The notes beneath the pieces were generated by a model that was not told where the DNA came from, did not search any database, and saw only the letters and a program-made list of their open reading frames with translations. Made by a program: the position numbers and the translations under genes. DNA of 63,861 nucleotides, filler included, from Reticulomyxa filosa (lineage: Eukaryota; Protista; Foraminifera): NCBI GenBank assembly GCA_000512085.1. It is 18 parts of 18 records of this genome, joined end to end, with 100 filler letters (N's around TTAATTAATTAA, not from the genome) between each part and the next. Parts side by side here need not be neighbours in the genome. Positions count along the whole stretch, not along the records: positions 8,253 to 10,041 come from ASPP01001705.1; 17 more parts are not named here. One strand, given 5' to 3'. Of the stretch, positions 1-63,861 are shown in pieces; position 1 is the first letter of the stretch, and the number at the start of each line of letters is the position of its first letter.

Positions 1-34
<34 letters not shown>

Positions 35-69
35 AAACAAAAATATAATATATAAAGTATATACATTAC

Positions 70-522
70 ACACCATTGCATTAATGGCACTTTAACAGGC
101 GCAATGGCAGTCGTCTCCAGCTGCGGATGCAACAGCAACTTCAAAAATTCCTCACAAAATAACCCGATTTCGGCGTAAATAGGCTTATTCAAATTGCTCG
201 ACGAATTCACAATAGCGGAATAGTCATAACTATGCTCGAAATCCATACTGGGCTGTCGAGATGGTGGCTTCGACATGTATGGAATTTTGCTTATCAACAA
301 CCACAACGACGCCAAGTCGGTGTTGTCTGCTTCTGTTTCAAACACATTTTCCACTATTGCCAAATGGCGGTCCGCTTCTGATTCTGGAGATTCTTCCTTC
401 TTTTCATCCGTTCCTGACAGAAATTGATACACTGCTGCACTCGCCAACGACGCTACTCCAAAAATTGTCCACGATGATTTTGGAGTTTCTGGCTTGCCAT
501 TTTGAATTGGTTTGGATGACAT
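70..522 (-). CDS. Hypothetical protein, first exon (gene runs off the contig end)
   Basis: Manual translation from the ATG at 522 gives MSSKPIQNGKPETPKSSWTIFGVASLASAAVYQF...PVKVPLMQW, about 150 codons without a stop. It runs into an AT/poly-T intron-like tract at the window edge. It is absent from the ORF track because no stop is reached. Confidence 0.6.
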
Positions 523-2628
523 TAAATTTTCAAATATATTGGTATATACTACAAGGCTATTCCTTTTGCTCTTACCGTCTCTAATTATTATTTTGCTTGA
601 CATGCCACAAACTTTGATAAAATAATAAATAATAATTAATTAATTAATATCAATAATGATTAAATTTTTTAATTACAAATATTTCTTTGAAATATTTTTT
701 TGTTCTATACAGAAGTTGCAGCAAATTATAAATACAATATTTAAATAACTTTTCTCTAAAAATCAACAAATCCGATTATTAAGACTAAAAAAGATTCAAG
801 GCATTTAATTTATTGAAGAAAATAATATAAAACTAATAAAATTCAACTAAATTCTACATACATATAAGTTCATATTATAAACGGCAATGTTCTAAGTGAA
901 CCTTAGGCGCACTTTGTGTTAAACTTTTTTCACAAACTTTTTTTTTAGAGAATGCAAGTCGTATATTAGATCTAAACTTACAAAACCAGTTTGCATGCAT
1001 TATCCAGAAGGACATAGCGCACTAAAAAACCAAAACAAAAGAACCATATTATCAAACACCAACTTACACTTATCTAGCAAATTAATATATAAAGATAAAC
1101 AATAATTAATTTAACAAAAAATTTTAAAAAATCAATATAGATAATATCAAAAAGTGAATGTAGTATAATCATTGTGAGTATCACAATATGCACTGGTCTA
1201 TCATTTTCATCCTTTTGCAATCCTAAGGTATGAAAAATTTAAAAAGAATTCGGAAAAATAAAAATTATTAAATTAAACAAAAAGATTCTAAAATATTTGT
1301 AAAGTAATTTGTTTTTTGTAAGTTGATAGTAATCATTTTGCTATTTGTTGCTACTTGCCTCTGGAGGCGACCACTCTAATTGAAAATTCGATTTTCATGA
1401 ATATAATTTTCTTTTTTTGAATTTGGCCTTAAATGCTTTTATTTGGCATTTGATTTATATTATTGACTTTTGACTACTGTGACTTTTTTCATTGACTTGA
1501 TTGTCTTTTTTCTTGCTATTAAGCATGTTCAATATGCAATTACATTGCAATAAGTGTCAACTTTACATTCACCAATGATTTGTTACAATAGTCCATTGTG
1601 TCGATGCTTGATATAGTCTAGTGACTGTTAATTTTCGTATATATGAATTACTTTGCTACTCCCGCTACATATTCTGATTTCAAGATTATTGTAATTTCAT
1701 TATTATCATTTAATGACATTTCGCAATTGCTGTTGTATGTCAAACAATAGTTTAGCAAATGATAAGAATAGGCAAAGTATTAATTAAGCTTATTGAATAC
1801 AAACAAATTAAAAAAATTTTAAAAGCTAAGTTTGAGTTTTTTCAAATTGCGAAAAGTGTTGCTTGAATATTATTAAAAAAGAAACAAAACAATTTAAAGT
1901 TCAATTATTATTTGTTCTTGTCACAAAAGTGTTTCAATTATAAGAGGATAAAAAAATGCAAATGCAAACGAAAAAAATAAAACTGAACATAGTATATGTT
2001 TTTGACCGAATGTATTTTATTCTAATGGGTTATGAATTTTGGAACTGTTAAGACACTTTTTAGTATTAAGTGATAACAGTTTCCATATCTACAAATACAT
2101 AACTTTGCTGAGTTTAATTGCAAAACCATTTGTAACAAAAAGATAAATATATATTTTTTGCTACAATCAAACATTCAAAATAAGCAAAAACGTCAGTTCT
2201 TGGTGCTATGATTTGTTTTACACTTTTTCTTTGGACAAAAGCAAAGCTTGGCGACATGCTCTTCCGTTTTTTTATAAGATTTTTCATTTTACAGAGCACG
2301 CCCAGGAAGTTTAAGGAACCTAATCTTAGACAACTCTTTAAAAGGTTGATGATAAATTGAAAATCTATCTCATCTATCCTCCCCTCATCTGATTTTTAAA
2401 AAGTTTAGAAAAACGAGCACTTTTGCTGTAGTTATTCTTGTAAAATTTGAATCGTTCATCTTTTGTAGGTGTGAATGAACTAACTTATAAAATTTTAAAA
2501 ATGTGGTTTCTGTACCAAAAAGACTTTTAAATTCAAATTTATGTTGCAGAAAAAGATAAACAAAACAAAAGTTATATTAAAAAAGACGTGAAAAAAAAGT
2601 AATGCCTTTGCAATTGCACAGCATGCAA

Positions 2629-4680
2629 TCAATACGTCCACCAATTTGCGGATACTTTTGGATGATTGTGGTTACTTCTCCCTTGTTGAATATTTTTCTT
2701 GTCTTTTTGCATTTCCTGTTGTAGCAAATTGTCGTGCTCCTTGGCTTTCTGTCCAGTGCATAACCAACAACAGTTAAATAAAGTTTATATTTCACTGAAA
2801 ATTGAAATGTATCAGTGACACACCTTTTTCGCAGCCGTATCAGAAGCAAGATTTGCATCGTGATTCTTTTTTTCCAATTCTTCACGCTCGGCAATTTGTT
2901 TTCTAAATTTTTAAAGTGTGTTTATTGTTTCAAATCTAGGTCTTTTTTTATTAAAAAAAAGGCGAACCTCAAAAACTCTTGTGTTTGGCGATTGTATTTC
3001 AATTTTTCTTCGCATTCTTTTTGCTCTTTAAGATCATCGAGCTTAATCCCTTTTATCATTTCGTTGAAAAAGTTTTCGTTTGCTTTTTGATAGTTTTCTT
3101 GTTCGCTTTGCTTGACGACAAGCTGGTTGTTTCTTTCTTCGATGACGTGTCGGAGCAATTGTTGTCTTGCAGCTTCTTGTTTATCCTCTTGTGTTTTTTG
3201 TTTGTGCACAATTTCGTTGAATGCTCGTTCACGCAAGACGTCCAATTCACGTTCTTTCTGTTGCTCTTCTTGCTTTAGTTGCTGTAAATATGTTAAATAA
3301 CTTTTTATGTCGTCCTGCAACTCGGTCGATTTGGCGTTTTTGGCCATGTCTTCTTGTTTTTCTCTTGCCACGATACTTTGAACCCATTCCATGTCTGCTT
3401 TTTTTTCTGCATTGATTTTATTTTGCTTTGCCTTTTGAAATTCTAAATATTGCTGATATTGTTCTTGATGCTTTTCTCGTAAACTAGTCACATCTTTTTC
3501 ACGTATAGTTCCACTGTCTTCTTCGCTTTGGCGCAAATTAGCAACCTTAAATACATTTTTGTTTGTTTGGAAACATATTTTCAAAGTGAGAGACCCTTGA
3601 AGGAGACACATTAAGAAACACTTGCGACGTTATGTAATACTTACCCTTGCCAGCTTGTCTTTTTGTTTTTGTGCTTGTCGATTTTCTTCTAACGTCTGAT
3701 GTTCTTTGATTTGATTTTTCAAGTCTTGCTGAGCAAACATATCCAATTGCTTCCTCTGTTCCTGTTCTTTTTGCTCGAGCACAAACTTTGCGTTTAAATC
3801 TTCAGACCATGTCTTTAACCATTCTTGCTTCTGTTGCTCTTCCAATTGCTGCTGTAATTCTTTCTCTGCTAATTGGCGGTGATGGACACGATCACAATCC
3901 ATCAATAGGTCTTGTCCTTGGTTTAGTCGTAATTCGTCACAAGAGTTTCTTTTTTTTTTTTTTTTGAGAAGTATTGTATAAATAAAAAAAACGTGGATAC
4001 AATTAGTATATACGTGCGTTGCTATATTTTACTCAAAAAAAAAAATTAATTTTTTTTACCGAAATTGCTTCAATTTCTGCTCTTTGACAAATTCTCCTCT
4101 TTTTTGTAAACGTTGGTCTCTCAGCTGTTTCGCTCGAGTCTCCAGCCGGATACGTCTTTGCTCGCTTGTTTCCACTTTGCTGTCAATCTCAGAGCGAAAC
4201 ATTATTTCTTCACGCGTGTACAATTCGCGCAGTCTAGCAATGTTATACACATTTATTTATTTATGTTAGCACACGGAAATGAAACAAATAATTATTATGT
4301 ATCAGTGAGATTTATCCTCAATTAAAATAGGATGGATGTTCATTCGAAACTGTTCCTTGCGTTTGTTGAGGTCTGTTTTGGCTCGACGTTTGCCACTGTC
4401 GGATAAATTCTTTCGCTCTTGATCCAATTGCTGTTGCTTTTGCTTTGCATCACAGCGTTGTTGCCATGACGCTACAGCGGCCAAGCGAAATTGTGAAACC
4501 ATATCACTTTTGAATTGGTTGAGTTTGTCCTCTTCAGCACGACGACGAGCAATGATTCGGTCTCTTCCCGTTGTGGATCCATAACTGCTTGTAAACTATT
4601 TTTAAAAAGTGTCGTTCATCACACATTTTCGTATGCACTCAAGTCAAACAGTCAATACAATACTCTTTTTTGCAAACCAT
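2629..4680 (-). CDS. CFAP53: Cilia- and flagella-associated protein 53 (CCDC11/FAP53-like, TPH-domain coiled coil), multi-exon
   Basis: Spliced exons give DRIIARRRAEEDKL...RLRELYTREEIMFRSEIDSKVETSEQRRIRLETRAKQLRDQRLQKRGEFVKEQKLKQFR-NSCDELR. This matches the CFAP53 pattern (KLRELL..EE......KETIEE...RMREK...L....E.ER..FV..KL.QQFRE.CEELR). Introns are GT-AG. The last exon ends SANWWTY-TGA at 2629. Confidence 0.8.
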
Positions 4681-5650
4681 TGCCGTATTTTATTTAATCT
4701 ATCCAAATAAAAATAAAAAGTCAATTTTATTCATTTGTTGAAAAAACGTATGACGTCACACTAACACTCATTTTTTTTCAATTAAAAGTGAATTGTTATA
4801 AAGAAATTTTAAAATTGAATTATTTGATCTACTGTTCTCCATCTTTTTAATGGATTCACAAATACTCTCTCACTTTTGAATTCTCATGGCGATGAAATCA
4901 GTTTTTTTGAAATTCACGGCTACACTTAAACATAAAGGCAAGAACAAATTTTTTTGGAGTGCGAACTAAAGTCTCTTGCAGATACATTTTCTACCAATCC
5001 ATTGATCACTATTTTAAATTAGTCGGAAAACTTGTGATAGTAACAAAAAAAAGTTAATCAGATTTCACAAGCAGCTCCATTCGGCAACACAACAAAATGT
5101 ACGGCCCTGTGGTGAGTGTGCTGAATGCAAAACTAAATACTTCTTCTCAAAAATTTGTCCAAACAAGAACAAAGGTATTGTAGAGTACCTTTCAATGAGA
5201 AAATTGGTCGATAAAAACGGAAAGGAACCATAGTGGACGCTTTAAAAATTTAATTTAAATGAGAACTTATTGACCATTTGCAAAAGATTTGCCAATTACA
5301 AATTCAAAAAAACAAAGACATTATTTTTCCAACTGAGAGATGAAAGCTCTCCACAAACATTTGACCACTAATCCATTGGTCAAAACCTTGTATGCATTTG
5401 CACTTCCGGTAACTGTGCGCCACACATCACGACGAAACGCAACGTATCAAACTTCAACTCAAAACGAGCACGCTACAGCCGAAGGCGGAGACGCACAGAA
5501 AAGAGCCCCGAGATCGCCAATTCCAACGGGTATCGTGTGAAAGCCGCACAATAGGAGGCAAGGGGGAGGGAGAGAAGGGGGGAAAGAGAACAGGAAAAAG
5601 AGAAAAAGGGGTCCAAGCTTAAATAAAAAAAAAAAAAAAAAAACCGGTAC

Positions 5651-5750
5651 NNNNNNNNNNNNNNNNNNNNNNNNNNNNNNNNNNNNNNNNNNNNTTAATT
5701 AATTAANNNNNNNNNNNNNNNNNNNNNNNNNNNNNNNNNNNNNNNNNNNN
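5651..5750. other. Artificial contig linker (N44-TTAATTAATTAA-N44), first of 17 copies
   Basis: The same 100-bp six-frame-stop spacer recurs at about 5651, 8153, 10042, 11784, 13000, 17789, 19321, 23647, 25345, 26911, 31500, 34560, 36043, 56197, 57506, 58832 and 62379. Neighbouring contigs are not necessarily linked in the genome. Confidence 0.98.
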
Positions 5751-6599
5751 CTTGAATAATTTTCGGAGATTTTATCACAAAAATGACTTTTTTTCGTTTA
5801 GTTCAACTTTTGCGCAGTCCAAAAAAAAAAAAGGGCTGGACTATTTCAACGTTTGAATTTTTGCTCATGCATAAGAAATTTTTACTAAACATTGGTCTAA
5901 AAAAAGTCGTCAAAACAATTTTTGCAATGCTTTTATGTTTATGCACCAATGCATAAAAAAAAGTCACTACTTGGAAAGTAGACCTTCTAGTGAAGAGCTT
6001 TTATGATCATAAAAGATTATTTCGAGAAAGTACATCAATTAAAAAAATAATGTAAAAAAAAGCAGACAAATGAACATAAGGATATAAACATTGCACGAAA
6101 TGGATTTATTCCAAAGAAAATCCGTACAGTAAATTAAATACAGTTAAAAAAAAGAAAAAATATTATAATGTTCTCACATCATCATAGAATTTTATCGATA
6201 TTTAAGCTTTAGCATAATTTCGCTACAACTCAAAGGTAAAAAACTAGAGTGGAGATATGTATCCTTATTTATTTTTTTTCTTAGGTTCCTCCAAGCTCAA
6301 ATTGTTTCAGCAAATAATTATAATTTGTATATACAAAAAAGAAAAAAACAAATATGATAGTCTCATCATCTACATTTCAGATCATGTTTTCCTTTTTCTC
6401 AAGCTCAGTGCAACACTCTGAAACAGGAATTGTTAATTTTCGATGCTTCTACCAAGTAAACTGTTATTATACCACATTCGAAGCAACCAATACAGATGGG
6501 TATGCAAGCTTATTTACAGATTGGTATTATCAAATCAAGTCAATTACATCCCATTGTGCAATAACAAAAATGGAACAAATTGATAGATGATCCAAAGCA

Positions 6600-7830
6600 A
6601 AATGTTAAAAAAATTGAAATACAGTCACAACATCAAAGGTATAGTCAATATCAACAACAGCAACAACATGAAATTGCAATGAAATGTTGTACAAACAAAA
6701 AATCATTATCACATACACATGCCTTTTTACAGTGAATATAGACGTGGACACGTATCACTGCAGTATTACCCGATGACCAGACTCACCGGACCGCTCCAGT
6801 TCAATCAGCAAGGTGATAACGAAGAAGAAGACTGGTTTTTTGTTAATTCTTTGAGCACTAGGCCCATCGGCAATGTTTTTACTACTGCTACTGTTGTTGA
6901 TGCTGATACAATGCACTCACCAAACAAGGCAAACTTTGCAACAAGCAAAGTCACGCAGATGGGCCTGCCCAACAAAAAAAATCATATGAAAACGACAGTG
7001 ACGACAGACACAACCGCGACGGCAACCAAGACACAGTCGAAGACGACGATTGTACTATTGAACCCAAAAAGAAGCCATTTGAACAGCGGTGATGGGATTG
7101 CCACGACTGATGACCGCCCCTCCAGCTATGATTGCGACCAGCATTAGCCTTATTTCGGATACGCATTAAAAAATGATGAATGAGATTAAGCAAATGAAAA
7201 CAAAAAACAACTTGGACTCGCGAATATTGAAGCAGTTGAAATACAGTTTGTTGGGCCTGGTGGAGGAGCAGGAGCTGTGTCAGAATAAGAGTATGGCAAC
7301 AAATACATTCAGAAGATGTTGGACGATATCAGCGTATTTATCTTCATATTGAGCAGTTTTCATGTTCTTTCTCGCGATGACACGGCCGTATACTTGTCAA
7401 GATTTGCCTGAAATTACCCCATTCAAAGGCTGTTGAAAACCACATGCGAAAACGTGTGTCACAAAGTCATAGTAACAACATCAACAAATGCAAATGCAAA
7501 GAAGGAAATGATAAATCAACGACAATGTCGGAACTGACAATGCGCAATGACAAGTCGATCTAACTGGGTAAGACGTTTTTGCAGTCAATGTTCACGTACA
7601 AAGCTGAGGAAATGTCGATGAGTATTTATCGACGATTTATAAGCACATGTTACGCAAATTACTTGATTGTGCGGTGCAAATCTATGGTTGCTGGTTGATG
7701 TGACGACTGATGCAGTATTGAACACTGGCGCAAATGCAGTCAATCTATAAAGAGATTTTACAAAACGTCGTGGAGATTTGCAACAACAGTACGCCAATTA
7801 TGTAATTCACATGGTGCTCAAGTTATGTAA
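6600..7830 (+). pseudogene. Degraded coding remnant, weakly resembling a dynamin-superfamily GTPase domain
   Basis: Interrupted frames contain HLNSGDGIATT..RP (compare dynamin LPRGSGIVTRRP), IQFVGPGG (compare LVDLPG) and IQKMLDDISVFIFIL. There are many stops and frameshifts, and no G1 motif was found. Confidence 0.2.
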
Positions 7831-8579
7831 AGCAGTCACTGCGACCGCACTCAAATAAATACACAAGTAAAGAATGAAACAACAAAAAAATCTTATTACA
7901 TTACTTAAATTTCTATAAATCTATTGATTACAAAGTTCCAAACGATTAAAAAAATATCCGCATTTTATTAAGTACTTAAAAAATAATAAACTCATAATAA
8001 AGTGCAAATCGATTTCTTTTGCTTATTCATAAAAAACAAATTAAAAGTAAACATACTTATCGCCTTCAATCTTTTTTAAATATGTCAAAAAACTCAATTA
8101 TATGTCAGTTTTGAGAATAGCTGAAAAAACCCCAACTTTTTTTACTTATTGCNNNNNNNNNNNNNNNNNNNNNNNNNNNNNNNNNNNNNNNNNNNNTTAA
8201 TTAATTAANNNNNNNNNNNNNNNNNNNNNNNNNNNNNNNNNNNNNNNNNNNNGATCAAGCACAGAAGTTTATTATCCAATAAAATAAAAAACCACAAAAC
8301 TAACTCAACTGGCATGTTTTACCAAACAGCAACACATGAAAAGAAAGTCTTAATTATTAACAATTTTTTTTTTTTTTAAGGTACTACCTTTTATCTTATA
8401 ACACAACCAAAAAATGAATTTTATACTGTAAGTGGAAATCTCTTTATTTTTAATTAATAATGCAAAATTGCAAAATAAATAAAAAAATATAAAAGATAAG
8501 TTTTGATTACTTGCAAATATGAGTTAAGAAAAAAGGAAACTTGAAAAAGTAAAGAGTTAAACCAAGTACATCAACGACT

Positions 8580-9720
8580 ATGTCAAACGCAAAGGAAAAC
8601 AATTTGGGTGAAGACGCCGCAATCATCACTATCACCACAACAACCTCAACGTCCACCACAATTGCCACAACCTCAGCGTCCACCGCAATTGCCATCACAA
8701 CAATTGCAACAACAACAAAGACCACATCAACAACAGCAACAACGTCCACAGCCACAACAACAAGGTATTGGGAAAAAAAACAGAATGTGATGGAGGGGTA
8801 TTAATATTATTTATGTGTGTATGTGTGTCTGTAACATATGCATGTACGTATACGTACATATGCATTCTTTTTTTTTTTTATGTATAGATTACATTTTAGA
8901 TTATGATTGCGACGTAATTATGAAAGAATTTAACGATAGCGACGTTATTATGAAAGAAATTAATAATAATAACAACGATGGCAACGACGATTGCGACTAC
9001 AGCAGTGACAATACTGACAGTGACGACAATGAAGAATTATTGGAAGAAGAAGGGAAAGAACATCGCAAATATTATTTGAAGAAAAAGAATAAGGAAATTA
9101 ATGATGATATGGGAGAAAATAGTATATTATGGTGATTCGACAGAAGCACCAGCAAAAGAACAAGCAAAAGAACAAGCAAGAGAAAGTTAAGTAAAATAAG
9201 TTTTTTTTTTAATTAAAACAAAGTGATATTGTTTGTAAATAGAACGAGAATGCACGTTGTGTTATACAAGACTGCCTCCCACATTACAAGGTATATTATA
9301 TATTGTTTGTTTATATTTTTTATTTTATTATGAATTTGTGAATGTGTGTTTATGTGTGTTTGAATATTTTTGATATATAGAGTTACCACCATATAATCTC
9401 CATCAAACGAGTGAATGGTGCTGCAACCTGGCGCAAATATTATATAATATTTTGGTGGCAATATTTTGTATGGTGCTGGCTGCAGTATTGCTCTATGTTG
9501 GATATTTGGCCATATCCGACATAGACTATTCGTGGTGGAAATGGCTCGTAGTGTCAGATGGCACATTGAACAATGGATGTGGGCTCATATTTGAAGACAT
9601 CAATCAAATATAAATACGGGTATTGCGTACGACGATTATTATTATGGAATGGTGGAATGGTTGCATATAGTGAATATTTATATTGTGGAGATTGCAAAAG
9701 AATTGCTTGCAATCATTGAC
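8580..9720 (+). pseudogene. Low-complexity (Thr-, Asp/Asn-rich) spliced-gene remnant of unknown family
   Basis: Exon-like blocks lie between GT..AG AT-rich intron-like tracts, but in-frame stops occur and no domain was recognised. Confidence 0.25.
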
Positions 9721-9734
9721 ATTTAACTCTTTAA

Positions 9735-10020
9735 GACGCTAGTGTTGCTAGGGAGATGCGATACTAGCGTCGCTATCGCACCAACTTTTGGGGGGAGTTG
9801 GTGCGATAATGGTACAACTGTTCGACCGTAGGGAGAGACGGTCGAGCATGTACCAAAATAACTGTTACATCAACAGTCGGGAGTTGATGTACAGTTATAA
9901 TGATGCCAGTATCATATGTAAAAGGCGATACTAGCATCATTGTCGCACTAACTCCCCCCAAAGTTGGTGCGATGACGACACGAGTTAGTATCGTTCAGAA
10001 ACGATACTAACTCAGTGTCG
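9735..10020. repeat. Array of seven back-to-back inverted repeats (hairpins), several with GGGAG loops
   Basis: Stems verified by eye at 9735-9771, 9774-9808, 9810-9855, 9858-9898, 9899-9941, 9942-9973 and 9976-10020, with 0-2 nt between hairpins. Confidence 0.9.
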
Positions 10021-10141
10021 GTGTGTGTTTTTGTTTGTTTGNNNNNNNNNNNNNNNNNNNNNNNNNNNNNNNNNNNNNNNNNNNNTTAATTAATTAANNN
10101 NNNNNNNNNNNNNNNNNNNNNNNNNNNNNNNNNNNNNNNNN

Positions 10142-10558
10142 GACGAACCATTCGGGCTCGGCGTACTCCTTGCTTTGCGTGATGCCGAACAGGTAGCCCA
10201 GCGCCGCTGTGACGATGAAGAACTGGTAGCCCAGCAGCACGAACCAGCCGAGCGGCTCGCCGCCGAACAGCCGGGTGCGGCAGGTCCTTTGCACGACATG
10301 AAAGGCCGTGCCGATCAGCGCGGTGCCGCCGAAGGCGAAGATGGCGGCGGACGTATGCAGCGGCCGCAGTCGGCCGAACGTCAGGTACGGGCTGTCGAAG
10401 CTGAGCTGCGGCCAGACGAGCTGGGCCGCGATGACGACCCCGACCAGGAAGGCCGCGACGCCCCAGAACATCGTCAATATGACCGCCGCGCGGATCACGT
10501 CCTCGACGTAACGCGGCGCCGGACGCTGGTCGGCTGTCAATACGGCTTGGCTCGGCAT
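10142..10558 (-). CDS. ccoN: cbb3-type cytochrome c oxidase subunit I, N-terminal part (bacterial contig, truncated)
   Basis: [45 protein letters not shown] and [13 protein letters not shown] are CcoN/FixN signature segments. High GC, with a GGAGAG RBS upstream. Confidence 0.95.
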
Positions 10559-10611
10559 GCTCTCTCCCCGAATGGTCGCGGGGACACTAGGAGGTGACGC
10601 CGGTTGCTCCC

Positions 10612-10625
10612 TTGATTTGGGTCAA
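10612..10625. promoter_or_regulatory. FNR/FixK/FnrL-type anaerobox
   Basis: TTGAT-TTGG-GTCAA against the consensus TTGAT-N4-ATCAA, about 60 bp upstream of ccoN, the classical target of these regulators. Confidence 0.85.
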
Positions 10626-10682
10626 GGCCGTTGTCCCGAGCGGCGGATCACAATGCCGCATGCAACCTGAATGTGAGGCGCC

Positions 10683-11479
10683 ATGAGCGAGACCATTGCG
10701 GTGTTTCCGACGCCCCGGCCCCTCATCCGGCGGGTCCCGGTCGATCGTCCCTGGACTTGGCTTGCCGCCGGCTGGCGCGACATAGTGGCCGCGCCCGCTG
10801 CCAGCCTCTCCTATGGCCTTGTGCCCGTCGTGGCCGGGTGGCTGGCCATCGTGCTGATGCTGCGGCTCGATCTGCCCTATCTCGTGCTGCCGCTGAGCGC
10901 CGGCTTCTTCTATGTCGGCCCTTTCATCGCGACCGGGCTGTACGAGATCAGCCGCCGCCTCGAGGCCGGTCGGCCGGTCGATGGCTGGTCCACCCTGATG
11001 GCCTGGCGGAGGATCCCGAGCAGATCGCGCTTATGGGCGTGCTTCTCCTCCTCTTCCATCTGGCCTGGATGAGATTGGCGCAGCTCCTCTTCGCCCTCTT
11101 CGAATTTCGCAGTGTGCCTTCCTGGGACCGTTTTCTCGATCTCGTCTGGACGACCTCCAAGAGTCTGCCGTTCCTCGCGCTCGGAATCGGCCTGGGAGCC
11201 TTTCTCGCAGCCATCGCCTTTGCGATCGGCGCCTTCTCCATTCCCTATCTGCTGGACCGGCGGAACTCGAACATGTTCGAGGCGATCGCGACTTCGGTGG
11301 CGGCGACCCGTCTCAATCTGCGGCCCATGCTGCTGTGGGCCGGCCTGATCGTGTTCCTGACCGGCCTCGGCATGATTGCGGGACTGCTCGGGCTGGTCGT
11401 GACGCTGCCGCTGGTCGCCCACGCGACCTGGCATGCCTATCGCGACGTCATTCATTTCGAGCCGGAACCCGCTTCCTAG
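10683..11479 (+). CDS. DUF2189-family integral membrane protein, with one frameshift near 11015
   Basis: ORF 10683-11072 (PWTWLAAGWRD...GPFIATGLYEISRRLEAG) continues in the frame of ORF 10631-11479 (PEQIALMG...AIATSVAA...PLVAHATWHAYRD). These are typical DUF2189 motifs, and one missing base restores a single gene. Confidence 0.8.
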
Positions 11480-11620
11480 CGCTGCTGCTGCGGCAGCGGC
11501 GCCTACGTAGAAATCCCTAGTTCAATTCCTCAATTGTCGGCTGGCGCCCATCTTCCTACCTAAGACAGGCAGCGTAGGACGTGCTGCGCGCGACGACGGA
11601 TCAATCCGTGGGAGAGCGAC

Positions 11621-11755
11621 ATGGCCAGGCAACCGAAAGCGATGACCTCCGAAGAGTTCGTCCATGATGTCGGCAGCTTTGCACTCTGGCTGAGCATCGC
11701 CATTCTGCTCGTTCTGGCCACGGCCACTGCTCTCGAGTCCTTCGCGACCCTCTGA
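11621..11755 (+). CDS. Small single-TM membrane protein (44 aa), bacterial
   Basis: MARQPKAMTSEEFVHDVGSFALWLSIAILLVLATATALESFATL-TGA, with a GGAGAG RBS immediately upstream and GC3-rich codons. It is below the ORF-track length cut-off. Confidence 0.6.
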   Translation: MARQPKAMTSEEFVHDVGSFALWLSIAILLVLATATALESFATL

Positions 11756-13188
11756 AGCGGGCAGACGAGGCCGCTAGAATCTCNNNNNNNNNNNNNNNNN
11801 NNNNNNNNNNNNNNNNNNNNNNNNNNNTTAATTAATTAANNNNNNNNNNNNNNNNNNNNNNNNNNNNNNNNNNNNNNNNNNNNAAAAAAAAAAAAAAAAT
11901 GATCATAGAATAACACAAAACAACAACATCACGGCCTTACTTACAAATTCTCAAAAAGTACCTGAACATTTTCACTTTAAGGTTTTTTATTTTTTTATTC
12001 TTATTTTATGAGAGGGACAAAATGGTTTTTTTGCGTGAGAGACACACTTTAAAAAATTTGCTTGTGAATTGTGCTATATTTTGAACAGACCAACAAGTTA
12101 GTAACTATGAGCGTTTATCCATGAATATTTACATATATATTTTTTTTTTTTTAAATTTCTTTTGTACAATTATTTTGCTGTTATTTTCTTACTTGTGAAT
12201 GACAAAAATAAAAGGGAAAACAGCAGAAAAAGAACACGACAAGAAGTTAATAATCTATACGTCATTGCTCCCCCCTTTTTTTTTTATTTGACAACTGTTT
12301 GTATGTTTACCCCCCCCCTTCGCCTCCATTTATCAGATGGAAACTGCTGTGGAAAGCCCAGCTTCAGTTAATTGCATTTTGAATTTTTATATCGATCACG
12401 AAAAACGTTAGACGAATTGGTGATAACAGAACCGATTTGGTGCCAATGTATTCGGTGCTGTTGATAGAATTCCTATAAAGGTTTTTTCTGCTGTGTATGT
12501 ATTAATCCCCATATATAATTTTTTTTGTTTACGTTGTATAGACAATGGAAATGCTTACTTTTCAAGCCATTCAAAGCTAACCTAAATTTTGATTTGGAAT
12601 GTTTTGATGATCCTGACGTTTCTTCAGGTTCCTCGAAAAGTCCTTTTTTTATTGAGGTTTGAGGCAAGTAAAAACCTACCACACTTTTTTATGGTATAAA
12701 TTCATTTTGTGCAACTTCATACATCTGAAGAAATGTCATTCGTCTAACGGTATATTCCTAGGTTGAGATTCTTCTTGCAAGTAACGTACATTGCACAGCT
12801 GATAAACCAAAAAAAAAGTAAATGAATTGTTTTTTTGAAAATGTCAGCTGTTCAGGTTCTTTTTTTTACACAATCATTTGACCCTAAACATGAACAAAGG
12901 CTAAAAAATGCTTGTGAACGCAAAAGGTCCAACAGTTTAAAAGCCTCTGCCGAGCGTAAATCCTTTTCCACTAAATTTTTATTGTTGATACGACATTTTN
13001 NNNNNNNNNNNNNNNNNNNNNNNNNNNNNNNNNNNNNNNNNNNTTAATTAATTAANNNNNNNNNNNNNNNNNNNNNNNNNNNNNNNNNNNNNNNNNNNNA
13101 AAAAATAATTTTTTTAAGGAAATAAATCTTTGATTTTTTTTTTCCCTTCCGCTCACGTTGTATTTGTTTTTATCGTCTTCAAATGTAG

Positions 13189-15894
13189 ATTCAACAATAT
13201 GGACAAGATATGAAGCGTGAAATTTCAGTGCAAAGGAGATTGGCTTATGCCACCGAGGAACTGATGCAAGAAATGGAGGGCGAAAAGCAAAAGCAAGATT
13301 TATTGATTGACCATCTCAACAAACAAATTTATGACGTCCAAACGCAAGACGAAATTTATAATGGACAGGTTTGACCTTCTTTCTTTTACTCCAAAAAAAA
13401 AAGTTTGGAGTGACTTTTTAAAAAAAACTCTTTTTTTTTTTAAAATTGTACATATGGTGATTAGTTGATAGCACAACAAGAAGAAACGATAACTGCAAAA
13501 GAAATTCTCCACGCGGCACTGTGCGAAATGGATCGTATAAAAGAGGAAAAGCGAGAGTATTTAGGACGATGGAAGGCGTGCATGGTTGAAATCGGAAAAA
13601 GAGACGAAGCCATCCAACAGGCAAAAAAAGTGGTGGAGAGTCTGAAGCAAACGATATCAAATACGGAGACAGAAATCGAGGGCATCCAAAAAGACATCAA
13701 CGCAAAGCAATGGGAACAAGAGAAAATTCAAGAGTCTATTGACAACACCACCAATGAGCAAATGCTATTGCAAAACCGAGTCGAGGAAGCAATCAAAAAA
13801 GAAAAAGAGTATCAAACTAAAATTGTAGCTGTTCGCATTAATTTAGAAAAAGCCGAAACGTAAAAATAAATAAATAAATAAATTACACTCTTTCTTTTTG
13901 CATCCAAAACACCACCTGACTCCAAAAAAAAAAAATAGAGCCTTTAAAAGTTTGCAAGGAGAGCAGAAACAGTGGCAAGAGCAAATAAAAATAACCGAAA
14001 AAAAGTACGTTAAAGTGATAGCAGATATCCAAGAAGTAAATGAAAAAATTCAGAATTGCGTGAGTGAATCATTAACGGTGAAGCATGACGCTAGTCACAT
14101 GAGTGAAAAAATAAAAAAGCTTCAACAGCAGCTGAACGAAAAGGAGTTGATTTGTGAGGTGCAAAAAAATGACATTGCGAAATTAAAAATGGAACACATT
14201 TCGATGGAAAATACCATTCAAAACTTGGCCCACATGTTTCAAGAGGTGAACAAGCAATACTCTGAAAAAGAGAAGATTGTCGAAGATTACGAAAATGAGC
14301 TTAAAAAGTTGGCCGATTTGGCCAGCAAAAAAACTAGTTTGTTGGATCGTTTGAACCGAAGGTACGAGCAACTTACAAGTAAAATCATTTCATATGACGG
14401 CGGTGCTGGAGTTGGTATTGGCGCAGGAGACGCTGAAGGAGACGCTCCCAGTCAAGCTATCATGTCGCCACTACAACACACGATTGGCCATTTAAACAAA
14501 GAGATGCGAGAGTCCGAACAACGCTGTGACGATTTACAAAAGCAATGGATTACTAAACAGACACTTTTGGTCAATTTGCTCAACGAATCCGAAAAAGAAC
14601 AATCGGAAGTCGAAACACTTCATGCTCAAGCCAATGTGTTGTATCACAAAAAAATGAGGTTGGAAAACGAAGTGCAAGGTCACCACTCCGAATTTCTGGA
14701 ACTCAAAAATAGCATCAAAGAGATCAACAAAGACTTGAAAAAATTTCAAGAATTTATTCACTTGTTCAGTGAACAAGAAAAATTTTTGACCAATGAATTC
14801 CAAATCACTGAGCTACAATTCAAAGAGAATTTGAAAGATAAAGAAAAAGAAATGTCAATTCAACAAGTCAAAATTGAACAGGTAAATGAAGTTTTTTGAT
14901 ATGTAAATCCCCTGTTTTTTTTTTGTGGAGAAACTCACGAACAGCCAGAATTTTTTTTTAAATGGTAGTTGGTCAATGAACGGAATGAAATTATGCAAAA
15001 AATCGAAATAATTGAAAGAAAAACACTACTTTACGAAAGAAAATTACAACTTGAGATAGAAACGCAACAAGCATTAAATCCAAGTGGTGAAAAGAAAGAA
15101 CTGAATGATATGAAAATGGAGGTGCACAGAATGGAACTACGCCATCAACAATTAAAGAAGAAACAGGAACAAATGGTTCAAGAGTTAGAAGTGGCGATTC
15201 ACAAGAAGGAGCTTTTACAACTAAAAAACTTAGGGAAAGCTCGAAAGAGTGCAAACTCTGGAAACCAAAACCCCATGCCCGTTGAAACTCAATTGACAAA
15301 ACAAATTCACTTCTTGAAAACGGCAATTGAATCCAATATAAAAGAACAAAAAAAATATAAAAAGCTAGTCTTTGACCACTTCGACGACCGCAATAAACTA
15401 AGCAAAACTTTGCAAAACTTACAAAGTGAGTATTCTGCCGTCACTGAACAGTGTCAATCTTTGCAAGAAAACATTGCTCAAAAGAAATTTGAAAAAAGAC
15501 TGGTACGCTTGTATTACGTTTTCATTTGTTCTTCATTTAAATATCTATTGTTTAAGTTTAAACATTTGAGGTGAAAAATGAAATAACTGGTCCAAACTTA
15601 ATTGTGTATACATAGAACGTTGAGTTAATTTCACTCACACAAAAGCAAGCATACGATTTAGAAAAACTTATTGCGAATAACCAGACAAAAAAAAAACCAG
15701 TACAAGGCAACAACGAGAACATTGACAGGCCGACATCATTGAGAAGCAAAAACATGGAGAAAATATTTGCAGAGCATTCTGCTGAATTGAACAAATTGAA
15801 TTCTGTGCTGAAACAATTAGCAGAAACAAACCCACAAAAACAGACATGGTTCCAAAAAACATTAGACTCACTTGGAGAAAACCAAAAACAATAA
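13189..15894 (+). CDS. CCDC40: Coiled-coil domain-containing protein 40 (axonemal 96-nm ruler), 5'-truncated, multi-exon
   Basis: MKREISVQRRLAYATEE...EKQKQDLLIDHL|LIAQQEET..AKEIL..ALCEMDRI..EK...L.RW.......KRDEAI, CDDLQKQWITKQT.LV and LLYERKLQLE.ETQ.AL......EL..MK.EVHRMELR..QL.K.QE.MVQELE all match CCDC40. The last exon ends with TAA at 15892-15894. Confidence 0.85.
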
Positions 15895-17888
15895 ATTTAA
15901 AATAAATCTCGCAAAACGTGTAATATACACTAGTTTTGAATATGTCATTTTCAAATAAGTTTAATTTTAGCTATTTTAACAATTTTTAAAAAGTTTAGTA
16001 AAGATAAAATGAAAATTTTAAATTGAATCTATGTCATTAATGTTCATTAAATGTCTTAAATTTTATTTAGATGCTAATTAACAAACGCAATTGTGTTCAG
16101 TAAACTCGAAATGAAAATCTTAAATAAAATAATTAGACAAATCCAATATAATAAGTACATTGAGTTGCATATAGCTATGACATGATGCAATTGACTACTT
16201 CATCATGATTTAATCAAATATCTTGTATTTTGAAAGTTTAAAATTAACTTAATTTGATTTTGTCTTCTTTGTTGATACTTGATTTAATTTTTAATATTTG
16301 TAACGTTGCGTTTATATTTAAATAAAATTACAAACATGCAAAAATGTATAAATACAGTATAATTCAAAGTAAATTTGATAAATAAATATGCACATTATAT
16401 ATAATTTATTTTCTTCATGAAAAAACAACATTTAGACATAATTTTTTCTAAAAAATGTACTAATATTGTAGTTTTTAAATATCATTTTGACTTTTTATTA
16501 AATCTTTTAATGAGTTTGAATATTTTATTGATTTTTGAAATATTCAAACTTTTTTTTAAGCATTTTCAAAAAGTACTAAATATATATATTAGCATTCTAC
16601 ATTGAATAATTTTTTAGCAAATTTAATTTTTTGTATAAAAAATTATTCATCATAGAAAAGTACTTTTTTACAATTATAAAATATCTATTACTTGTACTTT
16701 TTTGCAATAATTTGGTCATTTTTTAATTTTATTTTATTTGTAAACTTTGCACATGCTATATTTAATATATTATTTTAAACATATAATTTATTTGAATTTT
16801 ACTTTATATATTTTTTGCATTTGTATAATTTTATTTTATTATATACTAAATATTTTCGAATACTTAATGTATTCATATAAATTTTTTATTTGCATTATTT
16901 TATTATAACATCATTTGTTTATAATATAAAAATAATTTATATTATATTTAATTTCATAATTTGCTAACATATATTGATCATTATTATATCAATATTTAAT
17001 AAGTTGTTTCTTTTTCAAACATATCATTACTATATCATATGTTAATATTTTTATAAAAAATATAACTTTTTAATTTTAATGTATAATTTTTGTATGTTTG
17101 CAAATTCAAGTTTTTAATTTATGTTTTATTGTAGTTTTTTTGCAATTAACATTATAATTTTTTTAGCAATTCTTTTTATTTTCTTTATTATTATCTTTAT
17201 ATTATTTTTTGTTTTTACAATAATATATTAATATTAGCACAATTAATATTAATACGTATTTATTGTACTAATTATATAGTAATCATTATAATATTAAATT
17301 ATGCAAAACCATAAATATAACTTTACGTTAGCTATTATAAATACGTAAATGACAATACATAATAATATATTTCCGAAAATCAGCATTGTCCAAATTATAT
17401 ATTTATTTTTCAAAGAAAACATATTATTAATTATATAATTGTAATATCAGTTTTCAATATTTATATTATACTTTTTATATTTATTTTAGTATATTTTTGT
17501 TATTTAATTTTTAACTATTATAATAACAATATTTTAAATTCTATTTGTTTGTATATTTTAGAACTTTTAATATATCTAATATTACATAATACTTATTTAA
17601 TATATTGTAATATTATTGTTATATACAAATTTATTTTTATAAGTGTTTTTTTGAACATACAAAACTGTTAATGAATAATCATTTTGTTCATTACAAATAC
17701 ATTATAATATTTCCTGTTTGATTTTTAGTTATGAAAATTTCTTTTGTTTATATAAGCGTAAAAAAATAAAACGAAAATGAAGTCACACNNNNNNNNNNNN
17801 NNNNNNNNNNNNNNNNNNNNNNNNNNNNNNNNTTAATTAATTAANNNNNNNNNNNNNNNNNNNNNNNNNNNNNNNNNNNNNNNNNNNN

Positions 17889-18208
17889 GCAGCTCCGTTG
17901 TTGTATTCCAAAATCCACCATTTGGTCGATTCTCGTATGTCGCTTCAATGCTGTTGTCCATGTCACCGACTTGTTGCAGTTGCCGTTGTTGCTTTTTTGT
18001 CCTGCCATCACGTTACCACTGCTTCCGCATGAGTATCCGTTGTTGCAAGGCGTCCAATAGTAGTAAATGTACTTCTGTTGTAACGTGACGACATTGACAC
18101 TGATGACAACGTCAATGTGTAGCCGCTGCTCATATAACCGCAGCTTTGAGACAATGCTCCTTGAAGTATTGCACAAAGGTCAATCAAAGATGGAATTGAA
18201 AGCAACAT
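17889..18208 (-). CDS. Secreted or membrane protein with a possible MRH (mannose-6-phosphate receptor homology) domain, partial and frameshifted
   Basis: Signal-like MLLSIPSLIDLCAILQGALSQ is followed by SCGY..GYTLTLSS and, in the adjacent frame, YYWTPCNNGYSC...AGQK...C. The Cys/aromatic spacing is MRH-like. Confidence 0.35.
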
Positions 18209-18616
18209 GTCGTTGTCTTTCTTTTTATATGATCTGAGCTTTTTTTCCCCTTTTTTTTTAAAGAGATTGTGTGAACACAAAAAAAAAAGTAAGTAAACAA
18301 AAAAAACACATGATTGTGGATTACTTTTTTTGCATCAATTAAAAAAATTAAACATTTAAAATTTGTTAAAAGCATTGTAACATCTAAAGAGCAAAAATGT
18401 AGAGAAAAAGATGTACCATATTGAAAAGACTTAAAACGAAAAAAGTATTGTGATTAATCTTTCAAGTGAATAGGTACAAAGGAGAATGAAAAAAGGAGTT
18501 TGCTGGATGATGTCGACGGACAAGGCAAGTGAAGGAACAATCAAAGCATGCAAAAGAAAAAGACGATCTAAATGTTCCCCCGACTAGAATTGTGTACAAC
18601 AATGATGATAGGTGAA

Positions 18617-19320
18617 TTAAATAAAATCGGTACAACCCAAATTTAAAAAAAAAAAAAGAATTTGAGAAAAGGAGGGAATTGACAGCATGAAATTGGACGT
18701 TATTACAAAAACAAAAAAAGAGATATGATATGAAAATGCAAATATGAAAGCCGAGCAAAAATTGAAACTCGAAGAAAATGGGAACACTTTGAGCAAGACC
18801 AACCGACAACATTTAGAGAGGCCCAATGCAGTCAATCTTGGTCTAGTATGCCATTTGAACTTATTGACTTCCGCAAGTTTTCTATATATGTAATATATAT
18901 GTATTATATGTATATAATAGTATTGGTGTACATGAAAAAGAAAAGAATAGCAACATATTATATACATATATATGTATATATATGTATATGTATTGTAACA
19001 GCACCTTGTGCCGAGTAAAAGCAGAACGCCGAGAATCAAGACGAGTGCGATGCAAGCAACGGCGAAGGAGATCAAGGCCCATGCCAAATGATAGTTTTCC
19101 ATGCCGGCCCAGGTGGTGGTGCCCAAGCCGATGGACTTTTTGCCGTGGAAGCGGTCCACGGGGAACCACGTCACTGCGGTCACTGTCACAGTATCTCCTT
19201 TCGACAAGTCCTGTTTGCGGATCACGCGATGCAGCTTACGAAATTTCGACAGCGCCGCCACTCGCATCCATACTATCAAATCTTCGTTGATAACTTCGGG
19301 CAATCGCAATCCAATTTTTT
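18617..19320 (-). CDS. CDC50: CDC50/LEM3-family P4-ATPase beta subunit, C-terminal part
   Basis: NEDLIVWMRVAALSKFRKL...FPVDRFHGKKSI..GTTTWAGMENYHL followed by a TM helix is the CDC50 C-terminal signature. The 3' end is approximate because of introns. Confidence 0.85.
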
Positions 19321-21936
19321 NNNNNNNNNNNNNNNNNNNNNNNNNNNNNNNNNNNNNNNNNNNNTTAATTAATTAANNNNNNNNNNNNNNNNNNNNNNNN
19401 NNNNNNNNNNNNNNNNNNNNGATAAAAAGTCCATAGAGCTAATACAAACAAGTAAATTGGTACATCATCATTTTTTTCTTTTTTTCAACAGTGCAAATGA
19501 AACTTGGTTGTGTTTGAAAAAAAAAACTGCAAGCATAAAATACCCACATTGAAGTGATGATGTTAAAAGTTCTCTTTTGAGTTTTTTTGTATTCATTTTT
19601 ACTAGGTTATACTGACACGACATAATCAAAAAAAATATGAGCCCAAAGCAGAAGATCTAGATGACTTGTAATAACAAGCTTTTATCTTGATTTTTAGTGA
19701 GATTGAGACAACTCCATTTTTTTTATTGAGTTGTTTTACCTTGAGTAAATTTAGAGTATTCACTTTTCCTTTTTTTTGTTTTGACAAGAATACCCAATAA
19801 AATTTTAATAGCAAATTTCGGAGGAAAAACTTACGAGTTGCTTCTTTTCTTTTTTGCACAATTCTGTAAGTTCAAAAAAATATGCGAAAATTAAAACAAG
19901 TCAATATGGAGAAACATTATTTGGCTCTAAAAAAAAAGGAGTTAATATCTTCTTTCTATATTCCAATTCTGTTTCTAAAATTTCTTATGTTAGTGACTAT
20001 TGATTGTCTTCGAAAGTGAAAAAATACTATTACACGTTTTTAATTCAGTACAATCTTTGGGACAATATTAGAAGTATGCTTATCCAATGATGGAAAAAAC
20101 ACACTGGTATATTTTGTGAGGGGAAACGTGCAGGAGATATACATTATCTATTAGCTGTAAAGTTAATTTATAGATCAGTTTCTTTTTTTCACGAAAAAGA
20201 TTTAAATTTGTTACTACATTTTCAACTTTATCGGTTGATATTGTTCTATTTTAGAACTCGTTCAAATATGTGTGTATTGAAGGGTGAAAAACTCATTATT
20301 TTAGCAGTTCCTATTCACCACTTTTTCAATAGAGCGTATTTTATTTCTGGTGGATAAGATTATGTAATTTTGTTAATTTTTCGTCTTTTTAAATGCTTGA
20401 CATGCAACTTCATGAAGACAGTTGAACTAGTCTTTACAACACTACATTTAGATTATCATACAGTTCCTAGTGCCAATCAATGTTTGACTATCTTCATCTG
20501 ACATTTTTCAGCTTAAAAGTTAAGTAATAAGTTATCGTTCATTGCCTTGCTCTCGACCCACTTTTTTTAATTAAGAAATACTTGATTGATTTTTGTTTTA
20601 GTTACACATATGAATTTACACATTAAAAAAATTTTATTTAACAAGGCGATAACCGTATTTATACTTTACATTTTGCTTTGTGAATCTTTTTATTGTTTAA
20701 AAAAGGCATTGTATGAATATTGAGACGACTAACTGTAATACTAAATGAATTTAGTTCCAAAAAGCAACTTCAGTAAAAGGAAATTAAATTAACAAATAAT
20801 TTCAACACAATAAAGGAAAACAATTAAAGAAAACACAAAAGTGAGTTCGTTGTGAAGAGGGTTTTAACCCACCAGTGGTTCCACCGTTCCATTAGTATTT
20901 GAGATTATATATAGTGACTTGCCCTACACTGTAATCAAAAGAATTGAAAAATGCAATCATAATCTAAAATAACACGTGTCTTCATAAACTAAAACATACA
21001 CAACATTTGACTTAAACCTCCACATAGTCAGTCAATAAAAAAAGTTTTTTTAAGCTAGAATTTTTCCAGTTAAAAAATCACACGTCCAGAAAAAACATAC
21101 TCAAAAGAAAAAAAAAAGGAAAAGATAAACAAAACTTATAAAAATCGAAAAAAATAATTTAATGACAAATAGATCGCTCAACGTTTGAAAACAATTTTAG
21201 CTATTCAATGAAAACAGTCATTTTATATCACTATATGTTATCGACTGAATTCTAAGCCATCTGTTTCAAAGTGTTGAAATATATGATTTTATTTGATTTG
21301 TTGAAAGGAGTATATTAAATATCAATATTTTCAAACACACAAAAAAAAGTTAAACTCTTATCGCAGTCAAAATATTTGTGCGCGAACTGATATCATGTAT
21401 TTAGTAGCAAATTGATTCAATTTGTTTATCATTCTTGATTATGTCTAATATTGTTTGGCCTCTTGTTTATCTCATCTTCGTTTGGACAGTTGCTATTTTG
21501 AAGTAGTTGACATATCGATATGATATTTTCAACTAGTATAAAAAAAAATTTTATTAGTTTCTTTTCTTGATCTTGTCTTCGCACCGCGTTCACAACGAAC
21601 TTTACTGACAATGAATATCGTGTTAAATCTTTGAATACATATCAAAACTCTTTTGTACTGATATATGTTCAGTATCTAGCGTTTCTATCTTTTGTCTATT
21701 TTAAAAAAGTTGTACAGTTTGCTGATGTTGTTTTTGGTATTACCTTGTACCGTTTAGTATTATAGTTGATTTGAATGTGTTTCTGATATTAACTTTCTAG
21801 TTTTTAAGAATTTCGTTTTTTAGGACTTAGTTTTTATTTTGCATTTATATTTTAATGGTATTCACGAACAATTTTGAATAGAAGTACTGGCCCATTTTTT
21901 TTCTCTTTAAAAAAATTTAGTTAAATATGTTTAAAA

Positions 21937-23045
21937 TCAGCAAGTCCATTCATTAATAAAGTTTTGAACAAAGGCAACAAGAAAATCGTGTCTTGGTTTT
22001 GCTAAGCGTTTGGCAGTATCTGTTTTCATTAAATCTTTTAACAACAATAATTTATCAAAGAAATGTCCGATTGTTGTATCTTTTGCTTTTCCAGAATTTG
22101 TCCAAGTGTCTACGGACATTGTTGTATCCTGTTCATTTACGTAATTAAACATTGAAGTATTACGACTTCCACTAAAACAAAAAGTTCTTCCAATTCCAAT
22201 TGCACCAATTGCATCTAAACGATCCGCATCTTGAACGCATTTAATCACTGGATTGTTTTCTAAAAATTTTATATATTCAGAATGCTGTACTGGATCTTTT
22301 TTATGTTTTTGTTCTTTGCTGTAAGAGACGTAGTCAATTATTTCTTCTATTTTTTTAATGTATTCTTGTGAGATTCCATATTTCACAAGAATATTATTGA
22401 GATCTTCACTTTTTTCTTTTTTTGATTCACTATTTTATGTTTATTTAATTCATACATTTAGTTAATGATAATATGTTGTTGTTTTTTTTTAACTTGTATT
22501 TGTGGTCAAAGACATCATGCAACAAAGCACAAAGTTCAATTAATTTCAATTGTTCATCATCCATCTTTTCGCATGTACCAATGTACAATGCTAATTTGCG
22601 AACTCGCAATATGTGATTATAGTCATGCGAACCATCATATTTACTCATGCTTTTTTTTACTATACGTAACCACACAAATATTTTATGTTTTAATTCAATA
22701 TACGCATACGTACACTTTTATAAATCTGTACCAAATATCTCGATCTCGTTTCTAAACTCTGGATCCATTAATGATTTTAGTGATATCTAAACATTTGCAT
22801 TCAAACACAACAATAACATTTTGAATGCAAATAATTTTGAAATGTACACAAACCATATTGGAATGCTTGTCAATTAGATTCCACGAGAAATTGCAGCAGT
22901 CTTCGCTCTTCTTTATTTTTTTGCTTTGTGTTTGTTTTGACTCTTCGCTTCCATTTGAATGGTCATGGGTATCATCTTTATGAGAATCGCTTAGGTTTCG
23001 TTTGCGACTTAAAGTTGAGACGTCTTCCACTTTTCGTTCCGACAT
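21937..23045 (-). CDS. HD-domain metal-dependent phosphohydrolase (YedJ/YpgQ-like), 3 exons
   Basis: SHDYNHILRV, ALLHDVFDHKY, VQDADRLDAIGAIGIGRTF and HFFDKLLLLKDLMKT..AKRLA..RH motifs are spread across three ORFs separated by introns. Confidence 0.85.
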
Positions 23046-23385
23046 AACGTTCCTTCTTAATTCGTCTCAAAAAAAACTTTTTAACGTAGCTACAAGCAAA
23101 CTGTTAATTTAGTAAATTTTATCAAGAGTAAAAATAACTTTAATGGGATTGCTTCCATTAGATTACTTTTAAAACAGCGTGAAATTAAAATTTTCTTTCA
23201 AATATAAAAAGACAAAGTTTTATTTAAACATCCCCAACAACTAATTAATTTGCAATGATTGTTAATATTGCATCAATTAAAAAAAGACCAAGTTTTGCAA
23301 TTTTACAACGATACTAATTTGTCTTCTTCAGTTATTTTTTGTTTTGCTTTGTTTCATATCTTTGTTTTCTTCCGCTTTTATCCAG

Positions 23386-23543
23386 TTACTCCACTAAAAA
23401 CACCTCGACATCTTTCACACGAAATGGATGAGCACCTGCCAGTGTCCCTGGTTTCCGTGAACCACTATAGGAAGAAGATGGATTTGAATAATTACCATCA
23501 GCTGCATTGCAATTATTGCATAAGTATATTTCATGGCCATGTC
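23386..23543 (-). CDS. TLDc-domain protein, final exon
   Basis: After a CAG acceptor: GHGHEIYLCNNCNAADGNYSNPSSSYSGSRKPGTLAGAHPFRVKDVEVFLVE-TAA. This matches the TLDc C-terminus (G.D+YI...C....YS....SY....LAG...F.V.E+EVF). It is not in the ORF track. Confidence 0.75.
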
Positions 23544-23746
23544 CTGATGTAGCATTCCATATAAATTATAAAATTCTTAAAAAAAAAAAAAAAAAAAAAA
23601 ATATAATTTTTGAATATTCTCCTTTTTTTTTTTTTTTTTTTGATATNNNNNNNNNNNNNNNNNNNNNNNNNNNNNNNNNNNNNNNNNNNNTTAATTAATT
23701 AANNNNNNNNNNNNNNNNNNNNNNNNNNNNNNNNNNNNNNNNNNNN

Positions 23747-23786
<40 letters not shown>

Positions 23787-23789
<3 letters not shown>

Positions 23790-25344
23790 GTCACAAAACC
23801 TGTTTGAAATGATAAAAATGAACCACCACATGGGACTGAATGTGGAGGTGGTGCAGCAGTTTACTCGCCAATTGGTGTTTTCATTGCTATTGTTTCAACA
23901 ATGCCAATTGGTGCACAGCGATTTGAAACCCGAGAACATAATGATTGACAATGCGTGGGGAAGTCGAATCGTGCCATCTTCTTCATCTGCATCTGCACCT
24001 GCATCTGCATCTGTATTGATACCGACATCAACATTGACAGCAACATCAATATCAACATCAACATCAACATCGGTGTCAGCATTTTCGACATCCCCATATC
24101 AATGCAAAATCAGCATAATCGATTTTGGGACGGCGTTTTCGCTGCGCGAACTTCAAAACACGCAAAGAGTGGCGGAGCGCATGTACATCCAGTCTCGACA
24201 CTACCGATCGCCGGAGGTGATGTTGGGCAGTCGCGAACCCTTTTCGTATTTCGTGGACATTTGGAGCGTTGGTTGTGTGGTCGCGGAACTATTGCTTGGC
24301 ATCCCGCTGTTTCCAGGACAAAATGAAATGCACGTGCTCCATCGCATTACCAAGTTGTTGGGCGAGTGTCCGTCGCATTTGATCAAAGATTCGAAATATG
24401 GTCCCCGTTTTTATAAGAACAATGACAATGATAATAATAATAATAATAATAATAATAAGAATACAGAACAGAGCCAAAGTCCAAATGAAAAATCCGAGTC
24501 TGAAAGATGATGATAATAAAGAGTCGCGATTCACATTAAAGTCGTGCGAGGAATATTGCCAGCAATACGGCCAACCGTATTCGGAAATGAAGACGTACTG
24601 TCCCGGAAATACGCTTTGTGACATGGTGATGCAAAAGCGGTCAAAGGATGTGCAGCGCTGCCTCGCTGCGTGCACCTCCATGACCGTCCAAGAAAAGCTT
24701 GACAGACTCAGGGCCCAACTCACCACTGAAATGCCCTTGCTGAAGCTGGCCATGGACTTTGTTGTGCGCTGTCTGCAATGGGACCCTTGTCGGCGCTTCA
24801 ACGCGCAGCAGCTCTTTATCCATCCCTTTGTCGGAGGGCACTTGCCCAATGTTAGTCCCATTCCTGTCATTACTACGACATCGACATCAACACTTGCCAC
24901 TACCACTGCCACTACCACTGCCACTACCACTGTCACTGCCACTGCCACTGCTAGTGTTACTACTGGTCCCATTCCATCCTCCAATCACAATCACAAAGTT
25001 GTTGTTTTTTTTTTTATTCTTATTTTTGCTATTATTATTATTATTATTATATATGTTATTCTCTTTTTACTTTTCAAAAACAAACATTTGAAACAATACA
25101 CACATACAAGGCTGCAACGACCTCGTCATCACTGGCAATTAAAGAAGACGAATGACGGACAAGACAGCGAAGCAAAGGCAACAACAGCAGGAACAAACAT
25201 AGAAACAGAAACAGAGGCGGGAACAGGAATAACGCGGGAAACAGAAATAACCACGGAAACAGCGATAACAGCAGGAGAAGTCAATACCGAAATCGCGATA
25301 AAAACGGAAATGCGAGAAAGCGAGAAAAAGAGTGAGAGTGAGAG
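23787..25344 (+). CDS. DYRK-family (Yak1-like) CMGC protein kinase, partial, frameshift near 24500
   Basis: LSQNLFEMIK, HSDLKPENIM, IIDFGTA, YIQSRHYRSPEV and DIWSVGCVVAELLLGIPLFPG. The C-lobe continues in the next frame (LKSCEEYCQQ...DFVVRCLQWDPCRRF...HPFV), including a Yak1-type insert. Confidence 0.85.
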
Positions 25345-25444
25345 NNNNNNNNNNNNNNNNNNNNNNNNNNNNNNNNNNNNNNNNNNNNTTAATTAATTAA
25401 NNNNNNNNNNNNNNNNNNNNNNNNNNNNNNNNNNNNNNNNNNNN

Positions 25445-26805
25445 AATATTTTCATTTTGTTTGTGTTTCAAGTGGACTGCCAATGCGACCACTTTTGCCT
25501 TTTTTTTTTTTTTTTTTAATAAAAAAAAGGGATTTATTCAATTTAAAAAAAAGTTTTGCCAAGGGTACTATTTTTTTTTAAAAAAAACACCTTGTTTTGA
25601 GCATCGCTGATAGGAATAGGCTCCTTGACCATATCAAAGAGATCCTTTCGAAAAGCGATGAAAATTCCATCGTTTGGCAATTTAAAACCAGGTGGCAAGC
25701 TGTCCTTTCTTTCTGTCACCAGTTGTTCCATTATTTTCCGTGCCGGGGCCTTGTCCTTGATTTGCCACAGACAGTAGTACTTGTCTTCCAAATACTGTTT
25801 GAGAAAATCGGTTTGGTCACACTCTTGAATACAGACTATATCTGCATCTATCGTATGCAGCAGCTCGACAATCCTTAGTCCGCGATAGCACCACCTCAAG
25901 CAATTCTTGTCGATACCAATAAACTCCTTTCCACTATCTCCGGTAGCTAACACATGAGAGGACCGTTATTCAATGATAGATACATAATATACATGCACGC
26001 AAAAAAAATAAAAAAAAAAAAAAAACACACACACAAAAACAAAAAAAACATAAACCAAGGTAAAGTTTTCGCAAACGTGATCACTCACACATGCAACTTG
26101 TTACATTATGCATGTAATAATCTTACAAAAGCAAAAGTATACGTGACAACGGATATATACATACATGTCAGAAAAGAACAAGAACAAAGCTACACACATA
26201 CATACAAGAAAAAGTAACTGTAGGCACTGCACAAAGCATCGGCTAACATATTAAATTGCAAAAAGGAAACCATACTGTTTTCCTCTTTGACTTCTTCGGA
26301 AGAGGTCTTTTTGAACAATTGCGGAATGAGTGCAACATATTGGCTTTCAAATCTTTGAAAAGTTGTGATACACACAAATACAATTTGAAATGATAAATAT
26401 ATTTGTAATACATTTATATGTGTATATGTACATATATACACATATATGTATAAATGTAAATAATGAACAAACAAACATATGCACACACGTATACACATAT
26501 ATGTTGCTCAACTCTTTTTGCAATTCTTTCAAGTCTTGGTTTAAGTCGTAAGTGAGGTCAAAATAAACTTCTCCTGGCAATGGACCTTTATCTTTGCACG
26601 AATCCCTTACACGAATCCTAAATGTTAAAACTATTTTTTGTTGCCTGTCATTGGCACAAACTAACTCTTCATTGTATTCTGACCACTCTTCTTGCTTCGA
26701 AGAGTTCAATTTAACGACTGTTTCCGACCATTTCGTATTGTCGTGGTTATCCCCTTTTTGATACACCTCCAACTTCAACTTGGACACTGGACTGTCCTGG
26801 CTCAT
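25445..26805 (-). CDS. CCR4/nocturnin-family EEP phosphatase/deadenylase, N-terminal part, multi-exon
   Basis: SFLQFNMLADAL, LRWCYRGLRIVELL...ADIVCIQECD, PNDGIFIAFR and the downstream exon ALAVHLK. Confidence 0.75.
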
Positions 26806-27010
26806 CACATTGTTCCGTGAAGAGATGAGATGGACCGGAGTGAATGAATAATAGAGATGCAAAAAACAAAAAATGGACATACAAAATTGTATACGTTGTT
26901 TTTTTTTTTTNNNNNNNNNNNNNNNNNNNNNNNNNNNNNNNNNNNNNNNNNNNNTTAATTAATTAANNNNNNNNNNNNNNNNNNNNNNNNNNNNNNNNNN
27001 NNNNNNNNNN

Positions 27011-27734
27011 TACACATATACGTATATGTATTACACACTTTTTGCTCCTGTCCTCTTGAATGCATTGAATATGGTATAATTTGAGTTATTGACTCTTTAC
27101 TGGATACTGAAACGTTGTTAGCATACGTTTCCGGAAATTGTATGTCATATATTGTCACAACAGTGTTTGGTTCAGTGATAGAATAACAGCATTCAATTTC
27201 ATCACCTTCTTCTATTTCCAAATGTTTCCATTTTTCATCACTCAAGTGGATCGTTACTCGTATGTTGTTCTATTGTATTGACATGTGTTTTTATTTTTTA
27301 AAAAAAAGAATCAATTTTTTGTTTATAGTATACGTAGTAAGAATACCTTCAATGTCACATAGGCGCGGTTCGTTGTTTTTATTATTCTGGAAACCAGCAC
27401 AACTTCTTTGCTTTTACTTTTTTTTAAAATATTACTTGTTTTTTCATTGTTCAACTACTCAGTATCACATAATGCCTAGAACATACTTCTCAGGAATTGG
27501 AATGCTTGATTTTTTGGATATGTTCTTGATGGCATTGAACAATCTCTTTTTTGCTGCTGTTTGTAATTTCACTTTTTTTAACACATCTTCCCAGTCTGTT
27601 TCTGTTTGTTCGGCAACGTCCTCTACAGATTTACAGTCTTGATCATCACGAAGCACTTTGCACAATGCCTCTGCCTGTTCCTGTTTCATTTCAACAGGTG
27701 GATTTCTCAAGAAGGACAATATTTCGTCTTCCAT
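27011..27734 (-). CDS. Hypothetical protein with an N-terminal SAM-like helical domain, partial
   Basis: EILSFL...AEALCKVLRDDQDCKSVEDV...DWEDVLKKVKLQTAAKKRLFNAIK has SAM-like spacing. Further exons lie at 27245-27040. Confidence 0.4.
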
Positions 27735-28128
27735 GTCCACCAGATATGTAGAATAAAAAAAAATCTGTTTTGCAGAACTTTTCCTTTGCCCAGGTTTAGT
27801 CAAAAAAATTACAAGTTGTGCTTCAGATTTCTGTGAAATGCTATTATTTTAAATAAGCGCTTGTTTTTCTAACTGTTAAGACATAATATGCTATTGAATC
27901 ACTTGATCACAAGTTTCAAACACAGAAATTTGGACAAATCTTTCTCTTTAATAAAAGACATCCGAGATTATTCATAAAATTATTTCCATTGAAAATAATA
28001 AATGTGGATAAAAAAAATCACTTTACATTTTCTTTAATTGGTTGAATTACAAGCAAAAAGAATTCAATTCAAACAAAGTCTCAAATGATTATATTAGTTA
28101 TTTCTTGTAAAAAAAAAAAACAAAGACC

Positions 28129-29070
28129 TTATATAGATTTTCTTTGTTGAAAAATGATGTCATAATCAGTAGTGTCTTGACTTTCCACACAATACCATTC
28201 ACTACATTTTTTATTTCGAATTTCTGTCCTAATATCTTGTAACATTTGCTTGAATGGATATCCACTCTTATATTTTGATGTGACAACATCTTTCATGCAT
28301 TCACTTAACAATGATAAATCAGCTACTTGATGTCCTTTTGTAGTTGACCAAATCACTAAAAATCCGTCATCATTATGACCATAGGATAATTCACTTCCTC
28401 TTTTTATAATTTCATGAGTTTTTGGAATATCTCCACCACGACAAGCATCAATAATAAAAATTTTAGGAAAATCTTTGAATGATTCCATTTCATGACAATT
28501 GAATAATGAACGTATTTTATCGATTGATATAGATTTTCCATCACTTGTTATTAACATATTTCCAGTTTCTCCATGTCCACAAATAATAGTAATTAATCCA
28601 TCATATTGACAATCATTTTCATGAAGTTGATAATTTAATTTGGCTAAAAATTTTTGAATATCTTGTTTTGTCATTTTTGGAGATGGATTACATATAATTT
28701 CATAATTTAATTCTTTTTGAAATAATTGTTTAAAATTTTTAATATCATTTTTCACATTTACAAGATTTTTCCATGTATTATTATCATTATATTCACTAAT
28801 AGCAATTATTGTTTTTATTTTTCCAAATATTAATGATTGTGAAAATGGAGTCCAAATAATTTTATATGTAGGTTCATTATTTTCAAATACTCTCATAACA
28901 TCTTCATCTGTTTCAATAATATTATTCTTCATATCAATTAATTGTAATTTTACATTTTCTTTGTTAATTTTTTGGAAATGTTTTACTTCTAAACGACTAT
29001 AACATTGACGAAGAAGTTCTTCAAAAGTTAATGTTTTCATTTTTATTAATTCTTTTTTTCCATCATCCAT
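28129..29070 (-). CDS. Caspase-like peptidase C14 domain (C-terminal part of a Kelch-caspase locus)
   Basis: Catalytic His in DGLITIICGHG and catalytic Cys in FPKIFIIDACRG. GFLVIWSTTKG corresponds to the p10 D+L..YST..G strand. Confidence 0.85.
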   Translation of the reverse strand: MDDGKKELIKMKTLTFEELLRQCYSRLEVKHFQKINKENVKLQLIDMKNNIIETDEDVMRVFENNEPTYKIIWTPFSQSLIFGKIKTIIAISEYNDNNTWKNLVNVKNDIKNFKQLFQKELNYEIICNPSPKMTKQDIQKFLAKLNYQLHENDCQYDGLITIICGHGETGNMLITSDGKSISIDKIRSLFNCHEMESFKDFPKIFIIDACRGGDIPKTHEIIKRGSELSYGHNDDGFLVIWSTTKGHQVADLSLLSECMKDVVTSKYKSGYPFKQMLQDIRTEIRNKKCSEWYCVESQDTTDYDIIFQQRKSI

Positions 29071-29499
29071 TATTATATATGCAATTAACTATTATATATT
29101 TTTATTATTATATTTTGAATTAAAAAATAAAAGGATATAGTAATATATTAACATCATCTTCATTATTGTCTTGTTTATGTTTCTTTCCTATTGATTCTTC
29201 TCTTTTCCTTATATCCTATTTCAATTTATTTAATTTTCGTTATTGTATATCTTTATTTGTTAAAGAAAAGATCAAAACATCATCAGTGAAATGATTATCC
29301 AAATAGGATTCAATTGCAGCATAAATTGTAAATATATTTTCATTATTTAACCACGTTGTAATATCATTCGTTGATAATTGTCCAAATTTTGAAATGACTT
29401 TTTCGTTTTTTTCTTTCCATAATTTTATCTATTTTTCATTTATTGTATAAATATAAATTAACTAATCTTTATTATGAAATTCAATATTTTAACTTTTAC

Positions 29500-30624
29500 A
29501 TCATCTTTTTTTATTATTTTATCTATATCATCTTCATTCTCCTTTTTTTTTCTTCTTTTTCTTCTTCTTCTTCATCTTCTTCTTTTACTTTCAATTCAAT
29601 CATTTTTTTCATTTCTTCTTCACTTAACCATTCATTCACTTTCGTGTTCATATGTGTTGACATATGTTCTTTTCCATTCGTTCCTCCAATAATATACACA
29701 TACATATTTTCTTCATTCAATATTGCAATACAATTAGATAATGGATTGGGTAAAGTATTTTGAAATGTTATCCATTTATTTTCTTGAATTGAATATTTAT
29801 GCACTAATTTTGAAACACCCTTGGCCATATTACCATTCCATCCACCAAAGAATAAGATAATATCATTGATATAAATATATGCATAATATCTAAATTGTGC
29901 AATATTTTTAGAAAGACAGTTAATGAATGAAATTTAAAAATATTATTATTTTCATTATATTCAATTGATAATCCAGTTTTCCAACAAAATAATAACATTT
30001 TATATATTTTATTTTTTGTCTTTTCTGATTTTAATATAAAACAATGATAACATATTTTATTATAATTTTCAATTGGTAAGATATCATGTTTAATAAATTG
30101 AAATGTATTCAAATTAAATACACTAATATTATTCATAGGATAAGTAATAAATAATAAATTATTATTACTTCCACTAATTAATGCACGCACTCCAATATAA
30201 TTATTTTCTTCTTTTCCAATGTGAATTGGACGATTATAATTATCTATAAAAGGAGACCATTGATTATATTTGTTTGATTTTTTAATTTATTTATTTTATT
30301 ATCATTATCATTATCATTTTCATTACTCCAAACACTAATATATTTCATTACTAATGCATGTTTTTCTTTTCCACCAAAAGACAATAAAGTAATTTCATTA
30401 TCATCTTTGTTATTTATAAGTTTCACTACACAGAATCCATCTAATACGACATAACTAGGATACTTACAGATAAATTTGTATTCATTTTTGATTATATGAT
30501 AAGAATAACAACTTCTTTGTTTGTAACCTCCACAAATGAGGAGTTCATGCTTGTATAGCACACATTGAGAGTCAGTAAGTGGAGTAGGCAATTTCTTTAA
30601 ACATTGAAAGGCTTGTTTACTCAT
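29500..30624 (-). pseudogene. Kelch-like beta-propeller gene of an expanded family, with three frameshifts
   Basis: LKKLPTPLTDSQCVLYKHELLICGG...CYSYH, VRALISGSNNNLLFITY, ILFFGGW, HKYSIQENKW...LPNPL and YIIGG are spread over ORFs 30244-30672, 29804-30190 and 29523-29828. The shifts fall in or near homopolymer runs. Confidence 0.7.
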
Positions 30625-31599
30625 GTTTAATGTCTTTTTAAAAACCCTTTTTTTTTTTTTTGAGCAAAACACTGGAAAACGATCAACAATATTTGAATTT
30701 TAAAAAATTTTTTGTAGATTCTTGCAAATAACGAATGAGATTGTCAATTTTTATATGCAAAGTGGATTACACATCTTGTAGATCGGATGCAAAGAGCAAT
30801 TTACAGCAAAGCACATGTACTATGAAGGAAAAAAAGTCGAAACAAGCAGAATTAAGAAAACGAACACAGACGTAGCAATACAAATTGTTTTGCGATCCAA
30901 AGAGATTTGTTAAATGCTGATAGGAAAGCATTAACTTTATGAAAAGAGAGCAACTCTGAGAAGAAATATTTCGATTTGCTAATTTGTTTTCGGCACATTA
31001 AAAATGAATGATCATCTTTGCATTTATTCAAAAAAAGGCAATAATTTTCAGTGATTTTTTAATCTTCTAGTTTTCTTCAGTTCAAATATAGCTGCAACTA
31101 TCCAGTAAACATGAGATGAAAAAACAAGTGAAGGATTGTTTTTCTTTGGTCAAAATCAATATTTAAAATTCAAATGCAACAATGCCAAACAATTAATTAT
31201 GTGCAATGTTCATTATGTACACAAAAACCTAGTTTTACGTTCACGTTTTTTTGCATTTTTGCAGACGAATACATTGGAGAAGGGGCTGCTTGAGAGTGAG
31301 TTCCATGTTGCGAAAGCTTGGCTTGTTAGATTATTGAAGAAAGAAGAACCAAACCACATTTGCAGAAACAGCACTTTTTTAAAAAAGGATAACTTTTTCA
31401 CTTTCAGAGAAAAAAAAATATTTAAAAAAAAAAAGTGAACAATATTACAGTAAATATTCATTTCAAAAGACACTTATACTTTTCAATTATGTGTCACTAN
31501 NNNNNNNNNNNNNNNNNNNNNNNNNNNNNNNNNNNNNNNNNNNTTAATTAATTAANNNNNNNNNNNNNNNNNNNNNNNNNNNNNNNNNNNNNNNNNNNN

Positions 31600-32895
31600 A
31601 AAAAAAAACGAAACGTTTGTAAAGGCCATGCTCCATCCTTATTTTCTTGGATGGGTGGTAGCACGTGCAACCCTTTTTCAGGATTGGGATTATTGGAGAC
31701 GACTTCAATGACAGAGTTGGGTGCCTTACTAGATAGTGTGGCCTCGCTGGAGTCTTGTTGGGTCCTTTCGACATGGATGACATTGTCTTCAAACTGTTGT
31801 TGTGACTTGAGGAATTCCAAGACAATGGACTGCATCGACTTGGTGGACTCTTTGTTTCGTTGTCTGAACACAATCCATTGAATCAACGAAAAATTGAGTT
31901 TTTGCCGGTAAAGCGGATAATAAGTGATAAACAAAATGGTGGCCGTCCATAGTGTCGGGAATATTATGCTTGTTATTGCTACAAACATAAATTCAGTGGT
32001 GATGTGAGCGGAATACAAAAACGAATTGGATCCAAATAACACGACCAACAGACCACCACATATGAATGACTTTACAAAATCGCGACGGATCTTGTAGTAG
32101 TCGTTAAAATTTATCCGCCATTTCGCCAATATCGGCACAAACACAAGTAGTTTCACTAAATAGCATAATCCATCAGTAAAGAACCAAATCTCTGAATATA
32201 TGTTCATTTTTATAAATATACGTATACTGTAATTAATTTTTTTATTTGTATGTGTTCATTGTTCGTACATGCACACGTAAATAAAACAAAACAAACAAAA
32301 AAAAAAAAGGTTTTTCCTTTTGTTTTTTTTTTGTTTTTTTTTGTGACAAGAACTGCTTTCCACGCCAAAAAAAAAAACAAAGTAACAATACTACTGTTTC
32401 GATAACGAATATTGGAAGCCACACGTGGTTCAACATCCAGTGTTCGTTTCCGTAACGTAGACGATTCTCGCTTTGCAAGTACCAACTATTTTCTGCTACC
32501 AGGTTTTGTGAGTACAATTTGTTCAGATTAAACATCCATTGCTTCAGTGATTGCACCTCGGCTGCTCGCAAGTTAAAGTATACCAACCATGCCACATTCA
32601 ACCACAATATTATCATGCCGTGCAGCAAAAATGGGTATAACACATAGGCTATTTTAAGTAATAGCTTGTCGCCGTACAGTAATGATACGCAGCGAATCGG
32701 GGTAAAGATTGAAAGATAGACGCAAGTCAACACCACTGCTGACAGTATCGTTCGGACGGGTCTGATCCGGATGGAAGGATCACATCGAACGAGATAAAAC
32801 TTATACCCTGCTATTGCTACTACAAATGACTCAATGATGCCTACAAGAACAATGGTTATCAAGAGCACGATTGATTTTAGATTTAACACTAACAT
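31600..32895 (-). CDS. Seven-TM GPCR-like protein (possibly 7TM-RGS type), 3'-truncated, 2+ exons
   Basis: About seven hydrophobic segments, R.DPSIRIRP after TM1 and DYYKIRRDF before TM6, followed by a cytosolic tail. No RGS box is visible before the contig end. Confidence 0.55.
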
Positions 32896-33098
32896 TCTTG
32901 CCCTTTTCGAATTCCTCAGGGACTGAGCAAATTCTGCACATATACCGTTGCAAACGTCTCTTCAAATACTTTTAATAATTTTTTGCTTTGTTATATATTG
33001 GTTCTGAATTTGACTTTCTTATGCTTTGGATTATCTGAGCGTATTTGTAGTTTATATTTTTTAACAAACTCAAAAAAAAAGGGGAAAAAACGACAACG

Positions 33099-34559
33099 AT
33101 GACCAACAAAAGTGGTCGTTATATGAACATATTGTTTACATTGCTTTTTTCTTTCTCTATTTGTGTCGCAGCAAAGTCACTAAATGCCTCTGCGCAACAC
33201 GTTCTTGTCATTGGTGTCGACGGGTTGGGAGGGATGTACTTGGAAAATGCAACATCCTTTTTGCCAAACTTTAATCAAGTTAGCTTTTATCCGCAAACGA
33301 AGAAGAACACATATGCACACGGGCTTGTATACGTGTTTTTGGCCCGCAAAATCGACAAAATGAATCAGAACGGCACATTTTTTTTTGTACCAAAGGAAAG
33401 ATACCCAAAAAAATTCGTACATAAACACTTACAAAAAAAAATAGTTAATATTGGAAGGGTCGTTTACCTTTCAAGCTCGCAATGTATACCCAGCAGGTGA
33501 ACATAACTTTTTTCTTCTAAACTAAAAAAGTTTTTTTTATGTACATGTCCGATGAAATTTAATTCTCTAAAAAAAAACACGTGTACGTCACGTCTAGTCT
33601 CGGCACCTAACTGGTGTGCGATAATAACGGGTTTAACTCCGCCACAAAGTGGCGTTGTGAGCAATTCGTGGGTTCCAGCAGATGACAACCCAGCCAACGC
33701 CACGGAATTGGCATTGCCACCAATCAACGGTGCAGGGCAGCTGCCACAAACAATGTGGGATGTGGCCAAACAAGCAACAGATAGTTAATAATTTTTATGA
33801 ACTAATCCACCTTTTTTTTTTTCAAAGGAGTAAATAAGTTATGCTTATGTATTAGCTGTTGTATCAAATAAAAACCTACGTATACGTTGTTTGTATATAA
33901 CTTTTTTTGCGACGGGGGGGGGGGAAAAAAAAAGGAAGAAATTGTGATTGCCGCATCAGTGAGCTGGGATTGGATTGGTTATTTGTTCTCAAATGACGTT
34001 GACTATAGTTTTCTTGGAAATGACAACGACACAGCAGTGGCCTTGACAATGTCGGATTTCATTGTTTCCTTTAAGCCAGATTTGATGTTTGTACACCTTA
34101 ATCAGGTGGATGAAGCAGGCCACAATACTTATTGGGGCTCTCCATTCTATTATCAGGCAGTCAGTAATGTAGATAACCTGATTGGTGTTTTACTTAATGC
34201 CTTAAAAGAAGCCAATATCTTTGATGAAACTCAGATTCTTATCACAGGTTTATTTTTTATTTTTTTATTTTTTTATTTTTTTAAGTTTTAAGTGGAATCT
34301 GTATGATAATGCAATGTACGTTCCCATTTTGTGGTTGTTGTCGGAAATAGCTGATCATGGAGGATGGGGAAACACCCATGGCCAATTTAATGAATGTAAT
34401 ATGTACATTCCCGTCATTTTTAGTGGCCCAGGCATTATCAAAAATAATTCGTTGACAAACTACGTTGAAAATGTTGATTTGGCTCCAACTGTTTTGAATT
34501 CTCTTGGGATCAAGTTGGAACCGAAAGGGTTTGAATTCCGGGTTTTTAAAAACCCGGAA
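33099..34559 (+). CDS. Secreted alkaline-phosphatase-superfamily (nucleotide pyrophosphatase/phosphodiesterase-like) enzyme, multi-exon
   Basis: Signal peptide, HVLVIGVDGLG, VSAPNWCAIITG (nucleophile Ser), FVHLNQVDEAGH, ITADHGG, THG and VDLAPTV. Confidence 0.85.
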
Positions 34560-35287
34560 NNNNNNNNNNNNNNNNNNNNNNNNNNNNNNNNNNNNNNNNN
34601 NNNTTAATTAATTAANNNNNNNNNNNNNNNNNNNNNNNNNNNNNNNNNNNNNNNNNNNNTTTTTTTTTTTTTTATTTGAACTTTGTTTTTTTTTCCCCCT
34701 CTCAAAACTCGTTGCAACATGTAGTTTAAGATGAGGTTTACAAAAATTGAAAACGTGCATGTTTTTTAACTTTTTGTTATTACTAATCATAAATAACATT
34801 TTTACATTAAAAATCTTAATTCTATATACATAATACATTTAATAATGATCTCGGAATATTAGAAATGGTAGCAAATCCAAACTACATGAGCACTCGTTGA
34901 GAATGTATGTATTGCATTAAGTTGTTTTTCGTTTGACTTGTGAAGAGTGAGCGTGAAAAAAAGAGCCCAAAAATTGAAAAATAAGAATACTGATAATAAT
35001 GATAATAATGCTAATTAGTTATTATTGTCTACGCTTCATTCCTGTTGAAGGTGATTTGTATTTTTTTAATCTTATTTTTCAATCGCTGTATGCTGATAAT
35101 ATTAATACTAAATTAATACTACAAGTATTGAGAGTCAATATAAAGCAACAATCAGCATAGTTAAAAGTATAGAACTAAAATAAAACGCTCAAATCAAGAA
35201 AGATGATTTTTGGAAGAATAATGCAGTATTTTGTTACATGCAGCTAAGGTTTGAAGGATTCGAAAGCGAGCGAACCTAAAAAGTTGA

Positions 35288-35910
35288 TGAATGAATGCAG
35301 CCAAGTGGGGATTTTCAACTCTTGGCAGGCACGTTACTGCTGGCATGGGTAGTAATTCTTGTACCTCTCGTGACCTATTATTTGTATCAATATTATAAAT
35401 GCCGAAGACATCCAGCTATTCGAAAAAGCACTCGTATATCGTTATCCTTATCAATATAATGACCCTTGTGTACTTGCTGATCGGCAAGATATTTGACATC
35501 GGGACGCAGATTTTCACTGGCAGTGGACACATGACTGTGTCATATTACGAGACGATAATCAGCAACTGTTGTCTATTGGGTGTTTTTTACTTGTATGCGC
35601 TGCGTACTTATCTCATTTGCTACGATATGCATTACATTGCCAAATCAAGTTTGTTTGTGATTCTCATAACAATCCCTCTTTCCCCTTTTTTTTTTTTTTT
35701 TGCCTCTGTTCTTTTTCTTGTCTTTCTCTTAAGATGCTTGTGTTTATGTGTGTATTTGATCATCGAAGGCTCGCAAGAGTGGGCAGTGAAGATCAACCCA
35801 GAAGCATACAAAGGAAGCTGGTATTTGAACAACAAGAAAACATACGGAAATCCACGATACATGTGTCGCTTTGTCGCTCCGCTTTACTTGATTTCATTCG
35901 CTGCTTCTAC
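35288..35910 (+). CDS. Seven-TM protein of the same family as 31600-32895, partial and frameshifted
   Basis: YQYYKCRRHPAIRK.H after TM1, and YLICYDMHY...QEWAVKINP....SWYLNNKKTYGN, which parallels WLVYFNL...KQWMFNLN....NSWYLQSENRLRYGN in the other copy. Confidence 0.55.
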
Positions 35911-36003
35911 GTAAGTCTTTTTTTTTTTTTTTTTTTTTGCAATGGCCACATGCACAGTATATACATATATATGTATACGTATACAAGCAGGGTACGCCTC
36001 CTC

Positions 36004-36039
<36 letters not shown>

Positions 36040-36329
36040 AAANNNNNNNNNNNNNNNNNNNNNNNNNNNNNNNNNNNNNNNNNNNNTTAATTAATTAANN
36101 NNNNNNNNNNNNNNNNNNNNNNNNNNNNNNNNNNNNNNNNNNATTTGAAAAAATGTTGATTTCATCCAACAAAAAAAAAAGTTATTTAAAAACTACAATA
36201 CTTATAGATATTTTTTAAAAAAAAGTTAGGTCTGAATGTTGATTTTTCATTGAGAAAATCAATTATCATCATAAGATATCGTTTTATGCGTTCAGTTTTC
36301 TTTGCAACATACTGTACAAATGCCAATAT

Positions 36330-36760
36330 TATGTTCTTCAAATATTTGTAATTGTTTATTATCTTTAACATCCCAAAAACGAATTGTTTTATCATTTGAT
36401 GAAGAACAAATAACATTACGATTATTATTATAATGATAATATTGTGAAAATTTTACACAATATATATAACTTGAATGTCCATTAAATAATCTAATTTGTT
36501 TATTATTATTTATATTTCATACACGAACTGTTTTATCATTTGATCCAGAACAAGTTAATTGATTATTATCAAATATTGAATAATCAATACTATATATATA
36601 TTATCGGTATGTCCATTTAATGTTTTAATTAATGTTGAGCATTATAATGATCTTTGCCTATATTAAATTAAATTAAAAAAAACATAACATAATTGACAAT
36701 AAATTTGTAAAAATCATTGATCCATCCTAATTTAATATTTAATCACCAAATAAATATAAT
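36330..36760 (-). pseudogene. Truncated, AT-eroded copy of the expanded WD40 family
   Basis: Aligns by eye to 39540-39990 (IKLGWI..F.KF, SIDYS, CSGSNDKTVRV, CVKFSQY, NVICSSSNDKTIRFWD) but carries indels and ends after about two repeats. Confidence 0.75.
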
Positions 36761-37000
36761 CAAAGGATAAAAGACAAGAAATTTGAGGAAACTTACTAAT
36801 GCTGATTGAGCTCGTTTTTTATTATTGAAAAAATTTGAGCTCAAGAAAAGTGGAAGGGTGTGCTGTTAAAAATAATTTAAAATGAAATTTCAATTTGACA
36901 TATGTATGATACTTTTCTAAATGAAAAATAAACAATTAATGTGCACGTGTACACACTATTTTCAAGAAAAACCCTTTTTTCTTACACTCAAATTAAGTCC

Positions 37001-38212
37001 ATGGAAGGAGAAACTCTTGTAAATCAATGTACATTATCAGGTCACACTAGTTGGATAACGAGCATTGCGGTAGCACCTGATAATAACACAGTACTAACAG
37101 GAGGTCGAGATAAAACAATTGCCGTATGGAAACTGTCAAGAGGAGAAAAAAAAAACGCAAAAATTGAAGGCACTTTAATGAAAAGATTGATTGGTCACAA
37201 TCATATTGTTAGTGCCATTGACATATCCGTTGATGGTTTAAACGTATTATCATCCTCATGGGATGGGACAATACGGTATTTTTTTTTTTTTTTAAAAAAT
37301 TTAATAATATATAACATTTTTTTATTTTCTTACAACAGATTATGGGACTTGCAAACTGGTGATTGTTGTCGTTTATTCAAAGGCCATAAACAAGAGGTTA
37401 TGTCTTGTGCATTTAGTGTAGATAATCAGTATGTGGTCTCTGGTTCAATGGACAAATCGATTCGCATTTGGAATATGTTAAGACAAGAAAATTATATATA
37501 TTTTTTTTTTTTTGTTTTAAAAAAAATATACATATATTTTGTTTTAATTGAAACATTGTTAGAAAAGGAAAAATGCTAAATTCATTGGAAGGAAATGATG
37601 GTCATCGAGATTGGATAAACTGTGTGCGATTTTCGCCAGATGAAAAAGATCAATTAATGTTGAGCTGTGGTCGAGACAAGATTGTAAAGGTGTGGGATTT
37701 GAAAAACAATATTGGCATTTTGAAATATACTTTAATTGGACACACCAATTGTGTTAACAGTGTAATCGTATCTCCTGATGGATCTTTATGTGCTAGTGGT
37801 GGAAAAGATGGAGTCATTATGTTTTGGGATCTTCTTAATGGAAAGAAATTGGCCAGTATTAAAGCTGATGGTGAAATTAATGATTTATGCTTTTCACCTA
37901 ATCGATATTGGTATATTACTTTTTGTATTTATATGTAATTATGTAATAATAATAAATAACAATATTTGATAAAAAATTAAAAGGATATGTAGTGCTGTTG
38001 GATCATCAATAAAGATATGGGATTTGGAGACAAAGGAGATAATTGGATTAATTAAAAATCTTGAAGAAATAAAACATGATCAAGAAGAAAAAAAAGGAAA
38101 GAAAAAACATCCATTACCAATTTTGTGTACCTCTTTGAAATGGTCTCATGATGGAAAAACTCTCTTTGGTGGATACTCAAATGGAAAAATTCGCATTTGG
38201 TCTTTCGTTTGA
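37001..38212 (+). CDS. RACK1: RACK1-like WD40 protein (divergent), 4 exons
   Basis: TLSGHTSWITSIA, RDKTI..W.L, GHNHIVS...S.DG...LSSSWDGTIRLWDL, GHRDWINCVRFSP, VSPDGSLCASGGKDG, LCFSPNRYW and CTSLKWSHDGKTLFGGYS..KIRIW are RACK1-specific. Confidence 0.85.
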
Positions 38213-38770
38213 ATAAAAATTAAACAAAGAATTTAAATAATCGATTTCCCTTAAGTTGAATTTAATCCAAAAAAAAAAAAAAATAACTTGTTTGATCTAA
38301 TTGAAAGAACAAATCTTAAAAAAATTTTTGCAATCTTTCATACATTTTTTTCTCCAAAAATATATATTCAATATTATTTCATCAAAATACGGGATTATCA
38401 ATTAAATATGCCTGTTTGTTATGTATGATATTTCATCATTTAATAATTATGCATGCACGCTTTATTAGATAGTAAAATAATTGTCATTATCTGATAAAAA
38501 TTCAAAGGACATTCAGTAATAAATTTACTATCAGAAGAAAATTTTGCAAAATTCGAACCATGAATAATTAATATCATAACCACAATTATTATTGAAATTT
38601 TTCTTTTACACAAACAAAAAAAATCAACATTTCACTCAAATCTCTCGAAAAACTTAAACGAAAACAGTTTGAGGATGATCAGCAATATTCCAATTTTGGA
38701 GAAGAAAAATTTAATTAAAAAAAATACATCAGTTAAACTCATTTTTTAAAACAACCAGCAAAAAAATGTA

Positions 38771-40148
38771 TTATCCCCAAATACGAATAGATCCTCCATG
38801 TGAACCATAACATAAATTAATACCACAGCCAGAATAAGCATTGCTTTTACTTTTATTCTCTTTCTTTAATGGTAAAAATTTAATACATATTATTCCAAGA
38901 TCTTCTTCGTCATATCCATTGATCACATGCAATTCTTTTTTATTTGATCGAATATCCCAAAAACGAATTGTATTATCACCCGATGCAGAGCATATCACAT
39001 TTGAACTGCTACCAACTTCGAGATTCTTTACTACAAATGGTGAATATTCGACACCCCATACAGAATTTTTGTGTCTATCAAACATTTGAATTTGTTGACC
39101 AGATCGAATATCCCACAAACGAACACTAGTATCAAATGATCCAGATAATATTGTATTTACTAATTCATTTGATCCATATTTTACACTTCGTACTGAACTA
39201 TCATGTCCTTTGAATACAATACATTGTTTTGTCGTTTCAATATCCCATATATAAATGGTTTCATCAAATGATCCTGAACAAATAGTATATCCATTACCAC
39301 CAATCACACCAATATCATTAATTTTATTATTATCATTTCTGTTACTGTTATTGCTTTGCAATGGTGAAATATCCACGCACCAAATACGACCTTTATGTCC
39401 ATTGAAAGTATGTAATAATTTGGATGTTTTAACATCCCACAAACGAATAGTATAGTCAAATGAGCCAGAACATAGATATCGACCACCATTAAATGGTGAA
39501 AATTCAATTCCACAAACAGCAGACGTATGTCCATTGAATATTTGTAATTGTTGATTATCTTTGAAATCCCAAAAACGAATGGTTTTATCATCTGATGAAG
39601 AACAAATGACATTACGATGATTGTTATAATAATGATATTGTGAAAATTTTACACAAAACACATAGCTTGAATGTTTATTGAATAATTGGATTTGTTGATT
39701 GGTATCTACATTCCATACACGAACTGTTTTATCCTCTGATCCAGAACAAATGAATTCATTATCACCGAATGTCGAATAATCAATACTCCACACAGCATTA
39801 GTGTGCCCAATGAAAGTCTCTAGTAATTTGGATGAACGAAATATGTCAAGCATGAAGAAGTTAGTTGTCTGTTTAAAAAAAAGGATAAATATTTGATAGT
39901 TACTGAACGAAACAAAAAAAACATAACATAATTGACAACAATTTTGTTAAATTCCTGAATCCACCCTAATTTAATTTTTAATATCCTAATCCAATATTGG
40001 ATAATTAATTGGATCTTTTCTTCTTCTAACTATGATTCAATCAAAAAATCTCGTACAATGAATACAACTAAAACCTGAAGACAACTAGTTTTCTGAAACA
40101 TACTAATGTCAGTTGTGATTGTTTGTTTTCATTTCCATGAGCGATCAT
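38771..40148 (-). CDS. WD40-repeat protein of a lineage-expanded family, 3 exons
   Basis: About seven WD40 repeats in ORF 38771-39853. Upstream exons MIAHGNENKQSQLTL and EEEKIQLIIQYWIRILKIKLGWIQEFNKIVVNY are joined by GT-AG introns. Confidence 0.9.
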
Positions 40149-40609
40149 TCTTCAGCTCTTTTTAGATTATCTTCAATGATGAAAGATGAAAATGATTCAA
40201 TTTTTTTCTCAAGAACGAAAGGGTTTGCCGACAATATTTTGAATTGATATTTCTCAAAATTACTACAATTAAGTAGTAAATCAAATGTATCTCTGTTGTT
40301 AAAAAGTTTTTAAACTTACAAATGTCACATTATGAAGATTATCTACATGATAGAAAGTTTTTCTCTCTTATTGACTAGTTCTTGCAACAAGTAGATCTCA
40401 CATATTTATTTTCCTTACAAAAACATCAATTTTCCTTTTGAATTTGTTGTTTTTATTTATTAATTTACTATCACATAAAACACTATTTTCTTCATTTTTC
40501 AAAAGGGTCATGTCGTGTTCCCCTTTTTTTAACATTGACAACATGTGTAATCGAATTACAACACAAAAATCTCCTGAAAGGCAAACTGAACAAAGTCAAT
40601 ATCTTAGTG

Positions 40610-40830
40610 CTTTGACACCCTTTCAAATTTGAAGGAGCTTCCCACTCCACTTACACAAACACGAAATCCTTATTTGTGGGGTTGATAAAAGATATTGTTA
40701 TTCTTATCGTACACTCAAAAATGAATATAAATTTATCTGTGAGTATTCATCAAATATTATATTATCTGGATATTGTGTAGTGAAACTAGTAGATAACAGT
40801 AATGAAATTATTTATTGTCTTTTGTATAAG
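40610..40830 (+). pseudogene. Degraded fragment of the Kelch-like family
   Basis: Broken frames read TPFQ..KELPTPL..HKHEILICG..CYSYRTLKNEYKFICEY....SGYCVVKLVDN, homologous to 30244-30624. Confidence 0.7.
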
Positions 40831-41113
40831 TACAGCAATGTTAAATACACAAGTTTCTTTGATGCTTTATAAAGCCTATTGCTGACATATAATAAACATT
40901 AAGTATTTCGCATGGTTTACCTCTTGAATTGTGTTTTTAAATTGTAGTCCGATATAATAAAATGTTATTTATAAAGATTCTAAAATTACTTTTGTCATTG
41001 GTTCGTATGATTATTTCAGATCAAGTGTCATTGCTCAATAAAAAAAATCAATAAAAACTGCAAGTCAATATCTTACAACATACACAAAAAAGAATAAAAT
41101 CAAAAAAGACAGT

Positions 41114-44100
41114 TCAAAAAGTACCATTGCATCGTTCAACAACTGACTTCTGCAATAAAGTCAAGCCTTTTGCATCTTTCCAGATGCTACCTTTCAATGA
41201 CAAAAAACCCTGAGTACCAAACCGCCAAATGCATTTCCACAAGGAAATTTGTTTATCTTGTGAACCTGATCCACGTTGATTGTCATGTGCAGAAGGATAA
41301 ACCACATTTAAATTGCTTGGAGTATCATATAAATCGGTAATACAAACAGGAGATTGTTTCCACAATCGAATAGTATTGTCGATTGAACCTGAAATGATTC
41401 TTGAGCCGTCACGTGAAAATTCAACAGAAGTAATAGAGTGTGAGTGTCCTTCAAGAGATTGAAGTTGTTCACCGGACGATACGTTCCACAATCGAAAATC
41501 ATCATTTGAACTAGACACAATTTTTGAACCATCAGGTGAAAATTGAACGCAAGTAACCTGTGATAAATGACCTTCTAGAGATTGAAGTCGTTTACCAGAA
41601 GATACGTCCCACAACCAAATATTTTTACCCGAACAAGATGCAATTTTGGAGCCATCAGGTGAAAATTGAACAGAACTAATATAAGATAAATGGCCGTTCA
41701 GAGAATATAGTTGTTCACCAGAAGATACGTTCCACAATCGAATTTCACCATCTGAACCAGATGCAATTTTTAAACTGTCAGGTGAAAATTGAATACAAGT
41801 AACCTGAGATAAATGGCCGTTCAGAGATTGAAATTGTTTACCAGAAGATACATCCCACAATCGAATAACATTTTCTGAACAAGATACAATTCTAGAACCG
41901 TCAGGTGAAAATTCAATACAACTAATATAAGAGAGGTCTCTTTCTAAAGAATAAATATTTTTGCCAGATGATAAATCCCAAATTTGAATTATGTTATCTC
42001 TTGAAATAGACACGACTTTAGAACCATCAGGTGATAATTTAAAAAGTTCATATTGTTCTTCGAAACATTGAAGTTGTTTACCAGAAGATACATCCCACAA
42101 CCGAATGGTGCGATCAAATGAACTGGACACAATTTTGGAAGTATCAGGTAAAAATTTAACAGAAGTAACTCGTTTTAAATGTCCTTCCAGAGATTGAAGT
42201 TGTTTCCCGGACAACGCATCCCACAATCGAATAATGTTGTCATATGAGCCTGATACAATTTTCGAACCGTCAGGTGAAAATTGAACAGAGCTAACACTAT
42301 TCATATGTCCTTCCAAAAATTGGGATTGACTACCAGAAAATGCATCCCACAGTCCAATAGTTGTATCCTTCGATCCTGACACAATTCTTGAGCCATCAGG
42401 TGAAAAGCTGACAGAAAAGATATCAAATAGATGTCCTTCAAAAGATTGGATCAGTTTGCCCGATGATACATCCCACAAGCGAATGGTTTTATCCCAGGAA
42501 CAAGATACAATTTTGGAAGAATCTGGAGAGAATTCAACAGAAGTAACACTTGACAAATGTCCTTCAAAACATCGAAGTTGTTTACCAGATAATGCATCCC
42601 ACAATCGAACAGTACAATCATATGAACCTGACACAATCTTCAAACCGTCAGGTGAATACTGAACAGAAGTCACACCAGCCAAATTGCCTTTTAGAGATTG
42701 AATTTGTTTGCCAGAAGATAGGTCCCAGAATTGAATATGATTCTCTGAATTGGATACAATTTTGGAATCATCAGGTGAAAATTTAACACAAGTCACACCG
42801 GATAAATTTTCTAAACATTGGAGTTGTTTTCTAGATGATACATCCCATAATCGAATAGTATTGTCAATTGAACATGACACAATTTTTGAACCATCAGAAG
42901 AAAAGTGAACCGAACTAATATAATCTGAATGACCTTCCAGAGACAGAATTTGTTTAGCAGATGATACATCCCATAATCGAATGGTTTTGTCACCTGAACC
43001 TGAAACAATTTTTAAACCATCACGTGAAAATGCAACAGAGCTAACACAGTTTGAATGTCCTTCAAGACATTGAATTTGTTCACCTGATAATGTATCCCAC
43101 AATCGAACGGTATTATCATCCGAGCCAGACACAATTTTTGTACCATCAGGTGAAAATTGAACAGAGTTAATAGCATCTAAATGTCCTTTAATATAACCAT
43201 ATTCACCAAAGTTGACATGATTTACTGTTGCGTTTGTGAAATTGGCGTAGTTGAGGAATGCATGAAAAAATTTGACATGATCTAAATTAGCTTCATTGAA
43301 ACTGGTTCTCTCAAGGAAGGCATAATCTAAAATGGCATGTGGTATATTTACTTTATTCCAATTTTGATTGTTCAGACTAACTCTTGCAACATTAAGTATG
43401 GTAACAGCATTAGCTGCTGCAATAGACACAATTGGATTATTTTTGGATGATTCAATGATTCGGAATAATCGTGATTTCAAATTTGCATAAATTGGATTTG
43501 TGTCACAAACTCTATCTGCAATAAATTGAATAATTCCAAATTGTTCATTTAATAATTTACAATTGATAAGAAGATGTTGAACATTTGTTTGAAATTGTTG
43601 TTGAAATTGTTGATTATCAATATCGACAAGATGGTTAACATTAGGTTTCCATGAAATAATATCAAAGATAATTTTTTGAGCAGAATAATATTCTTGACAA
43701 GATTTATGTAAGAATTGATATTTGTTATCACCAACTCTTCTTAATACATATCTAGCAATACTATCACCATTGAAATATTTTTCCCAAATATCTTGTGTTT
43801 TTGTAATTGAAATATCAGCTAACTCATCTGTTGTATTTGTCTCTATTTTTTCATCCATAAAATAATTTTTTTTACTTTCATCATTATCATCATTTTTTAT
43901 AATTGGATCTAATTTATTTAATATTATCTCATGGTCGTTTATATACTGAAAATCTTGTTCAATTGCAACTTGATTTCCTTGAATAAACATATCAAATCCT
44001 AAATCAAGACAATACTGTTTTAATTTGTATTTAATTTTATGGATATTCATGTTTATTCGTAATTCGGATAATTTAGATAATATGTTTTGCGTATGAATAT

Positions 44101-46531
44101 CAATCCATTGATCATTAAATACTTGATAAACTTGTGCTTTAGAAATTTTTGTTCCAGTACCATATTGTTTAACTAATAAAGGTAAAATAGTTAAAATAAG
44201 TTGAAGAAGAAAAGGTTCTTCGATCATTTTTAATAAATTAGGATAATTATTTAAAGTTTCTTGATATTGTTTTAATGTCCAATAATTATTATTTTTTATT
44301 TGAATGTTTGCAAATTTTTCAATATAATTGCGCATTTGTTGTTTTGTAAATGGCCATAAATGTATCATTGAAGTTATAACATTATGTTGTTTTTTATTTA
44401 TACCAATTAAACTTGTATTAACATCTTCATCACTTAAAGCATTACTTCTACAAGTAACAATAATTTTAGCATTCCATTGATTTAAATTAAAACGATCATA
44501 AAAATATTGTTCATATTCATTAATACTTTTACGATAAAAATCATATATTTCATCAAATCCATCCATAATAAAAATAAAAGATATTTGTTCACGAATATTA
44601 TTAATAATCTCTTTATTAATATTTTTATTTTGTAATGCTTGTAAAATAATATCTTTATCATTATTTTTATTGTAAATATTTGGAAATGATATATAAATTG
44701 GAATCGGCTGCTTTGAATTAGATTTATAATTATTCCATAATGTTTCTTCTAAATAACGACAGAAAATACTTTTTCCAGATCCTGATTTTCCTTGAATAAT
44801 CATTATTTTTTATTGTTGTTCTACTTTCTTTTCTTCTTCTTTTTCCTTTTTTTCTTCTAAAAATTCAATTACATGTTGATAACAATCAAAAGTTTCATTT
44901 TTTTCATTGTGTTCACTTTCTATATATGCATAACGATTTGCTTGCAGCGGTATATATGTTTCAAGCGCTTGTGATATAGTAATATCTTCTTCTATTTCTT
45001 GCTTTCTTGATTCTTGCAATAATAATGCAAAATCAGCACAATTTGCAGGATTATTGTCACCAATAATATATTGTTTATAATATTCATATAATATAACATA
45101 AATAGCTTTATCTTTTTCTTTTTCTGGAATAAATGTACATAATTGTTCATAAATAAATTGTGATAGTTTTAATATTATATCATTTTGTATTTCAAAATTT
45201 GTTTTTTTTAATAATTGTGATGGTTTTAATATTATAATATCTAAATGTGGCTTATATCGTTCAGATATTTTTTTAATTATTTTATCATTAACCCATTCAC
45301 ATACAATATCATTAATTTTTGTTAGTGTTTCTTCTGTTGCATGTTTTAACTTTTCTTCTTCTTTTGTATTAATATATTTCCATGATCTAATATATCCATA
45401 AAGTATATGACTTAATTTTGGATTTTCCATTTCTGTATAACCTTCTAATAATGTATATTTTTTTAATGTTGCTTGCATTTCTATATATATATCATATTTT
45501 GGCACATATAATTTAATATTATGTGTTCTATGATGTGTTGTTGATTGTTTATCGAAAAAATTTTTATCTTCGGACACAATTAAATTAAATTTTCCCGCTT
45601 TCTTCATTACTTCTACTGCGGTTTGTAATTTTGTAGGATTATCACATAAAATAGTAAATCTTCCAACATCAAATACTCTATTAAAATCACCTTTATAATC
45701 ATATTTAATTTTTTCTAATAATCTTTCTTTATCTTTTACTTTTGGTTTTACAATCGTAATACCATATTTTTGTAATTCTGTTATCAAACTTATTATTTCA
45801 ATACTTTTCATTGCATTTTCACTTCTTGTTATTAAATCCTCTATGCTTTCTGCATGTTGTTTAATTCTATTTGCTTTTAATTCATATATTAGGCTTGATT
45901 TAATTGGATAAACGGCTTGATAGTTATAGTTATTTTTATATGATATACCATCATTAGTAGAAATAGAATGCTCTGCATTAAAAAACATTACTTTCATTAT
46001 TGATGCAACTGTTAAGTTTAGACAATCAGGGCATGTAAATGACGTTTTTTCTGGATCAAGCGTCATATCTTTAAATCCTTCATTTACCCAAACAAATAAT
46101 TTTGCATTTGCTACTAGACAATTTTCATTTGTGCAATAACCTTGTAAATTAATTCCTGATTTAATATCTCCAACTTCTGGTTTTTCATCTTCTTTTTTTA
46201 ATTGTTCAGATTTTTGCTCTATTTCGTTTGCTTGAATTCTTTGATTATCATTTTCCTATTTTTGTTTTTTAATAGTAATATATATGTATATATATTCTTT
46301 ATAAAGACACACATTCTGATCCATCGATGTTGAAACCATTGTTTCAATCACAGCTAATACATTTCCATCGCTTTCTTCTAGCCTTTTTTTCAATTCTTCT
46401 TCTTCATTGGCATCATCAAATAATCTTTTTAACACCTTCATTTCCTTTGAATAATTTTTTATTTTACGTTCGTGCTGCATACTCCCTAAGAGTTTAACAG
46501 ATTTCTTATCCTTGTGTACGAAATCGTTCAT
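41114..46531 (-). CDS. NLR-like STAND protein: helical (UBA-like) N-terminus, Cys4 Zn module, RelA/SpoT-like nucleotidyltransferase, NACHT, pentapeptide repeats, 15 WD40; one in-frame TAA at 44810-44812
   Basis: Exon 1 is 46531-46313, followed by a GT-AG intron and then one frame from 46255 to 41114. Motifs: GINLQGYCTNENC...CPDC, KVKDKERLLEK...DVGRFTI...IEMQAT, Walker A GKSGSGKS, Walker B FIFIMDGFDE, IIVTCR, YQFLHKSCQEYY, AAANAVTIL plus pentapeptide repeats, and 15 WD40 repeats. Confidence 0.85.
41355..43190 (-). repeat. Tandem array of 15 highly similar WD40 units (about 123-126 bp each)
   Basis: The consensus GH...V.SV.FSPDGSKIVSGS.D.TIRLWD.SSGKQLQSLE is repeated 15 times, and similarity is visible at the DNA level. 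Confidence 0.9.
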
Positions 46532-47601
46532 TTTTTCTTTGTCCTTTATCACATAACATCATAAAATATTGCTTTACTGATTTGCAAATAAAACAAAAAT
46601 TAAATAAAAAGAATTTAATTTACCGCAAATGACATATTGTTGATATGAATTGCATCAGCAAAATATTTCCAAATACTTGTTTCTGGAATTACTATATTAT
46701 ATACATATGTGTGCTTGTCCTTCTTCCATATGCACACAGTTGTTTGCAAAAAAGTGGATGAATAGGATTTGTGGGTGCTTTCACTACATTAGTGATGCTT
46801 CACTTTCTGTCAAGAAAATACGCCTGGAAACAAGAAATAATATATGCTTTTTTTACACACATTACAAATTATCATATTTTTGGTGACTTAACATTCTTTT
46901 GTTTTTTTTACACACGCAACAAATTCCCACTCCGTGATCATACTTACTTTAGAGATTGAATATTTTAAATGTTGTGTAACAAGTTTTTTTGGAGGTACGG
47001 AAAAACGTGAAAAAAAGAACAAATTCGAGCCTAATTGATTAGTGTAAACTCAACGTGGCCACCTAACTAATTGACTTTCTTCACACGTCGAAATAACTGT
47101 ATTTTATGGGAAAAGGGTGCAGACACTCAAGGAATTTTGAAAAGGCGCAAATGCACAGGAAAAAAACTTTTTGTTGGTCTTATCAAAATCCTTAAAAAAG
47201 GTCAATCCAAAAAAAATTGTTTTTATTTTACTGAAATTTGCTCGAAAGATCTTAAAAGCAAAAATGAAATGGAATTAAAAGAGAAGTAGGAATTGGGGGA
47301 AAAGTGAGTCAATTATAGTTCTTTGCAATTTATGTTAAGTTGTAAATAACTGATGTCTGTAATACTCTATGAGAATGTACATATACAACAAAAGTAAACA
47401 AGATATTTGGTTTATTATATTTCGTAAAACTCCTTCACAAAACAAAAGAAAAAGTAAATATTAAGACAAACACAAAAACACTTCTATCAAAAAAAAAAAT
47501 TTAGTAAAAATATAACAGCACTTTTCAAAAATTTTTTATGATATTGGATCAATTGCTAGTGCATCAACTCTTTTTTTTTTGATGGATTACCACACCAATT
47601 T

Positions 47602-50600
47602 TTACGAGAAAAAACTGTAGGAAGATGTTTTGCCATTGCTCAGCTGCAAAAAATTAAAATATGAATTGTGGCAATCAAAAAGAAATTCAAAACAAAAATC
47701 TAAAAAAAACGCAACAACAAAAGAAAAAAAAAGATTTGTACACAGCATTTATTGTTGATGGGATCAAGAGCATCGTCTAATTTAACAAAATCGTCACTAA
47801 TGCGACTCTTTAAAGTTGGTGGTGTGGGAATAATAATAGGCGAGTCTTCTAAGCACATGTTTGATGAACCATGAATATTGTTTTTGGATAATGTCTTTGT
47901 TTGTTTGAATGTTGTATCGGGATCGCTTTTTAGTTGTTTCTCCGTGCTTGTGTCGGATACGACTTGTCTCCGATGATGGGGTGGTGACGTTGAGTACAGT
48001 TTGTTGCATCCACTGTGAGAAAAAGGTTGTCGTCGATCGGAGATTACCAAATAGGATTCCTCCGCACTCCGTGGGCTCAAATTCCAAGACTCGGGATAGC
48101 TATGTGACTGTTGTGGCTCGGTCTTGTCAGAGAAGCCATGACTAGAAAACAAACAAACAAAAATGTGTATATACATATACATACATGGATGGTAAGAAGG
48201 GATAAAAGGTATAATGAACTCGGAATATTTAGTTTTGGCAGATGTATGTTCATCCGCACTGGGACGTCGACAAAACGAGTCGATCACATGTGCGTTTTGA
48301 TGTGTGACAAAGCCATTGCTGTTGGTTTTCTGATGGATGTGAAAGGACTCGGGAACGGCACGATTGCAGTAAAGACTCTTCATAATTGCATTTTTAGGTT
48401 TGCCATCGGAACGTGTGGCATCACCATTACCACTCCTAACGGAGTCGCCAACGGATAAATGATTTGGATGTTGAGATAAGAGTCTTGGGAGTGGTTCATT
48501 GCTCGGACTTTTCAAAAATTGATCGGGTGTTATTCTGTTGTTGTGATGATGATGATGATGACTTGCAACATGAGACGTATTGACATTGGTATATCTTTCA
48601 CTGCGAGAAGATTTCGGAGACCAACTGTTGACAATGTGATAGTCATCAAACATACTTTTAGGCGAAGTCGAGCCTTGAGATTCTTTGTCCTCTATTTGAT
48701 CGTGTAACACAAAAGCCGGAGAAGAGGTGTCCAAGTTGGGCTCTTCACACGATATCGCTTTCGACTTGGACGTCGTCGTTATTGTTGTTGCTCCACGTAG
48801 GTCTGTTTCTGCTTCGTAAATACAAGAGAGACCATCTTTGATTGGATCTGTTTCTTGGGGATCATGACTTGACACATCTGTTTCCCATGCTTCATCACAA
48901 GACTTAAGCAAAGGCGATTGTCTCTTTGTCTCCTCTTGGTGCTGGCCGTGGAGTGCCAACGGGGTAATGTTCGACGTGACGATCCATGAGTTGGCAAGAT
49001 TCTCTTTCGTTTCATGGAGCAAAGGACTGTCATGGATGGAAGCCACTTCGGGTCGCATGTACGCATGCATGTGCGCATGAGCTGCCACTTGGGGACGTCT
49101 GCATTGGCTGTCCGAGCTGACTACGCAGCAAGATGAACTTTCGTCGGTGACAACATCTGATTGTCTGTGAGTTTCCATGGATTTTGTTGTGATATCTGGC
49201 TCTTTGTTTTCCTCTTCGACCTGATCTCTTGCCATCAATTCATGCATTGGGAAGTACTCCTAAAATATATAGGTATGTATGTATGTATGTATTGACTCAA
49301 AAAGTAGAAGTGACACATCGACTCAACTTCGACCAAATTGGTGTCCGTCTCAATTCTGCCAAAGTATTGACTAAATTCGCGAAACCTTTGACTGTACTTT
49401 GGATCCAAGTGCACCATGCGTCCTTCAAGTTCGGTGGACAAGATAAGTTCTTTGGAGTCATCATGAGAAGACAGATCCAGTTCGTCGTCTGGACACTCGG
49501 ATGGCGCCTGCAATTGTTGGCATTCGACGACATGTGGATCGCTGTCAATCGTTTCTGCGTCAATGTCTTCGGTGTCGTGACAAAGCACCAATTGCTGTTT
49601 CTGCTGGGCGAGACGCACCAATGGGATTTGCTTCAAGCTGCTCACCTCGCACGCCGTGTTCATGTCAACGGAAAAGATGGGGCTGTGATCAGCTTGACAG
49701 AGGTGTGATTGGAGAGCTGACTTTGTTCAGACTTGGGATTGATTGCATTGTGTTTGGCACACTCGTGCAAAGTTGGCTTGGTAGCGTGCCATTTCAACTG
49801 GCGATCGTGAATAGGACTCAGCTGCTCCAGCACCAATTGCGAGTTGGTCAATGGCGACAATGTGATGGCCGTTGTAGTCGTATTTATTGTTGTATTTGTT
49901 GTCATATTTGTTGTCATATTTGTTGTCACATTTGTTATATCCACCGATAAATGGCCATCTTGACAGGTATGGCCCAAATTCGTGGCACGTTGCAACTGAA
50001 ATTGGCGTTGCATTGATTTCAAAAGTTGTTTCTTGGTATCTTGTTCGACGTGTGTCTTATGATAGTCGCGCTTTTGCGGGATGAGGAGGTGCAGGTCGTC
50101 AAACAGCGGACTCAGACACAACTTGATAAAGGCATCGGCGTTGGACAACTCTGGACATGGCTCCCGCAGGGCCATCAACATATCTTCAAATTTATTGGCT
50201 TTCAACAGTGCGTCTTTGCGGAGCAGCAATATGGCCAAGGCCGTTTTGAATGTCATGACAATCCCTTCGGAAAACGTGATATCCCAAACGCGCAGTGTGG
50301 TTTCGTAGGGAAGCGTGGTAACAAAGAGACACAGAAACCAATCCACGGTCACTGTGGACAGATTGAACTGTACGTCTTGCAAGTGCTGATATATTTCTGG
50401 CATTTTGATTTCAATCAGATCCAAAAACACACATTCGTCCACAAACGCTCCGAGCAAATCGCTTTCGTGATAATAAAATCCGCCCGCGCGACATATGTCT
50501 TCCACTACTGTGCACAACATCCAAAACGCTTCCTCCTCGTCCATGAACAGCAACAGCAGCGCACCCACGATGTTCATTGACTGACAGTACCCCACACAAG

Positions 50601-52569
50601 GATTGCGTTGGCTGTACGCCGTCAATATCTGTCGCAGTATATCCACCGCCTTTTCGTTCCTTTGCTTTTCGTCAAATGGAAATGTACGCTTCAAGTCCTT
50701 TTCCATTATCGAGTCTTTGTTTTTACTTTGACGCGCTTTCTCTACTAGTTGTTCGTAGTATCGCGGACATTGCTTTTCTATCTCTTTTCGTCGTTTGTTG
50801 CATCCCGAAGTATGGGTCCATATCTTTTTTTTTTTTTCATTCCCCTGCCCCCTTTGTCATAGCCAAAAACAATATTGTATATATGCATATAATAATATAC
50901 ACCCAAAAACTTTGGATACCAAAAAAAAAAAAAAAATAACTCAATCAAATCTTAACAGAACCCCTGAGAAATGGAGGAATTCCTCTTCGGATCATTTCTT
51001 TTAATTCCGAGTTTGTCCCTTCCATATGCATGTGATGCGCCAAGTATTTCTTCCACCACTCGTGGTCTATTTTGGCGTATGTCTTTTGCTTGCTCTTGTT
51101 GTTCCCCACTTCGTGTGTGCCTTGGTTGTGTTGTCCCAATCGAAAGGGCAACAGCTCTTGTGAAAACGTCAATCCGTTATTGTTGCCCTTGTCTTCTTTT
51201 TTTTCCACAAATCCCAGTCCACCCTTTTTTTGTTTTGTTTTATTCAATTTGAAAATAATCACTTGTTCCATCCGACTCAATCCTCAAAAAAAAAAAAAAA
51301 AAAAAAGGGTCAATTTGTGCTGAGACGAAGGATATGTACACTATCAGATAGATAAAAAAAAGTATAAACAAATAGAAATTATAACAAAGTTGGCACGGTC
51401 AGCAATTAATTGTCGAAAACACTGTTTGCAAACTCTTACAACGTCATGTATACCTTTGTCTGGCATTACTGCTGTCTCTGTTTCCGTGTTGTTATTTGTG
51501 TATACGTCGCAAAAATTGTACGATAGATGTATATGTACACCCATACGTTTTTTTTTAAAAATTTGTTTTAATTGGGGAAAAAAAAAACAAAATAAATGGT
51601 CATATATACCGGAAGAACATGTTGCACAAACAACTTGCCCACAAGACCTGCAATGATGTTTTCTATTTGAAAAAGTGAACACATCATTGCAAATATCACA
51701 GTGGGTCACATCTTCATCTGGAATCCATTCTGCTGGGTTGTCTACTTCTTGATGCTGTTGCCATTGTTTTTTTGTTTTTTGTTTTTTATTAAAATCAATT
51801 GTTTATCTTTCCATTTACATATTTCGATACACAAATATATAAATATATGCACATATGATTTTTTTTTGCTGTTGTTGTTCTAGCCCCTCCAGCTCCCTCC
51901 CCTCTGCATTTCAGTTACGTGAGAAGGCACACAGTGAAAATTCTCCATTCACGAAACTTCAATAGTGATGCGTATGTTCATTTCAGTTAATCGTTGTGCA
52001 CATAAGTCTCTTTTCTAATGTTTATTTGTTTTGTTTTGTTTGCTCACTTTTCAGACATCATTTGTCTTTTTTTCTTGTTTTTGTTTCTTCATAGTGTGGA
52101 GAATTAAAGAAAAGCGTATAACGACGAAATATCACCTCTTTGGATTGAAACAACAAGTCCCAAGAAGGGTATTTGTTGCCCTCAAATACTACAATTAATC
52201 GTATATCATCTTTTGTCGAGCTTATAATTCTACTCATTGTTAGACTGTCCATTTGTACACTTTTTTGTGAATCTATATTTTTCTTTATGCTAATTTCTGA
52301 TGTCTTGAAATCCAATTCCAAGTAGCGCTATTTTTTTATTCGTTGTCAATATATATGTATATAAATAATTTTTTTTTTGGAAACACTTGGTTGTCCCGAA
52401 ACTCTGTTTTATTTATTGGATTTGTAAATACCTCTTGTTTATTTGCCGAACGCAAGTTTTTCACAACAAAGTGTTCTTTTGTTGACGTCCTGCAGTCTAC
52501 AGTTTTGTATGCTTTAATTGCATCACCCGTGCCAACCGAGGGCTTAGATCGACTAAAGATTTGGAGCAT
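47602..52569 (-). CDS. FYVE-domain and TBC (Rab-GAP) domain protein with a long disordered C-terminus, about 10 exons
   Basis: FYVE: [13 protein letters not shown]...[17 protein letters not shown]...[11 protein letters not shown]: [25 protein letters not shown] (R finger), GYCQSMN (Q finger), EEEAFW, WFLCLF and RVWD. The N-terminal exons may be PH-like, and the 3' end is approximate. Confidence 0.85.
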
Positions 52570-52886
52570 GTTTTTTGCAAAGTTGGAAACCTATAGTTTC
52601 ACTGGACTATTATGTTTTTCTGTAATTTTTTCTCCCTTTGACAGTTCATACACACAACGAGGTTTGCTTTCGTGAGAATTATTGAAAGAGTAATTTTAAA
52701 AAGTTTGATATCGCTTTTCCAAACTGTTATTTGCTATTAAAACCAGTAAATCCTTGCATTGAACAGTGTTCTTATAATGTCATTATTAATTATCATATAT
52801 CGGCCAAGCAATTTGAAAGCTAGAAGACATTAGCTCAAAAAAAAAAATGAGAGTGTTGAATTTGTTTTTAAACATGTCGAATATAT

Positions 52887-55149
52887 TTAAGTATTGGACA
52901 GTACACGATAATCGCCTTGAGTCGAAGGAAGGTCCATATGTGATCCTTGTTGTAACTTTTGCAAAGACGTGGAAGGAACATTTTGGATACCAGTGTCCAA
53001 ATTAAAATCCGAGTCACTGTTGCTACGAGACGTGGAGTGATCACGGAGAGGCTCATCTTTGTCACTTGATCGGCCGCGCTTTGATTCAAATTGGTTGGGA
53101 TGGTCACTACCTGCAAAGCTCATGCTTTCATGTTTTCCTATCTTTTTTATTTCGGATCGAATTTTGGCATCCACCGCGGCCTGGTTCCAATCCGAACGGA
53201 GCATCAATGTCAGCGCAGATGCAGTGAACAAGCTATATCCAATCATTATTCCCAAAAACAAGCCATAAATGCCAAAATTCAACTTCAATCCGAATACATA
53301 GGCCAAGGGAACAGATATTCCCCAGCACGAGATCAGTGCCGATATTGCAATCATTTTGGGTTTTCCCCTTTTTTTTTTGTAGTGAGTATAATGTTTGAAT
53401 AAAGGGGGGGGGAAGGGAGAAAAAAAAACAAACGAACCTGTGCTACCAAGACATTGACAGCAACAGTAAAACAAGCCAAAGCCACTAATCCAGAACCAAC
53501 CATCGGACTTAACAATTTGTATCGCTTGACGACTCTTGGATCAGAGCTGACGACACGACCAAACACCGTTCGCAAGCTGACGATGAGCGTTGCAATGAAC
53601 AATCCTCCGACCAATGCGATCGTCATTCCTACATACGCGCTGTATCGAGCCAAACGAGGACGGCCTGCACCCAACATGTTTGCACAACGAATCTGTGTGT
53701 ATTTATTTGCTTTGTGTTCAAACAATATCAATATATATATATACATATATATGTATATAATTGTAAACTTGCACTCCTTCTCCAATACCGATCGCCAAAC
53801 AATGAAACGCAATCAAAATGGTGATCAATGAACTAAAGGTGGCGACATCGACGTCATCCAATTGAGACGAAAACAAGGTAATGATTTGCAATTGCCAGTC
53901 TTCCAAAGCCCCGGAAATGGTCCCTGGGATTGCCAATCGCAAAAACTTGCGCACCCTGTGGCCGCTGAACGTGGTGTACCAGTTTGGTTGGTTGTGCTCG
54001 TCTCTTCCATTGAGAGGACTCCATGTTTTGTGATGGTACTTCTTCACTCCAAACATCAGAATCACAAACGCAATGGGAGTCAATGTGCGTGTCGTCACCG
54101 TCGCAATGGGCGAGCCAATGAACCCCATTCCCGACCACCCCGGAACAAACCATCGGATTATGTACCCATAAACCAGCATTAAATTAAACAATAAATTGAA
54201 TCCCAAAAACATTGCGTTTAGTATTGTCGCCGGCAACACAATCGACTGTGCTCGGAAGTACATTTGCAATACCATATACTGTGCCTTTTTTTTGTTTACA
54301 ATGATGCGCAAATGTAGCTACGCTTTTTCAAATAAATAAATAAAAAATATATATACTATGTATATATATTTTTTATTTATTTATTTTTTCGTTCGGCGTG
54401 AGATCATAACAATAGTGGACACTAAAAAAAAAAACAATAAGACTGAAAACTCAACATTTGGGATGATATAAAAAACAGACCATTTGGAAAATCTTCCCGC
54501 CAAATGTGCAGTGTCATCAGAACATCCAAATGCCTTTAGAATTGGTTCTGTCCACATGAAGGCCATTATACTTGGCAAAGATATGAAAAATATCAACAAT
54601 GCTGCCAATTGATACCATTGTCCAACCTTTTTTTTTTTTGATTGGGTGCACTTTTTTTATCGCCTTTTTTTTTTTTTTGCTCACCAGTTTAAAGTTTTGT
54701 GCTCCATAAGCCTGAGAACCCACTACATTTACAGTTGCTGCAAATGCATACAAATATGACCCACTCAAGCTCTGCCATACATTTGCCAATGCTGCTGCTG
54801 CTAAGTAGTCGGTGCCAAGGTATCCTGTTTCGTTTCATTTTGTTTTCTTTTCTTATGAATGGACTTTTTCAAATTGCCATTTTTACTGCTTTTGTTGCTA
54901 TTGTTTTCCTATGTTGTTGGTAATAAAATAAAGAATCTTGCCTAATACTGCCTGGTCTGTCAGAAATTGAAGTATTCGTGTGGAAATAGAAAATGATATT
55001 GGTAGTCCCAGTTTGAGTATTGCTTTTGCTTCGCTCCTCCAGTCTGGACTGACGAATGACAATCGTCGCCATTTCAATGGAGAATTAATTGGAGAAAATA
55101 AAGATGACAAAACTAAGTTCCTGCCCGAGTCATGTGGATTTTCTGCCAT
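52887..55149 (-). CDS. MATE-family (DTX/SLC47-like) multidrug/toxin transporter, multi-exon
   Basis: EAKAILKLGLP, GSQAYGAQN, EPILKAFG, MGFIGSPIAT, FLRLAIPG, RCANMLGAGRP..AR, WGISVPLAYVFG...GIYGLFLG and DWNQAA..A. Confidence 0.9.
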
Positions 55150-55759
55150 ATATTGCTTCTAACTATTTTGATTTATGTGAAAAAAAGAGGGGCAAGAGTC
55201 TTCTTCACTGAACAGCTCAACAACATCTTGTAGATCAAACAATGATTGTAAATTTTTCTTTTACCTTATATATTTTTAAGTACATAATGAAACATTTAAT
55301 CTTCTGCTCTCCGTACAGAAGAGATCTACTTTCAAGTGTATGTGGATATGTTTTTGGTTGTTGTAACATTTTGTTGCGCAATCGTTTTTTCTTTTTTTTC
55401 ATGATTACAACTGTTGAACACTCTTTGGAGAGCTTATACAACGAATAATCGAACGTATAATTTTATTTATACGTTTGAAGTTTTTTTTGTTTTGGAAAGG
55501 ATAACGTATAAATATTAATTCAACAGCATTTTACAAAAAGTCAATACATAATGATTTTAAAAAAATACATAAAGATCATTCCAAGAAACTAAAAACTGGT
55601 TCTTTTGAAAATGTTGCGAAAAAATTTCATTAAAAACTTTGTGATTCGAAAAGACTTAAATTTAAAAGAAATCCATGAGCCACTTTATTTGGCTACATGG
55701 GTTTCAAAAAAAATATTAGTACAGTTCATTTACACCACTTCATTTTCATACAAAAAGTT

Positions 55760-56196
55760 TTAATTGTCACCTGCATCATCGCCAGCGTTATCACCGACAT
55801 CATCAGTTGGTTGTTCACTCAAAACATCCAGATAATCTTTTTCCAAGAAGCCTAAGTCTTCACGGGCTTCAGCAAATTCTCCTTCTTCCATTCCTTCTCC
55901 TACGTACCAATGCACAAATGCTCTTTGGGAGTACATGATGTCATACTTTTGGGCAATGCGTTTACTAAACACTCGCGAAATGCCCGTGTTGTTGGCTATC
56001 ATCACAGCATTTTTACTAAATGCTCCAATATCGTCTGATTCCAGTGTTACTGCTGGTACCTCATTTAAGCCTATCTTGAAACCAGTTGGGCACCACTCGA
56101 CTAATGTTATTTTATTGCTCGATTTCAGCCATTGGACCGTTGCGTTTGCTTCCTTCGATTTTAAATCACCACGATAATTTAAGGAAATGGCCATAT
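55760..56196 (-). CDS. Alpha-tubulin, divergent (foraminiferan alpha-2 type), C-terminal part
   Basis: YRGD, VEWCPTGFKIGLN and RAFVHWYVGEGMEEGEFAEAREDL..LEKDY identify alpha-tubulin. There are many substitutions relative to canonical alpha-tubulin and a non-canonical tail. Confidence 0.92.
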
Positions 56197-56329
56197 NNNN
56201 NNNNNNNNNNNNNNNNNNNNNNNNNNNNNNNNNNNNNNNNTTAATTAATTAANNNNNNNNNNNNNNNNNNNNNNNNNNNNNNNNNNNNNNNNNNNNAAAA
56301 AAAAAAAAAAAAAAAAAAAGTGAACCTGT

Positions 56330-57430
56330 CCCCAGACTCATTCTTTGCACAAATCGATCAGTAGCAATAAGTTCTTTCATTTCTGTTTCTTCGGCTTCAG
56401 GTGCTCGAACTGTTATGCCGTGAAGAGAATTTTTCTTTTTTTTCTCGGCCATTTCTTTTTTCAATGTCTTGCCAACTTCGTTCGCTTGGAATTTTTTTCT
56501 GTTGTTTCTCTTCGCCACCAGGGACGCCCAACAATCCACCTCCACCTAAGCGAGACGGTCTTTTCTTACCTTTTTTTTATTTGTTTTGTTTTGTTTGTTT
56601 GTTTGTAAAATTCAGTGTATGTGTTTATGTTTCCCCCTTTATTGAGTGTAATATGATTACAACAATTTCAAAACAAAAAATGTTGAATGCATTCAACCCA
56701 ATATGCATGTTGGATTTGAAATTGATCAACAATATAGTTTTTTATGTTTTTTCTGTTGGGAAAAAAAAAAAAAAAACATTGAAAAGAAAGAAAATGATGC
56801 AAAACTGAGTCGTCCAGTCAAAGCATTGCTTCTCAAACCACCCAAACTTATCAATTTCTTTTCAATTTTTTGTCTTTCGTCGATTTCATCGCGCAAAGTA
56901 TCATTGTATTTTTTGACTTGATCTCGAATCGTTTCCACTGTTTTCTTTCCATTGTCCCAAGGAAGTTCCAATCGCTTCGTTAACTTGTCTGAGCAAAATC
57001 CATTGATTCAAATGTGTTGGCATTTGAGTGAGTGTTATTTGTTTTCTCCAAGAGACAAAGCAGATTAAAACAAAAAAAAAAATAAATAAAAAAAAAAATT
57101 AAAAACACGCAACTCATCAATTCGCCGCCATCGGTTCCGCTCAGATTGATAAGATTGGAAGACCAGAAACAAAAAGGGCATTGATACAAATAGCTGTCTT
57201 TGCTATCTTCAGGAATTCCAGGAGGAAGATTGCTCTGAGAAGGCAGTCCAAGCGAAGCAGTGGGACCCGCTTCAGGCGCTCCTCCACCATCTTGTCCGCC
57301 TTCTGCTTCCGCTTTGTCTGAAGACACGTCATTCGCGCTCTCTTGCGTATATATAATTTCTCCATCACCGAGTAGCAACGAGGGCAAGATATGCACCGTT
57401 GGCATCTTACATTTAGTTACAATGCACAAT
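56330..57430 (-). CDS. Dynactin p62 (DCTN4)-like protein, internal exons
   Basis: YLYQCPFCFWSSNLINL resembles the p62 YL.C..C.W.S..IG motif. It is followed by a coiled-coil segment. Confidence 0.45.
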
Positions 57431-57439
57431 AGAATACAT

Positions 57440-57505
<66 letters not shown>
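57440..57505. repeat. (TA)n microsatellite in an intron at a contig end
   Basis: Directly visible TA run. Confidence 0.95.
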
Positions 57506-60500
57506 NNNNNNNNNNNNNNNNNNNNNNNNNNNNNNNNNNNNNNNNNNNNTTAATTAATTAANNNNNNNNNNNNNNNNNNNNNNNNNNNNNNNNNNNNNNN
57601 NNNNNTTTTTACTTCAAGGTACGTATAATACACTCATATATGTCATCTCAAAAAAAAAAAAAACTCACTAATTATGCACGTGCTCTTTCCTTTTTTTGAA
57701 CCTCGTCCAAAGTAATCTGTCTTTTTAATTGACCCCAAGTTGACAACAGTGCCCACAGAACAATGAATTCCTTTATGTAGACGTTCTTTATTATTTTTTT
57801 GTGGTCTTTGCAAGTTGTGTTTTGTTTTTCCGTTGCAACTTAAAAAACTTAAATACACATTAATAACCAATGATACCATAGTCAAAGCAAATGATTTCCA
57901 AAAAGATTCTCTTCACTTGTTTTGTGTTTTTGTATACACGCCAGCTGACAAAAAAAAAGTTATTTGAAAAGTTACAAAAGGGAAGAGAAAAAGTACACGA
58001 AGAAATAAATAAAGTAATTTACACGCTTACTCATAGATTTATTTGACAATCGATTGCAATTGTCGGAAGAAAGAGTAAAACATTGCAGGCATTGGATAGC
58101 GAGAATTTATTTGCTTTTTGGTGGTTGGGTGCTCAAATTCTAACAAATGGGTGTTGTGCATGAAAATCATTTCTGTTCCAATTATATCCATATGCGTCTA
58201 CAGTAGAGCCAAACAATAATTTTTCAATTTGCAAATCCCAATGTTTGGAAACTTCGCTTTGACAATAAAGTTTGTCATCCACCACTCTTAATCCCAAATA
58301 CTGCAATTGCAAGTGTATTTGATGTGTTCTTGACGTTTCCACGTCACAATTAATATAAGAGAATACATGCTTTCCTCCATGCTGTGATAATTGATGGAGC
58401 AGATCATCAGCTTTTTTTTCATTTCCTTCAAAGGCATTAATACATGCACTGCAATGATGATTGATATTTCATCATGTCAATTTCAAAATTTTCTAACCTT
58501 GAAAAAACTTAGTAAACAGAATGATAAGGATTGACAATATGTTTCAAGTTTTTATTGAGTTTTTGTTTTTCCATCTTCCACGCGAATCATTTTTGTTTAA
58601 TTTGAGCAAGATTAAATCATCCCAACTCCGCAGTTGTGCCAAATGGTGCATGAGGACACAGCCAATTTTATTTTCGTTAAGAAAATCCTGTTGAAAGCCA
58701 ATTTCTTTCTTCTTGGTGCCACGTGATATATATATTTTTGTTTTTGAGATGCTTGAGATCAGAATCAGCGCTTGTTCCATCATTTGGAAGTCGTTGCATT
58801 ATTTTTTGATTTTTTTACAAACCTTTTTTTTNNNNNNNNNNNNNNNNNNNNNNNNNNNNNNNNNNNNNNNNNNNNTTAATTAATTAANNNNNNNNNNNNN
58901 NNNNNNNNNNNNNNNNNNNNNNNNNNNNNNNTACTGTATTAAACACCAACAAATAACTCCTGAACAGATTTTGTATTGATAATTGAAGTAGTGTTATTGT
59001 AAGTGATAAAGTTCGATCAGAGAATCTGTGGAAAACATATTTAAATTAGGTGTATATACAAAGTGTTTCCAGTGAAGTCAATTGACTTGACACTATGAAC
59101 AAATGGAAACTATTGCCTTGGCATGTTTCTTACACAATGTTGTGTTATCAGCAAGTTGATCAACGATTTGTGTAGCAGGAGTAGACAAAACTTGTTGGAG
59201 TTTAACAATAACTTGATTAGACAATTGGAACAAGATGGTTTCAATTTGCAAAACGATCTGGCGCGCTACAAACAATTGATCACCAAAAATACTATAATCA
59301 ATGAACATTAGCTGTTAAAGATTTTCAAAGAAGTTTTACATATTTTTTTTAAAAAAGTATGTGTTTTTTCATCTGCTTTATTATTAGTAATATTTTTTTT
59401 GACAAAAAGACACTGCTGGATAAACAGAATGTCAGAAGAGTGAATGTATCCGTTTTGCAAGGAGATTGAAAAAAATGACTATACAATTAGCAACTTGATA
59501 AGCAAAAATAATAAGCTGCCGAAATAGTTATTGCGACTGTGATCTCGCTGCACTGACACAAAAATCCGACAGTACTGAAAGAAACTGTAAATGACCAATA
59601 TTCCAATTGAATTGCCATCATTGCACAAATGAAAGAGCTCAAGACAATCGAATTCATCTTTTTACAAAAACTTGAATTCAACGATCAATCGAAACAAATA
59701 CTGCAAATTCAAAGTTAGTTTCAAATAATATTATATATATACATATATTTTTTAAATTGATGAATAACGTATATGATGTTGTTATGAACAAATAGAATAA
59801 TATAATGAACAATTAATGGGTCACGAGACCAGTAATGTTATAAACAATTAGCACTTTGTAGACATTTAAATGAAGTATTGAACAAAATGCACGCTCAAAA
59901 GAAAAATACATATTTGTATATCTTTCATGCGCGAAGACTAATTGACAATTATATAATGTCTGCATTTAATGTCTTCGTCATCAAGTCTAAGTTTAATCAT
60001 TTAGAAAGCTTTATTCTATATAAATAATATGTAACTAATACAAAAATACTAATTATATAAAATGTTGTCGGACATATACAAGAAGAACATGTCCTTTGGT
60101 GCATAGTTTGTTCTAATATAGACTTTAGCTGGGGTCATGCATTGGGGGCTTGCACATGTAAGTGTCTACTATGTTATGTGAGTTCGAATCCAGCGTCTGT
60201 CTTTACAATCTATTTTTTATATATGCTTTTTTTAAAACAATTACAAAATTTGTATTGTTTATTGAATGTTAATATGAAATTCGACCTTCAAACAATGATA
60301 AGTATTTCAAATCAATATACAACGTCTTTTTTCTTTGAGTTGAACCCAACTTGTGTTGGCTGCGCTTCCATCAGTGTCAGTATTACATGTGTCCATTCAA
60401 CAACTTCTGATATGGACATCTTTGACAATCTATTCTTGAAAAATAACTTTTGATGACTAAAAAAAGACATTGTCTTAACCAAAACTTTTTAATTTGGCTG

Positions 60501-60699
60501 AAAAAAGATATTCTATCATTTTATTCGTTTTCAAAGTGATATGAAGGTAAATTTTGTAAGGGAAGTTCACTTGACTTGGAAATCTTTTTTCCAATGCGAC
60601 TTAATTTCTTTTTTTTTTTGTGGATGTTCTCTTCATTTGTAAGAATAAAAAAATCTAAAAAAAAAAGGGATCAGTAAAGGAAGATAAGAAAAAAAAGTA

Positions 60700-62378
60700 A
60701 TGGCTTTATTTCGAGGTTTGAAGATAATCTCACGAAAACCACACCGCCATGCGGATTGGAATATTATGCGACAAAAAAGATTTGCTGTGCTGTTGGCTGG
60801 ACAAAGAGGAAATAGAAATGAGAGACAGCAGCGCGGAAACAAAGCGACTCATCGGCCTTGGATATTAATCCCGTTATATTTGGCAATATTGCGCCAAGCG
60901 TCTGGAAAAGTAGTAAAAGCGGAAGGAGATGATAACATGGATGCAAAAGACATACTTCCCATTTGGACACAAGTGCAGCCACTGTATACACATTTATCTC
61001 ATATATGTGGCATACATATACATATATATATGTATATGACATATATATATATACATATATATATATATGTATATGTATATAATATATGTTTTTGATGACA
61101 CAATGTGAAATAAGTGTTGATCTGTTCTGAAAAAAAACAAGGTGATTGGAAAAATATGGGAAAAGTTGGTGGACGAGGAATTGGTGGAAGCGCTGTTATT
61201 GGCAAAGTACGAGAAGCAAGCACGTTATTTTGAGCAAATGAGTCATTACCTGAATTTGTCCTATCCTTTGAAAGACCAGGTGGAAGTGGTGCCAACAAAA
61301 AGCGAGGAGCAAAAGCGAGAGAGCAAAGGAAAGAAAAAGATGTTGGACATTGACGAAATGCACTACGCGTTTCGCCACGCCGCGGGGATATATCCGACGA
61401 TCTATCTATGGGCAATGGGATGTTTGCTCCAGAATTTTCAGGAAACTATTGGACAAAGTCTGAAGAGTTCGGCGTACACGATATCGCGCATTTACGATTA
61501 CGTGGACATTGAACGTGACTTCCTCGTCGATCAGTCATCGCACCTCTTTGGCACGCCGGTGAATAAGCAAGACCCAGATAGCAGTGACCACGAAATCGCG
61601 CCGACCCGCGTCGACGACAGCTTATCCAAGCAATGGCCGCGCCCAGCCTCGTGGCTGCCCCCGGCGCCACCGCGCAAGCCGGGCTTTTATGTGATGAAAG
61701 ACGACCGTCGCAAGACACTGGTCGTTTGCATTCGCGGCACGTCGACTCTCATGGACGCTCTTATCGACTTGGACTGCGACACCAAGCAGATGACACGAAA
61801 CGGACAAACCATCCACGTCCACGGAGGGATCTACAGCGCAGCACAAAAAGTGTCGCACAGCACTCTGAGGCCTGTCGAAAAGTTCATACGAGATAATCCA
61901 CAATATCACGTGGTTATCACCGGACACTCTTTAGGTTTTTTTGTACACATATAAATGTATACATATACTTATATATATATGTGTACATATATGTATATAT
62001 GTGTACATATATGTATATATGTACATATACATATATATGTACATACATATATACATATATATATGTATATATATATATAGGTGCTGGTGTTGCGTCGTTG
62101 CTTGGCTTTTTGTGGAATGAAAAAAGCCAAGTATTGAAAGACAAAATGACAGTGTATGCATTTGCTAGTCCTTGTGTCATTAGTGACAACGTGGCCGAGG
62201 AGTGCAATGACTTTATTCGCACAATTGTACTTGGCACGGACATTGTCACTCGTCTTACGGCTGAGTCTGTGCGCAAGTACTACCAACGCATGCGACTGAT
62301 CGAAAGTGCCAGACCTGAAGTCATTCAACAAGCTCTTCAGATATGCAAAACCGAGGTGTATCGAGATCCGTATGCTTC
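60700..62378 (+). CDS. Class 3 lipase (diacylglycerol-lipase-like), 3'-truncated, multi-exon
   Basis: [23 protein letters not shown], nucleophile elbow ITGHSLG|AGVA split by a TA-rich intron, VYAFASP and DIVTRL. Confidence 0.9.
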
Positions 62379-63861
62379 NNNNNNNNNNNNNNNNNNNNNN
62401 NNNNNNNNNNNNNNNNNNNNNNTTAATTAATTAANNNNNNNNNNNNNNNNNNNNNNNNNNNNNNNNNNNNNNNNNNNNAGCCGTGTTAAGAGGTCTTTTG
62501 CCTTTTCAACATTTTGAGAAGACAATTTCAATGCCTTTGAAATGATCTCTTCACTTATCTTAGGAAATGTTTTTTGGAACTTTGATGCAAGCATGATTAT
62601 GATGACGTTAATTTCAAAACAAATCCTTCAATTGAACCGGGAAATTTTTGTGGTGATAACTCTAATTTTTTGTTTTGTGTTAGATATCAAAATAATACAT
62701 CAAGCAAAAAACCGCTTTTTATGTTTATTCAAACTGTCATTATTTTCATTATTGCTTTTTGGCATATTTCTAATGTCTTGTTAATTTTACACAATCTGTT
62801 TTAACTCGATTGCAAAGCGATTCAAGCATTTACAATATTAGAAAATATTGAATACGACGCAGCAATTTCTTTAGGTTCATTTGATTTACCTGCTGAAGAA
62901 CCAAATGCTTCAAACTTATCGTAAATATTCAAGAATCCTTTTGTTGAGAAAAGTCCGTTTTTCAAACAATTTCTGATAGAAAATAAAAAAATGAGGAACC
63001 ACGTTACATTCATATTTCAGAACTTCGTCTTCGAAATGATCAAAAGGAAATTGAAGAATATCGAAAAGAAGGGAGGACAAATATAGATTGCAAATCGTTT
63101 AGCTTTCATTTTACTTTTTAATCAAAGTTAGCAAGCACTAATAGACTTTCTTGAAATCAAATTGCTACTAACTCAAGCAATAATGTGCAAAATGTACAAA
63201 GCATTTGATAGTAGTAAATTGTTCAAGTCTATTATTTCTGTATATATTTGTACATATTTTAAACTGTATTCAATATATGAATAGTTATTTTACGTTTATA
63301 TTTTTTTTCATATTATGAAATATTTACATTCATTGCATATTTTGGCATTGTATAATAAAATGTGATGAATTTCAATAGATTTCTGTAAACCAAATTGTTT
63401 TGTATAAGAAAATGAAAGCAAATTCATAAGTATGTATTGACTTTGATCCGTTTAGCTGATCCAATTTACAAACCACATACAGTAGAATGCAAAGTAAAGT
63501 TGATACCTAAAACGGCACCTAAGGTAGATTATTGATTTTCTTCATGAAAAACAGCATTCAGACATAATTTTTTTAAAAAATATTACAAATTGTGTAATTT
63601 TAAATATCATTTTGATTTAGTTTTTATTAAATCTTTTATAAGCAGAATTTAATGTTATTTTTAAAGCTTGTGCATTGTAAGGACATGATAGTTTGACTAC
63701 TTTTTGCTTTGAGTACAATTAATTTCCATTGGGTTGTCGGCGACTTGTTTGCAAATCAAACAAATAAAATCGTAAATGGACTCCTGCTTGCTCGATTGTA
63801 AAATCCAATTTTTGTCCAAGCAAGCATGTTGTTCAGTAATTGACTTCAAGTCCAGTTTCGC

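What the first reader, a model, noticed from the sequence alone, without database searches (positions are those of the whole stretch)
9735..10020. Seven contiguous hairpins with GGGAG loops: candidate structured ncRNA or mobile-element terminus
Seen in sequence: H1 GACGCTAGTGTTGC-TAGGGAGAT-GCGATACTAGCGTC; H2 TATCGCACCAACT-TTTGGGGGG-AGTTGGTGCGATA; H3 GGTACA..TGTTCGACCGT-AGGGAGAG-ACGGTCGAGCATGTACC; H4 ATAACTGT.TACATCAAC-AGTCGGGA-GTTGATGTACAGTTAT; H5 AATGATGCCAGTATC-13 nt-GATACTAGCATCATT; H6 GTCGCACTAACT-CCCCCCAA-AGTTGGTGCGAT; H7 CGACACGAGTTAGTATCGTT-CAGA-AACGATACTAACTCAGTGTCG. Almost every base of 286 nt lies in a hairpin. Most imperfections are G-T pairs on the plus strand (H1, H3, H6) or small bulges, which suggests folding as a plus-strand single-stranded nucleic acid. 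Four consecutive hairpins with different stems present GGGAG at or beside the loop. Established knowledge: looped GGAG/GGA motifs are bound by CCHC zinc knuckles (Lin28, retroviral nucleocapsid on psi) and by CsrA/RsmA in sponge RNAs. Inference: this could be a multivalent protein-binding RNA, a packaging or replication signal of a retro/ssDNA element, or a family of mobile palindromes. No feature in the window explains it.
Basis: partly seen in the sequence, partly recalled or inferred. Interest (0 to 1): 0.78.

Follow-up and report, generated by a model that had tools for sequence, protein, structure and literature searches.

The report
Foraminiferan seven-hairpin mosaic repeat
Behind a broken gene of a foraminiferan (a single-celled eukaryote) lies a 286-letter stretch made almost wholly of seven related fold-back hairpins; it is likely selfish DNA that grew by copying itself, and no second copy could be reached to show whether it moves or has a function.

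Summary
The array is real. Seven hairpins fill 277 of 286 nt at 9735-10020, and folding z is about -18 on both strands. The hairpins are not independent. H1, H5 and H7 share one stem core, with changes on both arms. H6 is an inverted copy of H2, so its loop reads CCCCCC, and H2 and H6 can pair into a long helix around H3-H5. H3 and H4 link to the others only weakly. GGGAG is wholly in a loop only in H1 and H3, and the plus-strand wobble bias (5 of 6) is not significant alone. The contig is foraminiferan nuclear DNA: a frameshifted paralogue of a Reticulomyxa filosa gene matches up to 47 nt before H1. The bacterial contig next door is unlinked. Best reading: a compound palindromic repeat that likely grew by tandem and inverted copying plus template switching, like the hairpin elements of organelle genomes but nuclear. 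There is no target-site duplication of 3 nt or more. Copy number, covariation across loci and expression could not be tested, because no genome or run was available. A functional RNA is not excluded.

The parts
9735..10020 (.). Compound hairpin array: H1,[H2(H3,H4,H5)H6],H7 in the best fold; A-B-(A?)-(B?)-A-B'-A by descent; 47% GC
9735..9771 (.). H1, type A hairpin, 14-bp stem with 2 G-T pairs on +, loop TAGGGAGAT
9774..9808 (.). H2, type B hairpin, perfect 13-bp stem, G-run loop
9811..9854 (.). H3, 17-bp stem with a 2-nt bulge; shares the 8-mer TAGGGAGA with H1 (the only 2 copies in 62 kb of host DNA) and two 6-7-mers with H4; type A membership weak (p 0.04-0.05)
9858..9898 (.). H4, 16-bp stem with a 1-nt bulge; shares GGGAGTTG with H2; type B membership suggestive (p 0.011-0.024 on loop plus 3' arm, 0.053 on the whole hairpin)
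9899..9941 (.). H5, type A hairpin, 15-bp stem, one mismatch that is G-T on the minus strand, 13-nt loop
9942..9973 (.). H6, type B hairpin with the loop inverted relative to H2; 2 G-T pairs on +
9976..10020 (.). H7, type A hairpin, 20-bp stem with a 4-nt insertion on both arms relative to H1/H5, 4-nt loop
9763..9985 (.). Internal inverted repeat: arms 9763-9794/9954-9985 (32 nt, 84%) and 9787-9811/9938-9962 (25 nt, 92%); direct repeat 9758-9786/9925-9953 (29 nt, 83%)
9381..9687 (+). Exon of a broken host gene, paralogue of Reticulomyxa filosa hypothetical protein RFI_02283 (P0123); frameshift near 9598-9601; one predicted membrane helix (by eye)
9243..9380 (+). Inferred exon 9243-9290 and GT-AG intron 9291-9380 of the same gene; both ends phase 1, frame kept
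   Evidence: sequence read directly; inference, no RNA data
10021..10041 (+). G/T-only tail to the contig end; starts with GT and resembles host intron sequence (9336-9362); inferred splice donor
   Evidence: inference

Best explanation
The array is a mosaic of related palindromes in foraminiferan nuclear DNA that is likely selfish, non-coding repeat DNA, likely built by repeated copying of a hairpin unit of about 40 nt. Shown: two hairpin types (A = H1/H5/H7, B = H2/H6), one B copy with an inverted loop, differences between copies that fall on both arms of a stem, shared words linking all seven, and a position at the 3' end of a frameshifted host gene. Inferred mechanism: during replication the single strand folds, and polymerase template switching copies one arm onto the other (keeping stems nearly perfect without selection) and can flip a loop. 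Slippage or repeated insertion of units next to each other lengthens the array. Inferred further: the units, or the whole block, arrived as a non-autonomous insertion without target-site duplication, moved by an unknown enzyme acting on hairpins. The GGGAG loops would then be inherited from the founder unit and could be the enzyme's recognition site, but need not bind any host protein.
For: Paralogy: 3' arms H1-H5 p 0.0002, H1-H7 0.006, H5-H7 0.007, H2-H6 0.0002 against shuffles (21 pairs tested, so only the two at 0.0002 survive strict correction alone); H7 against H1+H5 p 0.0014 and H2 against the A group p 0.004. Among H1, H5, H7: three substitutions and one 4-nt indel lie on both arms (read). 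H6 shares ACTAACTC with its neighbour H7, which suggests local copying as the source of one of its 'wobbles'. Template switching is reported to perfect stems, give compensatory changes and invert loops (PMC8794818, passages; PMC8604942, abstract start). Related hairpin types in tandem multi-hairpin arrays are known as selfish DNA in organelles (PMC2800124; PMC2670323; PMC4478555; passages). Folding signal starts abruptly at the array: z -4 to -8 inside, mostly above -3 elsewhere on the contig. The flanks read AAG on the left (its G is also H1's first base) and GT on the right, like the two inferred AAG|GT donors of this contig; chance about 0.001-0.002 per boundary choice, noticed after the fact.
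Against: No second copy found: window BLAST, viral contigs 0 in 6 pattern scans, prokaryote genomes 0 in 2, plasmids and phages none, metagenomes 1 hit that is a lone bacterial terminator-like hairpin. None of these collections is a eukaryote genome set, so mobility is untested. All 6 stem mismatches are transitions and 5 are wobble pairs on the plus strand, p about 0.01-0.04 under an assumed transition share of 0.5-0.67, which hints at selection on a plus-strand fold. H1 and H3 keep an identical 8-nt loop while their stems have diverged, the reverse of sponge hairpin elements, whose loops vary. Membership of H3 and H4 in the two types is weak. The paralogue's DNA could not be fetched, so no empty site was seen.
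Confidence: 0.5

Rival explanations
1. A functional structured RNA on the plus strand (3' UTR element of the upstream gene family, a stand-alone ncRNA, or a source of small RNAs from the H2:H6 helix) that shows GGGAG loops to an RNA-binding protein.
For: Plus strand folds 16-17 kcal/mol better. 5 of 6 mismatches are plus-strand wobbles. GGGAG is 4 times on +, against about 0.4 expected from the array's own base make-up (hand estimate; motif chosen after the fact). The array lies in the sense direction of the upstream gene, 8 nt after an in-frame stop at 9724-9726. Both-arm changes between paralogous stems.
Against: z is equal on both strands. The motif is fully looped in 2 of 7 hairpins, buried in H2 in the equilibrium fold, and reversed in H6. 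No Rfam family reaches its threshold: 2 matches at E 0.058 and 3.1, far below gathering scores. No tRNA. The host gene is frameshifted. Long, nearly perfect stems with both-arm changes also arise by template switching.
Confidence: 0.2
2. One terminus or origin of a longer single-stranded-DNA replicon or HUH-type transposon that is integrated here and cut off by the contig end; the nested cloverleaf and the flipped loop would serve hairpin-primed or rolling replication.
For: The best fold is a long helix enclosing three hairpins, also with DNA parameters (-105.8 and -100.2 kcal/mol). Hairpin ends are general in Rep transposons, and a Rep related to red-algal plasmids is reported from R. filosa (10.1101/2022.12.15.520654, passages). 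No target-site duplication.
Against: No Rep, transposase or capsid on the contig; the upstream DNA is a host gene. The 21 nt after H7 look like host intron sequence, so the element seems to end at H7. The flanks are A and G, not the AT or TT Helitron site given. No viral contig match.
Confidence: 0.15
3. A piece of mitochondrial (or other organelle or symbiont) DNA rich in hairpin elements that was captured by the nucleus.
For: Such arrays are best known from organelles, and inert nuclear copies exist in Volvox. No mitochondrial genes were found in the R. filosa contigs (PMC10127745), so its mtDNA is unknown from these sources.
Against: Three foraminiferal mitogenomes are 21-24% GC with 1-4% repeats (PMC13421374), and neither mitogenome paper holds the words 'palindrom' or 'hairpin'. 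The array is 47% GC with no organelle gene beside it.
Confidence: 0.07
4. A library or assembly artefact (fold-back or adaptor chimera) at a contig end.
For: The array ends 21 nt from the contig end. Another contig ends in 25 nt of the 454 paired-end linker (34514-34538), so remnants exist in this assembly. A bacterial contig is mixed in.
Against: Fold-backs copy neighbouring DNA exactly (established knowledge). Here the arms are 12-20 nt, the copies have diverged (83% over 29 nt), they carry both-arm changes, and they match nothing in the flanks. No similarity to the linker stretch (local score 10 or less). Host-like sequence lies on both sides.
Confidence: 0.06

Closest known systems
Repetitive hairpin-forming elements and double-hairpin elements of sponge and fungal mitochondria (PMC2800124, passages; Allomyces elements as cited there)
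   Same: Short hairpin units of related types that differ by complementary substitutions and stand in tandem as double or multiple hairpins; no coding; Allomyces elements lack flanking duplications.
   Different: Here the DNA is nuclear; only one locus is known; one pair of hairpins keeps its loop while the stems diverge; an inverted copy gives a nested cloverleaf.
Short palindromic repeats of Volvox carteri and GC clusters of yeast mtDNA (PMC2670323, PMC4478555, passages)
   Same: Unit size 30-50 nt, richer in GC than the host, units merged, shuffled or inserted into one another, both orientations.
   Different: Yeast GC clusters have AG or ACT target duplications; Volvox loops are 3-5 nt and A/T-rich; both proliferate in organelles.
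BIME mosaics of bacterial REPs (PMC2817692, passages)
   Same: Two palindrome types alternate in a modular array, with changes that preserve pairing.
   Different: Eukaryotic host; no GTAG head before the stems; spacers of 0-3 nt instead of inter-REP segments; no RAYT gene on the contig.
MITEs and foldback elements (general features recalled; PMC5172404 seen as search listing only)
   Same: Small, non-coding, with an inverted repeat pair that can fold the element back on itself, sitting in a gene region.
   Different: The inverted repeat is internal and the true ends match at only 5-7 of 15 nt; no target-site duplication of 3 nt or more.
CsrB/RsmZ-type sponge RNAs; Lin28 and nucleocapsid GGAG sites (recalled)
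   Same: Repeated GGA/GGAG in or beside hairpin loops (GGA unpaired in H1, H3, H4).
   Different: Stems of 12-20 bp, motif missing or reversed in 3 of 7, eukaryotic host, no Rfam match.

Membership tests
Organellar repetitive hairpin elements (RHE/DHE/GC clusters) | Short hairpin units of related types in tandem multi-hairpin arrays | tested here: met
   compare
Organellar repetitive hairpin elements (RHE/DHE/GC clusters) | Many dispersed copies in the genome | not testable with these tools
   no genome held; none in the 64-kb window
Organellar repetitive hairpin elements (RHE/DHE/GC clusters) | Located in organelle DNA | tested here: not met
   flank is an intron-containing paralogue of a nuclear R. 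filosa gene
Organellar repetitive hairpin elements (RHE/DHE/GC clusters) | Stems conserved, loops variable | tested here: inconclusive
   true for H1/H5/H7; opposite for H1/H3
MITE | Terminal inverted repeats at the element's ends | tested here: inconclusive
   ends match 5-7 of 15 nt; internal inverted repeat of 25-32 nt arms
MITE | Target-site duplication | tested here: not met
   none of 3-8 nt for boundaries within about 6 nt of the ends; 2-nt TA absent by reading
MITE | High copy number of uniform length | not testable with these tools
REP/BIME | GTAG-like head 5' of each palindrome | tested here: not met
   read: the only GTAG lies at the H3 stem-loop junction; heads as listed
REP/BIME | Bacterial host with a cognate RAYT | tested here: not met
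   eukaryotic contig; 0 hits in prokaryote genomes
Helitron or other Rep transposon end | Insertion between AT or TT; 3' hairpin followed by CTRR (recalled) | tested here: not met
   flanks are A (9734) and G (10021); no CTRR after H7
Helitron or other Rep transposon end | Linked or cognate HUH transposase | not testable with these tools
   none seen on the 1.8-kb contig; genome not held
CsrB/RsmZ sponge RNA | Match to the family model; bacterial host | tested here: not met
   Rfam scan; host eukaryotic
CsrB/RsmZ sponge RNA | GGA shown in most loops | tested here: inconclusive
   GGA unpaired in 3 of 7 hairpins
Functional structured ncRNA | Covariation across independent homologues, and expression | not testable with these tools
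   no homologous locus; no run listed

The most novel reading that the evidence does not exclude
A so far undescribed family of nuclear, non-autonomous multi-hairpin mobile elements in Foraminifera. It would move as a folded single strand without target-site duplication, be recognised through GGGAG loops, keep its stems perfect by template switching, and insert at exon-intron junctions, helping to turn host genes into pseudogenes.
Probability: 0.12. Interest if true: 0.75.

Novelty: new variant of a known kind. Interest (0 to 1): 0.36.

Why it matters
Selfish hairpin arrays are mostly described from organelles and bacteria. A nuclear family in Foraminifera, whose repeats are barely catalogued, would add a kind of mobile DNA and a possible cause of gene breakage in these genomes. 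The locus is also a clear caution for RNA discovery: a z of -18, both-arm changes and a repeated loop motif can all come from duplication and template switching with no RNA function. If it is a single local accident, it matters little.

Tried and rejected
Own genome: not held, so no copy count. Sequencing runs: none was listed, no RNA holder listed; no evidence either way. Rfam: 2 weak matches, rejected. ARAGORN: 0 genes. Plasmid and phage blastn: no match. Pattern scans: viral 0 in 6, prokaryote genomes 0 in 2, metagenomes 1 in 1. That hit (L001:1075-1122) is a lone hairpin with A and T runs at its ends between bacterial-looking genes, most likely a two-way terminator matching by chance; no neighbouring hairpins. 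Earlier findings of the scan: 7 look-ups, none bears. Link to the ccoN contig at 10142-11783: rejected, it is a separate 65% GC contig behind a spacer. A Cys/His-rich reading of 9381-9716 in another frame (P0001): no homologue, and the true frames were shown by P0123. P0002: nothing in the word-based search or Atlas; found by full HMMER search, 2 hits, of which P0124 is a spurious repeat protein. P0123 in viral contigs: none; Atlas rows uninformative. The 8-mer in the H1/H3 loops recalls the start of T7 transcripts (recalled, untested), but the upstream bases differ between the two copies; rejected. No covariance model was built, because paralogues inside one locus are not independent evidence. 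Literature: searches showed no description of this element in their listings; four of five array motifs have no full-text hit or only one in an unrelated paper (two motifs 1 hit each, three motifs 0). The R. filosa genome paper is not held, so it and its supplements may describe such repeats.

Full report
Context. The window is 18 short contigs joined by N spacers. The finding lies at the right end of contig 8253-10041 (34% GC), 21 nt before its end. The host is an AT-rich, intron-rich eukaryote. The only hit with a species name among the 120 listed for its divergent alpha-tubulin tail is Reticulomyxa filosa (81% identity), and the gene next to the array has an R. filosa paralogue. I therefore call the host a foraminiferan, R. 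filosa or a close relative (inference). The next contig, 10142-11783, is 65% GC, encodes a cytochrome c oxidase subunit I and is unlinked bacterial DNA.

Observation. The seven hairpins are there and cover 277 of 286 nt. Folding is far beyond chance on both strands: z -18.4 and -18.9, 0 of 200 shuffles each. Nothing similar exists elsewhere in the window; a stem scan found 5 other isolated hairpins, and windows of like GC content fold to about -55 against -154 kcal/mol. In 100-nt windows along the contig, z is -4 to -8 over the array and mostly above -3 elsewhere, apart from one hairpin at 9492-9525.

Anatomy. The hairpins descend from each other. H1, H5 and H7 share CGATACTA in the 3' arm (p 0.0002-0.007 pairwise, 21 pairs tested; H7 against the other two p 0.0014). 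Between them, three substitutions and a 4-nt indel fall on both arms. H6 read on the minus strand is H2 with its G-run loop (14- and 13-nt exact matches; alignment). For that reason the best fold pairs H2 with H6 and encloses H3-H5; it is 22 kcal/mol more stable than seven separate hairpins, although local hairpins could form first during transcription (inference). H3 shares its 8-nt loop with H1 (p 0.04) and short words with H4 (p 0.07, 0.012-0.028). H4 shares GGGAGTTG with H2 (p 0.011). Types A and B share TGCGATA (p 0.004), and H6 shares ACTAACTC with H7. An alternating A-B order is thus suggested, firm for five hairpins and weak for H3 and H4. Flanking homology does not tell whether H6 is an inverted duplicate or a direct duplicate with a flipped loop: both alignments score alike (D2, D5, I1, I2).

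The GGGAG motif. It occurs 4 times on plus and once on minus, out of 26 in 62 kb. It is wholly unpaired in H1 and H3, 4 of 5 nt in H4 and paired in H2. Since the hairpins are paralogues, these are not independent occurrences. The one point that favours selection on the loop is H1/H3: same loop, diverged stems.

Strand. Five of six stem mismatches are G-T on plus; H5's is G-T on minus. The strand bias alone has p 0.22. All six being transitions with five on one strand has p about 0.01-0.04 under an assumed transition share. One H6 wobble may have been copied from H7. This is a hint, not a result.

Flanks. Upstream, tblastn with P0123 (RFI_02283) gives 9344-9598 at 43% and 9601-9687 at 79% in two frames (E 1.5e-22), so this copy is frameshifted; a sequencing error cannot be excluded. 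An inferred GT-AG intron at 9291-9380 keeps the frame. The matched part ends 47 nt before H1 and its frame stops at 9724-9726. No direct repeat of 3-8 nt flanks the array, and its ends match at only 5-7 of 15 nt. The left flank ends in AAG and the right flank starts with GT and a G/T tract, like the inferred donors at 8765 and 9291. That fits an insertion at an exon-intron junction, at a chance of about 0.001-0.002 per boundary choice, but it was noticed after the fact and no empty site could be read.

Other copies. None was found: viral contigs 0 in 6 scans, prokaryote genomes 0 in 2, plasmids and phages none, metagenomes 1 chance-like terminator. These collections are not eukaryote genome sets and the host genome is not held, so the central question of copy number stays open.

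Mechanism. Template switching during replication is reported to create perfect stems, make multi-base compensatory changes and invert loops (PMC8794818, passages; PMC8604942, start of abstract). With tandem or inverted copying of units it accounts for every structural feature seen here without RNA function. Arrays of this build are known as selfish DNA in sponge, fungal and algal organelles (PMC2800124, PMC4478555, PMC2670323, PMC7218506; passages) and as BIMEs in bacteria (PMC2817692, passages). I give this reading 0.5. Functional RNA gets 0.2, the end of a Rep-type element 0.15 (a Rep from R. filosa is named in a figure legend of 10.1101/2022.12.15.520654; PMC6668415 does not name it in its main text), organelle capture 0.07 (PMC10127745 and PMC13421374, passages) and artefact 0.06 (a linker remnant exists elsewhere in the window, PMC2688268 passage, but does not resemble the array).

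Comparison and novelty. It is built like the organellar hairpin elements but fails their location test, and it fails the tests for MITE (no target duplication), REP/BIME (no head, eukaryote), Helitron end and bacterial sponge RNA. I found no description of such an array in Foraminifera in searches. PMC13746701 (passages) gives 30.5% repeats for R. filosa and does not hold the words 'palindrom' or 'hairpin'. The genome paper itself was not held, and no supplements were read, so an earlier description cannot be excluded. Verdict: a real and unusual feature, best filed as a new variant of selfish palindromic repeats, with mobility and function untested; interest 0.36.

Noticed in passing
window 34514-34538: The contig ends in the first 25 nt of the 454 paired-end linker as printed in PMC2688268, followed by a short palindrome; a library remnant that extends a sulfatase-like reading frame artificially.
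   Followed up: yes
window 10142-11783: A 65% GC bacterial contig (cytochrome c oxidase subunit I start, plus a membrane gene with an apparent frameshift near 11020) inside a eukaryote assembly: contaminant or symbiont.
   Followed up: partly
window 8580-9726: Intron-containing, frameshifted paralogue of R. filosa RFI_02283, a membrane protein with no Pfam family; the database paralogue also looks mis-modelled (intron read-through, early end).
   Followed up: partly
window 9492-9525 and 9690-9714: Two further hairpins (14 bp with one plus-strand G-T pair; 8 bp perfect) inside the broken exon upstream of the array, unrelated in sequence to it; 9381-9734 folds at z -2.5 (+) and -1.9 (-).
   Followed up: partly
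window 9751, 9790-9795, 9831, 9879: Four G runs of 3 or more lie in or at the loops of four consecutive hairpins; a loop-to-loop G-quadruplex is conceivable but untested and speculative.
   Followed up: no
window 41114-46255 and 28129-29088: A long NACHT-like NTPase plus WD40 gene and a caspase-like open frame, by eye, typical of expanded families in this host.
   Followed up: no
L001 1075-1122: A two-way terminator-like hairpin between convergent bacterial-looking genes whose stem matches H2/H6 by what is likely chance.
   Followed up: yes

What the first reader, a model, noticed from the sequence alone, without database searches (positions are those of the whole stretch)
41114..46531. NLR-like receptor with a RelA/SpoT-type (alarmone-synthetase-like) effector domain in a rhizarian protist
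Seen in sequence: upstream of a NACHT-pentapeptide-WD40x15 module, about 45760-45450 encodes KPKVKDKERLLEKIKYDYKGDFNRVFDVGRFTILCD...DKNFFDKQSTTHHRTHNIKL...IYIEMQATL. Established knowledge: RelA/SpoT synthetase domains have the order R.K...S...K, D..G.R+, Y.S.H, +E+Q+RT with catalytic Asp and Glu. Both acidic residues are present here (DVGR, EMQ), while the GY motif is replaced by HH. RelA_SpoT N-terminal effectors are known on some fungal and bacterial NACHT proteins. Inference: this is a sensor-switch-enzyme innate-immune or cell-death receptor. Ligand binding to the WD40 propellers would trigger NACHT oligomerisation and activate a pyrophosphotransferase making (p)ppGpp/(p)ppApp, or modifying tRNA as toxic small alarmone synthetases do. 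An upstream Cys4 module (C-x4-C...CPDC) and a UBA-like helical N-terminus suggest coupling to ubiquitin. I know of no characterised example in Rhizaria.
Basis: partly seen in the sequence, partly recalled or inferred. Interest (0 to 1): 0.88.

Follow-up and report, generated by a model that had tools for sequence, protein, structure and literature searches.

The report
Alarmone-synthetase-like NLR gene in a foraminiferan
This is one copy, cut in two by a single stop codon, of a very large Reticulomyxa-type gene family. The family fuses a bacterial-toxin-like RelA/SpoT (Tas1-type) nucleotide pyrophosphokinase domain to a NACHT-WD40 "immune receptor" chassis, an arrangement known so far only as a rare type in fungi.

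Summary
On the minus strand, 46531-41114 encodes, in order:
- a CUE/UBA-like helical module;
- a Cys4 beta-sandwich;
- a RelA/SpoT-homologue (RSH) synthetase-fold domain;
- a helical region;
- NACHT;
- pentapeptide repeats;
- 15 WD40 repeats.

The RSH call rests on three lines of evidence:
- phmmer against PDB finds only Tas1, a (p)ppApp-synthesising type VI toxin (E 4.6e-5).
- 20 of 29 aligned family members (the window plus 28 paralogs) hit Pfam RelA_SpoT.
- An AlphaFold model matches Tas1 and the small alarmone synthetases (Z 12.6-11.8).

The Mg-binding Asp, the Glu-x-Gln and the basic triphosphate-binding helix are kept in more than 95% of 85 paralog domains. The acceptor-loop Gly-Tyr is His-His, or His-Tyr in 11 of the 85.

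All N-terminally complete Reticulomyxa filosa NACHT paralogs that I fetched have the same architecture. In total, 139 fetched proteins or fragments carry the domain.

Two caveats apply:
- This copy has an in-frame TAA (44812-44810) in the A-rich linker between effector and NACHT, where the intact paralogs I aligned read through. It may be a recent pseudogene, a variant or an assembly error.
- No activity, product or expression could be tested.

RelA_SpoT-NACHT-WD40 NLRs are already described in fungi, so this is a new variant of a known kind. It differs by its kingdom, its huge expansion, its Tas1-like clade and its extra domains.

The parts
46313..46531 (-). Exon 1: start codon at 46531 and a CUE/UBA-like three-helix module (K-Y-x-K-E-M...L...G-N-V...V-I pattern).
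   Evidence: Conserved in about 45 paralogs (jackhmmer). 10 of 28 paralogs hit Pfam CUE, best E 2.5e-4. The best PDB match to the profile is the USP25 UBA-like domain, E 0.068. The window copy itself has no Pfam hit.
46256..46312 (-). Putative 57-nt intron: GT..AG, in phase, AT-rich, ending in an in-frame TAG.
   Evidence: Read from the sequence. Paralog proteins align on both sides without needing these 19 codons. Splicing was not verified because no RNA runs were listed.
45860..46183 (-). Cys4 beta-sandwich domain (piece residues 25-132) of unknown family.
   Evidence: The AF2 model has pLDDT 91.8. The four Cys, plus G-I-N..G and W, are invariant in 25 paralogs. There is no Pfam hit and no convincing PDB match (best Z 5.6). 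In the ESM Atlas, TM is 0.70-0.75 to unnamed eukaryotic domains fused to ubiquitin, RING or ART.
45293..45850 (-). RelA/SpoT-homologue (small alarmone synthetase / Tas1-like) nucleotidyltransferase-fold domain (piece residues 136-321). Key codons: K174, R178, K182, D196 (45670-45668), R199, H241-H242 (45535-45530), E259/Q261 (45481-45473), H283, Y286.
   Evidence: phmmer against PDB finds Tas1 (6OX6), E 4.6e-5. Foldseek's top hits are Tas1 at E 2e-5, then SAS1, SAS2 and RelP. VIA-align gives Tas1 Z 12.6, SAS2 12.2, SAS1 12.1, RelP 11.8, Rel 11.2 and CapRel 10.3. 20 of 29 alignment members hit PF04607, and P0010 scores 27.9 bits against a cut-off of 27.
44954..45292 (-). Helical region between the RSH core and the linker (piece residues 322-434).
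   Evidence: The AF2 model shows helices at pLDDT 80-95. There is no Pfam hit. Only generic four-helix matches (Dps-like, Z about 6) were found. CapRel aligns out to residue 393.
44813..44953 (-). Low-complexity Glu/Lys/Gln-rich linker (A-rich DNA).
   Evidence: pLDDT is below 50 for residues 435-455. The region is variable in the alignment.
44810..44812 (-). In-frame TAA stop between the effector half and the NACHT half.
   Evidence: The intact paralogs aligned there carry a sense codon and read straight into ..MIIQGKSGSGKS. No GT..AG segment that keeps the frame spans it.
44312..44803 (-). NACHT NTPase domain: Walker A G-K-S-G-S-G-K-S, Walker B hhhhD-G-F-D-E.
   Evidence: PF05729 at E 2.6e-9, 37.6 bits against a cut-off of 26.7.
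43394..44311 (-). NACHT-associated helical/winged-helix region (no named family).
   Evidence: No Pfam hit. It is 65-70% identical to paralogs.
43199..43384 (-). Pentapeptide-repeat segment.
   Evidence: PF00805 at 27.6 bits (cut-off 20.2) and PF13599 at E 2.6e-8. NCBIfam HetL at E 2e-4.
41351..43192 (-). Array of 15 WD40 repeats (126-nt period).
   Evidence: Pfam WD40 has 15 stretches, E 6e-155. TRF finds period 126 with 13.8 copies at 67% matches.
41114..41350 (-). C-terminal tail and stop codon. The last WD repeat of paralog P0061 is replaced here by divergent sequence. The terminal W-K-C-I-W...S-I-W-K-D...L-T motif is kept.
   Evidence: BLASTP against P0061. No alternative frame hides a WD repeat.

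Best explanation
The locus is one member of a very large Reticulomyxa-type (foraminiferan) family of STAND/NLR-like proteins with a fixed architecture. In order, the domains are: a CUE/UBA-like module, a Cys4 beta-sandwich, a Tas1/Apk1-like RelA/SpoT-homologue (RSH) pyrophosphokinase domain, a helical region, NACHT, pentapeptide repeats and about 15 WD40 repeats.

Shown:
- The domain identities.
- The RSH fold.
- Retention of the ATP/Mg2+-binding and catalytic residues across paralogs.
- The family expansion.

Inferred: by analogy with other NLRs, a ligand bound by the WD40 propellers releases the NACHT switch. Oligomerisation then brings the N-terminal RSH domains together and activates them. 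The RSH domains transfer pyrophosphate from ATP to an acceptor. The most likely acceptor is an adenine nucleotide, giving a (p)ppApp-like product as with Tas1. A tRNA 3' end, or a new acceptor, remains possible because the acceptor loop is His-His instead of Gly-Tyr. The outcome would be ATP depletion or translational arrest. That would mean local growth arrest or death of part of the syncytium in response to non-self.

In this particular copy, a single in-frame TAA in the A-rich linker separates the effector half from the NACHT-WD40 half. As assembled, the copy would give only a free effector-half protein, or nothing. It is most simply a very recent pseudogene, an allelic variant or an assembly error.
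For: RSH homology:
- phmmer against PDB finds only Tas1, E 4.6e-5, with K-x3-R-x3-K, DYKGD and D-x-x-R-x-T aligned.
- A second weak stretch aligns the H..Y..R motif.
- 20 of 29 alignment members hit PF04607 at E<=0.01, and P0010 and P0034 reach the gathering score.
- An AF2 model (pLDDT 80.6) gives an unbroken block of RSH enzymes as the top 11 VIA-align hits, Z 12.6-8.0. RSH enzymes also fill the top of the Foldseek list.

Active site, mapped on the FaRel2 residues given in PMC11782079 and on alignment A4:
- K174, K182, D196, R199, E259, Q261, Y286 and R290 are invariant out to distant bacterial-type relatives.
- Counts in 85 paralog domains: D196 84, E259 82, Q261 81, K174 83; position 242 is H in 71 and Y in 11.
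- The RSH domain is the most conserved of the three N-terminal modules aligned: mean column identity 79%, against 62% for the beta-domain and 44% for the CUE-like module.

Architecture and family:
- NACHT, pentapeptide and WD40 are confirmed.
- The locus is colinear with the 1851-aa paralog P0061.
- Every N-terminally complete R. filosa NACHT paralog fetched has the beta-domain and RSH upstream.
- 139 fetched proteins carry the RSH profile.

Precedent: RelA_SpoT-NACHT-WD40 NLRs are listed in fungi (PMC4986451; PMC12258605).
Against: - The window copy itself gives no Pfam RelA_SpoT hit, even at E<=10.
- The acceptor-stacking Tyr of the G-loop is His here. Substituting that Tyr with Phe is the standard way to cripple RSH enzymes (PMC11782079).
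- The ORF is interrupted by TAA at 44812-44810.
- The last WD repeat is degenerate.
- No sequencing run was listed, so neither expression, nor splicing, nor the stop codon could be checked.
- No NLR-linked RSH domain has a demonstrated activity in the papers read.
- The immune or cell-death role rests on analogy only.
Confidence: 0.6

Rival explanations
1. This copy is simply a dead gene. The TAA is real, the mRNA is degraded or yields only a truncated N-terminal protein, and nothing functional comes from this locus. This says nothing against the family being functional.
For: There is an in-frame TAA with no possible frame-keeping intron. The last WD repeat is degenerate relative to P0061. A second paralog (RFI_28085, locus L054) is also broken at the same A-rich linker, there by a frameshift in an A-run. 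This shows that the linker is mutationally fragile. It is made of AAA/GAA/CAA codons, each one step from TAA.
Against: The 1229 codons after the stop are fully open in 22-37% GC DNA, where stops accumulate fast. All motifs (Walker A/B, WD40) are intact. So the lesion must be very recent, or an assembly or allelic artefact. It could not be checked with reads.
Confidence: 0.4
2. The RSH domain is a tRNA 3'-CCA pyrophosphokinase, like CapRel, FaRel2 and PhRel2. It would stop translation rather than make a free alarmone.
For: CapRel is a strong structural match over the longest span (Z 10.3, 174 residues, model 136-393). toxSAS enzymes of both kinds share the fold and the ATP site (PMC11782079). 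The altered G-loop argues against a standard guanine or adenine nucleotide pocket.
Against: By sequence, only Tas1, a (p)ppApp synthetase, is found in PDB. The family shares the Tas1-type DYKGD and D-x-x-R-x-T signatures. No tRNA-binding N-terminal extension was identified.
Confidence: 0.2
3. The RSH-like domain is catalytically inactive. It would serve as a nucleotide-binding regulatory module or an oligomerisation/adaptor module. The real output would then go through the CUE/UBA-like and Cys4 domains, for example by recruiting ubiquitin machinery.
For: The G-loop Tyr is replaced by His in 71 of 85 paralogs. Pfam scores are borderline. The N-terminal modules have weak CUE/UBA similarity. The Cys4 domain resembles, by shape, a domain fused to ubiquitin or RING elsewhere.
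Against: The Mg2+-binding Asp, the Glu-x-Gln and the basic helix are conserved in more than 95% of paralogs and out to bacterial relatives. That is hard to explain without catalysis. His can stack on a base as Tyr does, and 11 paralogs keep Tyr.
Confidence: 0.15
4. The split is functional. Either stop-codon read-through or re-initiation gives both a free effector and a full-length receptor, or the effector and the sensor work as two polypeptides.
For: The downstream ORF is intact, and an ATG lies 9 nt after the stop. A second paralog is split at the same junction.
Against: That Met is part of the conserved beta-strand before Walker A in uninterrupted paralogs, so it is not a dedicated start. 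The second split is a frameshift in a homopolymer, typical of error or decay. More than 40 paralogs are continuous. Re-initiation after a roughly 550-codon ORF is inefficient in eukaryotes (established knowledge).
Confidence: 0.05

Closest known systems
Fungal NLRs with an N-terminal RelA_SpoT domain (RelA_SpoT-NACHT-WD40; Dyrka et al. 2014, PMC4986451; Sordariales survey, PMC12258605)
   Same: The logic and the order are the same: an RSH synthetase-type domain at the N-terminus, a NACHT NTPase, and C-terminal WD40 repeats. The organism is also syncytial and capable of fusion. In both cases the biochemistry of the RSH effector is uncharacterised.
   Different: - In fungi this is a minor type: under 1% of N-terminal annotations, and 17 or so among about 4600 Sordariales NLRs. 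It is one of many interchangeable effectors.
- Here it is the only architecture seen for this NACHT family, and it is expanded to many dozens of copies.
- This family has extra CUE/UBA-like, Cys4 beta-sandwich and pentapeptide modules.
- The organism belongs to a different eukaryotic supergroup (Rhizaria).
- I could not test whether the fungal and foraminiferan RSH domains belong to the same clade.
Tas1/Apk1, the type VI secretion (p)ppApp synthetase toxin of Pseudomonas aeruginosa (PDB 6OX6), and related bacterial toxin-type RSH domains
   Same: It is the best sequence and structure match. Both share the K-x3-R-x3-K basic helix, DYKGD, D-x-x-R-x-T, E-x-Q and H..Y..R motifs. More distant relatives of the same clade sit at the extreme C-terminus of long bacterial proteins, or next to eCIS or phage Mu-F modules. 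They occur in Myxococcota, cyanobacteria, Desulfobacterota and actinobacteria.
   Different: - Identity is only about 20% over the fold.
- The gene is eukaryotic, with an intron and AT-rich DNA.
- The domain is fused to a STAND receptor rather than to a secretion module.
- No immunity protein is apparent.
- The G-loop is His-His, whereas the distant relatives have G-Y-R-D.
Small alarmone synthetases (RelQ/SAS1, RelP/SAS2) and toxSAS enzymes (FaRel, FaRel2, CapRel)
   Same: They share the five-stranded nucleotidyltransferase core and the ATP-donor site residues.
   Different: No sequence-level hit to these was found in PDB searches. There is no hydrolase (HD) domain and no antitoxin-like zinc-finger domain. 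The context is different.

Membership tests
RelA/SpoT homologue (RSH) synthetase domain, Pfam PF04607 | Profile match at or above the Pfam gathering score | tested here: inconclusive
   The window copy has no hit, even at E<=10. 20 of 29 alignment members hit at E<=0.01. P0010 scores 27.9 bits and P0034 27.0 bits against a cut-off of 27. A distant relative found with the family profile, P0156, scores 40.6 bits.
RelA/SpoT homologue (RSH) synthetase domain, Pfam PF04607 | Nucleotidyltransferase alpha/beta fold of SAS/Rel synthetase domains | tested here: met
   AF2 model residues 136-321: Tas1 Z 12.6 (169 aligned, rmsd 4.1), SAS2 Z 12.2, SAS1 Z 12.1, RelP Z 11.8. The top 11 VIA-align hits are all RSH enzymes. 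Foldseek gives Tas1 at E 2e-5.
RelA/SpoT homologue (RSH) synthetase domain, Pfam PF04607 | Mg2+-coordinating catalytic Asp on strand beta2 (FaRel2 D90) | tested here: met
   D196 is invariant in A4 and present in 84 of 85 paralog domains.
RelA/SpoT homologue (RSH) synthetase domain, Pfam PF04607 | Glu-x-Gln on strand beta5 (FaRel2 E145/Q147) | tested here: met
   E259 and Q261 are invariant in A4. They are present in 82 and 81 of 85 paralogs.
RelA/SpoT homologue (RSH) synthetase domain, Pfam PF04607 | Basic helix binding the donor triphosphate (K..., S/R..., K) | tested here: met
   K174-x3-R178-x3-K182 aligns to the Tas1 K-x3-R-x3-K. K174 and K182 are invariant.
RelA/SpoT homologue (RSH) synthetase domain, Pfam PF04607 | G-loop Gly-Tyr, whose Tyr stacks on the acceptor base | tested here: not met
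   The window has H241-H242. Distant relatives have G-Y-R-D in the same columns. Position 242 is His in 71 and Tyr in 11 of 85 paralogs.
RelA/SpoT homologue (RSH) synthetase domain, Pfam PF04607 | Pyrophosphate transfer from ATP to the 3'-OH of an acceptor | not testable with these tools
   This needs biochemistry.
NLR-like STAND receptor (NACHT clade) | NACHT domain with Walker A and Walker B | tested here: met
   PF05729 at 37.6 bits against a cut-off of 26.7. G-K-S-G-S-G-K-S and F-I-M-D-G-F-D-E are in the translation.
NLR-like STAND receptor (NACHT clade) | C-terminal superstructure-forming repeats as the presumed sensor | tested here: met
   15 WD40 stretches, preceded by pentapeptide repeats.
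NLR-like STAND receptor (NACHT clade) | N-terminal effector domain on the same polypeptide | tested here: inconclusive
   This holds in more than 40 paralogs. In the window copy, an in-frame TAA at 44812-44810 separates the two halves. Its reality could not be checked with reads.
NLR-like STAND receptor (NACHT clade) | Role in non-self recognition, immunity or regulated cell death | not testable with these tools
   Inference from architecture and from lineage-specific expansion only.
UBA/CUE ubiquitin-binding three-helix modules | Profile match to UBA or CUE | tested here: inconclusive
   The window exon 1 has no hit. 10 of 28 paralogs hit CUE (PF02845), with best E 2.5e-4, below the cut-off. 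The best PDB match to the profile is the USP25 UBA-like domain, E 0.068.

The most novel reading that the evidence does not exclude
A syncytial foraminiferan maintains many dozens of NLR-type receptors whose executioner is an active Tas1-like pyrophosphokinase. That would make alarmone-type nucleotide synthesis, with (p)ppApp-like ATP depletion, a cell-autonomous eukaryotic immune or allorecognition effector. The family-specific His-His acceptor loop would specify an acceptor, and therefore a product, not seen in bacterial RSH enzymes.
Probability: 0.25. Interest if true: 0.85.

Novelty: new variant of a known kind. Interest (0 to 1): 0.6.

Why it matters
RSH enzymes are known as bacterial and plastid stress regulators and, more recently, as bacterial toxins (Tas1, toxSAS, CapRel). 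As NLR effectors they have been listed, but never studied, in a few fungi.

Here a protist from a different supergroup has made this combination its dominant NACHT architecture, and it keeps the catalytic residues under visible constraint.

This gives a rich natural series for asking three questions:
- What does an NLR-coupled RSH domain make?
- How does oligomerisation switch it on?
- Did giant fusing cells (foraminifera, filamentous fungi) independently adopt bacterial toxin domains for non-self control?

The series has 85 or more domains, with His-His and His-Tyr acceptor loops.

Tried and rejected
- Pfam and NCBIfam on the window's N-terminal 481 aa gave nothing. The family only becomes visible through paralogs, PDB phmmer and structure.
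- A profile of the whole N-terminal alignment was weaker against PDB than the single sequence (E 0.08 against 4.6e-5).
- The Cys4 beta-domain has no Pfam family, no PDB fold above Z 5.6 and only unnamed Atlas look-alikes. I rejected the readings 'zinc ribbon' and 'UBR box' because the hits were at E>0.009 and scattered.
- I looked for an intron that would remove the TAA at 44812-44810. The only GT..AG candidate is 34 nt. It is out of phase and would delete the conserved strand before Walker A, so I rejected it.
- I looked for a hidden frameshift in the degenerate last WD repeat and found none.
- TAA read as a sense codon is rejected. Paralogs of 1700-1990 aa are annotated in the standard code without internal stops.
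- Read support and expression could not be tested, because no run was listed.
- The search for related loci with the mixed alignment A4 had no stretch conserved enough to search with. A bacterial-only alignment worked.
- Apparent 'giant ORFs' around some Myxococcota matches gave no supporting domains. They are probably open frames of high-GC DNA, so I drew no conclusion from them.
- The read-through protein (effector plus NACHT joined) was not submitted to any tool.

Full report
**Observation.** The piece 36143-56196 carries a long gene on the minus strand between 46531 and 41114. They show three in-frame blocks:
- 46531-46313, starting with ATG;
- 46255-44813 (481 codons);
- 44803-41117 (1229 codons).

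The first two blocks are separated by a 57-nt AT-rich GT..AG segment (46312-46256). It is in phase and ends in TAG. Paralog proteins align on both sides without needing it, so I read it as a small intron. This is inferred, not shown.

The second and third blocks are separated by one in-frame TAA (44812-44810), followed by K-I-M-I-I-Q-G-K-S-G-S-G-K-S. No frame-keeping intron can remove it.

**The C-terminal half.** Pfam gives:
- NACHT in residues 1-164 (37.6 bits against a cut-off of 26.7);
- pentapeptide repeats (PF00805, 27.6 bits against 20.2);
- 15 WD40 stretches.

The WD40 array is seen by TRF as a 126-nt period with 13.8 copies at 67% matches. Walker A and the D-G-F-D-E Walker B are intact.

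**The RelA/SpoT question.** The window's 481-aa piece has no Pfam or NCBIfam hit. Four other results support the assignment.
- phmmer against all PDB sequences finds a single significant chain: Tas1 (6OX6), the Pseudomonas type VI toxin that synthesises (p)ppApp, at E 4.6e-5. The alignment covers K-x3-R-x3-K, D-Y-K-G-D and D-x-x-R-x-T. A family profile adds a second weak stretch over the H..Y..R motif.
- The piece has 60 homologues at E<=1e-3, 59 of them annotated Reticulomyxa filosa proteins and one an unnamed JGI protein. The best is 67% identical. Scanned individually, 20 of 29 aligned members hit PF04607 RelA_SpoT at E<=0.01. P0010 and P0034 reach the gathering score, matching profile positions 3-89 of 113.
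- An AlphaFold2 model built on the paralog alignment (pLDDT 80.6) was searched against PDB. Foldseek ranks Tas1 first (E 2e-5), followed by SAS1, SAS2, RelP and the exported alarmone synthetase.
- The Foldseek-independent VIA-align search of 48,161 chains gives Tas1 Z 12.6, SAS2 12.2, SAS1 12.1, RelP 11.8, Rel 11.2 and CapRel 10.3. The top 11 rows are all RSH enzymes, ahead of generic nucleotidyltransferases at Z below 8.

The fold assignment for residues 136-321 (window 45850-45293) is therefore secure.

**Active site.** PMC11782079 lists the FaRel2 donor-site residues: R64, K66, S70, K74 and R77 on the triphosphate, D90 on Mg2+, G93, R95 and Q147 on adenine, E145, and the G-loop Y128 for the acceptor. 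A full HMMER scan of 1.84 billion representatives with the domain profile returned 95 hits. I aligned the more distant ones with the window (A4).

Invariant across the whole alignment are K174, K182, Y187, D196, R199, E259, Q261, Y286 and R290 (numbering of the 481-aa piece). R178 and H283 are nearly invariant. The spacing from E259 back to position 242 equals that from FaRel2 E145 to Y128. The distant relatives have G-Y-R-D exactly where the window has T-H-H-R.

Across 85 paralog domains, position 242 is His in 71 and Tyr in 11. D196 is kept in 84, E259 in 82, Q261 in 81 and K174 in 83.

Of the three N-terminal modules I aligned, the RSH domain is the most conserved. Its mean column identity is 79%, against 62% for the beta-domain and 44% for the CUE-like module. 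This pattern is what one expects of a working enzyme whose acceptor pocket has changed. It does not prove activity.

**Family and organism.** Using the NACHT region as query, 80 proteins were found, about 70 of them R. filosa proteins of up to 1990 aa. An hmmsearch with the RSH and beta-domain profiles shows that every N-terminally complete one has beta-domain and RSH upstream of NACHT. I saw no alternative N-terminal effector on this NACHT clade. In total, 139 fetched proteins or fragments carry the RSH profile. P0061 (1851 aa) is colinear with the window gene from end to end.

The window's own proteins are not in the protein collection. The best identities are 67-70% for this gene and 63-64% for the neighbouring RabGAP gene, always to R. 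filosa. So the source is either R. filosa sequence that is absent from the annotated assembly, or a close relative. I call it Reticulomyxa-type.

**Other modules.**
- Exon 1 is conserved in about 45 paralogs. It is weakly CUE/UBA-like: 10 of 28 paralogs hit Pfam CUE, best E 2.5e-4, and the USP25 UBA-like domain scores E 0.068.
- The Cys4 segment is not a free zinc finger. It is part of a confidently modelled beta-sandwich (pLDDT 91.8). It has no Pfam family and no convincing PDB match (best Z 5.6).
- By shape it matches (TM 0.70-0.75, 98-106 residues) an unnamed domain of rotifer and Mucoromycota proteins that also carry ubiquitin, RING or ADP-ribosyltransferase domains.
- The helical region 322-434 has no assignable family.

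**Relatives outside the family.** The distant hits include:
- RSH+TPR and Ank-RSH-NACHT proteins from metagenomes;
- a protein with an eCIS core domain and a C-terminal RSH;
- a phage Mu-F/SPP1 gp7 fusion;
- a 3127-aa protein;
- a Guillardia theta protein;
- an MMETSP transcript.

A scan of one genome per bacterial species with the bacterial-type subset found 53 loci. They are mainly in Myxococcota, filamentous cyanobacteria, Desulfobacterota and actinobacteria. In 15 of the 25 loci checked, the domain ends about 20-45 residues before the stop of a longer protein. That is the layout of polymorphic-toxin C-terminal domains.

The foraminiferan domain therefore belongs with the Tas1/Apk1-like toxin clade rather than with housekeeping Rel/SpoT. 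There is no HD hydrolase domain. The published Apk1/Tas1 homologue lists contain no Reticulomyxa entry.

**The stop codon.** The intact paralogs aligned there have a sense codon at the TAA position, inside a Glu/Lys/Gln-rich linker. The linker DNA is made of AAA, GAA and CAA codons, each one step from TAA. Another paralog (RFI_28085, locus L054) is broken at the same junction by a frameshift in an A-run. So the linker is a fragile spot.

The 1229 downstream codons are completely open in DNA of 22-37% GC. The lesion is therefore recent, allelic or an assembly error. No sequencing run was listed, so this stays open.

I describe the break only.

**Mechanism.** Shown: the domain identities, the fold, the residue conservation and the expansion.

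Inferred from established NLR/STAND behaviour and from Tas1/toxSAS biochemistry:
1. The WD40 propellers bind a ligand.
2. NACHT exchanges nucleotide and oligomerises.
3. The clustered N-terminal RSH domains become active and transfer pyrophosphate from ATP to an acceptor.

Tas1-like affinity favours an adenine-nucleotide acceptor and ATP depletion. The His-His loop leaves room for tRNA (CapRel-like) or for a new acceptor. In a giant, fusing, multinucleate cell, the likely use is containment of infected or incompatible cytoplasm, by analogy with fungal heterokaryon incompatibility (PMC4986451, PMC10197012). I put about 0.6 on an active pyrophosphokinase effector in an NLR-type switch. I put about 0.4 on this particular copy being dead.

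**Comparison and novelty.** RelA_SpoT-NACHT-WD40 proteins are already catalogued as a rare fungal NLR type with no biochemical study. No paper in the library pairs Reticulomyxa with NACHT, and none of the listed papers pairing Rhizaria with NACHT is about such a family. The sequences are public but annotated only as hypothetical or NACHT/WD40 proteins.

I therefore rate this a new variant of a known kind. It has the same logic as the fungal type, but it differs in four ways:
- it is in Rhizaria;
- it is the sole and massively expanded architecture;
- its RSH domain is of the Tas1-like clade with an altered acceptor loop;
- it has added CUE-like, Cys4 beta-sandwich and pentapeptide modules.

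Noticed in passing
window 38771-39853 (-), 36941-37938 (+), 36262-36600 (-): Three further WD40-repeat stretches lie downstream of the NLR gene. One is a 360-aa ORF with 6 WD40 hits. They are only 25-40% identical to the family's WD40 array, and there is no NACHT or RSH next to them. They may be separate WD40 genes or remnants.
   Followed up: partly
window 49660-50706 (-) and 47700-49247 (-): A RabGAP-TBC gene (PF00566, E 1e-45) lies here. It is followed on the same strand by a 515-codon Ser/Thr/His-rich low-complexity ORF with no Pfam hit, probably its disordered tail. The best protein matches are R. filosa at only 63-64% identity. So the window is not identical to the annotated R. filosa proteins.
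   Followed up: partly
window 55760-56194 (-): The C-terminal part of a tubulin gene (PF03953, E 3e-14) is cut off by the edge of the piece.
   Followed up: no
window 41143-43142 versus 44143-46142: GC content is 36-37% over the WD40 array but 22-24% over the effector half of the same gene. This could reflect repeat homogenisation or biased gene conversion in the WD40 repeats.
   Followed up: no
L054 8380-8450 (R. filosa ASPP01024156.1): Paralog RFI_28085 is annotated as a 477-aa effector-only protein. A run of A's at the effector/NACHT linker shifts the frame. The NACHT-WD40 part is called as a separate 1177-aa gene with a wrong start. Such split annotations probably hide many family members.
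   Followed up: yes
P0120 (RFI_08856, 1027 aa): This R. filosa protein carries two tandem copies of the beta-domain+RSH unit (residues 25-322 and 399-704) before a NACHT domain. It may be a duplication or an annotation that fuses two genes.
   Followed up: no
P0131 (ETO26992.1, 1017 aa, 'vcbs repeat-containing protein'): This R. filosa protein has the RSH domain at residues 710-908, far from the N-terminus and without a Pfam-detectable NACHT. It could be a different architecture using the same effector.
   Followed up: no
ESM Atlas clusters matched by model m6e445cd78c1d: The Cys4 beta-sandwich looks like an unnamed, widespread eukaryotic domain. It is fused to ubiquitin, RING or ADP-ribosyltransferase domains in rotifers and Mucoromycota (TM 0.70-0.75). 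It may deserve a family definition of its own.
   Followed up: partly
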